The notes beneath the pieces are model-generated. The model was given only the letters and a program-made list of their open reading frames with translations. It made no database searches and was not told the origin of the DNA. The position numbers and the translations under genes are program-made. A stretch of DNA of 59,547 bases, the filler included. It is 4 parts of 4 records of this genome, joined end to end, with 100 filler letters (N's around TTAATTAATTAA, not from the genome) between each part and the next. Parts side by side here need not be neighbours in the genome. Positions count along the whole stretch, not along the records: positions 1 to 26,293 come from SRR31156797_13540; 3 more parts are not named here. One strand, 5' to 3'. Positions within the stretch are counted from its first letter, which is position 1. Each line of letters opens with the position of its first letter. Positions 1-59,547 of this stretch are shown one piece after another.

Positions 1-2268
1 ACCTTTTACGGTAGCCATTAATATTTTACCTGAATTACTTGCATCCGCCAAGGTATTTTTTTCTTCCTCGATAAATGGTTGAAGATAAGCTACCGCCTTT
101 TTCATTACTCTGGCTGATTTTACAACCTGAGGCAAAAACATTTTTCCATCGCCAAATAACTCGCCAACAATGTTCATTCCATCCATTAGTGGTTGCTCTA
201 TCACATCCAGTGCACGCGGATAATTCTGACGAGCTTCCTCAACATCTTCTTCAATATAATCGGTAATTCCTTTTACCAACGAATAAGACAAACGATCAGC
301 ACAAGATTTTTCTCTCCAGGCGTCTACTTTCGTCTTAACTTTTCCATCTGATTTTAAACCTTCGGCAAATTCAATTAGTACTTCGGTAGCATCAGGTTTT
401 CTATTTAGAACAACATCTTCAACCTTTTCAAGCAATTCAGGTTCGATCTCATCGTAAATCTGCAACATTCCCGGATTCACAATTCCCATATCCAAACCTT
501 CTTTAATGGCATGATATAAGAAAACCGAATGCATTGCCTCACGAACTACATTGTTTCCACGAAAAGAAAAAGACAAGTTACTGATTCCCCCACTTATTTT
601 TGCATGTGGAAGATTCGCCTTGATCCATTTCACAGTCTTGATAAAATCTACTGCATAATTATTATGCTCCTCAATTCCTGTAGCAATTGCCAAAACATTT
701 GGATCAAAAATGATGTCTTCTGCCGGGAAACTAACTTTTTCTGTTAATATTTTATAGGCTCTTCCACATATTTCTATTCTGCGCTCGTAAGTATCCGCCT
801 GCCCATTTTCATCGAAAGCCATAACCACAGCTGCAGCACCGTATCTTTTTATTTTAGTGGCATATTCAATAAATTCTTTTTCTCCTTCTTTTAAGGATAT
901 AGAATTCACAACACTCTTTCCCTGTACACATTTCAAACCAGTCTCTAAAACCGACCATTTAGATGAGTCAATCATTACAGGAACGCGTGATATTTCGGGT
1001 TCGGATACCAAAAGTTTTACGAAAACATCCATTTCCTTTTCAGCATCCAACATGGCATCATCCATATTAATATCGATGATTTGAGCTCCATTCTCAACCT
1101 GAGATCGTGCAATAGAAAGTGCCTCTTCGTATTTTTCTTCACGAATTAAGCGTGCAAATTTTCTTGATCCTGCCACGTTGGTTCGTTCACCTACGTTTAC
1201 AAAATTGCTAAGTGAATTGATCCTCAACAATTCCAATCCACTCAAACGAGTTTCTTTCTCAACTTTAGGCAAATTTCTTGGTTCGGCACTTTTAACAGCA
1301 TCAGCTAAAGCTTTGATATGCTCCGGTCTCGTTCCGCAACATCCACCAACAATATTTATTTTCTTTCCATCAAGTAATTCTCTCAAATCACTTCGCATAG
1401 TTTCTGGCGTTTCATCGTATTCTCCCAATTCATTTGGCAATCCAGCATTAGGATACACACTCACATAAACTGGCAACAAAGTATCCAATTCTTGAATAAA
1501 TGGCACTAAATCTTTTGCTCCAAAAGCACAATTCAATCCAATACTCAACAACCTGTCATTCTTCATTGAAGTTACAAATGCTTCTAAAGTTTGACCAGAA
1601 AGTGTTCTTCCACTTTTATCAGTAATGGTTCCCGAAATCATGATCGGAATATTTAAACCTCTTTCCTCCAGCAATTGATCAGCAGCAAAAACCGCAGCCT
1701 TTGCATTCAAGGTATCAAAAATGGTCTCAATCAACAGCACATCAACTCCAGCATCAAGTAAACCTCTAATTTGCTCAGAGTAAATTCGTACCAAATCATC
1801 AAAACCAACATCTCTGTATCCAGGATCTTCTACCTTAGGCGACATAGATGTTGTTTTGTTGGTTGGACCAATAGCTCCAGCAACCCAACGTGGAGTTTTG
1901 GGATCAATTCGATTTAATTCATTTACAGCTTCTCTTGCAATTTTAACCGATTGTACATTCAACTCGTAAGCAATATCTTCTAATCCATAATCCACTAAAG
2001 AAATGGCATTTGCATTAAATGTATTGGTCTCAATAATATTGGCTCCCGCTTCCAAAAATTTGCGATGAATCTCTTTTATTATTTGCGGTTGAGTTAGACT
2101 CAATAAATCGTTGTGTCCTTTCTGATCATTAGAAAAATCAGCAAATCGATCTCCTCTAAAATCTGATTCTTTCAATTCATAGGACTGAATCATGGTTCCC
2201 ATGGCTCCATCAAGTACTAAAATCTGATTTTGTAAAGCTTCTCGTATAGTTTTGTTTTTTTGCTCCAT
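1..2268 (-). CDS. metH: B12-dependent methionine synthase, N-terminal part (runs off the window start)
   Basis: Not in the ORF track because it has no stop in the window. Manual translation from ATG 2268 gives [28 protein letters not shown]...[13 protein letters not shown], plus later GGCCGT and [10 protein letters not shown] motifs. It is the last gene of the met operon. Confidence 0.96.
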
Positions 2269-2277
2269 TCTTTAATC

Positions 2278-3537
2278 CTAATTTGCCACAGTTAGATAAA
2301 TCGCGGTATTTCTATTCTTCTGCTCCACCAAAACATGATGTTTTCTTTGAATTTCTTCAATTGTCAATGGAGTATAATGTCTTACCGTTATTAATTCAAG
2401 ATCATTACTGATATCAATTTCATACTTTTTTTTCAATTCTGTAATTAAATCCTCAATATTTCTTGCAGAACTGTTGGCACAAAATGCAAAACTCACAGCT
2501 GTATTTTGTGTAAAATTCAATTTGATATTGAATTTTGTCACCAATGAAAAGATAAATACCAAATCCTTTTCACCAATAAATGAAAAATTTAAAGGTTTTA
2601 AACTCACCATTACCTGTTTTTTCTTCACAATAAAATTTGGCAACAGTGGTTGAGGTTGTTCTCCTTTAGTAATTAAAGTTCCTTTCTGCGAAGGATCAAT
2701 AAACGATTTTACCCACAGAGGAATTTGTTTTACCTGCAAAGGCTTTATGGTTTTTGGATGAATTACTCTGGCTCCATAATATGACAATTCAATTGCTTCA
2801 TGATAAGGAATCAAATCCAACTTAGTGGTCGTATCAAAATAATCCGGATCTGCATTCAAGATCCCCAAAACATCTTTCCAAATAATCATTTTATCAGCAC
2901 CTAGTAAGTGAGCTAAAATTGCTGCGGTATAATCTGATCCTTCTCGACCTAATGATGTTGTGTTTCCCTCATTATCACTTGCAATAAAACCTTGAGTTAT
3001 ATATAAGGCTGTTGACTTAGAAACAAACTTTGCATTTGCTTTATCTTTCGATGATTCCCAATTGATATTGGCATCAACATAATTGTCATCAGAATCTAAA
3101 CACGTACGAATATCAACCCATTCGTTTGCTTGTCCTGTTTGGTTCAGATATCCCGAAACAATTGTTGTCGACAAAAGTTCTCCAAAACCAATCACCTGAT
3201 CGTATTCAAAATTGAATTTATCAGATGATGGTTTTGAAATTTTGGTTTTAAGCTCGATGAAAAGAGCGTTGATTTCGGTTGCAATTGTTGTAGGAATTTC
3301 TTCGAATAAATCATCAATCACCGAAGTGTGGTTTTGCTCCAGCTGATTGTAAAATTCCCAAACTTTATCGCTTCCCGAAAAATAAGCATCTACAAGTTCC
3401 TCCAACAAATTGGTTGTCGTACCTATTGCCGAAATCACTACTGTTAATGGACGTTTTACCGCACCAATAATATTGCAGATGTTTTTGATAGCAGTAGCAT
3501 CCTTAACCGACGCTCCACCAAATTTGTATATAATCAT
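2278..3537 (-). CDS. lysC: Aspartate kinase (met-operon copy)
   Basis: KFGGASV, SLGREGSDYTA, WKDVLG and HPKT motifs; C-terminal ACT-like region. Confidence 0.92.
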   Translation of the reverse strand: MIIYKFGGASVKDATAIKNICNIIGAVKRPLTVVISAIGTTTNLLEELVDAYFSGSDKVWEFYNQLEQNHTSVIDDLFEEIPTTIATEINALFIELKTKISKPSSDKFNFEYDQVIGFGELLSTTIVSGYLNQTGQANEWVDIRTCLDSDDNYVDANINWESSKDKANAKFVSKSTALYITQGFIASDNEGNTTSLGREGSDYTAAILAHLLGADKMIIWKDVLGILNADPDYFDTTTKLDLIPYHEAIELSYYGARVIHPKTIKPLQVKQIPLWVKSFIDPSQKGTLITKGEQPQPLLPNFIVKKKQVMVSLKPLNFSFIGEKDLVFIFSLVTKFNIKLNFTQNTAVSFAFCANSSARNIEDLITELKKKYEIDISNDLELITVRHYTPLTIEEIQRKHHVLVEQKNRNTAIYLTVAN

Positions 3538-3570
3538 TGTTTATTGATTCTTTAATTGAAATCAGGGAAT

Positions 3571-4761
3571 CTATTCGTCTCCTAAATATGCAAGGAAGAT
3601 ATCTTTGCCTTTAATTTGGTGTCGAATCTTAATCAAGTCTGAAAGGTTGAGTGTTCCAATTACATAATTGTATTCTTTACCTTTTAATGATTCACTGATA
3701 TCTTTGAAATCGAAAAGTGCCAAATCATTTTCATCAGCATATCTTAAATACACTTCAACTTCCATATTATTAGTATACTCTAATCCACCGTAATATTTCA
3801 GTTTTTTATATTCATATTTATAGTTGTAAGCCAATGCAGTTATATCCGATAACACTGCTGATCCGGTTGGATGCGCTCCTGCTCCTTTGCCATACATGAA
3901 CTGATTATCGTAGAAATTCCCCTGAATCAAAACGCCATTGTAATGGCTCTCTACAGTGTAAGCATGCTCTTCCGGTTTCACGAATTTTGGAGCAACCAAT
4001 AAATTCACATGATTACCATTCACCTTGGTCACCTTACCCAATAATCGAATCTTATATCCCTTTTGAGAAGCCAACTCTATATCCTTTTGAGAGAGATTAG
4101 ATATTCCAAAATTGAAAACCTGATCTGGGTGTACAAACAACCCGAATCCGTGAACCGTTAAAATGATCAGCTTATATAAGGTATCAAATCCATCAACATC
4201 CGAAGTAGGATCGCTCTCGGCAAAACCCAAATCCTGAGCTTGCTTTAGTGCAACATCGTAATCCAAACCTTCATTAAAAATTTTAGTGAGAATGTAATTC
4301 GACGATCCGTTCAAAATTCCACTTACCGATTGCAACAAATCATTATCGTAATACTCTTCCAAATTCCTGATAATTGGAATACTCCCACAAGCTGAAGCTT
4401 CATATACAAACGAAACTTTGTGTTGCCATTGCAATTGTATCAACTCTTCGATATGATAAGCCAACATTTTTTTATTTGCTGAAACCACATGCTTTCCATT
4501 TTGCAATGCAGTTTTCACAATCTGATAGGCTGCATCTGCATCATCAATCAATTCCGCAACAACATTAATTTCAGGATCATTCAAAATATCCTTCGGATCA
4601 TATGTGATCACCTCAGGGTCGATATCTCTAATTTTACCTTCATCTCTTACACACACTTTAACGATAGATGCATCTAATCCTTTACTGTTTTTAAGTACGT
4701 GAGCCAATCCGGATCCTACTACTCCATATCCGAAAACGCCAATTTTAAGTTTATTGCTCAT
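3571..4761 (-). CDS. hom: Homoserine dehydrogenase
   Basis: GYGVVG Rossmann motif, VVSANK, YEASACGSIPII, GILNGSSNYIL, GFAESDPTSDVDG. Confidence 0.95.
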   Translation of the reverse strand: MSNKLKIGVFGYGVVGSGLAHVLKNSKGLDASIVKVCVRDEGKIRDIDPEVITYDPKDILNDPEINVVAELIDDADAAYQIVKTALQNGKHVVSANKKMLAYHIEELIQLQWQHKVSFVYEASACGSIPIIRNLEEYYDNDLLQSVSGILNGSSNYILTKIFNEGLDYDVALKQAQDLGFAESDPTSDVDGFDTLYKLIILTVHGFGLFVHPDQVFNFGISNLSQKDIELASQKGYKIRLLGKVTKVNGNHVNLLVAPKFVKPEEHAYTVESHYNGVLIQGNFYDNQFMYGKGAGAHPTGSAVLSDITALAYNYKYEYKKLKYYGGLEYTNNMEVEVYLRYADENDLALFDFKDISESLKGKEYNYVIGTLNLSDLIKIRHQIKGKDIFLAYLGDE

Positions 4762-5785
4762 TGATTTTGTTTGTGGTTAAAAAATTTTCTAAAACTTGGG
4801 TTAATTGTTCTTGTTCCAAAAGGAATCCGTCATGTCCATATAATGATTTTATTTCGAGAAACTCGGCATTTGGAATGTGATCGGCTAAGTATCGTTGTTC
4901 GTTAATTGGAAAAATCTGATCAGAATTCACTCCAATGACCAATGTTCTCGACTTTATATTATTTAAAGCAGCAACCAAACCATTTCGCTTGCGCCCCAAA
5001 TCATGACTATCCATTATTTTTGACAAATGCCAGTAAGAATAAGCATTGAATCTTCTTGCCAATTTCTCCCCTTGGTATCTTTGATAGGAACTTGCTCTGT
5101 AATCATCAGTCTTATCTTCATCATTCTCTTGTTGCGAATGGTCGTAAGTTGCATAAGTTCTGTAACTCAAAAGTGCAATTGATCTTGCCACGCGCATTCC
5201 ATTCAATCCAGCCTCATCGTTAGATTCTTTCCAGGTAGGATCAACTTCAATGGACATTCTTTGCGATTCGTTGAATGCAATTCCCCAAGGAGAATGCTTG
5301 GCATTGGAAGCCAAAACTACCAAATTATCTAGCTTGCCGTTTAGCAAATAAGCCCACTCTATAGCCTGCATGCCTCCAAGTGAGCTACCAATCATCATGT
5401 GAATGCGATCGATTTTTAAATGTTTTCTTAAAATTTCATGAGCTCCCACCAGGTCGCGCACGGTCAATTGCGGAAAATCATGAAAGTAAGCTTGTCCGTT
5501 CGTAGGTTTTTTAGAAAGTGGTCCAGTGGTTCCGTAGCATGAACCTAAAACATTGGCACATACGATAAAATAGTCCTTAGGATTAAAAAAATCCTTCTCT
5601 CCAAAAAGCCCTGCCCACCAATCGAATACATCCGAATTGGCAGTTAAAGCATGACAAACCCATATCACATTGTTTCGCGAAGGATCGTACTCCCCATAGG
5701 TGTGATAAGCAATGGTCAACTCATCAAGGCATTCGCCCGATTCAAGTTGTAAACCTTCTTTATGGATGTAACAATTGGGATTCAC
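4751..5785 (-). CDS. metX: Homoserine O-acetyltransferase (MetX family)
   Basis: CHALT, GSSLGGM nucleophile elbow, YGHDGFL catalytic His; operon context. Confidence 0.94.
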   Translation of the reverse strand: MNPNCYIHKEGLQLESGECLDELTIAYHTYGEYDPSRNNVIWVCHALTANSDVFDWWAGLFGEKDFFNPKDYFIVCANVLGSCYGTTGPLSKKPTNGQAYFHDFPQLTVRDLVGAHEILRKHLKIDRIHMMIGSSLGGMQAIEWAYLLNGKLDNLVVLASNAKHSPWGIAFNESQRMSIEVDPTWKESNDEAGLNGMRVARSIALLSYRTYATYDHSQQENDEDKTDDYRASSYQRYQGEKLARRFNAYSYWHLSKIMDSHDLGRKRNGLVAALNNIKSRTLVIGVNSDQIFPINEQRYLADHIPNAEFLEIKSLYGHDGFLLEQEQLTQVLENFLTTNKINEQ

Positions 5786-5907
5786 TGATTAAAAATTTTG
5801 TTTTGTATGTTGTTGTTTTGCGAAAATCGATTCGATGAAATCATCGAAAGAGTACCCAATTGAAACTTGTGCTGTGGTTAAAAGTTCCAATCGGGCTGAA
5901 ATAAAAA

Positions 5908-7272
<1,365 letters not shown>

Positions 7273-7573
7273 CTATTTGCATGATGCTTAATTTATATCA
7301 TGCAAATATTAGCAACTTAGGATTACATCCTTGATTTAAAAATTTGATTAATTGGTTAGAAGCGAAAGGCTTCTGATTGTCGCAAATTCAGTTCTTATCA
7401 CATTTACAATCGACCCGAATAGTTAGATGGATTCAGATTTGATTGTATCAATACTTATTTCTGAAATACAGAAACAATTGAAATAAATAAGTTTGAATTT
7501 GAGTTCCCTGGTTCGGAGTTATTTTATACGCACCAGCATCTAAAAAATTAGGAAATATTCCAGACAGAATGCG

Positions 7574-7696
7574 TTACTGCATACGCATCATTCGCTGCAT
7601 TCGCATCATAGTGGTAGTTGATGCCAAAGATTGCAACTGAATATTTTGCTCTTGTTGAGCCTGTTTTGCGTGTGTGTGAATTTCTGTCTTCTTCAT
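7574..7696 (-). CDS. Putative Met-rich leader peptide, 40 aa: MKKTEIHTHAKQAQQEQNIQLQSLASTTTMMRMQRMMRMQ
   Basis: Manual translation. ATG lies 7 nt after the riboswitch P1 3' strand; 6 ATG codons fall in the last 11 codons; it sits in the leader of the met operon. Confidence 0.75.
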   Translation of the reverse strand: MKKTEIHTHAKQAQQEQNIQLQSLASTTTMMRMQRMMRMQ

Positions 7697-7703
7697 GATC
7701 TTC

Positions 7704-7817
7704 TAATTTATATTCACCAAATTAAATGGTCAGGATTTGACACCTTTCAGCTTTTGGTTCTGCTGCGGTTGTCAGAAGGTCAACGAGCCTGTTCTCTCAC
7801 TTCTTCTGTATAAATTA
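7704..7817 (-). ncRNA. SAM-I (S-box) riboswitch aptamer
   Basis: Minus strand reads UAAUUUAUA-CAGAA-GAAG-UGAGAGAA-CAGG-CUCGUUGAC-CUUC-UGACAACC...GGUGUCA-AAU-CCUG-ACCA...UGGU-GAA-UAUAAAUUA. P1, kink-turn P2, the CAGG/CCUG pseudoknot, P3 and P4 all pair. It lies upstream of metY. Confidence 0.92.
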
Positions 7818-7856
7818 AAGATATTCTCCTGCGAGATTTACCTTAAATAACAAGAG

Positions 7857-7887
7857 CAAAGATAGGGAGGTTTTTTAATTCTCCAAA
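7857..7887 (-). promoter_or_regulatory. Bacteroidota sigma-A promoter for the met operon
   Basis: -7 box TATCTTTG (7864-7857) and -33 box TTTG (7887-7884), 19 nt apart, just upstream of the riboswitch. Confidence 0.7.
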
Positions 7888-7980
7888 TTAAAAGAGCAAT
7901 GCGTCTTATTTTTTTAGGCTGAGAATGTGAGAACTATACCTTATATAGCAAACTCGATTTTTGCACTGTAATTTTTTTCA

Positions 7981-8016
7981 AAAAAATAAAAAAGGGATAT
8001 GTCATGACATATCCCT
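7981..8016 (-). terminator. Intrinsic terminator after the second aspartate kinase
   Basis: Perfect palindrome AGGGATATGTCATGACATATCCCT (7993-8016) followed by a U-run on the minus strand. Confidence 0.75.
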
Positions 8017-8038
8017 ACGGTATACTGTTTAATTTTTT

Positions 8039-9295
8039 TTACATGATCACAAACTGTGCAGTATCCCTACTTCTCTGTTCCAATAGAATATCTCTTCCTT
8101 GAGTCATTCTTTGAACCGCTTCATCGTTGTGATGACGAATGGTAATCAGCTCCACTCCATCGTTGTATTTCACCTCATAAAGATTTCCAATATCACCAAG
8201 CAAACTAGCTAATCTTTTCTCTTCGTTATCAACACAAACTGAGAAACTAATGGCTGAATTCTGAGTGAGATTCACCTTTACCCTATGCTTTGCAAAAAGT
8301 GAAAACAACTGACTTAAATTTTCTTCTAAAATGAATGAAAAATCAGTTGGCCGAATCGAGATCAACACCTGATTGTCCTTGCGAATGTATACAGGCAATT
8401 GGGTCTCCAATTTCTTCGATGCTGTGCTGATTAAAGTTCCCGTTTCACTGTAATCTATGAAAGATCGTACCTGCAAAGGAATCTTCTTTCGCTTAATAGG
8501 TTGTATGGTTTTTGGATGAATCACCTTTGCTCCATAAAATGCCAACTCAATAGCCTCTTGATAAGAAATGCGTTCCAATTTTTCTGCATCATCTAACCAT
8601 TTGGGATCGGCATTCATAATACCAGGAACATCTTTCCAAATTGATAGCTTGTCAACATCTAAAAGATAAGACAGAATAGCCGCAGTATAATCGGAACCTT
8701 CGCGACCTAATGTTGTTGTTAAGTTAGTCGTTGTTCCTCCTAAAAACCCCTGTGTAACATACACAAACGTACAGTTAAAACTAAAGGTTTGTGGCACCAG
8801 TTTTTGAGACAATTCCCAATCTACCTTGCCCTCTCTGTAGGTATCATCCGTTTTTAAACAAGTTCGAATATCAATCCACTTATTTGGCGATCCGCTAGAG
8901 CGTAAAAACTCTGAAACAATTGAAGTAGATAACATTTCACCAAAAGAAACAATCTGATCGTAATCAAAATCATAATCTAAACTTGGCTCTTTTTCCAGAT
9001 AGGTATATAGCTGATGAAATAGATTTTCTAACTTTTCATATATCGCATTGTCCTTATTGGGAAACAAATCATTTACAATATCATAATGATAAGTTTTTAC
9101 AGCCCTGAACTTTGCCTCGTAATCCTTCTTTTTTGCAAAAAAATCGTTGGTAATTTCCTCGAGTGCATTTGTGGTTTTGCCCATTGCTGAAAGAACAATA
9201 ATGGTTTCCTCCTTATATAACTGTACAATTTTTACAAAATTCCTGACACCCTCGGCACTGTTTACCGAAGCCCCACCAAATTTAAAAATGTTCAT
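8039..9295 (-). CDS. lysC: Aspartate kinase (second paralogue)
   Basis: MNIFKFGGASV, TLGREGSDYTA, WKDVPG, HPKT. Start taken at ATG 9295; the ORF track starts at 9346. Confidence 0.92.
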   Translation of the reverse strand: MNIFKFGGASVNSAEGVRNFVKIVQLYKEETIIVLSAMGKTTNALEEITNDFFAKKKDYEAKFRAVKTYHYDIVNDLFPNKDNAIYEKLENLFHQLYTYLEKEPSLDYDFDYDQIVSFGEMLSTSIVSEFLRSSGSPNKWIDIRTCLKTDDTYREGKVDWELSQKLVPQTFSFNCTFVYVTQGFLGGTTTNLTTTLGREGSDYTAAILSYLLDVDKLSIWKDVPGIMNADPKWLDDAEKLERISYQEAIELAFYGAKVIHPKTIQPIKRKKIPLQVRSFIDYSETGTLISTASKKLETQLPVYIRKDNQVLISIRPTDFSFILEENLSQLFSLFAKHRVKVNLTQNSAISFSVCVDNEEKRLASLLGDIGNLYEVKYNDGVELITIRHHNDEAVQRMTQGRDILLEQRSRDTAQFVIM

Positions 9296-9611
9296 TGGGT
9301 TCTTGTTTAGTTTTATTGTTTTTTGGTTTTCACCTTTTCTTAACAAAGATTGAAGGTAATAAATAATACTCGTGTTTAACGAAATTAGTTTTCAACAATT
9401 ACGCTATTTCACATTTTTTAAGATATTAACTTAAATCAACAATTAAAGGCAAATGTAAAGGCATGTTATTGAAAGCCCCGATTTATCTATAATATATAAA
9501 AAAACACATGGTAAATTGCTTTTCGTAAACGTTTGAAATAAGGGTTTGGCATTAAATAAAAAAGCATAACTTTAGGGCACCAAATGAATGTAAACCAAAA
9601 GCCTATTTAAA

Positions 9612-10634
9612 ATGACTGAACACAACAATGTTCAAACCCTCAATCAGTTCATTATCCAACGTCAATCAGACCATGCGGGTGCCAAGGGAGAGCTTTCTCG
9701 TTTGTTGCATCATGTGGGGATTGCGTCTAAAATTGTAAACCGTGCGGTAAATAAAGCCGGATTGGTAGATATTTTAGGTGAACATGGAGACCAGAATGTA
9801 CAGGGGGAAGATCAGCAAAAGCTTGATGTTTTTGCCGACACACACTTTATTGATGCCTTAAAAGCTAGTGGCGAATGTGCTGCCGTTGCTTCTGAGGAAA
9901 ACGAAGACATCATTATTTTTGATGATGAATTGAGTAAAAATGGAAAATATATTTTCTGTATGGATCCGCTGGACGGTTCTTCAAATATTGATGTAAATGT
10001 TTCGATAGGAACCATTTTTTCAATTTTTGAGCGTGTATCGAAAAGAGGAGAATTGGCAACAATGGAAGATTTCCTGCAAGAAGGAACCAAGCAGGTTGCT
10101 GCCGGATATGTTATTTACGGATCATCGACCATGTTGGTGTACACTACTGGTAATGGCGTAAACGGATTTACACTCGATCCTTCAATCGGAGAATTCTGCT
10201 TGTCGCATCCTAACATTAAAACACCAAAAAACGGAACCATTTATTCCATTAACGAAGGAAATTACATCAATTTCCCTAGCGGTGTTAAAAAGTACATTAA
10301 GTATTGCCAGGAAAAAGATGCCAAGAGCAAACGCCCTTACACTTCGCGTTACATTGGTTCTTTGGTTGCCGATTTTCATCGTAACTTGTTGAAAGGTGGA
10401 ATTTTTATTTATCCGCAAACCAACAAAAACTCCGACGGTAAATTGCGTTTGATTTACGAATGCAATCCTGTTGCTTTTATTGCCGAACAAGCTGGTGGAT
10501 TAGCTACCGATGGCAATGGAAGAATTATGGAAATTAAACCAGATTCGCTTCACCAACGTGTTCCTTTCTATACCGGATCAACAAAAATGGTGGAGAAAAC
10601 AGAAGAATTCTTACACTTCTTCAACAACATCTGA
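9612..10634 (+). CDS. fbp: Fructose-1,6-bisphosphatase class 1
   Basis: [38 protein letters not shown] motifs. Confidence 0.97.
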
Positions 10635-10675
10635 AACAAGATTTTCAGAAAAAGAATTTAACACACTACTAAAAC

Positions 10676-10705
10676 AAAAGCCACTTCGTAAGGAGTGGCT
10701 TTGTT
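10676..10705 (+). terminator. Intrinsic terminator after fbp
   Basis: AAAGCCACT-loop-AGTGGCTTT followed by GTTGTATTT. Confidence 0.65.
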
Positions 10706-10914
10706 GTATTTAAAAATAGCGACTCATTCCTGAGTGTCTCACTCTTTTGTGAGGCTCTCAGTTTTTATCTTATTGATACCCGCAACTTAGAGTGAGGGCA
10801 TCAAACATTTACTAGCCTAAAATTTTTATTTTATTATAATGATTTACTAAACGAAAGAATGAACTTCGTTTTGCATTGCAGTGGAGCTTTATTAAAGATT
10901 ATTGAGCACAGTTT

Positions 10915-12003
10915 TTATTGATTATAGTTAAGATTAAATATCTCTGATTTGTCTATTTCGCTGTGGGTATTAATGCTGGACATATCGAAATTGAGAAGAT
11001 CTAAAATGTAATTTGCTAACTCGTCTTTAAAGTTTGGTTTATTTCCAACATTGTGCAATTTTCTGTTAATTGAAGCAGTAAACAAGTCCACTGCTTGTAT
11101 GAAAATACTTTTCTTTGAATCCAGAGCCATGAAATTCCCCAAAATTAAACCTTCCTTTTTCTGTGCTTGAATACGTTCTTTGATATTTTCAAGCTTTAAT
11201 AAATCGCTACCTTTTTCTTCGTTGTCAATATAAACTTGCATTAACCTTGGTAAAGGTGCACGACCAGAATCATGTTCATGCGTAATTCCCTTAAACAGTA
11301 CATGATAAGTTAAATCTGTAATAGCTTGATGTCTATCCGCAATACCTTTGTTTGAAACAATTATCGTCTTAAATCCAACATGAGGATTATGCATTAAAAA
11401 AAGCTTAAAAAACTGCTTATACTCATCAAGTTTATTTTTCGTAGCCTTATTGAAATGAAACTCATAGTTAATATTCTCCTTTTCTTTCCAATCTAGTATA
11501 GCTTTAACAGCACTATAAACAGATGATCCACCTGGAGACCACAAACTACCAACAGATAAATATTCTTGGGTTTTTCCAGATTCGTCAATATAAATGGAAT
11601 ATACAGGTACATTATCTAGCTTATCAGAAATTGCATCTTCACGATATTGTTCATCCAACATTCCGCGATACTGCTTTACTTCTTCATCAGCTTGAAAAAG
11701 CCTATATTCATTTTGTATTTTTGCACGACATCGAATTATAGAAGATTGTTTGGTAAGCTTGTAGAATTGTTGTTTGGTAATACTATTTCCGACCAAAACA
11801 TCACTTTCAAAAAGTTTCCAATATTGCCAAGAAAGTTCTTTATCCGAGTTGCGAGCCTGTGATGAATTATTAAGAATAAACGCAACCTTATCTTTCATTT
11901 GTTCAAGGTTACCACTTAAAACCTTTTCCATTAGAACTTGTCTTTCGCGTTCTTTTTTAGGTTCAAGCTCGTTTCCATTATTTTGTTCTGTCAATTCTTC
12001 CAT
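10915..12003 (-). CDS. DUF3800-family (RNase H-like fold) protein with an extra N-terminal helical/HTH-like domain
   Basis: IYIDESG near the domain start, EFHF, and C-terminal IQAVD match the DE...QxxD pattern of DUF3800. A possible own promoter TAGTTTTG lies at 12058-12051. Confidence 0.75.
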   Translation of the reverse strand: MEELTEQNNGNELEPKKERERQVLMEKVLSGNLEQMKDKVAFILNNSSQARNSDKELSWQYWKLFESDVLVGNSITKQQFYKLTKQSSIIRCRAKIQNEYRLFQADEEVKQYRGMLDEQYREDAISDKLDNVPVYSIYIDESGKTQEYLSVGSLWSPGGSSVYSAVKAILDWKEKENINYEFHFNKATKNKLDEYKQFFKLFLMHNPHVGFKTIIVSNKGIADRHQAITDLTYHVLFKGITHEHDSGRAPLPRLMQVYIDNEEKGSDLLKLENIKERIQAQKKEGLILGNFMALDSKKSIFIQAVDLFTASINRKLHNVGNKPNFKDELANYILDLLNFDMSSINTHSEIDKSEIFNLNYNQ

Positions 12004-12092
12004 GATGGCTTATATTTATCTTTCTAATTAATTATTTCATAACTATCGAACAAAACTAAATTCAACGAAGTCCATATTCTAAAGTAAGTATG

Positions 12093-12378
12093 TTTGCAAA
12101 CCAACAAAGCCCTCCCCATTTCCATCGAAGCACCTTTGCAAGCCTGCAAACCCCATTTTATTATGGTGGAGTGTAGTTTGCAAGCCTGCAAAGCATGTGC
12201 TATCGAAAAAAAATATGCCTTCCACGCGTGCAAGCCTAATTCGATTTTGGTAGAGTTTACTTTTCATGCATGAAAAGCATGTTCGACTGTGGTAGAGTGC
12301 AGTTTGCAAGCCTGCACTCCTTATTTTATGAGAAGAAAATGTACTTTGCATGCTTGCAGAGCATATTTTCCTGAAATA
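12093..12378. repeat. Degenerate tandem array, 7 units with exact 42-bp period and a 16-nt palindromic core TTTGCA-N4-TGCAAA
   Basis: Cores start at 12093, 12135, 12177, 12219, 12261, 12303 and 12345, counted directly. Confidence 0.9.
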
Positions 12379-13053
12379 TTATTCTGTTAGCTCTTCCGGT
12401 TCACTAACCACTTCTTCAACTTTTGCTTTACTCGCGGTTTTTGGGAACAAACGATCGGCGAATTTCTTTCCAAACATCTTGGCAGCATCCAAATAATTGT
12501 ATTCGTACTGCTTGCGCAATTCGGCTTGTGCCAATTCTTCATTGGCTACAGCAACTTTCACCTTATTTTCCTCTTCTTCCAATTTCTGTATGGCAGCCTG
12601 CACATCGTTTGCTGCTGCTGTAAGTGGAGCTACGTTTGCATACAGTTGGTGCGTATCTCCCAACGCTATTAGGCGCTCTTTCAGCTGCAAGCTCATGCCC
12701 AATTCCTTTGTAAAAGATGCCCGTACTATGGTAGAGTATTTCCCATCGGGGAACAGCTGAGTATAAATAGGTCGTCCCGGATTCATTCTGTCGAACTGCT
12801 TCGCCGAATCGGATACATTTCGAATAACATCATCCAAAACAGCATCTTTAAACACCAGGTTGTCGTATGCCGAATCACGGTTCTCTTTTTGTGCCAGAGT
12901 TGCAGCATTTTTCTCTTTCAGGAGATTTACCTTAGGAGCAATTGCAGTAGACAATGATTCTGCTCCCTGAGTTTGATTGCTCAAACGAATGTGGCGGTTG
13001 CTATTACTAATGTGTGTTTGCGACGACATTTTGTCGTTTAATAATTTTGCCAT
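12379..13053 (-). CDS. Uncharacterised alpha-helical/coiled-coil protein, 224 aa (LFPDG and RLFP motifs)
   Basis: Clean ORF with Ala/Glu/Lys-rich helical composition and an acidic tail. Its stop codon abuts the 42-bp array. Confidence 0.8.
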   Translation of the reverse strand: MAKLLNDKMSSQTHISNSNRHIRLSNQTQGAESLSTAIAPKVNLLKEKNAATLAQKENRDSAYDNLVFKDAVLDDVIRNVSDSAKQFDRMNPGRPIYTQLFPDGKYSTIVRASFTKELGMSLQLKERLIALGDTHQLYANVAPLTAAANDVQAAIQKLEEEENKVKVAVANEELAQAELRKQYEYNYLDAAKMFGKKFADRLFPKTASKAKVEEVVSEPEELTE

Positions 13054-13420
13054 GATTTTTTAATTTAAATGAATAAAAGTTCTCTATGATAACAAGTAAA
13101 TAAGTCTACTACTATAGATCATAAATTCCTCTCAACTCTTCAAATTCTACTAAACATCATTACTCCAACACATCCCCGACCTACTTTTTATTATGATCGT
13201 AGATTAAATTTAACAAGTTAATTATTCACAAACAAGTAATAAGCAATATTATTTTCACTAACAATACACAAAATCAGCAAAATAGATCAATCAAAACCAA
13301 AGTATTGACACTTATTAATCTTTGTCGTAATTTTAAGAAACCTACACACAACACTTCTAGCTCATATATCCATTTGTGTTTCATAATGATTCATATCATA
13401 CTCATTTAATATCCCATATA

Positions 13421-13993
13421 ATGAAAACAATGCTTCTGCCACTATTGTGTTTACTCCTTTCTGGTCCTTCCTTGGGACAGGATAAAAAGATTATCATTAA
13501 TAATATCGAATTAAAACAATCGCAAATTAACGAATTGGAATATATCTACGACATAAAACCTGAGCCTGGCAATTATTGGTACGATACAAAAAGTGGTTTG
13601 TATGGCGTTGTTGGTTATGCCTCCTTTGGCTTCATGTTTCATGGTCACGATTTTGGAGAAATCAAACAAGATGTATCCAAAGGGAACACTAATGTAGTGG
13701 TTAATGGTCGTGAGTTACCTCAAAATGAATGGCTGGTTTGGAGCTATGTACTGGGCTATTACATTCAGCCCGGAAGATATTGGTTCGATCATTTGGGCAA
13801 TGCTGGCTACGAAGGAAATCCTATCCCTACAGTAAACCTTTACTATGCAGCTCAGCAAAATCAATATATAGGACAAGGTAGCAGTGGAGACAATTTCTGG
13901 TCTACCCGATTTAGTGCTGGCAATTCCGACCGTGGAAATACACGAGGCTATGTAAGTGTTCCAGGGCATGGACCAGTTGGATATGGTTTCTGA
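13421..13993 (+). CDS. Secreted hypothetical protein with PGxYWYD / GNTxVxVNGREL motifs
   Basis: Signal-peptide-like start MKTMLLPLLCLLLSGPSLG (ATG 13421; the ORF track starts at 13376) and two internal PGxYW repeats. Confidence 0.8.
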   Translation: MKTMLLPLLCLLLSGPSLGQDKKIIINNIELKQSQINELEYIYDIKPEPGNYWYDTKSGLYGVVGYASFGFMFHGHDFGEIKQDVSKGNTNVVVNGRELPQNEWLVWSYVLGYYIQPGRYWFDHLGNAGYEGNPIPTVNLYYAAQQNQYIGQGSSGDNFWSTRFSAGNSDRGNTRGYVSVPGHGPVGYGF

Positions 13994-14209
13994 AAAGCTC
14001 CAAGTTTACAAATATCAAATTCCAAATAATAAGCGATTACATCATTGAGATCTGAAATATGTATATGCACTCATCTGATAAAGAATCATGAATTACGCTA
14101 TTCTCAAAAAAACAAAAGGATATGTAAGTATGCTCAAGCCTGAACCTGCTGGATGTGAAATGTAAAAAGTTTCGTTAGATCTAATCTAGGCTAGAGCAGA
14201 ATAAATTCA

Positions 14210-14536
14210 CTACGCTTCTAAATTTTTATACTTTATCAAGCCAAATAAAAAGAATAAACCAATAGGAAAAAATAGGAAACAAATAATTACACTGAAAATA
14301 AACTTCATTTTCGTCATTTTAAAATCCAATTGCGATTTACTCAGACTATAACCTGCCATAACACTACACATCATAATAGCACACGAAATAGGCAAATAAG
14401 AAATCAAGGCATCTAATACATTTGCAAATCCATCTTCACGACCCATAAAATATATAAATTGAGCTGCAATAAGCGAAATTCCCCATAGTATTGAGAGTAT
14501 AATTATTAATCTTGAATTATTCTGTTCTTGTTTCAT
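14210..14536 (-). CDS. Small hypothetical membrane protein (about 3 TM helices)
   Basis: 108-aa ORF with three hydrophobic stretches. Confidence 0.6.
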   Translation of the reverse strand: MKQEQNNSRLIIILSILWGISLIAAQFIYFMGREDGFANVLDALISYLPISCAIMMCSVMAGYSLSKSQLDFKMTKMKFIFSVIICFLFFPIGLFFLFGLIKYKNLEA

Positions 14537-14755
14537 AGTTCGTTATGCTTTTTATAAAATACAAGATTAAATATAGACATAAAACATATTCTAATATTAT
14601 TAAAAGTTATCTATTCATTGTTTTTTAGCTCAACGCCTTTATATCACAGTTGAGTCAAATGATAAAACAGATATATCGCCCATAGTAGGATTAATTTTTA
14701 TTTAAAGATTAAATTTTTTCTAAATTTGCCATTCAACTTAATAAGGGGTAAAAAA

Positions 14756-17700
14756 TTGGAACTGAAAGAACTTACGCAAATATTCTCTGAGCATCCGGCT
14801 CGATACAGCATTGACAATCATTTAAAAGAAACATCAAACTTTCATCTCCATTTGAAAGGGTTGATTGGTTCTTCACTTTCATTGCTGGTATCTGCCATTA
14901 GCGAACAAAATAAGCCACACTTGTTTATTTTAAACGACAAGGAGGAAGCTGCTTATTTTTATAATGATTTGTGTAATCTGGTTGATGAGAGTTCTGTTCT
15001 GTTTTTTCCATCGTCGTATAAGCGATCGGTACAATACGAAAAAACCGACAATTCCAATATCATTCTTCGTGCCGAAACACTTAACCGTTTGAACTCAGAC
15101 AAACAAACTGGTTTTATTGTCACTTTCCCCGAGGCTATTGTCGAGAAAGTTATTAGCCAGGAACAATTAAGCGAGAATACCCTAAAAATTAAGGTTGGTG
15201 AAAAATTATCACCCGAATTTGTTGAAGAAGTTTTAGTGGATTACGAATTTGAGCGTGCCGATTTTGTAGTAGAACCCGGGCAATTCTCTATTCGAGGTAG
15301 CATTATTGATATTTTCTCTTTTTCGGATGAGCATCCATTTCGTATCGACTTTTTTGGTGAGGAGATCGATTCCATCCGTATGTTTGATGTAGAGAACCAA
15401 TTGTCCATAAAAAAGATGGATCAGGTTGATATCATTCCAAACATACAGGAAAACCTGTTAAAGAATTCACGCATCTCTTTCTTAGATTTCACCCCGAAGA
15501 ATTCCATATTCTGGTGTAAGAATGTCCAATTCATTAGTGATCGCATTCAGGCAATCTATGAAAACACCATTGAAAAATTGCCGCATTTGCAATTGGGCGA
15601 TGATGCTGTTGCCTCTAAAGATTACCTGATACAAGGAGTTGAATTTATCGATCAGCTTAATGCTTATTCTTGTATAGAGTTCGGGCAAAAATTCTTTTTC
15701 CCAAGTGAAAATGAAATACAATTCAACCAAACACCACAACCTTCATTCAATAAAAACTTTGATTTGCTTGGTGAACATTTACTCAACAACAATGCAAAGG
15801 CAGAATCTAATTTTATCTTATCGGATAATCCAAAACAGATTGAACGTATCCATAATATTTTCGACGACAAAGGCATTGAAGTTGAATTTCAGGATGTAAA
15901 TCAAACCCTGCACGAAGGATTCTCGGATCGGGATTTAAGGTTGGCTTGTTTTACCGATCACCAGATTTTTGACAGGTATCACAAATTCAAGTTAAAAACA
16001 GCTAGCGTTCACAAAGCAAAAGAGGCGGTTACCTTAAAAGAGATCAACCGACTTCATCCTGGCGATTACATTGTGCATTCCGATCATGGAATTGGTCGTT
16101 TTGGCGGATTACAGAAAATTGATGTGAATGGAAAAGATCAGGAAGCAATTCGATTGGTTTATAAAGACAACGACATATTGTTTGTGAGTTTGCACTCCTT
16201 ACACAAAATATCAAAATACAAAGGAAAAGATGGATCGGCTCCTAAAATTTACAAATTGGGAACCGGTGCGTGGCAAAAACTAAAAGACAAAACCAAGAGT
16301 AAGGTTAAAGATATCGCTAAAGATCTGATCGCACTTTATGCAAAGCGTAAAGCCGAGAGAGGTTTTCAGTTCAGTCCGGATTCCTACATGCAGCAGGAGT
16401 TGGAAGCATCCTTCATTTATGAGGATACACCCGATCAGGTGAAAGCTACCAGAGCTACTAAAGAAGGAATGGAATCGCAATTCCCAATGGATAGATTGGT
16501 TTGTGGCGATGTTGGATTTGGTAAAACCGAAATTGCCATTCGTGCAGCCTTTAAAGCTGTTGCCGACAACAAGCAGGTTGCCATTTTGGTTCCTACCACA
16601 ATTTTGGCTTTTCAGCATTTCAAAACCTTTAGCGAACGACTGAAAAATTTCCCATGTCGTGTAGATTACATCAGTCGCATGCGAAAAGCAAAAGATCAAA
16701 AAGAGATTTTAAAAAACATTAAAGCAGGTCAGATCGATATACTAATAGGTACTCACCGAATTATTGGAAAGGATATTGACTTTAAAGATTTGGGATTGCT
16801 AATTGTTGATGAAGAACAGAAGTTTGGTGTATCGGTTAAGGAGAAACTAAAACAACTAAAAGTAAATGTAGATACCCTTACTTTAACAGCAACTCCAATT
16901 CCGAGAACTTTACAATTCTCCTTAATGGGGGCACGTGATTTGTCGATTATCAACACACCACCACCAAATCGTTATCCTATTGCAACCGAAGTTCACAACT
17001 TTAACGAAGATATAATCCGTGAAGCCATTTCGTATGAAGTAGAGCGAAACGGACAGGTTTTCTTTATTCACAATCGCGTTCAGAACATTAAGGAAGTTCA
17101 GGATATGATTCACAGAACAGTTCCTGGCGTTTCCACTGTTGTGGCACATGGTCAGATGGACGGACCAAAGTTAGAGAAAATCATGCTTGAATTTATCCGT
17201 GGCGATTACGATGTATTGATCGCAACAACCATTATTGAATCAGGTCTAGATATTCCGAATGCCAATACCATTATTATTAACAACGGCCAAAATTTTGGTT
17301 TGAGTGAATTGCACCAGTTGCGTGGTCGTGTAGGACGATCAAACAAAAAGGCATTCTGTTATTTGCTAACTCCTCCAATGGAATCCATGACTCAGGAAGC
17401 CCGCCAAAGATTACAGGCAATTGAAAACTTCTCGGAACTGGGAAGTGGTTTCAATATTGCCATGCAGGATTTGGATATTCGTGGAGCAGGTAACCTATTA
17501 GGTGGCGAACAATCTGGATTTATCACAGATATTGGATACGAAACCTATCAGCGAATCTTGAACGAAGCCATGCTTGAATTAAAAGAGAATGAGTTTAAGG
17601 ATGTGTTTGCCGACGAAAAGAAAGAAGAGGAAAAGGAACTGATTCGTTTTATTAACGATTGTCAAATAGATACCGATTTAGAAATACTTTTCCCTGAAGA

Positions 17701-18103
17701 ATATGTGGAGAGCATCTCGGAAAGGGTTCGTTTGTATCGCGAATTGGATAATATTCAAAGCAAAGAAGAGATTGAAAAATTCGAACTTCAATTGAAAGAT
17801 AGATTCGGAAAATTACCTGCAGCGAGTATTGAGTTATTAAATGTAGTACAATTGCGTTGGTTGGCTCTCGATTTAGGTATCGAGAAAATGATTCTGAAGA
17901 GTAAGAAACTTGTCTTGTACTTTATTTCCGATCAGGAATCACCTTTCTACCAATCACCACAATTCAGCAAGGTGTTACAGTTTCTGCAAAGTCAAAAAGT
18001 TCCTTGCAAAATGAAGGAAGCTAAAAATCGCTTAAGTCTAAGCTTCGAAAATGTGACCAATATAAAATCAGCAAGTGAAATACTAGATAAAATCATAGAA
18101 TAG
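14756..18103 (+). CDS. mfd: Transcription-repair coupling factor
   Basis: UvrB-like N-terminus, CarD/RID region (GDYIVHSDHGIG), GDVGFGKT, DEEQKFG, TATPIPRT, QLRGRVGR, TRCF C-terminus. A TAAATTTG promoter box at 14721-14728 favours the TTG start at 14756. Confidence 0.97.
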   Translation: MELKELTQIFSEHPARYSIDNHLKETSNFHLHLKGLIGSSLSLLVSAISEQNKPHLFILNDKEEAAYFYNDLCNLVDESSVLFFPSSYKRSVQYEKTDNSNIILRAETLNRLNSDKQTGFIVTFPEAIVEKVISQEQLSENTLKIKVGEKLSPEFVEEVLVDYEFERADFVVEPGQFSIRGSIIDIFSFSDEHPFRIDFFGEEIDSIRMFDVENQLSIKKMDQVDIIPNIQENLLKNSRISFLDFTPKNSIFWCKNVQFISDRIQAIYENTIEKLPHLQLGDDAVASKDYLIQGVEFIDQLNAYSCIEFGQKFFFPSENEIQFNQTPQPSFNKNFDLLGEHLLNNNAKAESNFILSDNPKQIERIHNIFDDKGIEVEFQDVNQTLHEGFSDRDLRLACFTDHQIFDRYHKFKLKTASVHKAKEAVTLKEINRLHPGDYIVHSDHGIGRFGGLQKIDVNGKDQEAIRLVYKDNDILFVSLHSLHKISKYKGKDGSAPKIYKLGTGAWQKLKDKTKSKVKDIAKDLIALYAKRKAERGFQFSPDSYMQQELEASFIYEDTPDQVKATRATKEGMESQFPMDRLVCGDVGFGKTEIAIRAAFKAVADNKQVAILVPTTILAFQHFKTFSERLKNFPCRVDYISRMRKAKDQKEILKNIKAGQIDILIGTHRIIGKDIDFKDLGLLIVDEEQKFGVSVKEKLKQLKVNVDTLTLTATPIPRTLQFSLMGARDLSIINTPPPNRYPIATEVHNFNEDIIREAISYEVERNGQVFFIHNRVQNIKEVQDMIHRTVPGVSTVVAHGQMDGPKLEKIMLEFIRGDYDVLIATTIIESGLDIPNANTIIINNGQNFGLSELHQLRGRVGRSNKKAFCYLLTPPMESMTQEARQRLQAIENFSELGSGFNIAMQDLDIRGAGNLLGGEQSGFITDIGYETYQRILNEAMLELKENEFKDVFADEKKEEEKELIRFINDCQIDTDLEILFPEEYVESISERVRLYRELDNIQSKEEIEKFELQLKDRFGKLPAASIELLNVVQLRWLALDLGIEKMILKSKKLVLYFISDQESPFYQSPQFSKVLQFLQSQKVPCKMKEAKNRLSLSFENVTNIKSASEILDKIIE

Positions 18104-18136
18104 AAAAAGCCGGGAGTTAAAACTTCCGGCTTTCTT
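18104..18136. terminator. Bidirectional intrinsic terminator between mfd and the convergent regulator
   Basis: AAAGCCGGGAGTT-AA-AACTTCCGGCTTT, with an A-run before and a T-rich tail after. Confidence 0.7.
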
Positions 18137-18162
18137 ATTTTTAAAAATTCTTCTTTTTGTAT

Positions 18163-19260
18163 TTATACTTCCCGAACATAGCAAACAATTCCTTTATCTA
18201 TCCCAGCATCATTACGAAGCATCGATGAGTACAATTGTAAGCGAGTTTCCTTTCCGTCAATATCAAAAGTTAGCTCGATTTCGTAGTTACTATCTTTTTC
18301 AGTCGGAACCAAAATATCTTCTGTAAATGATTTCTCTCTACCCGATAAAGACAAATCGCTGTATGGCTTGCCAACCATTTCATTTTCGGCTATCCCAAAA
18401 ATTCGTTCACATCCTTTATTCCAGGATTTCACCATTCCATTTAAATCAAATGTAACCACACCATCATGAAAATGATTGATAATATCAGCTTTTTCAGCTA
18501 ACATTTCACGATAAGCAAATTCCTGCGTTACATCACGAATGATTAACTGCAAATTGTTTTTCCCATTAAATTCGATATGAGCACCTGTTAATCCAACATC
18601 AATATGATCTCCATGAATGGTTTTGAATTTTATATGAGTATAATCAATCCCCTTTCCCATTTCAACGGAACGCTCCAGCTTATCTCTAAATTCATTTTGA
18701 TAATCATCACCCACGAATGAAAGAAGTGGTAAGCCCATTAAATCTTCAATATAAGCGGTCTTGAACAATTTTAAACCTAAACAATTCAAATACTCAATAT
18801 GCCCACCTTCGTTAACCAATACAATTGCCTCTGGCGAATCGGTGATAAAATTTCGAAAGCGCTTCTCTCGCATTTTCTGATCTAAATCGAATTGATGCTT
18901 ATAAAAAGCCAACTCTATTGAAATGCCCAACTCCTTTTTATCAATTGGTTTCACCAAATAACCATACGAATGTGTATTGATTACACGCTGAATCGTTGAT
19001 TCTTCAGTATCACTGGAAAGAAAAATTACCGGAATATCAAATTTAGATTTGATCAATTCGGTTGTTTGTATACCATCCAACTCTCCACCCAAATGTACAT
19101 CCATAAGAATAATATCCGGACCTAGTTTCTCACACAAACGAATAGCTTCTTTACCGTCTTCAACAATCCCAAGTAAATCGTATCCCAGTTCTTTCAAAAA
19201 CATTCTGAAGATGGTTGATATTAAGCTATCATCTTCAACGATTAATATCTTTTTTTTCAT
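18163..19260 (-). CDS. Response regulator with REC plus two PAS domains and no output domain
   Basis: ILIVEDD...ILMDV...KP receiver motifs, then two PAS-like segments (SPEAIVLVNEGG; DGVVTFDLNGMVKSWNKGCERIFG). Confidence 0.85.
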   Translation of the reverse strand: MKKKILIVEDDSLISTIFRMFLKELGYDLLGIVEDGKEAIRLCEKLGPDIILMDVHLGGELDGIQTTELIKSKFDIPVIFLSSDTEESTIQRVINTHSYGYLVKPIDKKELGISIELAFYKHQFDLDQKMREKRFRNFITDSPEAIVLVNEGGHIEYLNCLGLKLFKTAYIEDLMGLPLLSFVGDDYQNEFRDKLERSVEMGKGIDYTHIKFKTIHGDHIDVGLTGAHIEFNGKNNLQLIIRDVTQEFAYREMLAEKADIINHFHDGVVTFDLNGMVKSWNKGCERIFGIAENEMVGKPYSDLSLSGREKSFTEDILVPTEKDSNYEIELTFDIDGKETRLQLYSSMLRNDAGIDKGIVCYVREV

Positions 19261-19474
19261 TAAGCAATTATTGAATATTTAATCAATCTAATTATCAATA
19301 CCAAATAGAGTAATGCTGTTTTAAATCAAATCAAATACATATTAGAACTAATTGTCTATTTAAAATGATTTTAAAAAACCTCAATATCACTTTATTAATA
19401 TGCCTAAAGTTTGCTATTTTTATGCGATTTTACAAGATATTTACAAGAAATTCCAACCTTCAATATTTAGCAAG

Positions 19475-20218
19475 TTGAATCTAATAATAGATATAGGAAA
19501 CACAAAAATAAAAGCTGCAATATTCAATGCAGGTGTAATGTTACAATTAGAAACTTCAATTGAAACAGAATTGTTATTCGTGAAGGATTTATTGTCAAGA
19601 TATAATAATGTAGAGAATGTAATTATCTCGTCGGTACGGGAAAATCCAGAATCGCTTATAAACTATTTGAAAAAAAAATGTAATAAAGTTTTTTTCTTTA
19701 ATTCCGAGTTGCCGATTCCCTTTGATAATTTGTACGAAACAAAAAACACCTTAGGCTATGATCGATTGGCTGCATGTATAGGGGCTTTTACGAAATTTCA
19801 GAATCAAAACATTTTAGTTATTGATGCTGGAACAGCCATAACTTTCGATTTTGTAAACGAAAAAGCGCAGTATTGTGGTGGTTGCATTTCTCCTGGAATT
19901 AATATGCGATACAAAGCATTAAATCAATTCACCAGCAAATTACCACAGCTTTCTATCAGCGATAATTTCGAGTTAATAGGAAAGAATACCAAAGATGCCA
20001 TCATTGGTGGTGTTCAGAACGGAATAATTTTCGAAGTGGATTCCTATATAAACAAGTTAAAAATAGATTATCCAGATTTAAAAGTGGTTTTAACAGGAGG
20101 AGATGCTCCATTTCTACATCGACATATAGAAAGCAAAACAGTTCTCAATATCGATATTCTTCTAATAGGATTGAATCGTATATTAGATTTTAATTCATCG
20201 GACATGCCTAATAATTAG
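19475..20218 (+). CDS. coaX: Type III pantothenate kinase
   Basis: IIDIGNT, LGYDR, VIDAGTAITFD, GGCISPG, LTGGDA. TTG start at 19475; the ORF track starts at 19400. Confidence 0.95.
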   Translation: MNLIIDIGNTKIKAAIFNAGVMLQLETSIETELLFVKDLLSRYNNVENVIISSVRENPESLINYLKKKCNKVFFFNSELPIPFDNLYETKNTLGYDRLAACIGAFTKFQNQNILVIDAGTAITFDFVNEKAQYCGGCISPGINMRYKALNQFTSKLPQLSISDNFELIGKNTKDAIIGGVQNGIIFEVDSYINKLKIDYPDLKVVLTGGDAPFLHRHIESKTVLNIDILLIGLNRILDFNSSDMPNN

Positions 20219-20225
20219 GAATCTT

Positions 20226-20256
20226 TTTGCTGATTTCTAATTTATTTATAGTTTTG
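20226..20256 (+). promoter_or_regulatory. Bacteroidota sigma-A promoter upstream of the TPR gene
   Basis: TTTG (20226-20229), 19 nt, then TAGTTTTG (20249-20256). A second TAGTTTTG lies at 20431-20438. Confidence 0.55.
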
Positions 20257-20473
20257 CATGATGCTGTACAAATAGGTCAGCAGTTGATCTTTTTTGATTG
20301 ACAACAAAACTTATACTGAAACTTTGGTATGAGTTTTGCAGCTTTAGTTCGTATAAAACTAAAACTTTCGTTATATTAGTTTCGAGAAACAGATATGACT
20401 TTTTACATGATATTATATGTATCATTTTTTTAGTTTTGCAACAAATAAACTTGATTATAAAAAATTTAGTAAC

Positions 20474-21811
20474 ATGAAGACAAAACTTTCAATCGTAACA
20501 ATGGTTCTTTTGTTTTCAAGTCTGTTTACCGTAAAGGCTCAGACTTTGGAATCAAAATATGGATTGGACAGTGTGCAAACAATAACAAACGCTTCTCTCT
20601 ACGTTCAGATGGTAAAGCAGAAGAATTATGTGGAAGCACTTCCAGGATGGAGATATGTATATACTAATGCACCTGCATATCAAAAAACAACTTATAGCAA
20701 AGGCGCAACTATAATGCGCGGAATGTATATCAAAACTAAAGACGTTAAGTATTTAGATACATTGATGATGGTTTACGATCAAAGAATCAAATACTTTGGT
20801 AAAGATCGTAAGTATCCTGAAGGATGGATTTTAGGTCGTAAAGGTAGTGACTTATTTAAATATAAGAAAAAGGATATTGCCTCAGTAAAAGAAGCTTATA
20901 GCATAATGAAAAAATCTATCGAAATGCAAGGCTTAAAGTCAGGTGCTTCTGTTATCAACAACACGATGGATGCATCCGGTATTTTGGTTAAAGCAGGTGA
21001 GATTGAAGCTGAAGAAGTAATCGACAACTATCTTTTTTTCATGGATATGGCAGCTAAGCAAAAAGCAGCTACTACCGATCAAAAGAAAATTGATAATTAC
21101 GAAAATGCTCGTTTAAATGTTGAGCGTATTTTCTTCAAGGCTGGTGTTGCTGATTGCGAAACACTAAGCAATATCTTTACTACTAAATTCGAAGCTAACA
21201 AAGACGATATGGTTTTGATCAACAAAATCCTTCGTATGTTGAATCGTCAGGAGTGTGAAGACGGAGCTTTATATGCAATGGTAGCTGAAAGAAAGTACGA
21301 GTTGGAGCCAAATGCTGATGCGGCACACAACTTGGCCAAGATGTTTATCAAGAAGAAAGAATTTGGTAAGAGTAAAGGTTATCTTGAGCAAGCTATTGAG
21401 TTGGAAGAAGATGCTGAAATTAAAGCAGATCTACATTATAAATTAGCTTATATTCTATTAAGTCAAAATCAATTAAGAGCTTCTAAATCTAACGCATTAA
21501 AAGCTATTAGTTTAAAATCTGGATGGGGTGCTCCTTATTTATTGATTGGTAAAGCTTACGTATCTTACAGTAAAAATTACGGAACTACGCCTTTAGATCA
21601 TCAGAAAGTATACTGGGTTGCTGTAGATAAATTTATCAAAGCAAAATCGGTAGATCCTGAATGTGCTGAAGAAGCAAGAGGACTAATCAACACCTACTCT
21701 AAGTATTTCCCTGGAAAAGAAGAAGCTTTCTTTGAAGGAATTAAAAACGGAGATGTTGTTAAAATTGGTGACTGGATTAATGAAACTACAAAGGCTCGTT
21801 TGAATGAATAG
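20474..21811 (+). CDS. Exported tetratricopeptide-repeat protein of the conserved Bacteroidota coaX-lptC cluster
   Basis: Signal peptide MKTKLSIVTMVLLFSSLFTVKA, helical TPR-like repeats, and a C-terminal YWVAVDKF...IGDWINETT motif. Confidence 0.85.
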   Translation: MKTKLSIVTMVLLFSSLFTVKAQTLESKYGLDSVQTITNASLYVQMVKQKNYVEALPGWRYVYTNAPAYQKTTYSKGATIMRGMYIKTKDVKYLDTLMMVYDQRIKYFGKDRKYPEGWILGRKGSDLFKYKKKDIASVKEAYSIMKKSIEMQGLKSGASVINNTMDASGILVKAGEIEAEEVIDNYLFFMDMAAKQKAATTDQKKIDNYENARLNVERIFFKAGVADCETLSNIFTTKFEANKDDMVLINKILRMLNRQECEDGALYAMVAERKYELEPNADAAHNLAKMFIKKKEFGKSKGYLEQAIELEEDAEIKADLHYKLAYILLSQNQLRASKSNALKAISLKSGWGAPYLLIGKAYVSYSKNYGTTPLDHQKVYWVAVDKFIKAKSVDPECAEEARGLINTYSKYFPGKEEAFFEGIKNGDVVKIGDWINETTKARLNE

Positions 21812-22385
21812 TACGCCTAAAAGTAAATACAATATTATCAAAAGCATTGTAATCCTTTCGGGGATTACGATGCTTTTGTCTTGTGAGAACAGCATGAAAG
21901 AGGTGCAAAGTCTTACAAGTAATCAGAATATTCCTCTGCAAACCGGTAAAGAAGTAGAATACATTTTTACCGATTCAACCAGAATTCAATACAGAGCATA
22001 TGCTGTAGAATTTATCGAAACTGAAACGGAGGAAGGCAAAATCAATGAATTTCCTCGAGGAGGTAAAATTATTTCTTATGATACGGATGAGACTGTAGCT
22101 TGGCAAATAGAAGCAAATTATGCCAAAAATTATGGTGCCGAAGAATTATGGGAATTAAGAAATAATGTTGTTGCCCATAGTGATGATGGCAAAACAATCA
22201 ATACCGAATTGTTGTATTGGGATCAAAAAAAGAAATTGATTTATTCGAATCAATACACGACAGTTACAACCGAAGATGGTCAGGTGATAGAAGGAACTAG
22301 TTTCACTTCTGATGAAGAAATGAACGAAATCAGAATGAAAGATCTAAAAGGTGAAGTATATTTAGAGGATAAAACAGAGCAATAA
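21804..22385 (+). CDS. lptC: LPS export ABC transporter periplasmic protein LptC
   Basis: Lipoprotein-like LLSC, EFPRG, TELLYWDQ beta-jellyroll motifs; conserved gene order. Confidence 0.85.
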   Translation: MNSTPKSKYNIIKSIVILSGITMLLSCENSMKEVQSLTSNQNIPLQTGKEVEYIFTDSTRIQYRAYAVEFIETETEEGKINEFPRGGKIISYDTDETVAWQIEANYAKNYGAEELWELRNNVVAHSDDGKTINTELLYWDQKKKLIYSNQYTTVTTEDGQVIEGTSFTSDEEMNEIRMKDLKGEVYLEDKTEQ

Positions 22386-22427
22386 ACAGTAAAGCTTTTA
22401 TTATCTTGCCTACAAAATCCAAATAAC

Positions 22428-22631
22428 GTGAATCAAAAAGTCCCTTTTATTTTAGAAATTGTATGGCTGATCGTGATGATCAGTAGTGCCAGTGCTGCCG
22501 TATACAGAACATTCGAGAATGGTTTCTCTGAAAACATTATATTGTATGTTATCGCAATTCTTGCTGCATTAATGTACACTTCGAGAAGATATCTGAGAAA
22601 ATCAAGAGAGAAAAACCAATCTACTAAGTAA
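22428..22631 (+). CDS. Small two-TM hypothetical membrane protein
   Basis: 67-aa ORF with two hydrophobic helices and a basic tail; abuts the next gene. Confidence 0.6.
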   Translation: MNQKVPFILEIVWLIVMISSASAAVYRTFENGFSENIILYVIAILAALMYTSRRYLRKSREKNQSTK

Positions 22632-23891
22632 ATGAATGATCTAATCATCATTTTTTCTATGCTAGCCCTATCAGCCTTTTTCTCGGGAATGGAAATTGCT
22701 TTTATTGCTGCAAATAAATTACGAATGGAACTTGATAGAAGTAAAAACACTCTTTCTTCTAAGATTGTTTCCATTTTCTCTCGTTTCCCTGGTCATTATA
22801 TTAGCACCATGCTGGTGGGAAACAATATTGCCTTAGTTGTTTATGGTATTGTTATGGCAAAAATGCTAGAGCCATCTATTGCTCTTTGGGTTGAGTCCGA
22901 ATCCTTAATTTTAACAGTACAGACCATCATCTCTACCCTATTGATCTTGGTTACTGCCGAGTTTATTCCCAAAACTCTATTTCGTATCAATCCTAATTTA
23001 GCCTTGAATGTTTTTGCAATGCCGGTGATGTTCTTCTACATTGTATTCTATCCGGTAACAATAGTCACCATGCTATTGTCCAAAAATATCATTCACAAAT
23101 TATTTAAAACGAAAATTACCGAAGACGAGGAAACACAAGCTTTTGGGAAAGTTGATCTGGATCATCTGGTACAAGAAGGACAAGACACACAGGCTATTGC
23201 CGAAGATGACATGCACGACATCAAAATTTTCCGTAATGCTCTTGACTTTTCGAAAGTAAAATTACGTGAATGCATTGTTCCAAGAAACGAGATTGAGGCA
23301 ATGGAATTCACTAGTGAAATTGATGATTTAACTCAACGATTTATTGAAACTGGTTATTCTCGAATCCTGATTTACAAAGAATCTATTGACAATATTATTG
23401 GATACGTTCATTCATCCTTGATATTTAAGAAACCACAAAGTATAAAATCTGCCCTAAGCCGTATTATTTTTGTTCCTGAAACTATGGCAGCTCATAAGCT
23501 TTTAAATCTTTTTACTAAAGAACAAAAAAGCATTGCTGTAGTAGTAGATGAATTTGGAGGCACAGCGGGTATGGTGACTATTGAGGATATCATGGAAGAG
23601 ATTTTTGGTGAGATTGAGGATGAACACGACAATATCGATTTGGAAGAACAAGTGATATCTGAAACAGAATTCCTATTTTCGGGCAGATTGGAAATTGATT
23701 ATTTGAACGATAAATATGAATTGAACTTACCTGAATCAGAAGAATTCGAAACATTGAATGGATTCATTCTATTTAATCACGAAAGTATCCCAAAATACAA
23801 CGAAACCATTCGTATCGATCAGTTTAGTTTTAAAATTGTTGAGGTCAGCAACACTAGAGTTGAGAAGATTAAACTAACCGTTAATCCCTAG
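22632..23891 (+). CDS. Hemolysin/CNNM family protein (DUF21-CBS-CorC)
   Basis: SAFFSGMEIAF, EFIPK, GYSRI, VVDEFGGTAGMVTIEDIMEEIFGEI, CorC tail. Confidence 0.93.
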   Translation: MNDLIIIFSMLALSAFFSGMEIAFIAANKLRMELDRSKNTLSSKIVSIFSRFPGHYISTMLVGNNIALVVYGIVMAKMLEPSIALWVESESLILTVQTIISTLLILVTAEFIPKTLFRINPNLALNVFAMPVMFFYIVFYPVTIVTMLLSKNIIHKLFKTKITEDEETQAFGKVDLDHLVQEGQDTQAIAEDDMHDIKIFRNALDFSKVKLRECIVPRNEIEAMEFTSEIDDLTQRFIETGYSRILIYKESIDNIIGYVHSSLIFKKPQSIKSALSRIIFVPETMAAHKLLNLFTKEQKSIAVVVDEFGGTAGMVTIEDIMEEIFGEIEDEHDNIDLEEQVISETEFLFSGRLEIDYLNDKYELNLPESEEFETLNGFILFNHESIPKYNETIRIDQFSFKIVEVSNTRVEKIKLTVNP

Positions 23892-24124
23892 CTTCTACTC
23901 ATTGACTATCTGTTAATTAAGTCTAAATACAACTCTTTTAAAAGTTCGATAATAGTCAACAAAACACATTTCTGCAATTCTACTCATTTACAAGCTTTGC
24001 AAGTTAGAATTACCACTACTTTTATTTTACTATAAAAGCCAACAAACTGAGACAAATAAAAAGCAATCATTTCCCATTTTTTTGTATATTCGTAGCCTAA
24101 TTAAGAATATTTAAATCTTTTTCG

Positions 24125-26248
24125 ATGGCAACATTACAGAAAATAAGAAACCGTGGTGTATTTATTGGAATCATTATTGGAGGAGCATTATTTGCATTTA
24201 TTGCAGGTGACGCACTGAAATCGGGTGGTTCTTTGTTGACAAACTCACGAAATGAAATGGCAGAAATTGCAGGGGAATCGGTAAACATTCGTGATTTCCA
24301 AAATCGATTTAATCATAATATCGAAGTAGCAAAGTTGATGTCTGGTCAAACTTCAATTCCTTCAGAACAAACTGAAAGAATGAGAGAGCAAACCTGGCAA
24401 CAAATGGTGCAGGAAATGGTGATGAATCAAGAATATGAAGAGTTGGGAATTTCAGTTTCTTCAGATGAGTTGTATGATATGGTTCAAGGTAGAAACATCG
24501 ATCCTACTATCCGTCAGATGTTCCAAAACGAAAATGGAACTATCGACAGAGCACAGGTTGTTGCAACTCTACAAAACTTGATCAATGCTAAAGCAGGAAC
24601 TCCACAAAAAAAGTACTGGCTGAACATCGAAAAAGCAATGAGTACTCAGAGAACTTTAACCAAGTACAATTCCTTGATTCAAAAAGGTCTATACATGCCA
24701 AACGCATTGGTTAAAAATTTAGCTGAAAAAGGAAGCAAAAAAGTTGACATTAACTATGTTGTTAAAAATTACAACTTAATTCCTGATAGTACAGTTAACG
24801 TTTCTGATGCTGAAATTAAAGCATATTACAACGAGCACAAAGATTTATTTAAGCAAACAGAATCAAGAAGAATTGATTACGTTCCTTTCACTGTAGAGCC
24901 ATCAACAGATGACTACAAAGCAACTGAAAAATGGTTAGCTGATATTAAAGCTGATTTTGCTGCTGAAACAAACAACATTCAATTTGTTGAGTTAAATGCG
25001 GATAACGATTTCAATGCTTACTATTTCAAGAAAGACGAAATTACCAATAAGGATTTAGCTGAATTTGCATTTGCAGGTACTAAAGGTGATGTAACTGAAG
25101 TTTATTCTGAGAATGATACATACAAGCTTGCAAAAATCAACGAAGTAAAAATGCTTCCTGATTCGGTTAAGGCTCGTCACATCTTAATTCGTCCGGTTAA
25201 CGGAGATTACGCAGCAGCACAAGCTAAAGCTGATAGCTTAAAAGCATTGGTTGAAAAAGGATCTCGTTTTGATGACTTAGCAAAAGCTAATTCTGATGAT
25301 CAAGGATCTGCTGTTAACGGTGGTGATTTGGGTTGGTTTACTCAAGGTAAAATGGTTCAGCCATTCAACGATGCAGCTTTTAATTCTAAAAAGAACGAGA
25401 TTGTGGTTGTATTGACTCAGTTCGGTGCTCACGTTATCCAGGTAACTAAAAAAGGAAAAGCAGTTAAGAAAGTACAACTTGCTATTGTTGATCGTAAAGT
25501 TGAAGCTAGTAACAAAACCATTCAAGCTGCTTACGCATTGGCAAGAACATTTGCAGGTAACAATCTTGAAAGAGATGCTTTCTTAAAAGCTAGCTCGGAA
25601 CAAGGAATGCAAAAAAGAACTGCTAACCTAAAGAAGGATACTAAAAACATTCCAGGACTTGAAAACTCTAGAGAACTAGTTAGAGCTGCTTATAATACAG
25701 ATGAAATGGAAACTGTATTATTAAACGGTGATAACTCAGCAGTATTCGAATTTGGTGATAAATTTGTGGTAGCTATTCTTTCTGATATTAAAGAAGAAGG
25801 TTTCTCATCGGTTAACGATGTAGCCTCAACTATTCGTCGCGAAGTAAGAAAAGAGAAGAAAGCAGAAATGATGATTGCTGAATTGAAGAAAGCAAGTCAA
25901 GGTGCACAAAGTCTTCTTTCAGTTGCTACAAAAGAGAACTTAGAAGTTAAAAATGCTTCTGGCATTAGCTTCTCATCATTCCAGATTCCTGGAGCAGGTA
26001 TCGAGCCAAATGTAATTAGTACAGCAGCTCAAATCGAAAAAGGAAAAATATCTGAACCTGTTGAAGGAAATCAAGGTGTTTATGTGGTTGTAGTAACCAA
26101 CGAAAATACTGACGAAGTAACTGATGAAACTGTTAAAGCTTTTAAAGCAAGACTAGAACAAGGTTACCAATACCGCACAAACTATCAAGCATTCCAGGCA
26201 TTAAAAGAAAATGCTGAGGTTGTTGATAAAAGATATAAGTTTTACTAG
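24125..26248 (+). CDS. ppiD: Peptidyl-prolyl isomerase, PpiD/SurA-N type
   Basis: N-terminal TM anchor, SurA-like domain, parvulin motifs VKARHILI, GGDLGWF, MVQPFNDAAF, TQFGAHVIQV. Confidence 0.88.
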   Translation: MATLQKIRNRGVFIGIIIGGALFAFIAGDALKSGGSLLTNSRNEMAEIAGESVNIRDFQNRFNHNIEVAKLMSGQTSIPSEQTERMREQTWQQMVQEMVMNQEYEELGISVSSDELYDMVQGRNIDPTIRQMFQNENGTIDRAQVVATLQNLINAKAGTPQKKYWLNIEKAMSTQRTLTKYNSLIQKGLYMPNALVKNLAEKGSKKVDINYVVKNYNLIPDSTVNVSDAEIKAYYNEHKDLFKQTESRRIDYVPFTVEPSTDDYKATEKWLADIKADFAAETNNIQFVELNADNDFNAYYFKKDEITNKDLAEFAFAGTKGDVTEVYSENDTYKLAKINEVKMLPDSVKARHILIRPVNGDYAAAQAKADSLKALVEKGSRFDDLAKANSDDQGSAVNGGDLGWFTQGKMVQPFNDAAFNSKKNEIVVVLTQFGAHVIQVTKKGKAVKKVQLAIVDRKVEASNKTIQAAYALARTFAGNNLERDAFLKASSEQGMQKRTANLKKDTKNIPGLENSRELVRAAYNTDEMETVLLNGDNSAVFEFGDKFVVAILSDIKEEGFSSVNDVASTIRREVRKEKKAEMMIAELKKASQGAQSLLSVATKENLEVKNASGISFSSFQIPGAGIEPNVISTAAQIEKGKISEPVEGNQGVYVVVVTNENTDEVTDETVKAFKARLEQGYQYRTNYQAFQALKENAEVVDKRYKFY

Positions 26249-26263
26249 AGTATAGTAAAATCG

Positions 26264-26293
26264 AAAAAAAGCGAGATGAAATTTCATCTCGCT
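26264..26293 (+). terminator. Terminator hairpin after the PPIase gene, cut by the contig end
   Basis: AGCGAGATGAA-AT-TTCATCTCGCT. Confidence 0.6.
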
Positions 26294-26393
26294 NNNNNNN
26301 NNNNNNNNNNNNNNNNNNNNNNNNNNNNNNNNNNNNNTTAATTAATTAANNNNNNNNNNNNNNNNNNNNNNNNNNNNNNNNNNNNNNNNNNNN
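26294..26393. other. Artificial contig linker (Ns plus TTAATTAATTAA)
   Basis: 100-nt N spacer containing a six-frame stop sequence. Confidence 0.99.
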
Positions 26394-26394
26394 A

Positions 26395-26988
26395 AAGATA
26401 GATAACCTTGCAATGGTTCACTCGAGCTTAATAGCGTTAGTTGAATCAGAAGAGATCACTTCAACAAAACTTATCGCTTGCTTCGATAATGAAGAAGTAG
26501 GGAGCTCAACAAAACAGGGTGCCGGATCACCAATGTTAAGCTATATTTTAGAGAGAATCTCACTTGCTCTTGGTAAGGACAGAGAAGATTTCTTAAGAGC
26601 TCTTGCAAGTTCATTTATAGTCTCGGCTGATGGTGCTCACGCAGTTCATCCTAACTTCGCAGATAAAACTGATCCAACTAACAAACCTATGCTTAATAGA
26701 GGCCCTGCAATTAAACTATCAGCTAACCAAAGCTACACATCAGAAGCTTTCACATCAGCTTCTATCAAATTACTTGCTGAAAAAGCAGAAATCCCGGTAC
26801 AGTATTTCGTTAACAGATCAGATATGAGAGGTGGTTCAACAATAGGACCTATCTCATCAACAAATTTACCAATTAATTCTATTGATCTTGGCTTACCAAT
26901 GCTTGCTATGCACTCAATTAGAGAGATGTGCGGAGTTAAAGACTATGAGTTAATTGTTAAGTTATTGACTGCATTTTTTAGTTATTAA
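26395..26988 (+). CDS. apeB: M18-family (aspartyl) aminopeptidase, C-terminal fragment
   Basis: The frame is open from the contig edge (KIDNLAMVHS). FDNEEVGS, SADGAHAVHPN, GGSTIGP and LAMHSIRE motifs. Confidence 0.9.
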   Translation, partial: KIDNLAMVHSSLIALVESEEITSTKLIACFDNEEVGSSTKQGAGSPMLSYILERISLALGKDREDFLRALASSFIVSADGAHAVHPNFADKTDPTNKPMLNRGPAIKLSANQSYTSEAFTSASIKLLAEKAEIPVQYFVNRSDMRGGSTIGPISSTNLPINSIDLGLPMLAMHSIREMCGVKDYELIVKLLTAFFSY

Positions 26989-27011
26989 TAGTAAAACTAC
27001 AAATAATTTAT

Positions 27012-27050
27012 AGAGTTCCTATTCAATATTTTGAGTAGGAACTCTTTTGT
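27012..27050 (+). terminator. Intrinsic terminator after the aminopeptidase
   Basis: AGAGTTCCTATTCAA-TATT-TTGAGTAGGAACTCT followed by a T-run. Confidence 0.75.
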
Positions 27051-27246
27051 TTTTTGTTTGGTTTTATTTTTGTTGGTTTTTGAGCATTATTTGCATCTAA
27101 GTATAAGTTTTTAGGTTTTTTCTATTAAAATTATTAAAAATAAAACCACTAGCTATATATAGTCTATCCTCAAGAATATATTCATGTTAAAATTTTTATT
27201 ATTAGAATTTAAATCAAATAATTAAAATTCGAAAGGAAGGTTTTAA

Positions 27247-28311
27247 ATGATTGATTATTTAGCTGAATATTTTGAAGAAAATAATGTTAAGTTTTCTAAA
27301 CAATATTTGGAAAGACATGAAATTAAGGAAATCAGTGAAAAAAGAGTAAGTTTTGATACTTTACAATTTAATATGAATAATGAAAATAATTTTATACTAC
27401 TCTACCCTTATCTTCATAAAATAAATCAAAAGCTTTTAGAAACAAATTTGAATGTTAAGCAAATTAGAAAATTAAAGAAAGATAATTTAATTGGAAAATC
27501 TTTAAATGTAATTTTTGCCGAAGAAATACTTGAATTAGACCATCTTTTTATTGGTTATCAAGATCAGCAAGAATTTATAAAAATCGATATTAATAATTTT
27601 CTGAATAATATTGATTTTAAAACAAATAAAATTTCTGAAAATAGAAAATATAGAACAACAATTCGTGAGGTCTTTCCTGAAGGCGAAAAAGATAATTTAA
27701 AAAACCATACTAAATGTATGTTAGGTTTCAGCATTGGAAATGATGAGTTTAGAGGTGAAAAACTTTCTGCTATGTTTAAATACATAGATAAAAAATACGA
27801 AAAATGTAATGTTTTAATTGATGATTACCTATATAGAAATACTCTACAAATTTTAAATGAAGAATTGACAGAAACTGAAGCATTAAACAAGGGAGTTGAG
27901 CTTGGGGTTGAATCCGAAAATGCTATACTTGATTTTGCAAAAAAATCTTCAACTGAATTTATTCTTTCAAAGTCATCTAAACTAATCCAAAATAAAAAAT
28001 ACCATTACTATTTAGAAATATTTGAAAACTTAAATAAAACTAACATTAAATTTCATGAATCAGCTCTAAGATTTTCAGAAAAATTTTTAGCACGAAATTT
28101 CAAAAAAAATCAAAGAAACGTTAATCTTTCAATAAAGTATTTAGTCGAGGAATTAGCCTTCTTTGCTTTGTTATTAGAGGAAGGATATCATATTATGCTT
28201 TATCCAGGAGATTTAGAATGTTTAATTGATATAGCTAGCAATAAAATAGAAGGTGTGCCAGAAATATATGATAATTTTATTAAAGTAGTTCTTAAAAACT
28301 GCGCAAAATAA
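27247..28311 (+). CDS. tRNA-dependent cyclodipeptide synthase (XYP type) with about 130-aa YbaK-like N-terminal extension
   Basis: CMLGFSIGNDEF (GxS..N), NVLIDD, YLVEE (YxxxE) and LYPG correspond to the AlbC catalytic S37/Y178/E182/Y202. RBS AAGGAAGG. Confidence 0.82.
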   Translation: MIDYLAEYFEENNVKFSKQYLERHEIKEISEKRVSFDTLQFNMNNENNFILLYPYLHKINQKLLETNLNVKQIRKLKKDNLIGKSLNVIFAEEILELDHLFIGYQDQQEFIKIDINNFLNNIDFKTNKISENRKYRTTIREVFPEGEKDNLKNHTKCMLGFSIGNDEFRGEKLSAMFKYIDKKYEKCNVLIDDYLYRNTLQILNEELTETEALNKGVELGVESENAILDFAKKSSTEFILSKSSKLIQNKKYHYYLEIFENLNKTNIKFHESALRFSEKFLARNFKKNQRNVNLSIKYLVEELAFFALLLEEGYHIMLYPGDLECLIDIASNKIEGVPEIYDNFIKVVLKNCAK

Positions 28312-28326
28312 GTAGGAGGATAATTT

Positions 28327-29073
28327 ATGAGGAAAATTAAATTAAGAATCATCGTTCCGGCAAATACAAGTAATTTTAACAAATATATCTACGAGAGTGC
28401 TCTTTCAGTTATTCCTGACAATGTTAAGTTAGATATACGAAATATTGAAGGTGGAAATGATTGTATAGAATGCAGATTTCATCTTATGCTAAATGCTCCA
28501 CATTTAATTAAAGCAGTTAAAGAAGCTGAAAAAGATGAAATTGATGGAATATATGTTTCTGATATGGAGTTTTGCGGTGTTGAAATAGCAAGAGAAGTAA
28601 CAGATATTCCAATTATTGGAGGATTTAGACCCAGTGCATTAACTGCAATAGCATTAGCTCAAAAATTTTCTATCATAACAATAACAGAAAGTATTGTTGA
28701 TTATCAAATTGAACATATCAGAGCATTTGGAATCACACAAAATTTTGCTTCTATTAGAGCAACCCAAATACCTGTGAATGTTTTGGCTGGAATGTATACT
28801 AATGAAATTTATAAAACTTAAGTTATTGATAATGTCGTAAATGAGTGTCTAAAGGCAATAAAAGAAGATGGAGCAAACGCTATTATTTTTGGATGTACTG
28901 GTTTTGTAGATATAGCTGAAATTGTAGCACTTAGATTAAAAGAACGAGGTTATGATATTCCGGTTTTAGATCCAAATAAAGTTGCTATAAACTTTTTATA
29001 TACTATCATAAGTAATAAACTTAAACAAAGTAGATTAACTTATTTTAAACATGATTTAAATAACTCAAATTAA
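28327..29073 (+). pseudogene. Hydantoin/Asp-Glu racemase family gene interrupted by one in-frame TAA at 28819-28821
   Basis: N-part AREVTDIPIIG and KFSIIT. The same frame continues after the stop as VIDNVVNECLKAIKEDGANAIIFGCTGF...IPVLDP...LKQSRLTY up to TAA 29071-29073. Confidence 0.85.
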
Positions 29074-29107
29074 CACTGAAAATATTCTCGGGAGGAGTAA
29101 CTATAAC

Positions 29108-30175
29108 ATGCTTAACAGTTTTAAAAATTCACTAACAGAATTAAATATTCCATTTGAGGAAATATATTTTAATGAAAAAGACAAAAGAAGGTTTACAGAA
29201 GCAATCTTCAATTGTGTATTCTTATCATTCAACTCAAATGAAAAATTACAAAATTGCTTAATTTATCCTGTTTCAGAAAAACTAAATAAGGAACTAATAA
29301 TAAAAAATCTCAAAATACAACATTACAATTATGTAAGAAATGACTTTTATCAAAGAAGTATCTCTAAATTCTATCTAGCGAATAAAATTAAGAAAAACGA
29401 GAATATTTATGTTCATTTTCAAAAAAAAAATAGTTTAATAAAAATAAATACCTCTTTTTTATTTAAAAGTTCAGAAGTTATTTCTGCTGAAATTTCTTCC
29501 ATTAGAAAATACAAAACTACACTTGTTGAAATTTACCCAGAAACTTATAAGAAAAACATACATAAATTAGATAAATGCATACTGGGATATAGCGTTGGAA
29601 ATCCTGAATTTAAAACTGAAAAAATTATTTCTATGATTAAATACATTGAAAAAAGATTTAATAAATGCGTAATTTTAGTTGGAGATTCATTATATAGAAA
29701 CACAATTAAAATTAAAAGTGATAGTGATTTAAGTGATAGTGAAGCCTTAAAACTTGGAATTCAACTTGGAAATGACATTGAAAAAAATTTAAATAACCTT
29801 CTTAAAAACAGCTCAACCGATTTTGAAATTATTAAGTGCTCTAACTTATGTAATGAATCAAATTATTTTAAATATTATGATTCTTTTTTTCAATTGTATA
29901 AAACAAACAAGCAATTTCAAAATTCTGTTTTCTATTTTTGTAATAAATTTTTAGCAAGAAACTTCCAAAAAACAAACCGTAATTTTGAGTTATCATTTTC
30001 ATACTTAATTGAAGAACTTTCATTAATTGCGTGTTTGCTAGAAAAAGGTTACGAATTAATGCTATATCCTGGGGATTTAGAGTGTTTTAAAGATTTAGCG
30101 AATAATAAAATTTATGGAGTTCCACCTATTTTTGATTCCTTTATCAATGGTCGAATTCAAAATAGAAAGAAGTAA
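29108..30175 (+). CDS. Second tRNA-dependent cyclodipeptide synthase (XYP type) with a YbaK-like N-terminal extension
   Basis: CILGYSVGNPEF, VILVGDSLYRNT, YLIEE, MLYPGDLEC. Clear full-length paralogue of 27247-28311. RBS GGAGGAG. Confidence 0.82.
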   Translation: MLNSFKNSLTELNIPFEEIYFNEKDKRRFTEAIFNCVFLSFNSNEKLQNCLIYPVSEKLNKELIIKNLKIQHYNYVRNDFYQRSISKFYLANKIKKNENIYVHFQKKNSLIKINTSFLFKSSEVISAEISSIRKYKTTLVEIYPETYKKNIHKLDKCILGYSVGNPEFKTEKIISMIKYIEKRFNKCVILVGDSLYRNTIKIKSDSDLSDSEALKLGIQLGNDIEKNLNNLLKNSSTDFEIIKCSNLCNESNYFKYYDSFFQLYKTNKQFQNSVFYFCNKFLARNFQKTNRNFELSFSYLIEELSLIACLLEKGYELMLYPGDLECFKDLANNKIYGVPPIFDSFINGRIQNRKK

Positions 30176-30194
30176 CTTCTTTCATTTTTCAGAC

Positions 30195-30230
30195 TTCTGT
30201 TCATTAATTTGAATAGAAACTTTTTTTATT
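30195..30230 (+). terminator. Putative terminator after the second CDPS
   Basis: TTCTGTTCA-TTAATT-TGAATAGAA followed by ACTTTTTTT. Confidence 0.5.
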
Positions 30231-30338
30231 CTTTTGGTAGTAAAACTTTTAATTTACATATTATGTAAACATAATTGATTTTTGTATGTTTTTATTATAA
30301 TATTTAATAAGATACAAATAAATACTAGGAGGGGTAAT

Positions 30339-31538
30339 ATGAAAAAATTTGATACGGCGGGAATTAAATATATCACTTATGATGATCTAACTACAATTAT
30401 TTATGGTGCTGCATTTTTAGCTTCAGGCGGTGGCGGTGGATTAATTGACGCATTAAACTTACAAAAAGAATTGGTTTCAAAAAATGCTAAGATGAAAATA
30501 ATTGATTTAATAGATCTTGAAGATGAAAAAAGCTGCGCAATGATTCAAGGAATGGGTGCTCCAGCAAAATTAGCAGAAGGTTATGGAAAAACAGCTTTTA
30601 CTAATGTATTTAACGATATAAAGAAAAATAAAAAATATCAAAAATACCAGAATAGAGAACTAAAGTATTTGATTCCTATTGAAATTGGTGCTGTAAGTAT
30701 TTTAGTTCCTTTTTTAATTTCATCAAAAGATGAAACTATTGCGGTTATAAATGGAGATACTTGTGGAAGAGCAGTTCCTAAATTAAGTATGACATCCCTT
30801 AATATAAATAATGATTTTTCTATTTCACCTATTATTTTATCTAGCGATAATTTAGAGAATAATACTCACGAAACAAAGGAGATTGATGGTGATGTTTCCC
30901 CAGATGTTGCTGAATATTGGGCAAGAGATATACTTGATAAAAAAGAATGGAATGATGTTGCAGGCTTAGCATGCTATCAAGCTAAATCAGAAGAATTTAG
31001 AGATAGAGCTCTTTTTATTCACGATACTGTTAAATTAGCCTTTGATATCGGAACTCAAATTCAATCAAAAAGTTACAATGGTGTTTTGTCAGAACTAGAC
31101 ACAAATCATATTACTTATAAAATATTAGCTCAAGGAAAAATTACAGAGTATAAACCTAATAGTTCACAAGGAGGTTTTGACTGCGCAAGACTAGTAATCA
31201 CATCCAGTAATCCACCTTATGATAAAATTTACATCTATATATTAAATGAAAGTTTACTAGCATATAATTTTAGCCAAAAAAAAGTAATAGCTATGGCTCC
31301 TGATTCTATCAACTATATTTATTCGATTGATGGGCAAACAATTACAAATGCGGAAATAGCTGAAGCAAGATATGATACTAACAAAGAAATAACTATAATT
31401 GGGACTCTGACACGAAATGAGATGCAAAACAATAAGGTTTATTCACTATTTATTGACACTATAAATTTAGTTTTAGATCAATTTCCAAATGATAAAATTA
31501 AAAAGATTTCCAAATATACTCCTTTAACAAAACTGTAA
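30339..31538 (+). CDS. DUF917 family protein (S-methyl-thiohydantoin desulfurase-like)
   Basis: GAAFLASGGGG, GMGAP, PIEIGA, NGDTCGRAVPKL, GGFD, NE..L and APDSI motifs. ATG 30339 follows AGGAGG. Confidence 0.82.
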   Translation: MKKFDTAGIKYITYDDLTTIIYGAAFLASGGGGGLIDALNLQKELVSKNAKMKIIDLIDLEDEKSCAMIQGMGAPAKLAEGYGKTAFTNVFNDIKKNKKYQKYQNRELKYLIPIEIGAVSILVPFLISSKDETIAVINGDTCGRAVPKLSMTSLNINNDFSISPIILSSDNLENNTHETKEIDGDVSPDVAEYWARDILDKKEWNDVAGLACYQAKSEEFRDRALFIHDTVKLAFDIGTQIQSKSYNGVLSELDTNHITYKILAQGKITEYKPNSSQGGFDCARLVITSSNPPYDKIYIYILNESLLAYNFSQKKVIAMAPDSINYIYSIDGQTITNAEIAEARYDTNKEITIIGTLTRNEMQNNKVYSLFIDTINLVLDQFPNDKIKKISKYTPLTKL

Positions 31539-31565
31539 TTTAGATAACTATTTAAGGATGATTCT

Positions 31566-34500
31566 ATGAAAAATAAATTGAGTATCTTACTATTATTAAT
31601 ATTTAACTCTGTCATATTTTGTACAAATGATATTGCATTTAAACAAGTATTTGATACTGAGAGCTATAACAGTATGCTTACACATGATAAAGACGGATTT
31701 ATGTGGTTTGCAACTACTGATGGTGTTTTAAAATATAATGGATACGAAGTCACAAATTATAAGGCAGGAAAAAATACATTTTCTTCTAATATCGTCCCAA
31801 GTCTTTTCATTGATTCAGAAGGATTAATCTGGATTGCAACTATTAGCGGGCTAAGTGTATATGATAAAAGCAAAAATAATTTTAAACAATTTTTATCTGT
31901 CGAAAGCGATTCCAATACAATAATTTCAAATCATTTTAATTGGGCTCCATATCTAATAACAGAATCCCGTGATGGTTTAATTTGGGTTGCAACTCAAAAC
32001 GGCGTAAGTTCATTTAATAAATCAACTGGAAAGTTTAGGAGATATTTGTCGGGATTTAATGTTTGGACTATTTTTTCAGACAATAGTGGGAATATATTTG
32101 CAGGTACTAAAAATAACGGATTACAGATTTTTAATTTCAATAATAATAATTTTGAAAGATTTAAGAAAATAAATGCAGATTGGATCTTCGCTATTAACGA
32201 GGATTCTAATAATAATTTATGGATTGGTTCCAAGAATAACGGATTATACAAATTGAATAAATCAAGAGAAGACGTTACTAATTTTAAACATAATCCTCAG
32301 AACAGTAACTCTCTTCAGCTAAATGAAGTTTTTTCTATAGAAATAGATTCTCATGATAATCTATGGTTAGGTAGAACGTATCAAAATAACGTTGGACTAG
32401 AGAAATACGATACTAAAAATTGTAATTTTGAGTTATTTACTTCAGATGATAATAGCATTTCTTCTGTTTCTTCAAACTCAATCTTAAGCATTCATCAAAG
32501 TTCAAACAACATTCTTTGGATTCCAAATAATATTTCCACTATCGATATTCTTAATCCAAATGTTCCCTATTTTAATAATCTTGACTCATTAAAAACACCT
32601 TTTATTATTTATGAGGATTCAAGTAAAAATATTTGGGTAGGAACAGCAAAAAATGGCTTATTTCAAATTGAAAACGATAGCACGCTTCATAACTTTAGCC
32701 TTGATAATTTTTCTAATCACTCTATATTTTCTATTCTTGAAGAAAATAAAAATAAATTGTGGCTTGGAATAAGTAATGGCTCTTTACTTCTATACGATAC
32801 TAAAAAAATGACTATAGAAAAAATATTTAAAAATCCTTTTGGAAATATAATCCCTAGAAGTCTTATTAGAGATAAAAAAAACTCTAACTGCATCTGGTTT
32901 TCATCAGAAGGATATGGTATTTTTCAATTCAATATAGAAACCGCTGAATTTAAACAATTTATAAATAAACCGAAAGACAAAAATTCAATTAGCGGAAATA
33001 CTATCTCAAAACTTGTACAAGATAATATGAATAATATTTGGATTCTAACTTATGGAAATGGTCTTAGCGTTATTAATTCAATGACCTACAAAATCGAGCG
33101 ATACATTAATGATAAGAATAACCCTAACTCTATAAGCGGAAATCAAATAATGGATTTCTATATTGACTCAAATGGAAATCATTTTGTTGCCACTGATGAT
33201 GGTGGTTTAAATCACTTTAATCCTAAAACAAATACCTTTAGAAAACTAGGAGTAGACCAATTTAAGACTAATTCAATTAGAGCCATAAAAGAAGATAATA
33301 ATGGCTTTCTCTGGTTAGCTTCTGATATTGGTATATATAAATATGATTTTAAAAATGATCTCGTTCTACTTAATTATACTAAAAAAGACGGTCTTTTATC
33401 GGATAAATTCTCTATTCTTGGAACAGCATACTTAAAAAAATCTAATGGTACAATGTGGTTTGGTTCGGATGAAGGAATAAACATATTTGATCCCTTACAA
33501 CTAAAAATCAACCAATATAAGCCACCAGTTGTTCTCACTGCACTAACACAAAACGGAGAAGTTCTTGTTCCAGATAAAGCTCCCGAAGTCATCGAAAAAG
33601 TTACCCTAAAATGGCCTGAAAGCAGCTTTACATTTGAATACGCAGCTTTAAACTATACCCTACCTGAAAAATCAAAATATAAATATATTTTAGAGGGATA
33701 CGATACTGATTGGTACGATGCAGGTAACAGAAGGTTTGGTAGATACTCAAAACTCCCTGGCGGGGAGTATACTTTAAGGATTAAAGGAACAAATAATGAC
33801 GGAATTTGGAGTGATAAGGAAGCTGTATTAAAAGTAACAGTTATCCCTCCATTTTGGCAAACTTTACCCTTTAAAATTTTATCAGGTTTATTCTTTGTTT
33901 TAATTGTGCTTATAATTTCACATCTTAGAACAAAAAATGTTGCAGAAAGAAACAAAAAACTAGAAGAACTTGTAAAACAAAGAACAAAAGAGTTAGAGCA
34001 CAAAAGTGAAGAGTTAAGTAATAAAAATGTTAAATTAATCGATAGTATTGAATATGCCAAAAGAATTCAGCAAGTTACTCTTCCAACTAAGGCTGATTTT
34101 GAGAAATATTTTGATGAATTGTTACTGATTTACAAACCTAGAGATATTGTTTCGGGAGATTTTTACTGGTTAAATCAAAGTGGTGATGATATCTTTGTTG
34201 CTGTAGTTGATTGTACTGGTCATGGAGTGCCTGGTGCACTTCTTGCAACTATTGGAAATATGCTTTTAAATAAATATATTCTGGAAGACAAACTTAAAAA
34301 TTTGGATATTATTCTGGAAGAGATCGACAAAGCTATAAAAGATCTTTTATCAACAGAAAAAACCAGATCATTCGATGGAATGGATTTAAGTCTTTGTAAA
34401 ATAAATAAGAAGAAAAATACTCTAGATTTTGCTGGTGCCAGAAATTCCTTATTGTATGTAACAAACAAGGATAAATTAAAAAGAATAAACGGAACCAGAA

Positions 34501-34790
34501 GGTCATTAGGTGGAAGAAAACGTAAAATAAAGCGTAAATTTGAAGTAACTGAATTAAACCTAGAAAAGATTACAACTTTGTATATGTCTTCTGATGGATA
34601 TCCCGATCAGCTTAATGAAAATAATATCTCTATGAATTTCAAAACGTTATTTGATTTAATTAATGAGATTAAACCTTTTGACTTTGAATCACAAGAGAGG
34701 ATATTAGAACAAAAATTAATACAGTATAGAGGTCGGCAATCACAAACAGATGATATAACTCTAATGGGAATTAAAATCAATCATAATTAA
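31566..34790 (+). CDS. Membrane sensor: two-component-regulator beta-propeller repeats, Y_Y_Y domain, TM helix and SpoIIE/PP2C phosphatase
   Basis: Repeated D..G.IW.GT..G blades, YKYILEGYD...YSKLPGGEY, PPFWQT, PRDIVSGDFYW, VDCTGHGVPGA, SDG, QTDDIT. Confidence 0.92.
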   Translation: MKNKLSILLLLIFNSVIFCTNDIAFKQVFDTESYNSMLTHDKDGFMWFATTDGVLKYNGYEVTNYKAGKNTFSSNIVPSLFIDSEGLIWIATISGLSVYDKSKNNFKQFLSVESDSNTIISNHFNWAPYLITESRDGLIWVATQNGVSSFNKSTGKFRRYLSGFNVWTIFSDNSGNIFAGTKNNGLQIFNFNNNNFERFKKINADWIFAINEDSNNNLWIGSKNNGLYKLNKSREDVTNFKHNPQNSNSLQLNEVFSIEIDSHDNLWLGRTYQNNVGLEKYDTKNCNFELFTSDDNSISSVSSNSILSIHQSSNNILWIPNNISTIDILNPNVPYFNNLDSLKTPFIIYEDSSKNIWVGTAKNGLFQIENDSTLHNFSLDNFSNHSIFSILEENKNKLWLGISNGSLLLYDTKKMTIEKIFKNPFGNIIPRSLIRDKKNSNCIWFSSEGYGIFQFNIETAEFKQFINKPKDKNSISGNTISKLVQDNMNNIWILTYGNGLSVINSMTYKIERYINDKNNPNSISGNQIMDFYIDSNGNHFVATDDGGLNHFNPKTNTFRKLGVDQFKTNSIRAIKEDNNGFLWLASDIGIYKYDFKNDLVLLNYTKKDGLLSDKFSILGTAYLKKSNGTMWFGSDEGINIFDPLQLKINQYKPPVVLTALTQNGEVLVPDKAPEVIEKVTLKWPESSFTFEYAALNYTLPEKSKYKYILEGYDTDWYDAGNRRFGRYSKLPGGEYTLRIKGTNNDGIWSDKEAVLKVTVIPPFWQTLPFKILSGLFFVLIVLIISHLRTKNVAERNKKLEELVKQRTKELEHKSEELSNKNVKLIDSIEYAKRIQQVTLPTKADFEKYFDELLLIYKPRDIVSGDFYWLNQSGDDIFVAVVDCTGHGVPGALLATIGNMLLNKYILEDKLKNLDIILEEIDKAIKDLLSTEKTRSFDGMDLSLCKINKKKNTLDFAGARNSLLYVTNKDKLKRINGTRRSLGGRKRKIKRKFEVTELNLEKITTLYMSSDGYPDQLNENNISMNFKTLFDLINEIKPFDFESQERILEQKLIQYRGRQSQTDDITLMGIKINHN

Positions 34791-34796
34791 AATAGG

Positions 34797-34841
34797 AAAA
34801 AGTTTCTATCCACACTTAAGTGAATAGAAACTTTTTTTATT
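34797..34841. terminator. Bidirectional terminator between convergent genes
   Basis: AAAAAGTTTCTATCCAC-loop-GTGAATAGAAACTTTTTTT. Confidence 0.7.
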
Positions 34842-34861
34842 TGATAAACTTTTATATTTTA

Positions 34862-35680
34862 TTACGGTCTTGCTTCATATTCAATGATAAATCCATAAGA
34901 ACGACCTGGTAATCTGTCTTTTCCATATGTTCCTATAGCGTCCATATAATCTCCCCATGTTGGAACCGGTAAGTTTAATTCACCGAATCCCATGATTCTC
35001 TGACCACTACCACTATCATTTGGTTGTGTATTATTTCTTGGATCTTTATCAATTACACCATCATCAAGATTTTGAGCCCAGTTAGTGTAGTTCCACTCTT
35101 CTCCACTTAACCATTGCCAACCACCATCAGGTTCTGCTGCTCCTTCAGGTTGATATCCTCCCAAGAAAGGACCTATGCTGATCTCATAATGGTTTGATTT
35201 ATTTGGATCTCCATTATATGGAGGAAATGCCCAAAAGAACTTCTCATCCGATACCATATCAAAGATAAAAGCATTCTCCTCTGCACTAGTAACTGATGCT
35301 AAGTATCCTCCTGCATTTTCAGCTAAATATGCTGTCTGGAACCAGTTTAAATTCCCATTTTCCAAATAAATTGTTTCATAATAATGTGTTGACCCATCTT
35401 CAGCTACGAACTCTTCCATTGGCATTCTTTCATATTTCACATCAGCTGGTAAATCATCCCAAGTGAAAAAATCATAATCCGCATACAGATTAAACTCAAC
35501 TCCGTTAATAGTTACAGTTTTTACCACTTCTGTTGATTGCTGCATCATCATAGGTGGCTTTTTCTCTTCAACTACTGTTTCTTCATTAACTTCCTGACCT
35601 CCGGTACAACTCACTGCCCCCAATAATAATGCTGATGTAATAATTGGCATAATACTCTTCTTCATTTTCATCTCCATCAC
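34862..35680 (-). CDS. Lipoprotein with a C-type lectin-like domain
   Basis: Lipobox AVSC; GGYLASVTSAEENAFI, WQWLSGEEWNYTNWA, QPND, FIIEYE. Confidence 0.8.
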   Translation of the reverse strand: MMEMKMKKSIMPIITSALLLGAVSCTGGQEVNEETVVEEKKPPMMMQQSTEVVKTVTINGVEFNLYADYDFFTWDDLPADVKYERMPMEEFVAEDGSTHYYETIYLENGNLNWFQTAYLAENAGGYLASVTSAEENAFIFDMVSDEKFFWAFPPYNGDPNKSNHYEISIGPFLGGYQPEGAAEPDGGWQWLSGEEWNYTNWAQNLDDGVIDKDPRNNTQPNDSGSGQRIMGFGELNLPVPTWGDYMDAIGTYGKDRLPGRSYGFIIEYEARP

Positions 35681-36007
35681 ATACTCCTTCTTTTAGATTT
35701 GCTCTCACTACTAATCATGTAATTTTTTTAAACTAAAATAATAATTGAACAAGCTTATAGTATTTCCCTCCCAAAGAAAATAGCTATAAAATTATTAATT
35801 CACTATATTTAATCAAAGTAATACAAATTACACGTAAGTTTCAACTCATCTCTAACCTTTCCTAACAAATTATAATAAAATTGTATGAAAAAAATGTGAA
35901 ATACTTATGAAAATTTTGTGAATTCTATTTTAAAAAAAATTTTATTATCAAAAAGCTTAATTTTATTGGACGCAATTAAATTGTGTAAAACTTTTTATGA
36001 ATTTATG

Positions 36008-36036
36008 TTGACTTTTGCATTTTTTGAGGGTATAAT
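36008..36036 (+). promoter_or_regulatory. Sigma70-type promoter of tpx
   Basis: TTGACT-17 nt-TATAAT. Confidence 0.75.
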
Positions 36037-36103
36037 TCCATTGAAATCAAGTTTGTAATAATTACAAACTAAAACTAAAAAATAATATCAAGGGGGAATT
36101 AAA

Positions 36104-36610
36104 ATGATCGAAAGAACTGGAGAAATTACATTTGCAGGTGGGCCGTTAACATTATTAGGGGAAAAAATCAACGTTGGGGATAAAGCACCTGAATTTGCAG
36201 CATTAAAAAATGATTTATCGGAATTCAAATTATCAGATGTAAATGGAGTAAAACTAATCTCTGTTGTGCCATCAATTGATACCGGTGTGTGTGAACTGCA
36301 AACTATCAGATTTAATAAAGAAGCCGGGGAATTAGAAAATGTTAATGTTATCACTATCTCAGTTGATTTACCATTTGCACTAGGTAGATTCTGCGGAAAT
36401 AAAGGAATTGATAAGGCCGAAACTCTATCAGATCATAAAGATTTAGATTTCGGATATAAATACGGATTTGCAATCAAAGAACTAAGACTTCTTACAAGAG
36501 GGATTGTTGTTATTGATAAGGATAACGTTGTACAACATGTTGAATACGTACCTGAAGTAACTGATCATCCTGATTATGACAAGGCATTAGAAGTAGCTAA
36601 AGGACTTTAA
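36104..36610 (+). CDS. tpx: Thiol peroxidase
   Basis: SVVPSIDTGVC, ISVDLPFALGRFC, EYVPEVTDHPDYD. Confidence 0.96.
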   Translation: MIERTGEITFAGGPLTLLGEKINVGDKAPEFAALKNDLSEFKLSDVNGVKLISVVPSIDTGVCELQTIRFNKEAGELENVNVITISVDLPFALGRFCGNKGIDKAETLSDHKDLDFGYKYGFAIKELRLLTRGIVVIDKDNVVQHVEYVPEVTDHPDYDKALEVAKGL

Positions 36611-36630
36611 TCATTTTAGATAATGTTTTA

Positions 36631-36659
36631 CAAAAAAGTTCCTTTTGGGAACTTTTTTG
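36631..36659 (+). terminator. Intrinsic terminator after tpx
   Basis: CAAAAAAGTTCC-TTTTG-GGAACTTTTTTG. Confidence 0.75.
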
Positions 36660-36747
36660 TTTTCATGTTTATTTTTAAAGGAATCTTTTATTAAAATTCG
36701 TAATATAATAAGAGGGGGAGACTAAAAATAGCGGGGAGGTTATTTTA

Positions 36748-37800
36748 ATGGATCAAATCCTTATTATTGATGACGATATTTTAAATAGAAAATTCTTAGA
36801 AAAATGTTTTAGTGAATTTGGATTACACTCTATAACTGCTGCAAATGGTATGGAAGGTTTAGATATTCTGAGAAGAAATCATCATACTATTAAAACGATA
36901 ACACTAGACATAGAGATGCCTAAATTAAACGGATATCAATTTGCTGAAATAGTTAAGGGAAATGAAAAACTTCAAAGTATTCCAATAATATTTATTACTG
37001 GAAAAAGTGAAAAATATGATATTTTAAAAGCCCTTGATCTTTTTGCATATGACTATCTTGTTAAACCGATCGATCCACAATTTGTATATTACAAAGTAAG
37101 AAATGCTGTTAATTTCTATAATAATCACTTGACCCTAAAGGAGTTAAACGAAAGAATTTCCTTTGAAAATAAAGTTTTAGAAAACAGCTTATATATAAAA
37201 AACAGAAAACTAAAAGAAATCAATTCAACCATTTTAAATATGCTTGAAACTACAAATCATTATAATGATGAAGACACAGGTAATCATATTCAAAGAGTTG
37301 CAGAGTATTCTACTTTGATCGCTGCCAAGTATGGTCTAAGCAAAAGAAACGTTAATTCTATTCATGAATATGCTCCCTTACATGATATCGGAAAAGTCGG
37401 TGTTCCTGACTCAATATTGAAGAAACCAGGGAAACTAAGCAAAGAAGAGTTCGATGTTATGAAGTCACATGTTGATATTGGTGTAGAGCTAATTAAAAAC
37501 ATGGATCTGCCTGTAACAGCTCATAATATCATCAAATATCATCATGAATGGTGGAATGGTCAAGGATATGGAACTAAACTCAAAGAAAATGATATTCCCA
37601 TTGAAGCTAGAATTGTAGCCCTAGCAGATGTTTTTGATGCTCTTACAACAAAACGATGTTATAAAGATGCATACTCATATGAAAAATCTGCAGGTATTAT
37701 CAAAGAAGAGAGCGGAATTCACTTTGATCCTAAACTTGTTCAGGTATTCTTCGAGAACGAAAATGGAATTGTTGAAATAATGAATGAATTGAGAGATTAA
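36748..37800 (+). CDS. Response regulator with an HD-GYP phosphodiesterase domain (RpfG-like)
   Basis: REC (IIDDD, LDIEMP, KP), TGNHIQRV, LHDIGK, HHEWWNGQGYG, ADVFDAL. Confidence 0.93.
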   Translation: MDQILIIDDDILNRKFLEKCFSEFGLHSITAANGMEGLDILRRNHHTIKTITLDIEMPKLNGYQFAEIVKGNEKLQSIPIIFITGKSEKYDILKALDLFAYDYLVKPIDPQFVYYKVRNAVNFYNNHLTLKELNERISFENKVLENSLYIKNRKLKEINSTILNMLETTNHYNDEDTGNHIQRVAEYSTLIAAKYGLSKRNVNSIHEYAPLHDIGKVGVPDSILKKPGKLSKEEFDVMKSHVDIGVELIKNMDLPVTAHNIIKYHHEWWNGQGYGTKLKENDIPIEARIVALADVFDALTTKRCYKDAYSYEKSAGIIKEESGIHFDPKLVQVFFENENGIVEIMNELRD

Positions 37801-37875
37801 TTTTTATTAAAGTAAAAAATCAAGAAAGAAAATTATTTTTCTAAGCAAAGTCAGATTAGAAGATTTTTTAGTTCA

Positions 37876-37975
37876 NNNNNNNNNNNNNNNNNNNNNNNNN
37901 NNNNNNNNNNNNNNNNNNNTTAATTAATTAANNNNNNNNNNNNNNNNNNNNNNNNNNNNNNNNNNNNNNNNNNNN
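37876..37975. other. Artificial contig linker (Ns plus TTAATTAATTAA)
   Basis: 100-nt N spacer with an abrupt GC shift across it. Confidence 0.99.
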
Positions 37976-37976
37976 C

Positions 37977-40900
37977 TGCGCGCTCTCATCCATGGCCGTA
38001 CTGGACATTGCCCACAGTTGCGTTCCCGTGGGGAACGCCTTCGTCTGGCTGCACAGCCTGGCCGTACTGGCCGGCGGCGTTTTCTTTGCCATGGTGTGGT
38101 TCCCGGAGAAAGATATCTCCATGGAGAGCGCACTCACCGCTTCCGGGGCAATCGTTCTGATTGCCGCATTGGTTGCCATATTCTCCGCCGCCTATCCGGA
38201 GAGTATTCCGGTAATGGCTGAACAGGGACACTTCACCATGTTGGCCGACCTGCTGAACTTTCTGGGGGGAGGTCTGACCCTTCTGGCCGCTTTAAACTTC
38301 GCCCTTCGTTACGCCGGGGGAAGAGATGAGGAAGATCTGCTTTTTCTCATCCTGGCACTTTTTTTCGGCTTGCCGGGCGTCCTGTTTCAAATGTCCGGCA
38401 TCTGGGAAGCCGGATGGTGGTTCTGGCACGCCCTCAGACTCGCGGCCTACGGCATTGCTTTCTGGCTGGCCTTGCGCACATACCGAAACTCCGAGAATGA
38501 AATGTTGCAGGCCCAGTCGGAACTGAACGCCCTGTTTCATGCCGCAGTGGACGGCAAACGGCTGATCGACAGGAACTTCAACCAGGTGAGGACAAACGAC
38601 CTCTTTACCGCCATGCCCGGTGCAAATATGCCATCCGGAAAAGGGTTGAAGTGTTATGAAGTGTTCCCGGGGCCAATCTGCCACACGAGCAAATGTTCCA
38701 TGAAACTGTTGGAGACCGGCGCCCTCAACAAGATCGAGAAGGAAATAACGTTAACGGGAAAAGACGGCGAAAAACGCCACTATATGATGACCGCCATACC
38801 GCTTATGGGGGCAGACGGCGTCTTTCGCGGCATTGTGGAGAGTTTCTGGGACATCACCAAAAGGAAAACGGCGGAAAGATTCCTGGAGGAGCAGGACGCG
38901 CTCAAAACCGCCCGGGTGGGACTTTCAAACGTAATGCGGGGAGATCCCGATGCGCAAGCCCTATGCCGCAGAATCATCACCTTTCTGTGCGAATATCTAC
39001 AAGCAAACATCGGCCTCATCTACCTGGCCGAAAATGACGGGACGCTCAAACCGGAGGCCGGTTACGCGTACCATATGGACAAAAGAGACATTGCGGCAGT
39101 CCATCCCGGCGAAGGCCTTGTGGGGCAGGCCGCACTGGGCCGGGAGGATATGGCTGTTACGGATATTCCGGAAGACCATTTAAATCTCGTTTCAGGCCTG
39201 GGCCATGTGATACCGCGGAATATCTACCTGAAACCGGTGGTCCATGAGGGAAAAACCGTGGCGGTCATTGAAATGGGAACCCTTGAAACCTTCACCGATT
39301 CCCACCGCAAATTTTTGGCTCTGGTCAATGACGACATGGCTCTTGCCATTGACAGCGCCAAAAGCAGAGAAAAATTAGCCGTTTTGCTAGTAGAGTCCCA
39401 GCGGCTTTCCGAGACGCTCCAGTTGAAACAGGAAGCGTTGAAAGCCGCCAACGAAGAGCTGGAACAGCAGAGCGAGGAATTGCAATCGGCCAACGAGGAA
39501 TTGGAACAGCAAAGCGAGGAGTTGCGGGCCTCCAACGAAGAACTGGAAGAGAAATCGGAAGCCCTGGAACAGCAAAAGAAGGAAATGGAGAAGGCCAAAG
39601 GCGAAGTGGAAGGAAAGGCCCGGGAACTGGCGTTGGCCGGAAAATACAAGTCGGAATTCCTGGCCAACATGAGCCATGAACTGCGAACCCCCCTGAACAG
39701 CCTCCTCATACTGGCCAAACTGCTGAAGGACAACGAGGAAGGGAACCTCACACAGGAGCAGGTGGAAAGTGCCGGAATTATCCACGGCAGCGGCCAGGAC
39801 CTGCTCTTCCTAATCAACGAAATCCTGGATCTCTCCAAAGTCGAAGCCGGAATGATGGAAGTGCATCTGGAAGCGGTTTCCTTGGAAACCCTTGTGGAGA
39901 GTCTGCGCCGGCAGTTCCGAAGGGTCGCCATGGAAAAGGGACTGGCGTTCCACATTATCACGGCCCCTCATGTGCCACCATCCATCCGCACCGACAGACA
40001 ACGGCTCGAACAGATCCTGAGGAACCTTCTCTCCAATGCTTTCAAATTCACAAAGGAGGGCGCCGTAACCCTTGAAATCCTTCGACCGGATAAACAGACC
40101 CTTTTTGCAAACGATCACCTGACATGCGCCAATACCCTGGGATTCTCGGTACGAGATACCGGCCCCGGCATTCCCGGGGAAAAACGGGAGGCCATCTTCA
40201 AAGCCTTTCAGCAAGTGGATGGATCGGTCAGTCGCCGCTATGGGGGCACGGGACTGGGGCTGAGCATATCACGAGCACTGGCCCATCTCCTGAAGGCTGA
40301 AATTCAATTGGCCGGAAAAGTGGGGGAAGGGAGTATTTTCACCCTGTACCTACCCCTTGAACGGAGGCGGGACACGCCGGAAAAAGCCCTTTCCGCCCCA
40401 TCCGGAAAAGATGCCCCCAAACGCCGCGCCGTGCGCCCGGAAAAACCGGTACAATCCAAAAGCCCGGGGGGGCATTTCCTCCCCGACGACCGCCATGCCA
40501 TCAAGGAAGGGGACCGTTCGGTTCTGATCATTGAAGACGACGCCCGGTTCGCAAAGATTCTCATGGGCCATGCGCGGAAAAAAGGCTTCAAATGTTTGAT
40601 GGCCGGGGACGGCGCCGGCGGTCTGAGACTGGCGGCCGCTTATAAGCCCAGTGCCGTCATTCTGGACCTGGGTCTGCCGGATATTGACGGTACCACCGTT
40701 CTGGACGCTTTGAAATACGGCCTTGAGACGCGCCATATCCCGGTACATGTCATGTCCGGCCGGGAACGTACACCCGATATTATGCAAAAGGGCGCCATCG
40801 GATTTTTAACCAAACCCATTGAGGCATCGGATATTCAGAAGACCTTTGATCGGATCGGCAGTATTCTGGAAACCACGGTAAAACGCATCCTGGTGGTGGA

Positions 40901-41681
40901 GGACGACGAGAACAGCCGGAAGGCCGTTGAAACACTGGTGGCCACGGAAGGGGTTCAGATCACCGGCGTAAACAGTGGAGAGGATGCCCTGAAAATAATA
41001 TCCGTTCAGAACTTCGATTGCATCATTCTGGACCTGGGCCTGCCGGACATGAGCGGGTTCGACCTTCTTCGCACCCTTAATGAGGATCCCCGGCTATCGC
41101 TGCCGCCGGTCATTGTCTACACGGGCAAAGAACTCACGGACATGGAACTTCGCGAACTGAGCCAGTACACCAGCAAAGTCGTGGTCAAGGGCGCCAACTC
41201 GCCGGAACGTCTTCTGGACGAAGTATCCCTCTTTTTACACACGGTGGAATCGTCCCTGCCGGGGGAACAGCAACGCATATTGCGCATGCTGCACGATCCG
41301 GAGAAACTACTGCACGGCAAGAAAATCCTTCTGGCGGACGACGATCTCCGCAACAGTTTCGCTCTTTCCAAGGTTTTGAAAAATGCCGGGCTCACCGTGG
41401 TCATGGCGGAAAACGGGCAGGTCGCCTTGGAGGTCCTCGAAAAAGAGGATGTGGATATGGTCTTGATGGACATCATGATGCCGGTCATGGACGGCTATGA
41501 AGCCATGGAACGGATCCGTCGTCAGCCCCGCTTTAAGGATCTTCCCATGGTGGCCCTCACGGCCAAAGCCATGGTGGAGGATCGGACCAAATGCATTGGG
41601 GCCGGTGCCAACGACTACCTGGCCAAACCGGTTGACACGGCCAAACTATTGTCGCTCATGAGGGTATTGTTATACCGATGA
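37977..41681 (+). CDS. Hybrid sensor histidine kinase (multi-TM input, PAS, GAF, coiled coil, HisKA, HATPase, 3 REC), probably 5'-truncated
   Basis: FLANMSHELRTPLN, NLLSNAFKFT, DTGPGI, GGTGLGL and three receiver domains. The frame is open to the contig edge upstream of ATG 37992. Confidence 0.93.
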   Translation, partial: CALSSMAVLDIAHSCVPVGNAFVWLHSLAVLAGGVFFAMVWFPEKDISMESALTASGAIVLIAALVAIFSAAYPESIPVMAEQGHFTMLADLLNFLGGGLTLLAALNFALRYAGGRDEEDLLFLILALFFGLPGVLFQMSGIWEAGWWFWHALRLAAYGIAFWLALRTYRNSENEMLQAQSELNALFHAAVDGKRLIDRNFNQVRTNDLFTAMPGANMPSGKGLKCYEVFPGPICHTSKCSMKLLETGALNKIEKEITLTGKDGEKRHYMMTAIPLMGADGVFRGIVESFWDITKRKTAERFLEEQDALKTARVGLSNVMRGDPDAQALCRRIITFLCEYLQANIGLIYLAENDGTLKPEAGYAYHMDKRDIAAVHPGEGLVGQAALGREDMAVTDIPEDHLNLVSGLGHVIPRNIYLKPVVHEGKTVAVIEMGTLETFTDSHRKFLALVNDDMALAIDSAKSREKLAVLLVESQRLSETLQLKQEALKAANEELEQQSEELQSANEELEQQSEELRASNEELEEKSEALEQQKKEMEKAKGEVEGKARELALAGKYKSEFLANMSHELRTPLNSLLILAKLLKDNEEGNLTQEQVESAGIIHGSGQDLLFLINEILDLSKVEAGMMEVHLEAVSLETLVESLRRQFRRVAMEKGLAFHIITAPHVPPSIRTDRQRLEQILRNLLSNAFKFTKEGAVTLEILRPDKQTLFANDHLTCANTLGFSVRDTGPGIPGEKREAIFKAFQQVDGSVSRRYGGTGLGLSISRALAHLLKAEIQLAGKVGEGSIFTLYLPLERRRDTPEKALSAPSGKDAPKRRAVRPEKPVQSKSPGGHFLPDDRHAIKEGDRSVLIIEDDARFAKILMGHARKKGFKCLMAGDGAGGLRLAAAYKPSAVILDLGLPDIDGTTVLDALKYGLETRHIPVHVMSGRERTPDIMQKGAIGFLTKPIEASDIQKTFDRIGSILETTVKRILVVEDDENSRKAVETLVATEGVQITGVNSGEDALKIISVQNFDCIILDLGLPDMSGFDLLRTLNEDPRLSLPPVIVYTGKELTDMELRELSQYTSKVVVKGANSPERLLDEVSLFLHTVESSLPGEQQRILRMLHDPEKLLHGKKILLADDDLRNSFALSKVLKNAGLTVVMAENGQVALEVLEKEDVDMVLMDIMMPVMDGYEAMERIRRQPRFKDLPMVALTAKAMVEDRTKCIGAGANDYLAKPVDTAKLLSLMRVLLYR

Positions 41682-42550
41682 AGGAAAAAGAAATCAGGGA
41701 GATAGAGCTCGATTTATTGCTTGAAGGCATCCTCCGCCGACACGGCTACGACTTTCGGCATTATGCCAGGGCATCCCTCAAAAGACGCGTGGCTTCCATG
41801 TCAAGCAAGCTGGGAGTGGACCACATATCGGAGATCATCCCGCCCATACTCCGCGATGATAAAGCGATCAACGATTTCCTCAGGGAAATGTCCATCTCCG
41901 TTACCGAAATGTTCAGGGATCCCAATTTCTTTGCCGCGGTTCGGGAAAAAGTTCTCCCCTATCTCGGTTCTTATCCTTTTTTGAAAATATGGCATGCCGG
42001 CTGCGCCACGGGAGAAGAAGTCTACGCCATGGCCATATTACTCAAGGAAGAGGGCCTTTACCGGCGATCCCGCATCTATGCAACGGATTTCAACAATGAA
42101 TCCATTCACAAGGCCGAGGAAGGGATCTACCCCTTAAGTAAAATGAAAAACTACATGGACAACTACAACCGATCCAACCCCAAGGCATCTTTTTCAGACT
42201 ACTATCACGCCGGCTATAAATCCGCCAAAATGCTTGAAGATCTGCGAAAGTGCATTACATTTGCCAATCATAATCTTGTGACGGACGGCGTCTTTGGAGA
42301 GATGAACCTGATCGTGTGCCGAAATGTACTGATCTACTTTGATAAAGACCTCCAAAACCGGGTTCTGCGCCTGTTTCGCGCCAGTCTTTGTCACCGCGGA
42401 TTTCTCTGTTTGGGTTCCAAGGAGTCACTGCGTTTTTCCCAAGTGGCCGACGATTTCGAGGTAGTCTCCCATAAGGAAAAGATTTTCAGAAAACGTCGTT
42501 TATCGTCCAGTTCCCAATATGGACAAAATGAGGCCGTTTTTAATGATTGA
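41678..42550 (+). CDS. cheR: CheR-family protein-glutamate methyltransferase
   Basis: VTEMFRD, IWHAGCATGEEVY, YATD, CRNVLIYF. Confidence 0.93.
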   Translation: MKEKEIREIELDLLLEGILRRHGYDFRHYARASLKRRVASMSSKLGVDHISEIIPPILRDDKAINDFLREMSISVTEMFRDPNFFAAVREKVLPYLGSYPFLKIWHAGCATGEEVYAMAILLKEEGLYRRSRIYATDFNNESIHKAEEGIYPLSKMKNYMDNYNRSNPKASFSDYYHAGYKSAKMLEDLRKCITFANHNLVTDGVFGEMNLIVCRNVLIYFDKDLQNRVLRLFRASLCHRGFLCLGSKESLRFSQVADDFEVVSHKEKIFRKRRLSSSSQYGQNEAVFND

Positions 42551-43145
42551 GACCGTGGTCATCGGCGTCTCCGCCGGAGGGATGAAGGCGCTCGGCGCAC
42601 TTCTGCCGAAATTGCCCCGAAAACCGCCCTACGCCGTAATCATTGTGCAACATGTCCGGGAAGGCTCCGACAATTTCATGGTGAACTATCTGGACAGGAT
42701 CAGTTCCATTTCCGTCACGGAAGCGGATGAAAAGGCGATTATCAAGCCGGGAATCGTGTACGTAGCCCCTGCGGGATACCACTTGTTGATAGAAGAAAAC
42801 AGGACCTTCAGCCTCTCTGTGGACCCTCCCGTAAATTTCGCACGCCCGTCCATTGACGTTTTATTCGAAAGCGCGGCCGAGGCATTTGAAAAGAGCCTTG
42901 TGGGCATTATCCTGACCGGTGCAAGTTCGGACGGTGCCGAAGGCCTGGCACGCATCAAGGCTTGCGGCGGAATTGCCGTTGTTCAGGATCCCGAAACCGC
43001 CGAGGCACCCGTCATGCCCATGGCGGCCATTCGCGCCACGAAAACCGATCGGATTTTCACTATAGAACAAATCGGAACCTTTCTATGTAAGCATGGCGAA
43101 CAAAAAGAAAATTTCGAAACAACAACAAACCGGAAGGATGTTTGA
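42543..43145 (+). CDS. cheB: Stand-alone CheB methylesterase (no REC domain)
   Basis: GVSAGG, IVQH, APAGYHL, RPSIDVLF, LTGASSDG. Start taken at ATG 42543. Confidence 0.92.
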   Translation: MIETVVIGVSAGGMKALGALLPKLPRKPPYAVIIVQHVREGSDNFMVNYLDRISSISVTEADEKAIIKPGIVYVAPAGYHLLIEENRTFSLSVDPPVNFARPSIDVLFESAAEAFEKSLVGIILTGASSDGAEGLARIKACGGIAVVQDPETAEAPVMPMAAIRATKTDRIFTIEQIGTFLCKHGEQKENFETTTNRKDV

Positions 43146-45282
43146 GTTTATGCCCTTAAACCCAGTACCCAAACCGGCCGCTGTCCCAAAACTGCTGGTG
43201 GTGGATGACCTCGCCGAAAACCTTTTCGCCATGCGGAAGATTCTCAAACCCCTTCGGGCTGAAGTGCTCACGGCCCAATCCGGCAATGAAGCCCTGGCCT
43301 TCACCCTTCACAACGATTTCGCCGTTGCCCTGCTGGATGTGCAAATGCCTGAAATGGACGGCTTTGAGCTGGCTTCCCTCATGAGGGATCACGACCTGAC
43401 CCAGCATATCCCCATCATTTTTCTGACAGCCATCAGCAAGGAGGAAAAGCATATCTTTGAAGGGTACGAAAAAGGGGCCGTGGATTATCTGTTCAAACCC
43501 ATCGATTCCCAGATTCTGCTCAGCAAGGTCCAGACTTTTTTGTTGCTTCAACAGCAACGGATCGCCCTGGAAACAAGCGAAGATCGTTACAAATGCCTGG
43601 TTGAAGGCATTCCCGACATTATCTATTCTTTCTCCAGAAAGCGGGGTACCACTTATTGTTCCATCCAGGTGAAACAAATTCTCGGCTACACACCTGAACA
43701 ATTATGGACACACCCCTTCCTATGGTTGAAGGCCGTTCACCCTGATGATCTTCAGCAGGTCAAAGATGCCATTGACCGGTTTTACGAGGGGAATCATTTT
43801 GACATTGAATATCGGATAAAAGACGCCACGGGAAAATGGGTCTGGCTCAGGGATCGGTCCATTGATCGCCGGATCGAGGGTGGCGAACTCATTATTGACG
43901 GAATCGCCACCGATATCACCCTGCAGAAAGAGGCCGAGGCGGTTTTGACCCGCCTGGCGGAACAGGATCAACTAACGAATCTGGCAACCCGGAAAGTCTT
44001 CAATGAATTTCAGCAGAGGGCCATGTCCCGCGCCAAAAGATATCTCCGGAGCATGGCCGTACTGTTTCTGGACATGGATCACTTCAAGGAAATAAACGAT
44101 AATTTCGGACATGCCGTCGGCGACCTGCTTCTGAAATCCGTCGCTAAACGTCTGGGAGATTGCGTACGCGCAAGCGACCTTGTGGCCCGCCTGGGTGGAG
44201 ATGAATTCGCTATTGTTCTGGATGAACTCTCCCGCCCGGAAGATGCGGCGGGGGTTGCACAAAAAATTCTGAAATCCATGGATAGACCGCACCTGATTGA
44301 CGGACGTCGGATCAAGGTCGGTATCAGCATCGGAATCGCCATTTACAACAAGGATTCAGACACCATTGAGAAACTAAACAAGCGCGCCGACATTGCCATG
44401 TACCATGCCAAGAAGACGGGAAGAAATACCTTTCATTTTTTTTCAGAGGATATGCATGAAAAGGCGCTCCGACGCTCACGGCTCAAACAAGATCTGGGAT
44501 CCGCCATCCAAAACCGGGAATTGTTTCTCCTTTACCAACCTCAGATCGATCTGAACACCCGACGCATCAGTGGGTTTGAAGCGTTGCTCCGCTGGCGGCA
44601 CGGGAAATTTGGAAATACCGGCCCCAATGACTTTATCCACCTGGCGGAGGAAAAGGGGCTCATTCATCCCATTGGAGAATGGGTATTGAACGAAGTCTGT
44701 TCCAACGATTCTCTCTTCCCGAAAAATCAACCTGAAACGCTCGACGCCATCGGAATCGCCATCAACGTTTCACCAAAGCAGCTTAGGGAGAGATTTTTCG
44801 CCGAAAAGATCGAACGTATTATTACCAATGCCGCCATTGCCCCGGGACGGCTGACCTTGGAACTGACGGAGGCCATGGTCATAGAGAACCCCGAGGCAGC
44901 CAAAGAAGTTCTCAGCCGAATCCGAGCGCTCGGGGTAAGGGTCGCCATTGATGATTTCGGAAAGGGATATTCTTCTTTGAGTTATCTGGCAAATCTCCCC
45001 GTTGACATCATCAAAATCGACACCTCCTTCGTACACAGCATCGGACACAGTAAGGACCACGAAGCCATTGTCAAGACCATCATCGCCATGGCCGGAAACC
45101 TCGGTCTGGAGGTGGTGGCCGAAGGTGTTGAGAGCGCTTACCAATCCGACTTCCTAGTGAATCATCAATGCCATATCATGCAGGGATACTATTTCGGGAG
45201 GCCCATGGACCGGACCATGGCCAAGGAATTGCTCAACAAAAAGATTCTGTGGGAGGATAAGCGAAATGGCGGTAACCCATAA
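43093..45282 (+). CDS. REC-PAS-GGDEF-EAL diguanylate cyclase/phosphodiesterase
   Basis: LVVDD/LLDVQMP receiver, PAS_3-like VHPDD, RLGGDEF, FEALLRW, DDFGKGYSS. The true start may be 43138 or 43150. Confidence 0.93.
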   Translation: MANKKKISKQQQTGRMFEFMPLNPVPKPAAVPKLLVVDDLAENLFAMRKILKPLRAEVLTAQSGNEALAFTLHNDFAVALLDVQMPEMDGFELASLMRDHDLTQHIPIIFLTAISKEEKHIFEGYEKGAVDYLFKPIDSQILLSKVQTFLLLQQQRIALETSEDRYKCLVEGIPDIIYSFSRKRGTTYCSIQVKQILGYTPEQLWTHPFLWLKAVHPDDLQQVKDAIDRFYEGNHFDIEYRIKDATGKWVWLRDRSIDRRIEGGELIIDGIATDITLQKEAEAVLTRLAEQDQLTNLATRKVFNEFQQRAMSRAKRYLRSMAVLFLDMDHFKEINDNFGHAVGDLLLKSVAKRLGDCVRASDLVARLGGDEFAIVLDELSRPEDAAGVAQKILKSMDRPHLIDGRRIKVGISIGIAIYNKDSDTIEKLNKRADIAMYHAKKTGRNTFHFFSEDMHEKALRRSRLKQDLGSAIQNRELFLLYQPQIDLNTRRISGFEALLRWRHGKFGNTGPNDFIHLAEEKGLIHPIGEWVLNEVCSNDSLFPKNQPETLDAIGIAINVSPKQLRERFFAEKIERIITNAAIAPGRLTLELTEAMVIENPEAAKEVLSRIRALGVRVAIDDFGKGYSSLSYLANLPVDIIKIDTSFVHSIGHSKDHEAIVKTIIAMAGNLGLEVVAEGVESAYQSDFLVNHQCHIMQGYYFGRPMDRTMAKELLNKKILWEDKRNGGNP

Positions 45283-45304
45283 AAACCCCGGACGGTGAAC
45301 AATT

Positions 45305-46681
45305 TTGAATTCATTTTTAAACTATGATGCTTTTCAGGTGAGACTGCTGGCGTTAAAAGCCTGGGTCATGTCCAATATCTTTGTCTGGGAAAACCTCGTT
45401 CAAATCCTGGAGCAGATTGCTTTCATATTGGCTGCATGGATTGTGGGAACCATTATCGGTCGATGGCTCCGACAAATCATTTTATCCCGACGGAAAGAAG
45501 ACGCCCTCAAGAACAAATTTATCACGGGAATTCTGGCTCGCTTTCTGGCGTTGCTGCCCCTCATTTTCAGTATATTCGTCCTGTGGTTGAGCATTCAGAC
45601 CATTGTTCGCTTCGGGCAACAGATATTCCTGTTGAACCTGGCCCTGAACCTGTCCATGGCCTGGGTTGTGATTCAACTGGTCACCTCCGTTATTTTAGAC
45701 CGGTTCTGGTCCAAAATTATTGCCGCAACATGCTGGCTGTTTGCGGCCCTCAATATCCTGGGTGTTCTGGATAAAACCGTTTATCTGCTGGAGAGTATCG
45801 GATTTTCGGTTGGCGAAGTGAAACTCAACCTCCTCTCCCTCATCAAAGCCGTGTTCGCCCTGTTCATCCTCCTTCGAGGCGTCAACTGGATCAGCGGAAA
45901 CCTGGAAAAGAAACTGGCCACTGTTTCCGAACTGACCCCTTCCACCCGTTTGATGCTCACCAAAAGCATCAATATTACCATGATCGTGATGGTGACGCTG
46001 GTTGCGCTGAACAGCGTCGGCATTGATCTGTCGGCCCTGGCTCTTTTAAGCGGCGCCATCGGCGTGGGCATTGGATTCGGATTGCAGAAAATCGTCGGAA
46101 ATTTCATCAGCGGACTCATCCTGCTCTCCGATAAAACCGTCAAACCGGGCGATGTGGTGCAACTGCAGGACATATACGGGTTTGTGAAACACATGGGTGG
46201 TCGGTGCGTATCGGTGGTGACCCGGGATGAAAAAGAATACCTGATCCCCAATGAAGATCTCATCACCCAGCAGGTCATCAACTGGTCCTATTCAACACGA
46301 AAAATCCGAATCAAGGTACCGGTGGGCATCTCCTACAATGCGGATCCCCACAAAGCCATGGCCCTGATCGAAAATGCCGCCAAAGACATGGAGAGAGTTC
46401 TGGACGACCCTGCGCCGAAATGCCTGCTGGTGGGTTTCGGGGACAACTCCGTTGACCTGCAGTTTCGCTTCTGGATTCGGGATCCCGCAAACGGGGTCGC
46501 CAATATCACCAGTAAGGTCATGCTCAGCATCTGGGATGTTCTCAAAGCCCATGAAATTGAAATACCGTATCCGCAGCGGGATGTACACCTGGCCCCCCAA
46601 TCATCATTGCGAGTTGTGCATGTTTCCGAAGATGGCAAGGGTAACACATGGAAAGACTCAAAAAGCAAAAATGAGCCTTGA
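45305..46681 (+). CDS. MscS-family mechanosensitive channel
   Basis: GAIGVGIGFGLQ, KPGD, IPN, INWS, IPYPQRDVH; extra N-terminal TM helices. Confidence 0.92.
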   Translation: MNSFLNYDAFQVRLLALKAWVMSNIFVWENLVQILEQIAFILAAWIVGTIIGRWLRQIILSRRKEDALKNKFITGILARFLALLPLIFSIFVLWLSIQTIVRFGQQIFLLNLALNLSMAWVVIQLVTSVILDRFWSKIIAATCWLFAALNILGVLDKTVYLLESIGFSVGEVKLNLLSLIKAVFALFILLRGVNWISGNLEKKLATVSELTPSTRLMLTKSINITMIVMVTLVALNSVGIDLSALALLSGAIGVGIGFGLQKIVGNFISGLILLSDKTVKPGDVVQLQDIYGFVKHMGGRCVSVVTRDEKEYLIPNEDLITQQVINWSYSTRKIRIKVPVGISYNADPHKAMALIENAAKDMERVLDDPAPKCLLVGFGDNSVDLQFRFWIRDPANGVANITSKVMLSIWDVLKAHEIEIPYPQRDVHLAPQSSLRVVHVSEDGKGNTWKDSKSKNEP

Positions 46682-46756
46682 CACAATAGAGAAATCTTCT
46701 TAAAAAATCAAAACCCTTCACCTCAAAAAGATCGTATCATCAGGAGTGGAAAGCCT

Positions 46757-48073
46757 TTGCAAAATAACCATTTCCTTTATTGCGGCGAAAAAAAGGAGGC
46801 ATTTACCCTTCCGCCGAAGTGGACCATACTGGAACACACCCGGATCTCCGAGGATGTACCGGCAATGCCGGTCGGGGATTTGACCCTGAGCGCTTTGGCT
46901 GCACCGATCGGGTCCCCCCCACTGGATGAAATGGCCGGAAAAGATATGGAAGTGGCCATCCTGGTGGATGATCCGGCTCGCGCAACACCCGTTGACCGGA
47001 TGTTGCCCCCCATTCTTACGGAACTCATGGACGCGGGAGTCCGTCAAAAGCACATCACCATCGTGGTGGCACTGGGCACACACCGCTTCGCGTCCCGGAA
47101 AGATCTTGAAGCCAAAGTGGGAAAGGGTGTTCTTCAAGAGTTCCGGGTGGTTCAACACGACTGTCATGCGGACAACCTGGTTCCCATGGGAAGGCTTTTA
47201 ACGGGGGCGGAGGTGGCCATCGACCCCTTCGTGGCCCGGGCTCAGCTTAAAATCGGCATCGGAAGCATCTTTCCCCATCCCATGAACGGGTTCGGGGGGG
47301 GCGCCAAAATCCTCTTCCCCGGGGTCGCCGACTTCAAATCCATCAGTGAACACCATTTCCATTATACGCCGGAGACGGGGTCCGTTCTGGGTCATACCAA
47401 AACCAATCCTTTCTACTTTGAAGTCTGCCGCATGGCGGAAGCGGCGGGCCTGGACTTTATCGTCAACTGTATCTTTGACGCCCGGGAGCGGGTGGTTGAC
47501 GTGGTGGCCGGCCATTTTGAAAAAGCGCACCGGGCGGGAATCGAAAAAAGTAAACGGAATTATGCTTTTCACTTAAAAGAAACGGCGGATGTAACCATTG
47601 TGTCGGCCGACCCCTACCATGAAGGCCCCCAGATCATGAAACCGATTATCCCCAGCGCCCTGATGACCACGCGACCCGGCGGGGCCGTCATCGTGCTTGC
47701 CCGATGCCCGGGCGGCATGCCGGAAGCCATGCTGCAATCATTTGACGCCATTTTTAAAACCCGGCCGGAACATACGGGGCGCTTTGCGGTAAACGCCTTT
47801 AGAACCTCTCAACTCATGGCGGAAGGCGCCATCGATTTCAACTGTGCCATTTTCTTCGCCCTGGTATGCGCTTCCCGCACCCGTATCACCATCGTATCGA
47901 AGGACCTGGATAAAACCGCCGTAAACCGTCTGGGATTTAACCATGCAACCACTCTGGATGCGGCCATTTTTAAAGAACAGGAAAAGCAACCCGAAGCCAC
48001 GGCAAACATATTTCCCCTGGGGGGGCTGCTGCTCCCCCTCTTGCCGTCTTTAACCCGTTTGTATGAATTCTAA
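46757..48073 (+). CDS. LarA-family nickel-pincer racemase/epimerase (DUF2088)
   Basis: DDPARATP, ALGTHR, QHD and HPMNGFGGGAK motifs. Confidence 0.85.
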   Translation: MQNNHFLYCGEKKEAFTLPPKWTILEHTRISEDVPAMPVGDLTLSALAAPIGSPPLDEMAGKDMEVAILVDDPARATPVDRMLPPILTELMDAGVRQKHITIVVALGTHRFASRKDLEAKVGKGVLQEFRVVQHDCHADNLVPMGRLLTGAEVAIDPFVARAQLKIGIGSIFPHPMNGFGGGAKILFPGVADFKSISEHHFHYTPETGSVLGHTKTNPFYFEVCRMAEAAGLDFIVNCIFDARERVVDVVAGHFEKAHRAGIEKSKRNYAFHLKETADVTIVSADPYHEGPQIMKPIIPSALMTTRPGGAVIVLARCPGGMPEAMLQSFDAIFKTRPEHTGRFAVNAFRTSQLMAEGAIDFNCAIFFALVCASRTRITIVSKDLDKTAVNRLGFNHATTLDAAIFKEQEKQPEATANIFPLGGLLLPLLPSLTRLYEF

Positions 48074-48100
48074 CGGATCACAAAAAAGTAAGGAGTTGAC

Positions 48101-49963
48101 ATGAAACAGGAGATTTTCTTAGGAAACGGCGCCATTGCCCTGGGATTGATGGAGGCCGGCTGCCAGGTGATGACCTCCTATCCGGGAACCCCCAGTTCCG
48201 AGATACTGCCGGAAGCCATCCGACTGGTTAAATCCGAAGGGCTGAACACCTACGTGGAATGGTCCACCAACGAAAAGGTGGCCCTGGACAATGCCTTTGC
48301 CGCCGCCATTTCCGGAAAACGGGCCGCCTGCTGCATGAAACAGGTGGGGCTCAACGTGGCGGCCGACACCCTCATGAGCGCCGTCTATATGGGAACCGTG
48401 GGCGGGTTGGTCATCATTTCCTGTGATGACCCGGGACCCCATTCTTCCCAGACCGAACAGGACACACGATTCATGGCGCGCCTTGCCAAAATCCCCATAC
48501 TGGATCCGGCAACCCCCGAAGAAGCCAGGGCCATGGCAGGCCTTGCCATGGAGTTGTCGGAGGAATTCCGCATCCCCTTTATTTTGAGGCCCGCCATCCG
48601 GGTCTGCCACGCCCGTCAGAACCTTTCGTGGGACTCCCTTGTGGATAACACGAAGAAAGCCTCATTTGAAAAGGATCCGGGCCGTTGGGCCGCAACCCCC
48701 AGGTTCCGGTTCATACTCCACGGAGAATTGAACAAAAAGCTTGATGCCATCGGAGAACGGTTTTCATCCCTTTCAGAAATCAATCACCACAACCTGGAGC
48801 CGGGAAAACGGTATCCCCTGGGCATCATGGCGGGCGGCGTACCCTTTGCCGCCGTCAACGATATCCTGTCCGATGAAAAGAGAGATGACATCCCCCTGCT
48901 GAAACTGGGGGCACCCTACCCCCTTCCCAAAGGGCTGACGGACCAATTCATGGGCGCCTGCGAAAAAGTACTGGTTCTGGAGGAGACCGACACCCTCATG
49001 GAATACCTGCTGGGAGACAACCGGAAAGTTCTGGGCCGCATCTCGGGACATGTCCCTTCCCAGGGGGAACTGCTCCCCCAGGTGATTTTCGATTGTCTGG
49101 AAAGTATCCTTGCGGAACTGAAGATTGAACCCTTTGCCGGCAAAGAAAATTCCGGGGTAGGCCAACTGGTCCGGAGCCTGGAACTCCCCATCCGGAAACC
49201 GACCCTCTGTCCGGGATGTCCCCACCGGGCCTCATTTTATACCATTCGAAAGACCCGGCCCAAGGCCATCTTCACATCCGACATCGGCTGCTATACCCTG
49301 GGGCTGAACCTGGGTGCCGTGGACACGGTGATCGATATGGGTGCCGCCATCACCATGGCATCGGGCTTTTATCACGCATACCAACAGGACGGGGTGGACC
49401 AACCGGTGGTGGCCACCATCGGCGACTCCACCTTTTACCATTCCGGCACGGCGGGGCTCTTAAACGCCGTTTACAATGACGCCCGGTTCATCCTGGTTAT
49501 CCTGGATAACCTCATCACCGCCATGACCGGCATGCAGCCCACCCCCGGTATCGGCATCAGGGCCGACGGCAGCAAAGGGAAAGCCATCCCCCTGGAACGG
49601 GTGGTCAAGGGTTGCGGCATCGATTTCATCGAAGAAGTGGATCCCTACGATACCAAAGCCATGGGCGCTCTCATGAAGGAGGCGACCCAATATGTGGAAT
49701 CCCCCGACGGCGGCATTGCGGTCATTATCGCCCGCCATCCCTGCGTCATCGCTTACCGGGCGGAAGCGGTCCCCCAACGGATACCGGTGGAAGTTACCGA
49801 TGACTGTACCGAATGCAATTTCTGTCACGACCGCTTTGAATGTCCCGCCCTTTACAAAGATGAAGCGTTAGACCGGACCGCCGTCAACCAGGCCCTGTGC
49901 GTTCAGTGCGGCGTCTGCCTGCAGGTCTGCCCCACGGGAGCCATTGTGGAAATTTCGGAATGA
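48101..49963 (+). CDS. iorA: Indolepyruvate:ferredoxin oxidoreductase alpha subunit
   Basis: YPGTPSSE, NEKVA, KQVGLNVAAD, DDPG..SSQ.EQD, CPGCPHR, DIGCY, IGDSTF, C-terminal ferredoxin Cys motifs. Confidence 0.94.
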   Translation: MKQEIFLGNGAIALGLMEAGCQVMTSYPGTPSSEILPEAIRLVKSEGLNTYVEWSTNEKVALDNAFAAAISGKRAACCMKQVGLNVAADTLMSAVYMGTVGGLVIISCDDPGPHSSQTEQDTRFMARLAKIPILDPATPEEARAMAGLAMELSEEFRIPFILRPAIRVCHARQNLSWDSLVDNTKKASFEKDPGRWAATPRFRFILHGELNKKLDAIGERFSSLSEINHHNLEPGKRYPLGIMAGGVPFAAVNDILSDEKRDDIPLLKLGAPYPLPKGLTDQFMGACEKVLVLEETDTLMEYLLGDNRKVLGRISGHVPSQGELLPQVIFDCLESILAELKIEPFAGKENSGVGQLVRSLELPIRKPTLCPGCPHRASFYTIRKTRPKAIFTSDIGCYTLGLNLGAVDTVIDMGAAITMASGFYHAYQQDGVDQPVVATIGDSTFYHSGTAGLLNAVYNDARFILVILDNLITAMTGMQPTPGIGIRADGSKGKAIPLERVVKGCGIDFIEEVDPYDTKAMGALMKEATQYVESPDGGIAVIIARHPCVIAYRAEAVPQRIPVEVTDDCTECNFCHDRFECPALYKDEALDRTAVNQALCVQCGVCLQVCPTGAIVEISE

Positions 49964-50034
49964 CAATTGGGAATGAAACGGGAAAAAGTTGACTTCATAC
50001 CGTTTGAAAACAGCATCAATATGAGAGGAATATA

Positions 50035-50583
50035 ATGGAAAATGTAAACATGATATTCTGTGGGCTGGGTGGGCAGGGGATCCTTTTCATGACCAAAATT
50101 TTTGCCCGGGCCGCCCTGGATAAGGGGCTGCAAACCCTGGGGGCCGAAACCCACGGTATGGCCCAGAGGGGGGGATCGGTGGTATCCCATCTCAAGCTGG
50201 GAAGAGCATCCAGCAGCCTGGTACGGGAGCAGACCGCCGGTTTCCTGCTCGCCCTTGAGGAAAATGAAGCCTATCGAAACCTCCCTTTTCTGGCGCCCGG
50301 CGGCAGCATCTACGTGAACGCTGAAGAAAATGAATTTCCCAGGAAGGAAGTGATCCCCTACATTGAAAAACAGGGAATCGTCTACCATGCCTTCTCCGCC
50401 CAGAAAACGGCCATGGCCCTGGGAAACCCCATGTCCACCAATCTGGCGCTCACGGGCTTTTTTGCTTCTTTGGAAGATGAACCCTTTACCCATGATGAAT
50501 TGCGGCAAACCATCATCAGCGTAAGCCCCGACCGTTTCAGGGATAATAATCTCAAGGTCTTTGATGCGGGATTCGGTTCTTAG
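50035..50583 (+). CDS. iorB: Indolepyruvate:ferredoxin oxidoreductase beta subunit
   Basis: GLGGQG and ETHGMAQRGGSVVSH; follows iorA. Confidence 0.92.
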   Translation: MENVNMIFCGLGGQGILFMTKIFARAALDKGLQTLGAETHGMAQRGGSVVSHLKLGRASSSLVREQTAGFLLALEENEAYRNLPFLAPGGSIYVNAEENEFPRKEVIPYIEKQGIVYHAFSAQKTAMALGNPMSTNLALTGFFASLEDEPFTHDELRQTIISVSPDRFRDNNLKVFDAGFGS

Positions 50584-50607
50584 AAATGAGTTGGCGCGGG
50601 GACGTCT

Positions 50608-51717
50608 CTAGCCTCCGGGTTTACCCCGTTTAGAAACGTGAGGGGAACGCGATCCTGTTCGGGGCTGTTTTTTTCCCGCTTTCGGGTTTCCCCTGCCGGA
50701 TCGGGATTTCGATCCCGAACCTGTCGCTTTTGCCTTACGGGTTTGCGATTGCCGTTTTGAAGCATTCCTATTGACGACCAGCTCTTTTATGGCCCTGTCC
50801 GCCTTTTTTTCGCTAGCCGGGTTGTTGGGCCGTAAAAGAACAAAATCCGGCACATCGCTATCCACCGTATAGCCTGCAACCTTTTCCACCGGTATCTTCC
50901 GCTTCAACAGTTTTTCAATGGCCTGAAGATAAGGCCTTTCATCATAATCGACCAGAGAAACGGCAATGCCCCTTTCACCCGCACGGCCGGTACGGCCGAT
51001 GCGATGAACATAATCCTCGGGAATGCCCGGCATGTCGTAATTGACCACATGGGGCAGATTGCTGATGTCCAGACCCCTTGCGGCCACATCCGTTGCCACC
51101 AGGACGCGGATCTCCCCGTTCTTGAACGCTTTCAGGGTACGGGTTCGAAAGGACTGGCTCTTGTTGCCATGCAGGGCAACCGCATTGATCCGTTGTGCCA
51201 CAAGCTTCTCCGTGAGCTTGTTCGCCCCGTGTTTCGTGCGGGCAAAGACCAGTACCCGTCTCCAATGTTTCCGGGTGATCAGGTGGGTCAGAAGGGCCCG
51301 TTTATTGGATCGTTCCACCAGGTGAACCTTCTGAAAAACCGATTCCGCCGCCGTAGCCTTGGGCGTCACCTCGATATATTCCGGATCATGCAGCATTTTT
51401 CCGGCGAGATCCCGGATCCGTCGGGTGTAGGTGGCGGAAAAGAGCATGGTCCTCCGTTCAACCGGAATGAGATGGAGGATTTCGGAAATCTCCTCACTGA
51501 ATCCCAGATCCAGCATTCTGTCCGCCTCGTCGAAAACCAGGAAGGCTATGCGGGAAAGCTCCACATGTCCCCGGAAGGCAAGATCCAGCAGGCGCCCCGG
51601 GGTGGCCACAAGAACATCGATGCCGCGCCGCAGCCGATCGATCTGCGGATTGATGCGAACCCCGCCGTAGACCACGGTGCATCGCATGGAGACCCGCCTT
51701 GCATAGGCCTTGATGCT
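50608..51717 (-). CDS. rhlE: DEAD-box RNA helicase, RhlE-like, 5'-truncated by the contig end
   Basis: ATPGRL, DEAD, SAT, HGNKSQ, ARGLD, YVHRIGRTGRAG and a basic C-terminal tail; motifs Q and I are missing at the contig edge. Confidence 0.88.
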   Translation of the reverse strand, partial: SIKAYARRVSMRCTVVYGGVRINPQIDRLRRGIDVLVATPGRLLDLAFRGHVELSRIAFLVFDEADRMLDLGFSEEISEILHLIPVERRTMLFSATYTRRIRDLAGKMLHDPEYIEVTPKATAAESVFQKVHLVERSNKRALLTHLITRKHWRRVLVFARTKHGANKLTEKLVAQRINAVALHGNKSQSFRTRTLKAFKNGEIRVLVATDVAARGLDISNLPHVVNYDMPGIPEDYVHRIGRTGRAGERGIAVSLVDYDERPYLQAIEKLLKRKIPVEKVAGYTVDSDVPDFVLLRPNNPASEKKADRAIKELVVNRNASKRQSQTRKAKATGSGSKSRSGRGNPKAGKKQPRTGSRSPHVSKRGKPGG

Positions 51718-51817
51718 NNNNNNNNNNNNNNNNNNNNNNNNNNNNNNNNNNNNNNNNNNNNTTAATTAATTAANNNNNNNNNNNNNNNNNNNNNNNNNNN
51801 NNNNNNNNNNNNNNNNN
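51718..51817. other. Artificial contig linker (Ns plus TTAATTAATTAA)
   Basis: 100-nt N spacer. Confidence 0.99.
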
Positions 51818-51889
51818 TCCGCATTTTTGGGTCGGCCCGGAAGATAAATAACATAAATAGAAATTGAAAATAATTTTAAATAATTATAT

Positions 51890-53162
51890 TGACACCCAAA
51901 AATTATAATATTCATGATTATTAATCATTTTTATTTATGATGGCTAATTTTCTTCAACTGACAAGGATTAAAGAAGTCCAAAAAGAAATCACATGTACTT
52001 TTGTTCATGAATATCAATTAATTTGTTAGAAGCCGTACATAGCTGTAGGGCGTAAGGCAAGGATGTATGCCTCATTGATAGTGAAACAGTGGGGCGGGAT
52101 TTACTATGCTGGCGAAAAAACCTGGGCGCAGTTTTTGATGCCTCCAAGCCAACTAAGGCCGGCCGCCTTTGCAGCTTTAGCCATAGAATCCATACGGCCG
52201 ACGGCGCGGTGGAATAAACTGCCGTAACCATGAACCGTATTAACCCAGGAATCTACATCTATACTCAATCTGGACAGAATTGGCGCCAAATCCTCTGGCA
52301 TCCTGCCTTTGCCGTCTTGCCGTAATTGCCGACCGGTCCAATCCACAAGATTAAGGTATTCATCCAGATGCATATCCAAGGCAGGCATTTTATGGGATTC
52401 GGTTGTATCCATGAATTGGGCCAGCCAATCGGCTGATTTTTCATCATTTTGGCGGGACATGATCCGATCCTGCACGCTTGTAAAATGACTGGTCTCGGGT
52501 GTATCAGCGATTCCGGCCCGGACAGGATTCAGATCCACATAGGCCATGCAGGTCAACACAGCTGTTTCATCCAGCAAGGACTGGCATGTGAATCGCCCTT
52601 CCCAAAATCGTCCCTTACATTCGTCCTCCCTGTTAGCCTGGCGGGCCACGTGTTCATTCAGACACCGCATAAACCAACTCACGCTGGATAAACGCTCCCG
52701 AAGCTCGGTTATCCTTTCATTGTTGCTCGACAGATGGTTTGCTCTTTCTTTTATTTCCTCTGTATCTTTTGATTTAACGAAGCCCGGAAAAATCTTAAGC
52801 CACTGGCGCGCTACCTCTTCATCGGTCCAATCTTCGGCAATATCCGGCCGATTGCGAACCACAACATGCAAATGGTTGGACATAACAGCATAGGCGAACA
52901 CATCAACGGCAAAGGCATCCGCCAATTGTTTAAGCCGATTTTTAATCCATGCTTTTCTATGTTCATATGATTTGCCCGAGTAAACATCCTTCCCGCACAA
53001 AAATGCTTGTCGCACGCAACGCGAAATACAATGATAAATTCCAACTGAACCATCATTGATAATTTCTTTCCTGGCGATCGGCATTGCAGACTCCTTATAG
53101 GTAGCTTATCGAAAACAATCTTAACAGAAATTCAAATATTATTAAATAAAATTTGGGTGTCA
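51890..53162 (-). mobile_element. Putative Y1/HUH transposase element bounded by 11-bp inverted repeats
   Basis: TGACACCCAAA at 51890-51900 and TTTGGGTGTCA at 53152-53162 enclose the transposase gene. Confidence 0.6.
52104..53084 (-). CDS. Y1/HUH tyrosine transposase (RAYT/IS200-like superfamily)
   Basis: YHCISRCVR, YAVMSNHLH (HUH), FWEGRF, YVDLNPVRAG (catalytic Tyr). Confidence 0.92.
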   Translation of the reverse strand: MPIARKEIINDGSVGIYHCISRCVRQAFLCGKDVYSGKSYEHRKAWIKNRLKQLADAFAVDVFAYAVMSNHLHVVVRNRPDIAEDWTDEEVARQWLKIFPGFVKSKDTEEIKERANHLSSNNERITELRERLSSVSWFMRCLNEHVARQANREDECKGRFWEGRFTCQSLLDETAVLTCMAYVDLNPVRAGIADTPETSHFTSVQDRIMSRQNDEKSADWLAQFMDTTESHKMPALDMHLDEYLNLVDWTGRQLRQDGKGRMPEDLAPILSRLSIDVDSWVNTVHGYGSLFHRAVGRMDSMAKAAKAAGLSWLGGIKNCAQVFSPA

Positions 53163-53181
53163 TATTATAAATAATAAAAAT

Positions 53182-53251
53182 TTGACTTGTTGGGGAGAAT
53201 GGATTAAGATTAGACCGTTCATTCTTAGAACGTTCATAGGTCAAACGTTCA
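53182..53251 (+). promoter_or_regulatory. Sigma70 promoter followed by three phased CGTTCA boxes (candidate operator)
   Basis: TTGACT (53182-53187), 17 nt, TAAGAT (53205-53210). CGTTCA at 53216, 53231 and 53246. Confidence 0.65.
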
Positions 53252-53263
53252 GACTGGGAACAT

Positions 53264-53935
53264 ATGGAAGATAATCAAACAACACGGGAAATGTGGTGGG
53301 ATTACCAGATCCTGGATGAAATATCAAGGGATGAAAACGTCTCACAGCGCGATTTGTCCAAAAGCGCCGGTATGGCCCTGGGGCGGACCAATCAGGTCGT
53401 AAAACGTTTGATCAGAAAGGGGCTGGTCAAAACCCGCCAGATTAACGCCAAAAGAGTGGCCTATTACCTGACGCCTCAAGGATTTGCCGAAAAACTGCGC
53501 CTGGTCGTACAATACGCTCAAATCACTATTAATCTCTTTTCCTACGTCAGGGAAATGATTAACGGAAAACTGGATGAACTTAAGCGCGAACGTAACATCA
53601 GAACCGTTGCCATCGTGGGATCGGGCGAGTTGGCCGAAGCGGTTTACCTGTCCATTCAGGAAAAAGGCCTGGAACTTACAGCCGTCTATGATATCGGGGA
53701 GGGCCGCGACGTCTGGTTGGGAAGGATGGTCCACAGTCTCGACTATGTACCTGAAATAAAAGCCGATGTCGTCATGATTACGGAAATGGAAGACCTGGGC
53801 CGGGAAAAAGAGAAGCTGGACGGGTTGGGGCATACGATAGTTGAAGTCCGTGAACTTCTTTCCGAACAGCTTGCCTCCTTTGTTTCGCGAATAAACGAGG
53901 AAGATCCCAAGCGTTCACAAAACGTAAAGCGTTAA
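53264..53935 (+). CDS. Winged-helix (MarR-like, polysaccharide-locus associated) regulator with a C-terminal Rossmann-like domain
   Basis: SQRDLSKSAGMALGRTN...YYLTPQGFAEK wHTH, followed by VAIVGSGELAE. Confidence 0.85.
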   Translation: MEDNQTTREMWWDYQILDEISRDENVSQRDLSKSAGMALGRTNQVVKRLIRKGLVKTRQINAKRVAYYLTPQGFAEKLRLVVQYAQITINLFSYVREMINGKLDELKRERNIRTVAIVGSGELAEAVYLSIQEKGLELTAVYDIGEGRDVWLGRMVHSLDYVPEIKADVVMITEMEDLGREKEKLDGLGHTIVEVRELLSEQLASFVSRINEEDPKRSQNVKR

Positions 53936-53944
53936 ATTTTACCT

Positions 53945-54514
53945 ATGATTCAATCCGAAACCATGCTGACCGGAACCTCCGGTTTTCCGGTCTTTCAAGA
54001 AAGCAGCGATGACGGCTCGGCTTGGTACGCTCTGCACACACGCAGCAATTTTGAGGCCCGTGTGTATAACTGCCTTAAAAATAAGGGGATTGAATCATTT
54101 CTGCCGCAAATGCTCGTCATGAGCCGCAGAAAGGATCGCCGTAAGAAAATCCTGGTTCCTTTATTCAAAGGATATATTTTCACCAAAACGGTTTTATCTC
54201 CGGAAAAACATCTGGAAATAGTCAAATCGGCCGGGGTAGTCCGGCTTTTGGGAATAAACGGAAAACCAGTCCCTTTGTATCAGCATGAAGTGTCAAACCT
54301 GATGATTCTCAATGGATCGGATCTGCCTTTTCAGGAGGAAAACTACATGCGCGAGGGGGACAGGGTCAGAATTGTCGAAGGACCTTTTGAAGGTTTGACC
54401 GGAATAGTGAAACGGCGTAAAGGCAAGGTCGATCGTCTTGTAGTGTCCGTGGACGTATTAATGCGCTCCGTTTCCGTGGAATTGGACGAGTGGGCCCTGG
54501 AGAAGGCCTCCTGA
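53945..54514 (+). CDS. UpxY/RfaH/LoaP-type NusG-paralogue antiterminator
   Basis: WYALHTRSNFE, PLFKGYIF, KOW motif GDRVRIVEGPFEGLTG; precedes a sugar-biosynthesis operon. Confidence 0.9.
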   Translation: MIQSETMLTGTSGFPVFQESSDDGSAWYALHTRSNFEARVYNCLKNKGIESFLPQMLVMSRRKDRRKKILVPLFKGYIFTKTVLSPEKHLEIVKSAGVVRLLGINGKPVPLYQHEVSNLMILNGSDLPFQEENYMREGDRVRIVEGPFEGLTGIVKRRKGKVDRLVVSVDVLMRSVSVELDEWALEKAS

Positions 54515-54721
54515 TAGAGTTATAGTAACCTGGAGGTCCGGGGCGGACCAGTGAAAAAACGATCGCGCCATGAAGCGTGATTGATAAATTAATATAATTA
54601 TAACAGTATGTTATGATGCAAATTCGCATGTAACCGAAAGGGCGGAGCTGTATAAACGCCCTGTAAGCTGCCTTCAGACTTCACATGTTCCATCATCCAA
54701 ACAATAAAATAAGCCGGGTAT

Positions 54722-55732
54722 ATGAATCTTAAAAACAAGAAAATATTGGTTACAGGCGCAGATGGTTTCATCGGATCGCACCTGACGGAAGAACTGGTCC
54801 GCCAGGGGTATGACGTCCGGGCCTTTGTGTTTTATAATTCCTTTAATTCCTGGGGCTGGCTGGATAGTTCCGACCCGGAAATAAAGAAAAGCCTGGACGT
54901 TTTTGCCGGGGACATCAGGGATCCCCACGGGGTCAGGCAGGCCATGGAAGGGTGTGATGTGGTTTTTCACCTGGCCGCCCTGATTGCCATACCATATTCA
55001 TATCATTCACCTGATACTTACGTGGACACCAATGTGAAGGGCACGCTTAACGTGGTTCAGGCGGCCAGGGCCCTCGGAGTGGAAAAGGTCATTCATACTT
55101 CCACAAGCGAAGTCTACGGCACAGCCCTGACCGTCCCCATAGACGAATCCCACCCGCTCCAGGGACAATCGCCTTACTCGGCCACAAAAATCGGCGCGGA
55201 TCAGATAGCCCTTTCATTTTATCTTTCCTTCAACACTCCCGTTTCGGTCCTAAGGCCTTTTAATACATATGGCCCCAGGCAATCCGCACGAGCGGTGATT
55301 CCCACGGTCATCACCCAGATAGCTTCCGGGGACAGGGAAATAAAATTGGGTTCTCTCCATCCGACCAGGGATTTCAACTATGTTCACGACACTGTCAGGG
55401 GTTTTATAGCCTGCGCCGAATCGGAAAGGTCTGTCGGCGAGGTTATAAACATAGGCAGCGGTTTTGAAATATCCATTGGCGATACGGTCGGTTTGATCGC
55501 CGAAGTCATGAAGGCTGATGTTGAAATAAAGTCGGAATCGGAGAGGATCAGGCCGGAAAAAAGCGAAGTGGAAAGGCTATTGGCCGACAATAAAAAAGCC
55601 CTTGATCTTTGTGGTTGGCAGCCGCAATACGCCGGGCGCGAGGGCTTTAAGCTCGGGCTTGCCGAGACCGTGGACTGGTTTATCAACCCGGATAACCTGA
55701 AAGGTTACAAAGCGGATGTCTACAACATCTGA
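54722..55732 (+). CDS. legB: NAD-dependent nucleotide-sugar 4,6-dehydratase, LegB-like
   Basis: VTGADGFIGSHL, YNSFNSWGWL, HLAALIAIPYSY, TSTSEVYG, YSATK, RPFNTYGPRQSARA. Confidence 0.88.
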   Translation: MNLKNKKILVTGADGFIGSHLTEELVRQGYDVRAFVFYNSFNSWGWLDSSDPEIKKSLDVFAGDIRDPHGVRQAMEGCDVVFHLAALIAIPYSYHSPDTYVDTNVKGTLNVVQAARALGVEKVIHTSTSEVYGTALTVPIDESHPLQGQSPYSATKIGADQIALSFYLSFNTPVSVLRPFNTYGPRQSARAVIPTVITQIASGDREIKLGSLHPTRDFNYVHDTVRGFIACAESERSVGEVINIGSGFEISIGDTVGLIAEVMKADVEIKSESERIRPEKSEVERLLADNKKALDLCGWQPQYAGREGFKLGLAETVDWFINPDNLKGYKADVYNI

Positions 55733-56900
55733 ACATGCTGCCTCTCCTTTAGCCGAATCCGTCTGCGAGGCTCTGGCCGGCGTGCTGCCGCCGGGCCGGG
55801 AGTTCATTCCCTTGCATGAACCAAGGTTTGAAGGCGCCGAATGGGAATATCTCAAAGAATGCCTGGATTCGACCTTTGTTTCTTCAGTTGGCGCTTTTGT
55901 CGACCTTTTCGAAGAAAGACTGGCCGAATACACCGGAGTTAAGAGAGCGGTCGTGGTGGTCAACGGAACCGCAGCCCTGGAAATAGCCCTGCTTCTGGCC
56001 GGAGTGACCCGCGATGATGAAGTCATCATCCCGGCCCTGACTTTTGTGGCCACGGCCAATGCGGTCAGCCGTATCGGCGCGGTTCCCCATTTGGCGGACA
56101 GCGAAGAAAACACACTGGGCCTTAACCCGGCGGCCCTTGAAGATTATTTATCGGATATAACCGTGATCGAAGGCGGCCTCTGCCGTAACAGGATCACCGG
56201 CAGAATTATCCGGGCGGTCATGCCCATGCACACGTACGGGCATCCAGTTGATATTGATCCGCTGATGGAAGTTTGCCAGCGTTTCAGCCTGGCGCTGGTC
56301 GAGGATGCGGCCGAGGCATTGGGAACCGAGTATAAGGGGAAACATGTGGGCGGCCGCGGAATTGCCTCGGCATTGAGTTTTAACGGCAACAAAATCATAA
56401 CCACGGGCGGTGGAGGGGCTATCCTGACCAATGACGATGATTTGGGAAAGAGGGCCAAACACATTACCACTACAGCCAAAACGCCTCACCCCTGGGAATT
56501 CTACCATGACGAAGCCGGATACAATTACCGTATGCCCAATATCAACGCGGCCCTGGGATGCGCCCAGATCGAAAAGTTGCCGGCCTACCTGGAAGAAAAG
56601 CGCGCCCTGGCCGATCGTTATAAAAAAGCTTTTGAAAGCTTGAAAGGCGCCCGGTTTTTCACCGAACCCGAATTCGCCCGCAGCAACTACTGGCTTAATG
56701 TGATTCTAATGGATGAGAAACAGGCGGATCAACGCGAGGCCGTTCTTACGCTTACAAATAAAAAAGGTTTCATGACCAGGCCGGCCTGGAAGCTGATGCA
56801 CCGTTTACCCATGTATGAAAACTGCCCGAAAATGGAATTGCCAGGGGCGGAAAGCCTGGAACGAAGACTTATCAACATTCCCAGCAGTGTGGGGCTATGA
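55716..56900 (+). CDS. legC: LegC-like DegT/DnrJ aminotransferase
   Basis: IPLHEP, FVSSVG, EDAAEALG, SFNGNKIITTGGGG, GYNYRMPNINAALG. Confidence 0.88.
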   Translation: MSTTSEHAASPLAESVCEALAGVLPPGREFIPLHEPRFEGAEWEYLKECLDSTFVSSVGAFVDLFEERLAEYTGVKRAVVVVNGTAALEIALLLAGVTRDDEVIIPALTFVATANAVSRIGAVPHLADSEENTLGLNPAALEDYLSDITVIEGGLCRNRITGRIIRAVMPMHTYGHPVDIDPLMEVCQRFSLALVEDAAEALGTEYKGKHVGGRGIASALSFNGNKIITTGGGGAILTNDDDLGKRAKHITTTAKTPHPWEFYHDEAGYNYRMPNINAALGCAQIEKLPAYLEEKRALADRYKKAFESLKGARFFTEPEFARSNYWLNVILMDEKQADQREAVLTLTNKKGFMTRPAWKLMHRLPMYENCPKMELPGAESLERRLINIPSSVGL

Positions 56901-57487
56901 CCGAAAAAATCATTCTTGTAGGCGCCGGCGGGCATGCCCGGTCATGCATTGACGTTATCGAGCAGACTGGAAAATATAGAATTGCCGGCCTGGTGGATAT
57001 TAGGGAAAAAGTCGGCCAAAAAGTTTTGGGATACGAAATCATTGCTTCGGATGATGATTTGCCCAGACTGGCTGAAGAATATAGGTTTTTTTGCATCACC
57101 CTGGGGCAGATCAAAAGCCCTGAAAGAAGAAGAAATCTGTTTGAAGCCCTGAAAAAACTGAACGTTTCCATGCCGGTCATAATATCGCCGCTGGCCTATG
57201 TTTCCAGGTATGCCGAGATCGGGGAAGGAACCATGGTCATGCACAAGGCCCTGGTCAATGCCGGCGCCCGGATAGGAAGAAACTGCATCATCAACACCAG
57301 GGCGCTGATAGAGCATGACGCGGTCATAGAAGATCACTGCCATATCGCCACAGCCGCGGTCATCAACGGCGGCGTTCGGGTCGGGGCCGGGTCTTTTTTC
57401 GGGAGTAATTCCACGTCCCGAGAGTATGCAAACATTTCAGAAGGTTCTATTGTCGGATTTCACGAGAGGTTCGACCGTCAAGACTGA
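56897..57487 (+). CDS. NeuD/PglD-family sugar acetyltransferase
   Basis: GAGGHA N-terminal domain and hexapeptide repeats (NCIINTRALIEHD). Confidence 0.88.
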   Translation: MTEKIILVGAGGHARSCIDVIEQTGKYRIAGLVDIREKVGQKVLGYEIIASDDDLPRLAEEYRFFCITLGQIKSPERRRNLFEALKKLNVSMPVIISPLAYVSRYAEIGEGTMVMHKALVNAGARIGRNCIINTRALIEHDAVIEDHCHIATAAVINGGVRVGAGSFFGSNSTSREYANISEGSIVGFHERFDRQD

Positions 57488-57490
57488 TTT

Positions 57491-58525
57491 ATGTCAGTTA
57501 AGAGTGCAGGAATCAACATGCGGGAAAAAACTTACATAATCGCTGAAGCCGGGGTCAATCACAACCAGAGCGCGACCCGCGCCAAGGAAATGATTGCCGC
57601 CGCGGCCGAATGCGGGGCGGACGCCATTAAATTTCAGACATTCAAGGCTGAAAGCCTTGTTTGCCGGGATGCGCCCAAGGCCGGGTACCAAACCAGGACC
57701 ACTGATAAGGCTGAATCCCAGTATGAAATGATAAAAGCCCTTGAACTTGACGCTTCCGTTCATAAAGATCTGATGGCCTGTTGCCGGGAAAACAGGATCG
57801 ATTTTCTTTCATCGCCGTTTGATCCTGACAGCGTGGATCTGCTCGTGGACCTGGGCCTTGAAATAATAAAAATTCCATCCGGCGAAATAATCAATTATCC
57901 GTACCTTAAGAAAATCGGCGGACTCGGGCTGAAAGTGATTCTTTCCACGGGCATGGCCGACCTCGGGGAAATCGAATTTGCCCTGGATGCGCTTGTGGAG
58001 GGGGGCGCCGCGTTGACTGATATTACAGTTCTCCACTGCAACACGGAATACCCAACCCCTTTTGAAGACGTCAACTTAACGGCCATGAACACAATTGCGG
58101 CCGCATTCGGAGTCAAGGTTGGCTATTCCGATCATACCGAGGGCATTGAAGTTCCCATAGCCGCGGTCGCCATGGGCGCCGAGGTTATTGAAAAACATTT
58201 CACCCTGGATAAGACGCTGCCCGGCCCTGACCACAAGGCTTCTCTTGAGCCGGATGAATTATCCCTGATGGTCAGGTCGATCCGAAATATTGAAAAATCC
58301 ATGGGAAACGGCGTTAAAAAACCTAGCCCAAGTGAATTAAAAAACCGGCCGATCATCAGGAAGAGCATTGTTGCTTCCAGGCCAATAAAAACCGGGGAAA
58401 TATTTTCAGAAGAGAATTTGACCGCCAAAAGGCCCGGCACGGGAATATCACCCAGGTATTGGAACATGGTCATCGGCCGTCTTGCCGGGCGCGATTATGA
58501 CAAGGATGAGGCAATCAGCTTATGA
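57491..58525 (+). CDS. neuB: N-acylneuraminate/legionaminate synthase (NeuB/LegI)
   Basis: IIAEAGVNHN, KFQTF, KIPSGE, LSTGMA, LHCNTEYP, GYSDHT, IEKHFTLD, SAF domain. Confidence 0.93.
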   Translation: MSVKSAGINMREKTYIIAEAGVNHNQSATRAKEMIAAAAECGADAIKFQTFKAESLVCRDAPKAGYQTRTTDKAESQYEMIKALELDASVHKDLMACCRENRIDFLSSPFDPDSVDLLVDLGLEIIKIPSGEIINYPYLKKIGGLGLKVILSTGMADLGEIEFALDALVEGGAALTDITVLHCNTEYPTPFEDVNLTAMNTIAAAFGVKVGYSDHTEGIEVPIAAVAMGAEVIEKHFTLDKTLPGPDHKASLEPDELSLMVRSIRNIEKSMGNGVKKPSPSELKNRPIIRKSIVASRPIKTGEIFSEENLTAKRPGTGISPRYWNMVIGRLAGRDYDKDEAISL

Positions 58526-59406
58526 GGATTGTTTTCATTGGGACGGTTGAATTCAGCTTGAAGTCCCTGGAAAAGCTCATAAGCCTTAACGCGGATCTGG
58601 CGGGCGTGGTTACAAAAAGGGAATCGGCCTTTAATTCCGACTGGGCGGATTTGACTCCAATATGCAAGGAAAAAGGCATTCCTGTTTTATACAGCCGGGA
58701 TGTCAATTCACCTGATGAAATAGAGTGGATAGAACATAAAAGGCCGGATGTCATCTTCTGCTTCGGTTGGTCATCTCTTCTTAAAGAAGAATTATTATCA
58801 ATCGCTCCCCTGGGCGTGGTCGGGTTTCATCCCGCCGAACTCCCAAAAAACAGGGGGCGGCACCCCATTATCTGGGCATTGGTTTTAGGCCTTGAAAAAA
58901 CCGCATCAACATTTTTCTTCATGGGCCAGGGAGCGGATAGCGGAGACATCCTGGATCAGAAAATTGTTCCCATCAATTATGAAGACGACGCCCGGACGCT
59001 GTATAATCGCGTAACAGATGTCGCCCTGGACCAGATTGCATCATTTACGCCCGCACTGGAAATAGGGGATTATTCGCGCACTCCTCAGGATCCGGCCGGG
59101 GCGAATTACTGGCGGAAGCGAAGTAAAAAAGACGGCCTGGTAGATTTTCGTATGGGAAGCAACGCTGTATACAACCTGGTTCGGGCGTTGACCAGGCCTT
59201 ATCCCGGGGCGCACGTTGAATATAAAGGACAGGAAATCAAGATTTGGAAGGCTGCTGAAGAAGCTGCATCCGACAAAAATGATGAACCCGGCAAAGTCCT
59301 CGATGTTGCCGGCAAATCTGTTTTGGTCAAGTGCCATGACGGGGCGGTGAGGCTGCTTGAACATGAAATCGTAGCGCTTCCTGCAAAAGGGGATTATATA
59401 AGATGA
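58522..59406 (+). CDS. Formyltransferase (Fmt/ArnA-like), probably a sugar N-formyltransferase
   Basis: GFHPAELPKNRGRHPIIW, DSGDI, VRALTRPYPGA; located inside the nonulosonate operon. Confidence 0.85.
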   Translation: MRIVFIGTVEFSLKSLEKLISLNADLAGVVTKRESAFNSDWADLTPICKEKGIPVLYSRDVNSPDEIEWIEHKRPDVIFCFGWSSLLKEELLSIAPLGVVGFHPAELPKNRGRHPIIWALVLGLEKTASTFFFMGQGADSGDILDQKIVPINYEDDARTLYNRVTDVALDQIASFTPALEIGDYSRTPQDPAGANYWRKRSKKDGLVDFRMGSNAVYNLVRALTRPYPGAHVEYKGQEIKIWKAAEEAASDKNDEPGKVLDVAGKSVLVKCHDGAVRLLEHEIVALPAKGDYIR

Positions 59407-59547
59407 ACACAGTTCTGGTTGTTGCGGTTCATCCCGATGACGAGACGCTTGGTTGCGGGGGAACGATTCTCAGGCACAAGGAAGCCGGCGACAAGGTTCA
59501 TTGGCTTATCCTGACGGCCATGGCCGAAGAATATGGCTACCCCGAAC
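59403..59547 (+). CDS. PIG-L/LmbE-family deacetylase, 5' fragment running off the window end
   Basis: Manual translation MNTVLVVAVHPDDETLGCGGTILRH; ATGA overlap with the previous stop codon. Confidence 0.88.
   Translation, partial: MNTVLVVAVHPDDETLGCGGTILRHKEAGDKVHWLILTAMAEEYGYPE

Follow-up and report, generated by a model that had tools for sequence, protein, structure and literature searches.

Genes and features of the metY locus

The window, that is, the whole 59,547-base stretch of DNA analyzed here, carries a metY-metX-hom-amino-acid kinase gene cluster and, ahead of metY, a long leader with a putative SAM-I riboswitch and a short Met-rich ORF. The genes and the leader elements are the following:

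2278..3537, minus strand: amino-acid kinase family gene, probably an aspartokinase (PF00696), the last gene of the same-strand cluster
3571..4761, minus strand: homoserine dehydrogenase gene (hom), with an 11-nt overlap with metX (PF00742, PF03447)
4751..5785, minus strand: metX-like homoserine O-acetyltransferase gene (PF00561; the best NCBIfam matches are MetX models, below cut-off)
5908..7227, minus strand: metY, O-acetylhomoserine/O-acetylserine sulfhydrylase family (TIGR01326, 646.9 bits, cut-off 495.1; PF01053)
7228..7573, minus strand: untranslated spacer of 346 nt separating the leader stop from metY; it diverges between genera and has a predicted structured fold
7574..7696, minus strand: predicted leader ORF of 40 codons plus stop, kept at 39-41 codons in 12 of 12 Marinifilaceae-like leaders despite indels
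7577..7609, minus strand: conserved Met-codon cluster MMRMQRMMRMQ, with 6 AUG in 11 codons
7697..7714, minus strand: initiation region of the leader ORF (-18 to -1), overlapping the P1 3' strand, with A at -3, -6, -11, -12 and -13
7705..7816, minus strand: putative SAM-I (S-box) aptamer with an all-A/U P1 (RF00162)
7712-7705, minus strand: 3' strand of P1
7816-7809, minus strand: 5' strand of P1
9346-8039: upstream aspartokinase-like gene

The two MetX models scored below their cut-offs against the metX-like gene (348.1 against 500, and 325 against 331). Enzymes of the metY family make homocysteine or cysteine, which fits Met and Cys as the residues that the leaders described below would sense. 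The upstream aspartokinase-like gene ends with a terminator-like hairpin and T-run of its own at 8016-7993, so that the metY leader is probably a separate transcription unit. The closest relative of the window's metY belongs to an uncultured Marinifilum, with 98% identity.

A SAM-I aptamer next to a Met-rich leader ORF

The only gathering-level Rfam match in the 59,547-base window was RF00162 (SAM-I), on the minus strand at 7816..7705, with 71.1 bits (gathering score 44.4) and an E value of 1.1e-14. The match is complete, covering model positions 1-108 of 108 and with them the P1-P4 four-way junction, and the aptamer claimed in the original prediction of this leader is thereby confirmed at full length. 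Its membership in RF00162 makes this all-A/U-P1 aptamer a putative SAM binder. The strand has to be corrected to minus, and the spacing of 7 nt between the 3' end of P1 and the ATG becomes 8 nt with the Rfam boundaries, counted from the last aptamer base (7705) to the ATG at 7696.

The ORF at 7574..7696 on the minus strand encodes 40 amino acids, MKKTEIHTHAKQAQQEQNIQLQSLASTTTMMRMQRMMRMQ. Its predicted ending TTT-MMRMQRMMRMQ, with six Met among the last 11 residues and three Thr just before them, is borne out by the ORF listing. A Pfam search matched the ORF to no family. We treat it as a predicted coding frame, its translation being read from the start context and the conservation described below.

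Conservation in Marinifilaceae

The leader was compared with five Marinifilaceae loci (L001-L005: three Marinifilum, Ancylomarina euxinus and one Marinifilaceae MAG) and with six metagenome loci, which together with the window make up a set of 12 Marinifilaceae-like leaders. The metagenome loci came from a scan with a 17-letter motif taken from a conserved block behind the ORF, which gave 119 stretches, six of them homologous by blastn; the remaining stretches showed no blastn homology and were discarded as chance matches. In all five Marinifilaceae loci the aptamer is followed, 7-8 nt behind it, by a 39-41-codon ORF whose end carries the Met cluster, and the six homologous metagenome loci all carry the leader ORF as well, for example MKTENHNINQVALQEPSLHLQLQSTFTQMMRMQMMMRML.

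Conservation of the Met cluster in orthologous leaders, which the original prediction had named as its own refutation test, was found in 12 of 12 Marinifilaceae-like sequences, together with the 39-41-codon length of the ORF. The N-terminal half of the ORF diverges among these leaders. Its reading frame nevertheless survives the indels of the 12-sequence alignment, which are a 3-nt gap and, in L003, an insertion of one nucleotide combined with one of two. The Thr triplet ahead of the Met cluster varies in relatives, where ITT, IIT, SSK or STQ is found.

Conservation across Bacteroidota

We sampled 80 genome loci encoding metY relatives and found RF00162 upstream of metY in 61 of them. The 60 loci with RF00162 at most 700 nt from metY, together with the window, form the set of 61 leaders used here. 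In 49 of these, an ORF of 20 codons or more begins with an ATG at a distance of 0-15 nt (mostly 7-10) from the aptamer end; these adjacent ORFs span 24-51 codons. As a control, the 220 nt behind each of the 61 aptamers were shuffled 200 times with dinucleotide frequencies preserved. Adjacent ORFs of 20 or more codons then occurred on average in 5.4 of the 61 sequences, and never in more than 10. The difference was larger for ORFs with at least three Cys+Met among the last 12 residues, present in 41 of the 61 real leaders, against 0.15 on average and at most 2 in the shuffles. By these comparisons, a predicted aptamer-adjacent ORF with a Cys/Met-rich end is not due to chance and is the rule across Bacteroidota. 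Its carriers include Marinifilaceae, Sphingobacteriaceae, Cyclobacteriaceae, Spirosomataceae, Chryseolinea, Chitinophagaceae and Saprospiraceae.

The N-terminal parts of the leader ORFs share no sequence, even inside one genus, and the similarity is concentrated in the composition of the ends. In the 49 leaders, the fraction of Cys plus Met is 0.43 among the last 12 residues and 0.03 in the N-terminal part, and the last 12 codons contain on average 5.14 Cys+Met in the frame of the ATG, compared with 1.82 and 0.22 for the two alternative frames. Cys is written with either of its codons in the tails (TGT 109 times and TGC 78 times). Marinifilaceae have Met-only tails, most of the other tails are runs of Cys, and Sphingobacterium tails are frequently reduced to RMR. 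The number of Cys+Met at the end is below three in eight of the 49 leader ORFs, and several of the Sphingobacterium ORFs end only in RMR. Small Cys/Met-rich ORFs also precede metY at four loci without an aptamer (L012, L034, L043 and L061), which argues that such ORFs are sensors in their own right.

The position of the cluster, always within a few codons of the stop, and the recurrence of R-M-R and M-R-M patterns in Marinifilaceae and Sphingobacterium raise the question of whether the peptide itself matters, either as an arrest peptide that, inside the exit tunnel and close to the stop codon, senses a small molecule or as a metal-binding Met/Cys-rich micro-protein. Ribosomes held at stop codons do control Rho termination at tnaC, speFL and cruR (PMC12360218). 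Yet the lineages have no motif in common beyond composition, the leader ORF belongs to no Pfam family, and it sits where a leader would, flanked by a riboswitch and biosynthetic genes. We regard a function of the peptide itself as quite improbable, and favor a reading in which the Cys and Met codons are what is sensed.

The P1 helix and the start of the leader ORF

RF00162 was also searched in ten genomes carrying some of the metY loci, and the 27 matches fell into two types according to their P1 helix. Fifteen have a P1 made only of A/U pairs (GATTTATAA...ATATAAATT type) and 12 have the usual G/C-containing P1 (CTTATC...GATAAG type). Behind each of the 15 all-A/U-P1 aptamers, at a distance of 1-13 nt, starts an adjacent ORF with 22 codons or more, and in 11 cases this ORF has at least three Cys+Met at the end. 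None of the 12 usual-P1 aptamers of these ten genomes has an adjacent ORF with a Cys/Met-rich end; they precede metH-, metF- and metE-like genes and genes for a Cys/Met PLP enzyme and a redoxin. A 20-codon frame without a Cys/Met cluster starts inside one of the usual-P1 aptamers. The metY leaders themselves show the same division, since 10 of the 12 that have no adjacent long ORF possess the usual P1, the other two (both from Spirosoma) having an A/U P1 with short ORFs of 13 and 18 codons. Six riboswitches of the leader type precede genes without an obvious link to sulfur, which encode a member of a fatty-acid hydroxylase family, a PhyH dioxygenase, a TonB-dependent receptor and three proteins without a Pfam match.

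Bacteroidota do not rely on Shine-Dalgarno-based initiation. In Flavobacterium johnsoniae, adenines at -3, -6, -12 and -13 promote initiation (PMC6847099). At the starts of the 49 leader ORFs, the frequency of A at these positions is 0.69, 0.78, 0.67 and 0.71, respectively, against 0.35, 0.57, 0.61 and 0.51 at the metY starts of the same loci, and A is present at +3 in 0.88 of the leaders. By the rules for Bacteroidia, the predicted initiation region of the leader is stronger than that of metY.

In the window, the 3' strand of P1 occupies positions -16 to -9 relative to the leader ATG and includes the adenines at -11, -12 and -13. The idea that P1 covers the initiation region of the leader fits both this geometry and the finding of the all-A/U P1 only together with an ORF. 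The geometry and the co-occurrence suggest that the P1 strand has been shaped to double as a ribosome landing site, so that a SAM-stabilized P1 and binding of the 30S subunit would be mutually exclusive.

Predicted RNA structures behind the Met codons

The stretch from 7588 to 7517 is nearly invariant among the 12 Marinifilaceae-like sequences; the body of the ORF and the rest of the spacer diverge. Three hairpins and a conserved block fall in or around this stretch:

7579..7604, minus strand: predicted hairpin Hm inside the Met/Arg codons, with arms 7604-7596 and 7587-7579 (RNAalifold)
7569..7588, minus strand: hairpin H1, pairing ATGCGT (7588-7583) with ACGCAT (7574-7569), read from the sequence
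7528..7574, minus strand: predicted long hairpin H2, with arms 7574-7561 and 7542-7528 (RNAalifold)
7517..7533, minus strand: conserved block GGTGCGTATAAAANAAC, overlapping the 3' arm of H2 and followed by an A-rich single strand

The conservation of this stretch at the nucleotide level, non-coding bases included, would also suit an ORF that is not translated, whose frame and ATG would be by-products of a constraint acting on the RNA of an unusual SAM-I platform. Such a constraint does not readily account for a frame of at least 20 codons at a fixed distance from the aptamer in 49 of 61 leaders against 5.4 expected, for a strong start context with its A at +3, for indels that keep the frame, or for the restriction of Cys+Met to the frame of the ATG. 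We consider this explanation very improbable, and continue with the ORF as a predicted coding frame.

Hm has eight pairs, each holding in 11 or 12 of the 12 sequences, with no compensatory change. Of the H1 arms, ACGCAT, whose first base is also the final A of the TAA stop, is invariant in the 12 sequences; ATGCGT is changed to ATGCAA in L003. H1 is absent from the RNAalifold consensus of the 12 sequences. The 5' arm of H2 also starts at the last stop-codon base, and its loop holds a conserved TTTCCY, which might pair with a GGGAA further downstream, and a T-run. Twelve of the 13 H2 pairs are standard throughout the 12 sequences; the basal pair is standard in 11 of them. Only one-sided changes were seen, such as G-U to G-C in L003. 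No compensatory change occurred at any of the 31 predicted pairs, whose bases hardly vary among the 12 sequences, so that Hm, H1 and H2 are to be read as predicted pairings.

H1 draws on the 3' arm of Hm for one strand and on the top of the H2 5' arm for the other. The three hairpins therefore share strands and compete with one another. As a predicted fold, they have the topology of a classical attenuator, in which segments 1:2, 2:3 and 3:4 pair. The small ATGCGT/ACGCAT hairpin noted at the stop codon in the original prediction is thus present, but as one of several competing invariant pairings.

Pairing of the Met/Arg codons with one another and with the stop-codon region opens a reading with a single sensor, where the leader ORF is the expression platform of the SAM-I riboswitch, SAM blocks its translation, the lack of translation causes polarity, and the Met/Arg codons serve to build Hm and H1. 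The strictness of the link between P1 type and ORF (15 of 15 against 0 of 12) and the very few Cys/Met codons of some leaders agree with it. It is harder to reconcile with tails that conserve their composition but not their sequence, be it Met, Cys runs written with both codons or RMR, with Cys+Met always lying in the ATG frame (5.14 against 1.82 and 0.22), or with the Cys/Met-rich ORFs that precede metY at the four loci without an aptamer. We think a single sensor unlikely, and maintain the Met codons as a second one.

Every specified base of the conserved block at 7517..7533 is kept in 12 of 12 sequences, and no Rfam family matched there. A mini-ORF, MLVRIK (7539-7519), was rejected as coding, as its stop position varies and L003 has ACG for its ATG. 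The predicted fold also contains a candidate long-range helix between AGACAGAA, in codons 3-5 of the ORF, and TTCTGTCT behind the stop. Its motif was found in 10 of the 12 sequences, and the same bases encode a conserved K-T-E. The region 7200-7830 has a fold z-score of -5.42. A second known RNA family was not found in the 346-nt spacer, where the seven Rfam matches all had E values of at least 0.38 and at most 17.9 bits.

The output stage

Directly behind the aptamer there is no terminator; between 7000 and 8200 a single terminator-like site was found, at 8016-7993, and it belongs to the upstream gene. The sequence after H2, ATAAAATAAC, is not a U-tract. A strict scan for a hairpin followed by a T-run gave candidates in 11 of the 49 leaders, mostly inside TGT repeats, and a relaxed scan gave candidates in 8 of 49. 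The candidate of the window is not conserved, its closing helix being missing in L004, L005 and Ancylomarina-type sequences. No conserved intrinsic terminator was found behind the leader ORF in the 49 leaders. A classical trp-type attenuator as the output is not supported, as no conserved hairpin with a U-tract follows the ORF. A convincing 12-bp stem with a T-run was seen only in L054 and L068, where its 5' arm lies in Met/His codons.

Nor did modelling support translational attenuation of the erm type, in which the Cys/Met tract would mask the start of metY. The duplex energy of the tract with its own metY start was -9.32, against -9.07 +/- 0.37 with permuted partners, the metY starts of other loci. 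In thermodynamic modelling, the unpaired fraction of the metY start was the same for naked RNA (0.60), for a ribosome stalled on the cluster (0.61) and for a ribosome at the stop codon (0.60). Across the 49 leaders, modelled stalling raised the accessibility of the metY start in 12 and lowered it in 12.

The base composition of the leader RNA hints at Rho. The C/G ratio is 1.64 in the N-terminal part of the ORF, 1.59 in the spacer and 0.91 in the metY coding sequence, and C exceeds G in 45, 46 and 8 of the 49 loci, respectively. A C-rich, G-poor ORF and spacer suit Rho loading on untranslated RNA, although this composition is a weak proxy for a Rho site and may be typical of Bacteroidota leaders. 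As a tentative proposal, to which we give somewhat less than an even chance, the output would be premature termination by Rho within the long spacer.

RNA libraries contain sequence from this region. Contigs from four runs of one study cover 7131-7817 in pieces, and one of them, 7336-7659, bridges the end of the ORF and H2. The contigs come without strand, ends or levels and may include DNA carry-over, gaps in their coverage carry no information, and they hence lead to no conclusion on attenuation. One of them is chimeric, part of it being an Ancylomarina-type leader.

A two-sensor model for the metY leader

From the comparative evidence we propose, with moderate confidence, that the leader of the metY-metX-hom-amino-acid kinase cluster combines two sensors, a SAM-I aptamer and an ORF with Met codons. 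The sensor half of this proposal is well supported by the comparison of leader sequences; the output half is tentative. The same holds for the original idea that one leader senses both SAM and Met: its sensor half fits the comparative data, but the classical attenuator output is unsupported.

The first sensor would be the aptamer, whose P1 3' strand is at the same time the adenine-rich upstream part of the predicted ribosome landing site of the leader. Binding of SAM would keep P1 closed and the leader untranslated, as the geometry and the co-occurrence of P1 type and ORF suggest. The second sensor would be the leader's terminal cluster of six Met codons, replaced mainly by Cys codons in most other Bacteroidota. 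At low SAM the leader would be translated and, by analogy with the trp, his and leu leaders, scarcity of charged Met-tRNA would stall the ribosome on the cluster. The Met/Arg codons lie in the predicted Hm, whose 3' arm could alternatively pair with ACGCAT to form H1, ACGCAT being also the top of H2. Since the three hairpins share strands, a stalled ribosome, a terminating ribosome and untranslated RNA should each lead to a different fold. Leader RNA that is untranslated or quickly vacated may then undergo Rho-dependent termination in the spacer, while stalled and queued ribosomes would shield the RNA and let RNA polymerase reach metY. Expression of metY would in this way need low SAM and low charging of Met-tRNA together.

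Whether these leaders constitute a distinct class of SAM-I expression platform in Bacteroidota is, in our estimate, an evenly balanced matter. In such a class, the A/U P1 would act as the landing pad and the Cys/Met tail as the stalling sensor, the output would probably be through Rho, and the regulated genes would be metY and further genes in at least four orders.

Relation to known leaders and riboswitches

The metY leader is a composite of a riboswitch and a leader peptide for which no published description was found in the open-access literature. A search of that literature gave no account of Met-codon leaders, nor of a SAM-I riboswitch joined to a Met or Cys leader peptide. Nine supplementary files of the Bacteroides thetaiotaomicron transcriptome paper contained no mention of a SAM riboswitch, RF00162, S-box or sulfhydrylase. 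To our knowledge, regulatory Met codons have no precedent.

Riboswitch control in Bacteroidota is poorly understood because initiation there is not Shine-Dalgarno-based and, in the present case, because a terminator platform of the Firmicute type is missing. If the model is true, action on a leader ORF through the P1 helix provides a testable answer for this phylum. The leader would then be the first methionine-codon attenuator and the first riboswitch to gate a sensory leader peptide rather than a gene, and Met and Cys would join the amino acids read by leader peptides. It would represent a natural two-input gate, responding to SAM and to charged Met- or Cys-tRNA, on the entry of sulfur into homocysteine. 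The pairing of P1 type with ORF is, moreover, a simple rule with which annotation pipelines could find unannotated leader ORFs.

The expression platform of Firmicute S-box leaders is a terminator/antiterminator pair. The present leader resembles these leaders, such as those of the Bacillus subtilis met genes, in placing an RF00162 aptamer before methionine-pathway genes, and differs from them in having no intrinsic terminator and an all-A/U P1 that adjoins the start of a leader ORF. With the classical attenuators (trpL, hisL, leuL, thrL and pheL) it shares a run of end-product codons near the end of a short ORF and a set of predicted competing hairpins; unlike them, it would sense Met, has no U-tract terminator and would have its initiation gated by a riboswitch. 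The arrest peptide TnaC senses tryptophan, and SpeFL senses ornithine.

At the mgtA/mgtL leader, in the two-signal interpretation, the speed of ORF translation reports the second signal. This Salmonella leader, which joins a Mg2+-sensing RNA to a proline-codon ORF (mgtL) and has a Rho-dependent output, is the nearest precedent for a leader that unites a ligand-sensing RNA with a sensory short ORF (PMC12360218). Ligand, residue and phylum are different, and in our case P1 overlaps the landing site of the leader and Rho is proposed on indirect grounds. That source also lists thiM, ribB, mgtA/mgtL, corA, tnaC and speFL as enterobacterial translational riboswitches or leader ORFs that work via Rho.

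Runs of pathway-product codons in a short leader ORF are also found in the Cys leaders of Actinobacteria (PMC1262725) and in the Cys-codon leader ORF of cysS in Rhodobacterales (PMC8632094), the residue being Met in the window. In mycobacteria, leaderless polycysteine short ORFs precede cysteine and sulfur genes, and ribosome stalling on them unmasks a downstream RBS (10.1101/834739, Canestrari et al.). They are similar to the present leaders in the use of Cys-codon runs in tiny unannotated ORFs before sulfur genes. They differ in being leaderless and without a riboswitch, and unmasking was unsupported by modelling of the metY leaders.

Two sensors in series are likewise known from metE of Bacillus clausii, where tandem SAM-I and AdoCbl riboswitches give a two-input logic. 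The metY leader is like this tandem in its serial arrangement and unlike it in that the second sensor would be an ORF, not an aptamer.

Conserved RNA downstream of the leader ORF

The region behind the Met-tailed leader ORF of metY was compared in the alignment of the twelve Marinifilaceae-like leaders, and the following elements were located in the window:

7539-7519, minus strand: mini-frame ATG CTG GTG CGT ATA AAA TAA (MLVRIK), within the 3' arm of H2, the long hairpin predicted to begin at the leader stop codon, and the conserved block
7555-7550, minus strand: conserved TTTCCY in the loop of H2
7507-7503, minus strand: conserved GGGAA, about 45 nt downstream of TTTCCY

The mini-frame is present in 11 of the 12 relatives, the position of its stop is variable, and in the Marinifilaceae locus L003 its ATG is replaced by ACG. 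Conservation at this site is probably exerted at the RNA level. As judged by eye in the alignment, the TTTCCY loop could pair with GGGAA to form a candidate pseudoknot; at this pair L003 carries CCCC with GGGGA.

Candidate promoter and flanking genes

The sequence TATCTTTG (7864-7857, minus strand), which precedes the aptamer by about 40 nt, matches the Bacteroidetes -7 promoter motif TAnnTTTG, and a TTTG is found 16 nt farther upstream. Together they constitute a possible promoter of the leader. The metY-metX-hom cluster is bracketed by two amino-acid-kinase genes:

9346-8039, minus strand: aspartokinase-like gene with its own terminator, upstream of the cluster
3537-2278, minus strand: second aspartokinase-like gene, at the end of the cluster

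Distribution of the aptamer and of the leader ORF

A single RF00162 match, corresponding to the metY leader, was obtained in each of the Marinifilaceae genomes G001, G002 and G003 (the genomes of loci L001, L005 and L002), with 150 of the 226-289 first-look candidates scored. At L010 (691-959), a SAM-I aptamer is followed after a 17 nt gap by a 48-codon ORF ending in MFMRGMPSMHL, and both stand 5' of an aspartokinase-like gene that itself lies 5' of metY.

Aptamers with an all-A/U P1 closing helix and an adjoining ORF were also found before genes other than metY at six loci (L215, L219, L222, L224, L228 and L229) of genomes G009-G011. A Cys run ends the ORF in four of the six; the ORF of L224 has two Cys only and those of L229 have no cluster. 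Of the genes behind these modules, three encode products that matched no Pfam family; the others code for a membrane protein of the fatty-acid-hydroxylase family, a dioxygenase of the PhyH type and a TonB-dependent receptor.

The RF00162 search gave no SAM-I match in the metY loci L012, L034, L043 and L061, each of which has one or two short Met/Cys-rich ORFs 5' of metY, ending for example in MCHMMCCM or CCCMMCMCCCCM. It seems that the leader peptide occurs as a stand-alone sensor as well. In the Chitinophagales-type leaders L016, L044, L064 and L076 the aptamer has the usual P1, and a separate ORF of 24-25 codons with a Cys-rich end is placed 325-465 nt past it, immediately 5' of metY; the two putative sensors are stacked, not fused.

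Follow-up and report, generated by a model that had tools for sequence, protein, structure and literature searches.

The 59,547-nt stretch of DNA analyzed here (the window) carries a gene for a 224-aa protein, next to which an earlier note had recorded an array of palindromes, and the presence of a seven-core palindrome array adjoining the gene was confirmed (Table 1). All seven cores read exactly as the note had given them and, with the + strand set in a 42-nt register, they span 12093-12360 at an exact 42-bp period that is free of indels, as had been claimed. Each unit is dyad-symmetric, running from an A-rich flank through a variable outer arm and a conserved 6-bp inner arm to a 4-nt center and then its mirror image, and takes the overall form of an A-tract, a palindrome and a T-tract. 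The finer details of the note were also recovered: TGGTRGAGT occurs three times in phase, two cores carry double changes that keep the palindrome (CTTCCA..TGCAAG and TTTTCA..TGAAAA), with compensation also seen family-wide, and the most degenerate core is the gene-distal one, both here and across the family. The statement that the array starts right at the stop codon is nearly exact, as the first hairpin (12335-12370) ends 8 nt from the stop.

Table 1. Coordinates of the gene, the array and associated features in the window.
Feature	Position	Strand	Basis
224-aa protein gene	12379..13053	-	ORF
Conserved 5' leader, about 140 nt	13054..13220	-	blocks in alignment of seven orthologous upstream regions
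Array, seven 42-bp units	12080..12373	.	42-nt register, periodicity, family conservation, stem covariation
Units in gene-sense order	12332-12373, 12290-12331, 12248-12289, 12206-12247, 12164-12205, 12122-12163, 12080-12121		
16-nt cores (starts)	12093, 12135, 12177, 12219, 12261, 12303, 12345		
First, gene-proximal unit as extended palindrome	12335-12370	-	16-nt arms, 81% complementary, then T-run

Self-identity of the array (12093-12386) is 0.55 at a lag of 42 and 0.60 at a lag of 84, and only 0.27-0.29 at lags of 21, 41, 43, and 63. When 250-nt windows were slid over the 59.5 kb, 16 of 2372 had a z of at least 4.2; 11 belong to a single run that covers the array with a period of 42/84, and the remaining five are isolated and have other periods. 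The pattern TTTGCA-N4-TGCAAA, with at most one mismatch, has three occurrences in the window, every one in the array, compared with 0.53 expected by chance. The array was missed by Tandem Repeats Finder, because the units are only ~55% alike. The first unit may double as a terminator of the 224-aa gene, and its orthologue in locus L002 pairs perfectly over 9 further positions. The same site was also scored terminator-like in a consensus scan, but on the + strand, and that scan was uninformative (14 promoter-like sites versus 9.7 expected, and three terminator-like sites versus 1.4). A putative promoter lies near 13200-13220, assigned by eye against the Bacteroidota consensus.

The 224-aa protein belongs to a family of unnamed, stand-alone proteins of about 220 aa, for which one search yielded 63 relatives and another 492 clusters at 50% identity (E<=0.001). 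No Pfam, NCBIfam or PADLOC family matched the protein, the PHROG rows were weak only (best E 0.0052), and a family search of 76 aligned members and 12 further relatives gave no significant family. An AlphaFold2 model (pLDDT 90.8) places helices at residues 11-27, 32-90, 114-130, and 136-194, followed by a disordered, acidic tail at 208-224, and the protein is predicted with confidence to be a long, rod-like four-helix bundle. Foldseek returned no match at E<=0.001, and the best VIA-align matches were generic helical bundles with a Z of 10.7, where a Z of ~13 is the tool's stated typical noise for helical proteins; no recognizable nucleic-acid-binding fold was present among the matches of either tool. 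A profile search of PDB sequences gave coiled-coil noise only (best E 0.14), and no solved relative of the family was found. The family pI is near neutral, with a median of 6.6, or 8.4 without the acidic tail. The sequence of the window protein is absent from the ESM Atlas, where one homologue (P0009) falls in unnamed clusters only, with DUF6261 at 0.87 on 32% of the members of one cluster. A search for fused, longer forms, in itself a weak test, scored no candidate at E<=0.001, and tblastn of the protein against a plasmid collection (72,556 records) and a phage collection gave no match. Genomes carry two to three diverged paralogous modules, and paralogues within one genome have different cores.

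The association of gene and array extends far beyond the window. Of 76 loci that encode a relative, 74, including that of the window, have 40-44 or 81-86 bp as their best period over the 500 nt past the gene, and z is at least 4 in 62 of the 74. The same periods were obtained in 17/75 upstream regions, 19/79 coding sequences, 13/64 far-downstream and 11/67 far-upstream regions, where z reached 4 in only 0-1 cases per control region. Both exceptions, L070 and L080, are distant relatives with a 41-42-bp array upstream of the gene. These comparisons of sequence demonstrate a gene-array link and a constant period across several phyla, with downstream placement in Bacteroidota, and the link is among the strictest between a gene and a non-coding element measured here. 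The proposal of a protein-plus-array system, which was to be tested by the periodicity downstream of homologues, is thus upheld by fixed-period arrays of divergent sequence, and the interpretation in the earlier note is, as a whole, partly supported. Arrays have a median of 7 units, and the median distance from the stop codon to the start of the array is 25 nt (62 arrays); the period is 41 bp in many relatives. Their sequences differ between lineages and paralogues, with period, unit number and dyad symmetry kept, and core composition ranges from AT-rich to GC-rich (L079). Comparison of neighbors in 81 loci found no conserved neighboring gene, and thus the module consists of the gene and its array; in three genera, one orthologous group keeps a syntenic position between mfd and fbp.

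In 17 of 20 related pairs the arrays are more alike than the third codon positions, with flanks that are unalignable (about 0.45-0.5 identity) and changes in array length that are often exactly 42 bp, and at the level of sequence this shows purifying selection on the array. Orthology holds unit for unit among W, L001 and L002, with no spacer turnover. In a single case, in genome G002, what is left of the gene (its final ~55 codons) precedes a lone hairpin, without a periodic array. The first unit is the best palindrome, with 8.56 pairs of 15 versus 5.92 for last units, and it surpasses the last in 41 of 62 arrays and falls below it in 17. In one 5.6-Mb relative genome, 7 of 8 matches to the core of one paralogue fall in its own array, and REP/BIME elements were rejected, as many dispersed copies were not seen there. 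The AT-rich TTTGCA core has scattered one-mismatch matches (36 versus 7 for a control pattern). No unit-like site outside the array was found within +-4 kb in 59 of 62 loci, and no operator-like copy of a unit was found near the gene, except at L026/L027.

The earlier note had offered two readings of the array, as a co-transcribed set of units processed into RNAs bound by the protein in a CRISPR- or TIGR-like layout, or as phased DNA sites four helical turns apart for a dimeric or polymerizing protein. Conservation of orthologous arrays peaks at -16..-14, -6..-4, +3..+7, and +15 from the dyad center, and information content in 28 arrays has the same peaks, with the strongest Fourier period at 10 (0.131) and a signal of <0.06 outside periods 9-11. 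Covariation of the dyad was demonstrated for the 14-bp stem, which is 74.1% paired versus 67.4% in shuffles (none of 500 as high), with 102 versus 58 double changes, and the outer palindrome arms are unit-specific yet self-complementary. Strand bias was absent from these comparisons: G·T and A·C mismatches in stems number 636 and 645 in 62 arrays, with G·T commoner in 31 and rarer in 28, and further sets gave 99 versus 95 (69 units) and 58 versus 66. Sense and antisense folding z-scores likewise have no consistent difference in 33 arrays; the window array folds at -106.6 kcal/mol in sense (z -5.9), with an antisense z of -4.05. Arm covariation, equal G·T and A·C counts and the ~10-bp recurrence favor phased DNA sites over a strand-specific RNA, and the second reading appears from these sequence patterns to fit better than the first. 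The upstream arrays of L070 and L080 point the same way; that the array acts as DNA, and that the neighboring protein binds it, we infer.

RNA libraries also bear on this question. One assembled contig (X17, 429 nt) spans 12164-12570, running without a break from the array into the 3' end of the gene, a second (X15) covers 12116-12256 within the array, and another covers 13011-13155, the gene start and leader; the loose letters at 12164 in X17 are presumably sequencing adaptor. The presence of the array in these contigs makes an RNA role possible, though they show neither strand nor transcript ends, and DNA carry-over is possible. No contig in the four libraries covered 10800-12073 or 13166-13500; as those strains may lack a DUF3800 gene, this gap does not serve as a silent control. 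By sequence comparison, the DUF3800 gene is an insertion peculiar to its strain, found just once among the ORFs of 79 loci, and DUF3800-associated RNA motifs were rejected on this basis and for want of an Rfam match.

A parallel arrangement accompanies DUF6261 genes. In the related genomes G001 and G002, together with G003, 20 of 28 DUF6261 genes have an array of 40-42-bp period, with two dyads 21 bp apart in some units. DUF6261 proteins are all-helical, measure about 245 aa and carry an acidic tail, and the two systems thus share period, dyad units, locus-specific sequences and a helical, acidic-tailed neighbor. They differ in orientation, as DUF6261 arrays lie upstream of the gene in 20/20 cases, whereas the arrays of the 224-aa family lie downstream in Bacteroidota. 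Pfam DUF6261 (PF19775) gave no hit at E<=1 in the 76 members or the 12 further relatives, hhalign of the two families gave probabilities of 10.9% and 14.6%, and predicted helix patterns agree in the first third only.

Several known arrangements resemble the module in part. Type III toxin-antitoxin systems, such as ToxIN, have a protein gene beside tandem repeats of about 36 nt; their array precedes the gene, however, with near-identical repeats and a toxin not known to be an all-helical bundle, whereas the units described here are diverged palindromes. The closest analogue in layout is sopB-sopC, where sopC directly follows sopB. In plasmid F, sopC consists of 12 43-bp repeats, and SopB binds the 16-bp inverted repeat present in each (PMC3177203), an arrangement comparable to the ~42-bp tandem units and 16-bp inverted repeats beside a protein gene here. 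Unlike SopB-sopC, the module has neither a ParB-type protein nor a ParA neighbor (protein and conserved neighbors), is chromosomal with no match among plasmid records, occurs as diverged paralogues within one genome, and has units that differ from each other within an array; plasmid-type partition is not its function. Subirana and Messeguer described tandem repeats in bacteria whose unit size is constant while the sequence varies, of 20-21 and 52 nt, and suggested a protein polymerizing on DNA, or transcribed RNA, as the explanation (PMC8161180). The present units share constant size and variable sequence, and their 41-42 nt are twice 21, but they are tied to one gene family, whereas the cited part of that paper gives no gene-family link. 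BrickBuilt of Porphyromonas gingivalis was rejected as a match, being described in the cited part of its report as 23-nt repeats inside a MITE (PMC4596501). A literature search found no description of the gene-array link of the 224-aa family, nor any in print of the DUF6261 arrays.

The reading tentatively favored, with a likelihood just under even, is that the array is a row of DNA sites cooperatively bound by the adjacent helical protein. On this reading, gene and array form one conserved, self-contained module with about seven dyad-symmetric DNA sites in units of 41-42 bp, or four turns; conserved positions return with roughly every helical turn, near -15, -5, +5, and +15 relative to the dyad center of each unit. 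Such spacing would place all the sites on one side of the double helix. Most likely, dimers or higher oligomers of the rod-like protein would bind cooperatively to the adjoining array and build a long nucleoprotein complex, which would be specific to its own locus because each paralogue has its own array sequence. The function of that complex, at a guess, would be to regulate the module itself or to serve locally as a structural mark or barrier along the chromosome. In favor of this reading stand the gene-array linkage, the lack of any other conserved neighbor, selection on the array, the ~10-bp geometry, the missing sign of RNA-level selection, the near-confinement of core matches and unit-like sites to the arrays, the G002 remnant, the DUF6261 parallel and the sopC layout. 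Against a DNA-binding protein stand the lack of a recognizable DNA-binding fold among Foldseek and VIA matches, the near-neutral pI, the RNA-library contigs that join the array to the gene 3' end, and the position past the end of the gene, where an operator is not usually found. Furthermore, unit-specific, self-complementary outer arms fit hairpins more directly than a dimer on duplex DNA, and would require cruciform extrusion or template-switch homogenization if the sites act as DNA.

It is rather unlikely that the array is instead a structured 3' UTR, with about seven hairpins in the gene's own mRNA that are bound by the protein or processed, or that stabilize or terminate the transcript. 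Placement on the gene's strand shortly past the stop, contigs over the array, stem covariation, a first unit resembling a hairpin with a T-run, and the stable sense fold of the window array are all consistent with such an RNA, but G·U is not in excess of A·C on either strand, the antisense folds about equally, the contigs are without strand or ends, and the array lies upstream in L070, L080 and every array-bearing DUF6261 locus; an Rfam scan of 10000-15000 (E<=1) also gave nothing relevant. Action of the array without the neighboring protein is unlikely too, whether as a structural element (DNA that is curved or prone to form cruciforms, stacked bidirectional terminators, an insulator) or as a platform for another host factor, with the gene merely co-inherited. 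One gene family is linked to the array across several phyla with all other neighbors changing, gene and array were lost together in the single case of G002, and terminators or insulators require no fixed 41-42-bp ruler. A single host factor would, moreover, have to accept cores from AT-rich to GC-rich. Nonetheless, the A-tract, palindrome and T-tract of the units, a protein without a known nucleic-acid-binding fold, and similar arrays beside the doubtfully related DUF6261 point toward a protein-free element, as do partnerless constant-size repeats in bacteria (PMC8161180, in the part cited).

A guide-RNA array of the CRISPR or TIGR kind with a new effector is very improbable, even though regular interspaced palindromes adjoin a gene of no known function and degeneracy is greatest in the unit farthest from the gene, a trait shared with CRISPR arrays. 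CRISPR-Cas loci combine near-identical repeats with spacers that turn over, whereas here cores differ, intervals are mutually related and partly extend the stems, and units are orthologous one-to-one between strains. As the earlier note had said, no cas gene is present: the two genes beside the array matched no Cas family (Pfam, NCBIfam, PADLOC), and the 81 loci have no conserved partner. The note had also seen no Nop-domain motifs; the window protein and the 76 members gave no Nop hit, and the fold matches listed (Foldseek, VIA) include no chain of a Nop, Tas or snoRNP protein, though such a fold could escape that listing. A box-C-like heptamer was found in 3 of 423 units, with no array having three or more. 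In blastn, the array matched nothing in phages and gave a single plasmid match, at chance level (E 0.9). TIGR-Tas arrays, as far as the cited parts of the sources describe them, have tandem stem-loop units with variable yet palindromic stems beside a small protein (PMC12045711), upstream or downstream of the gene (PMC12045711; preprint 10.64898/2026.09.09.750476). Their stems enclose a spacer pair, whereas here the covarying arms are adjacent around a 4-nt center and arms across the 26-nt interval mismatch where cores differ (cf. PMC12045711); no Nop domain was found, box C/D and stem-flanked dual spacers are lacking, and inheritance is vertical, unit by unit. The co-transcribed, CRISPR- or TIGR-like reading of the note is thus not supported, given unit orthology, the lack of meaningful phage or plasmid matches, the rarity of box C and the lack of a Nop hit. 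That the array is a minisatellite without function, or that it encodes a repeat of 14 residues, is extremely improbable. Frames of 90 codons (12079-12351, minus strand) and 59 codons (12094-12273, plus strand) are open through the array, but coding fails because the 41-bp period of many relatives breaks the reading frame, so that the 14-aa-repeat peptide raised in the note does not apply; conservation above that of third codon positions and the tie to one gene family refute both at the level of the family.

The family, with its 492 clusters, lacks a name, a Pfam model and any solved relative, and its strict link to the array turns this orphan protein into a testable hypothesis, namely that it should bind its own array. 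If true, binding would define a new nucleic-acid-binding fold, explain a class of constant-size, variable-sequence repeats lacking a known function, and offer naturally orthogonal protein-site pairs. The DUF6261 parallel suggests dozens of such loci per Bacteroidota genome. A broader reading, possible though somewhat doubtful, is that these are an undescribed class of chromosomal modules in Bacteroidota and some other phyla, each protein with a cognate array. Rod-like, all-helical proteins would read hairpin-forming dyads with a fixed four-turn ruler, and the class would include the much larger DUF6261 family, with its array on the other side of the gene and 10-18 copies per genome. Should this be true, the modules would be mutually orthogonal, locus-specific nucleoprotein assemblies (or RNPs) that recognize their sites in a new way and add a new layer of marks to chromosomes or transcripts.

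The 224-aa helical-protein gene and the seven palindromic units beside it belong to a protein-plus-array module that is real and widespread and, as far as our searches reach, undescribed. Linkage was measured by the autocorrelation period (searched over 15-90 nt) that was strongest in the 500 nt past the stop codon, in a one-genome-per-species scan of the best 80 of 95 loci encoding a relative; these 80 came from Marinifilaceae, Marinilabiliaceae, Prolixibacteraceae, Cyclobacteriaceae, other Cytophagales and MAGs labelled Prevotellaceae, plus one MAG each labelled Akkermansia, Chitinivibrionales and Polyangiaceae. In 74 of 76 loci, including that of the window, this period was 40-44 or 81-86, and z was at least 4 in 62 of those 74. 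The corresponding control figures were 17 of 75 for the 500 nt upstream (one with z of at least 4), 19 of 79 for the coding sequence (none), and 13 of 64 and 11 of 67 for the regions 1.5-2 kb downstream and upstream, respectively (one each). Outside the count are locus L053, with no stop codon within the locus, locus L032, which has an early stop and an 84-nt period 3' of its full-length frame, and loci with less than 400 nt downstream, such as L002, where a period of 84 (z 5.1) was found separately. In the two exceptions, L070 and L080, an array with a 41-42-bp period lies on the upstream side of the gene. The 62 arrays with at least 5 units contain 5-11 units (median 7) and begin at a median distance of 25 nt from the stop codon.

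The core sequences listed in the earlier note match the plus strand of the window exactly when it is laid out in 42-nt register, and the array observation as a whole is confirmed. At lags 42 and 84 the array has a self-identity of 0.55 and 0.60, respectively, compared with 0.27-0.29 at lags 21, 41, 43 and 63; the lag-84 value is the higher because two kinds of unit alternate. Values of z of at least 4.2 occur in 16 of 2372 sliding windows across the 59.5 kb, and 11 of these 16 form a single run over the array. The array was not reported by Tandem Repeats Finder and has no match in Rfam. Tandem Repeats Finder did report another repeat with a 42-nt period (2.6 copies, 78% matches); it sits within a 1229-aa ORF and therefore probably codes for a 14-residue repeat with no relation to the array. 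Upstream of the 5' leader of the gene is a promoter-like TTTG / TAnnTTTA pair, and an RNA-library contig extends into the leader.

Coordinates of the array, its gene and other features of the window
Feature	Position	Strand	Remarks
224-aa protein gene	12379-13053	minus	
Seven array units	12080-12373	gene's strand	3' of the gene; exact 42-nt register
16-nt cores, starts	12093, 12135, 12177, 12219, 12261, 12303, 12345	plus	
Gene-proximal first unit	12335-12370		extended palindrome; end 8 nt from stop codon
5' leader, ~140 nt, with promoter-like pair	13054-13220	minus	blocks conserved among seven orthologous loci
DUF3800 gene	10915-12003	minus	Pfam 2.9e-8; PADLOC PDC-M04A (candidate defence protein) 3.4e-20
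Second 42-nt-period repeat	39438-39548		
1229-aa ORF	37992-41681	plus	
RNA-library contig, 429 nt	12164-12570		five units and the gene's 3' end
RNA-library contig	12116-12256		
RNA-library contig	13011-13155		5' leader, to 13155

Array identity exceeds third-codon-position identity of the adjacent gene in 17 of 20 related pairs (0.94 versus 0.85 between the window and L001, 0.91 versus 0.74 for L003/L004, and 0.91 versus 0.66 for L058/L068), and beyond the array the DNA is unalignable in most pairs (~0.45-0.5). Exactly 42 nt is a frequent size of the alignment gaps between related arrays. Dyad-centred consensus units consist of an inner arm plus an outer part that is mirrored and has A-rich and T-rich ends. 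Their inner arm is TTTGCA/TGCAAA in the window and TGTAA/TTACA, TTACAA/TTGTAA, TTCAGAC/GTCTGAA or others elsewhere. When 69 units of ten TTTGCA-class arrays were aligned without gaps, 74.1% of cells in a 14-bp stem around the 4-nt centre were paired. None of 500 shuffles reached this value (67.4% paired), and slid partners gave 29-47%. Double-sided changes affected 102 cells, compared with 58 in the shuffles, again with none of 500 as high, although related rows inflate these counts. The outer eight pairs are unit-specific yet self-complementary, and much of what the earlier note had described as variable 26-nt intervals between cores is therefore an extension of the stem. Over the 62 arrays, palindrome scores are 8.56 of 15 pairs for the first unit and 5.92 for the last (first higher in 41 arrays, lower in 17), and odd-numbered units from the gene outscore even-numbered ones (~8.2-8.6 versus 7.7 of 15 pairs), an 84-bp alternation which suggests a true repeat made of two unlike units.

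Relatives have one to three full copies in each genome, and the cores of paralogues differ from each other. In a 5.6-Mb genome, seven of the eight matches to one paralogue's core fall within its own array; the AT-rich TTTGCA core has scattered 1-mismatch matches. Within +-4 kb of the gene, no unit-like sites were found outside the array except at array edges and in L026/L027, whose outlying site lies ~3.2 kb past the gene start (locus ~7190, plus strand; 32.4 and 24.8 bits, versus 0-17 elsewhere). A single case in related genome G002 has a paralogue remnant (the last ~55 codons) with one hairpin after it and without a periodic array. No conserved neighbour emerged when all ORFs of the loci were clustered; adjacent genes include mfd, fructose-1,6-bisphosphatase, S8 subtilases, sulfatases, tyrosine integrase and others. 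Because a tyrosine integrase (phage-integrase family) lies near the module in 8 Cytophagales loci (e.g. L038, L039, L046, L048, L052, L077 and L078), some copies may sit at the edges of integrative elements; in several of the 8 the integrase gene is directly upstream of the module and divergent from it. The orthologous group of the window, L001-L010, L012 and L023 occupies a syntenic position between mfd and fbp in three genera. Between the window's array and fbp lies the DUF3800 gene, a singleton among the loci examined, and elsewhere its slot holds a CarboxypepD_reg protein, a C-5 DNA methylase or a scramblase-like protein, or is empty. The DUF3800 RNA motifs of PMC5737381 do not apply, there being no relevant Rfam match and the gene being a singleton. 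Since the alignment of the window, L001 and L002 stops inside the last core, the array's distal end may be an insertion hot spot.

The 224-aa protein matched none of the families in Pfam, NCBIfam or PADLOC and gave only weak PHROG rows, and the 76 aligned members and 12 further relatives likewise had no family match. A word-indexed search returned 63 relatives, named at source as hypothetical proteins of Marinifilum, Ancylomarina and Labilibaculum, and a profile search among 1.84 billion representatives gave 492 clusters at E<=0.001. The 150 clusters listed are mostly ~215-235 aa, plus shorter fragments, with a single-stretch match in all but one; a search for longer, fused forms found none, a weak indication. 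The 245-aa relative P0110 has an N-terminal extension borderline for an IS200-like Y1 transposase (E 8.6e-5, 23.1 bits, cut-off 23), which may be a gene-calling artefact. An AlphaFold2 model built on 76 sequences (pLDDT 90.8, pTM 0.76) predicts helices at 11-27, 32-90, 114-130 and 136-194, two of which span 59 residues each, and an acidic tail at 208-224 that is disordered. The pI has a median of 6.6, rising to 8.4 when the tail is excluded. Foldseek found no PDB match at E<=0.001. The top VIA-align rows were helical sensor bundles (McpZ, Z 10.7; TorS, 9.9; McpS, 9.2), scores within the range that the tool calls common for helical bundles, and no HTH, RHH, ParB or Nop fold was seen in the structure comparisons.

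A parallel is found in DUF6261 (PF19775), with 18, 10 and 12 matches in the related genomes G001 and G002 and in G003, respectively. Arrays of 40-42-bp (or 80-85-bp) period accompany 20 of the 28 DUF6261 loci fetched, always on the upstream side, and some units contain two dyads 21 bp apart. Upstream of one DUF6261 gene (L100:350-1100) is a 42-bp array composed of two sub-arrays, of ~7 and ~5 units, mutually inverted. DUF6261 is predicted to be all-helical with an acidic tail, and its first two predicted helices resemble those of the 224-aa protein's family; the remainder is more segmented. The hhalign probability between the families is only 10.9% and 14.6%, and homology is therefore not demonstrated.

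Closest in layout is sopB-sopC of plasmid F, whose sopC comprises 12 x 43 bp, with SopB binding a 16-bp inverted repeat in every unit (PMC3177203); unlike it, the present module is without ParB, ParA or plasmid location. Subirana and Messeguer described constant-size, variable-sequence tandem repeats of 20-21 or 52 nt and proposed a protein polymerising on DNA, and a 41-42-bp class and a gene link are absent from the accessible part of their description (PMC8161180). Full-text literature searches gave no description of the gene-array link.

The array is subject to selection and evolves in steps of whole units; it is scarcely credible that it is a non-functional minisatellite or a coding repeat. 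That it functions without the adjacent protein is unlikely. A guide-RNA array as in CRISPR or TIGR systems is very improbable. TIGR-Tas systems have Nop-domain proteins, box C/D nucleotides, and 36-nt dual-spacer units or stems enclosing a spacer pair (PMC12045711; 10.64898/2026.09.09.750476); the box C/D nucleotides and such units or stems are not found here, and the Nop family had no match among the 76 aligned members. CRISPR features are also lacking: units are one-to-one orthologous in the window, L001 and L002, a correspondence of vertical descent rather than spacer turnover, and the array had no match in the phage collection and one chance-level match (E 0.9) in the plasmid collection.

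The earlier note had left the choice between RNA and phased DNA sites open, and the DNA reading is now better supported, though the matter is unsettled. It is possible, if rather unlikely, that the array is a 3' UTR of RNA hairpins. Hairpins are the more direct explanation of the unit-specific stem covariation, and parts of the stretch are present in four RNA-library runs, with the array and the gene's 3' end in contigs that carry no strand or ends and may include DNA carry-over. However, transition-type stem mismatches, contrary to strand-specific RNA, split evenly between G.T and A.C (636 versus 645 in 62 arrays, G.T being higher in 31, lower in 28 and equal in 3; 99 versus 95 in the 69 units; 58 versus 66 by the local-stem method), the sense and antisense strands of 33 arrays do not differ consistently in folding z-score (-5.9 and -4.05, respectively, for the window's array), and L070 and L080 have the array upstream of the gene. 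Conservation between orthologous arrays and information content in 28 arrays each have maxima near -15, -5, +5 and +15 relative to the dyad, with a strongest Fourier period of 10 (0.131), which, with units 41-42 bp apart, places about one conserved patch in each helical turn, on one face. We tentatively favor, at a little less than an even chance, a module in which the adjacent rod-like protein would bind the phased dyad sites cooperatively along one face of the DNA.
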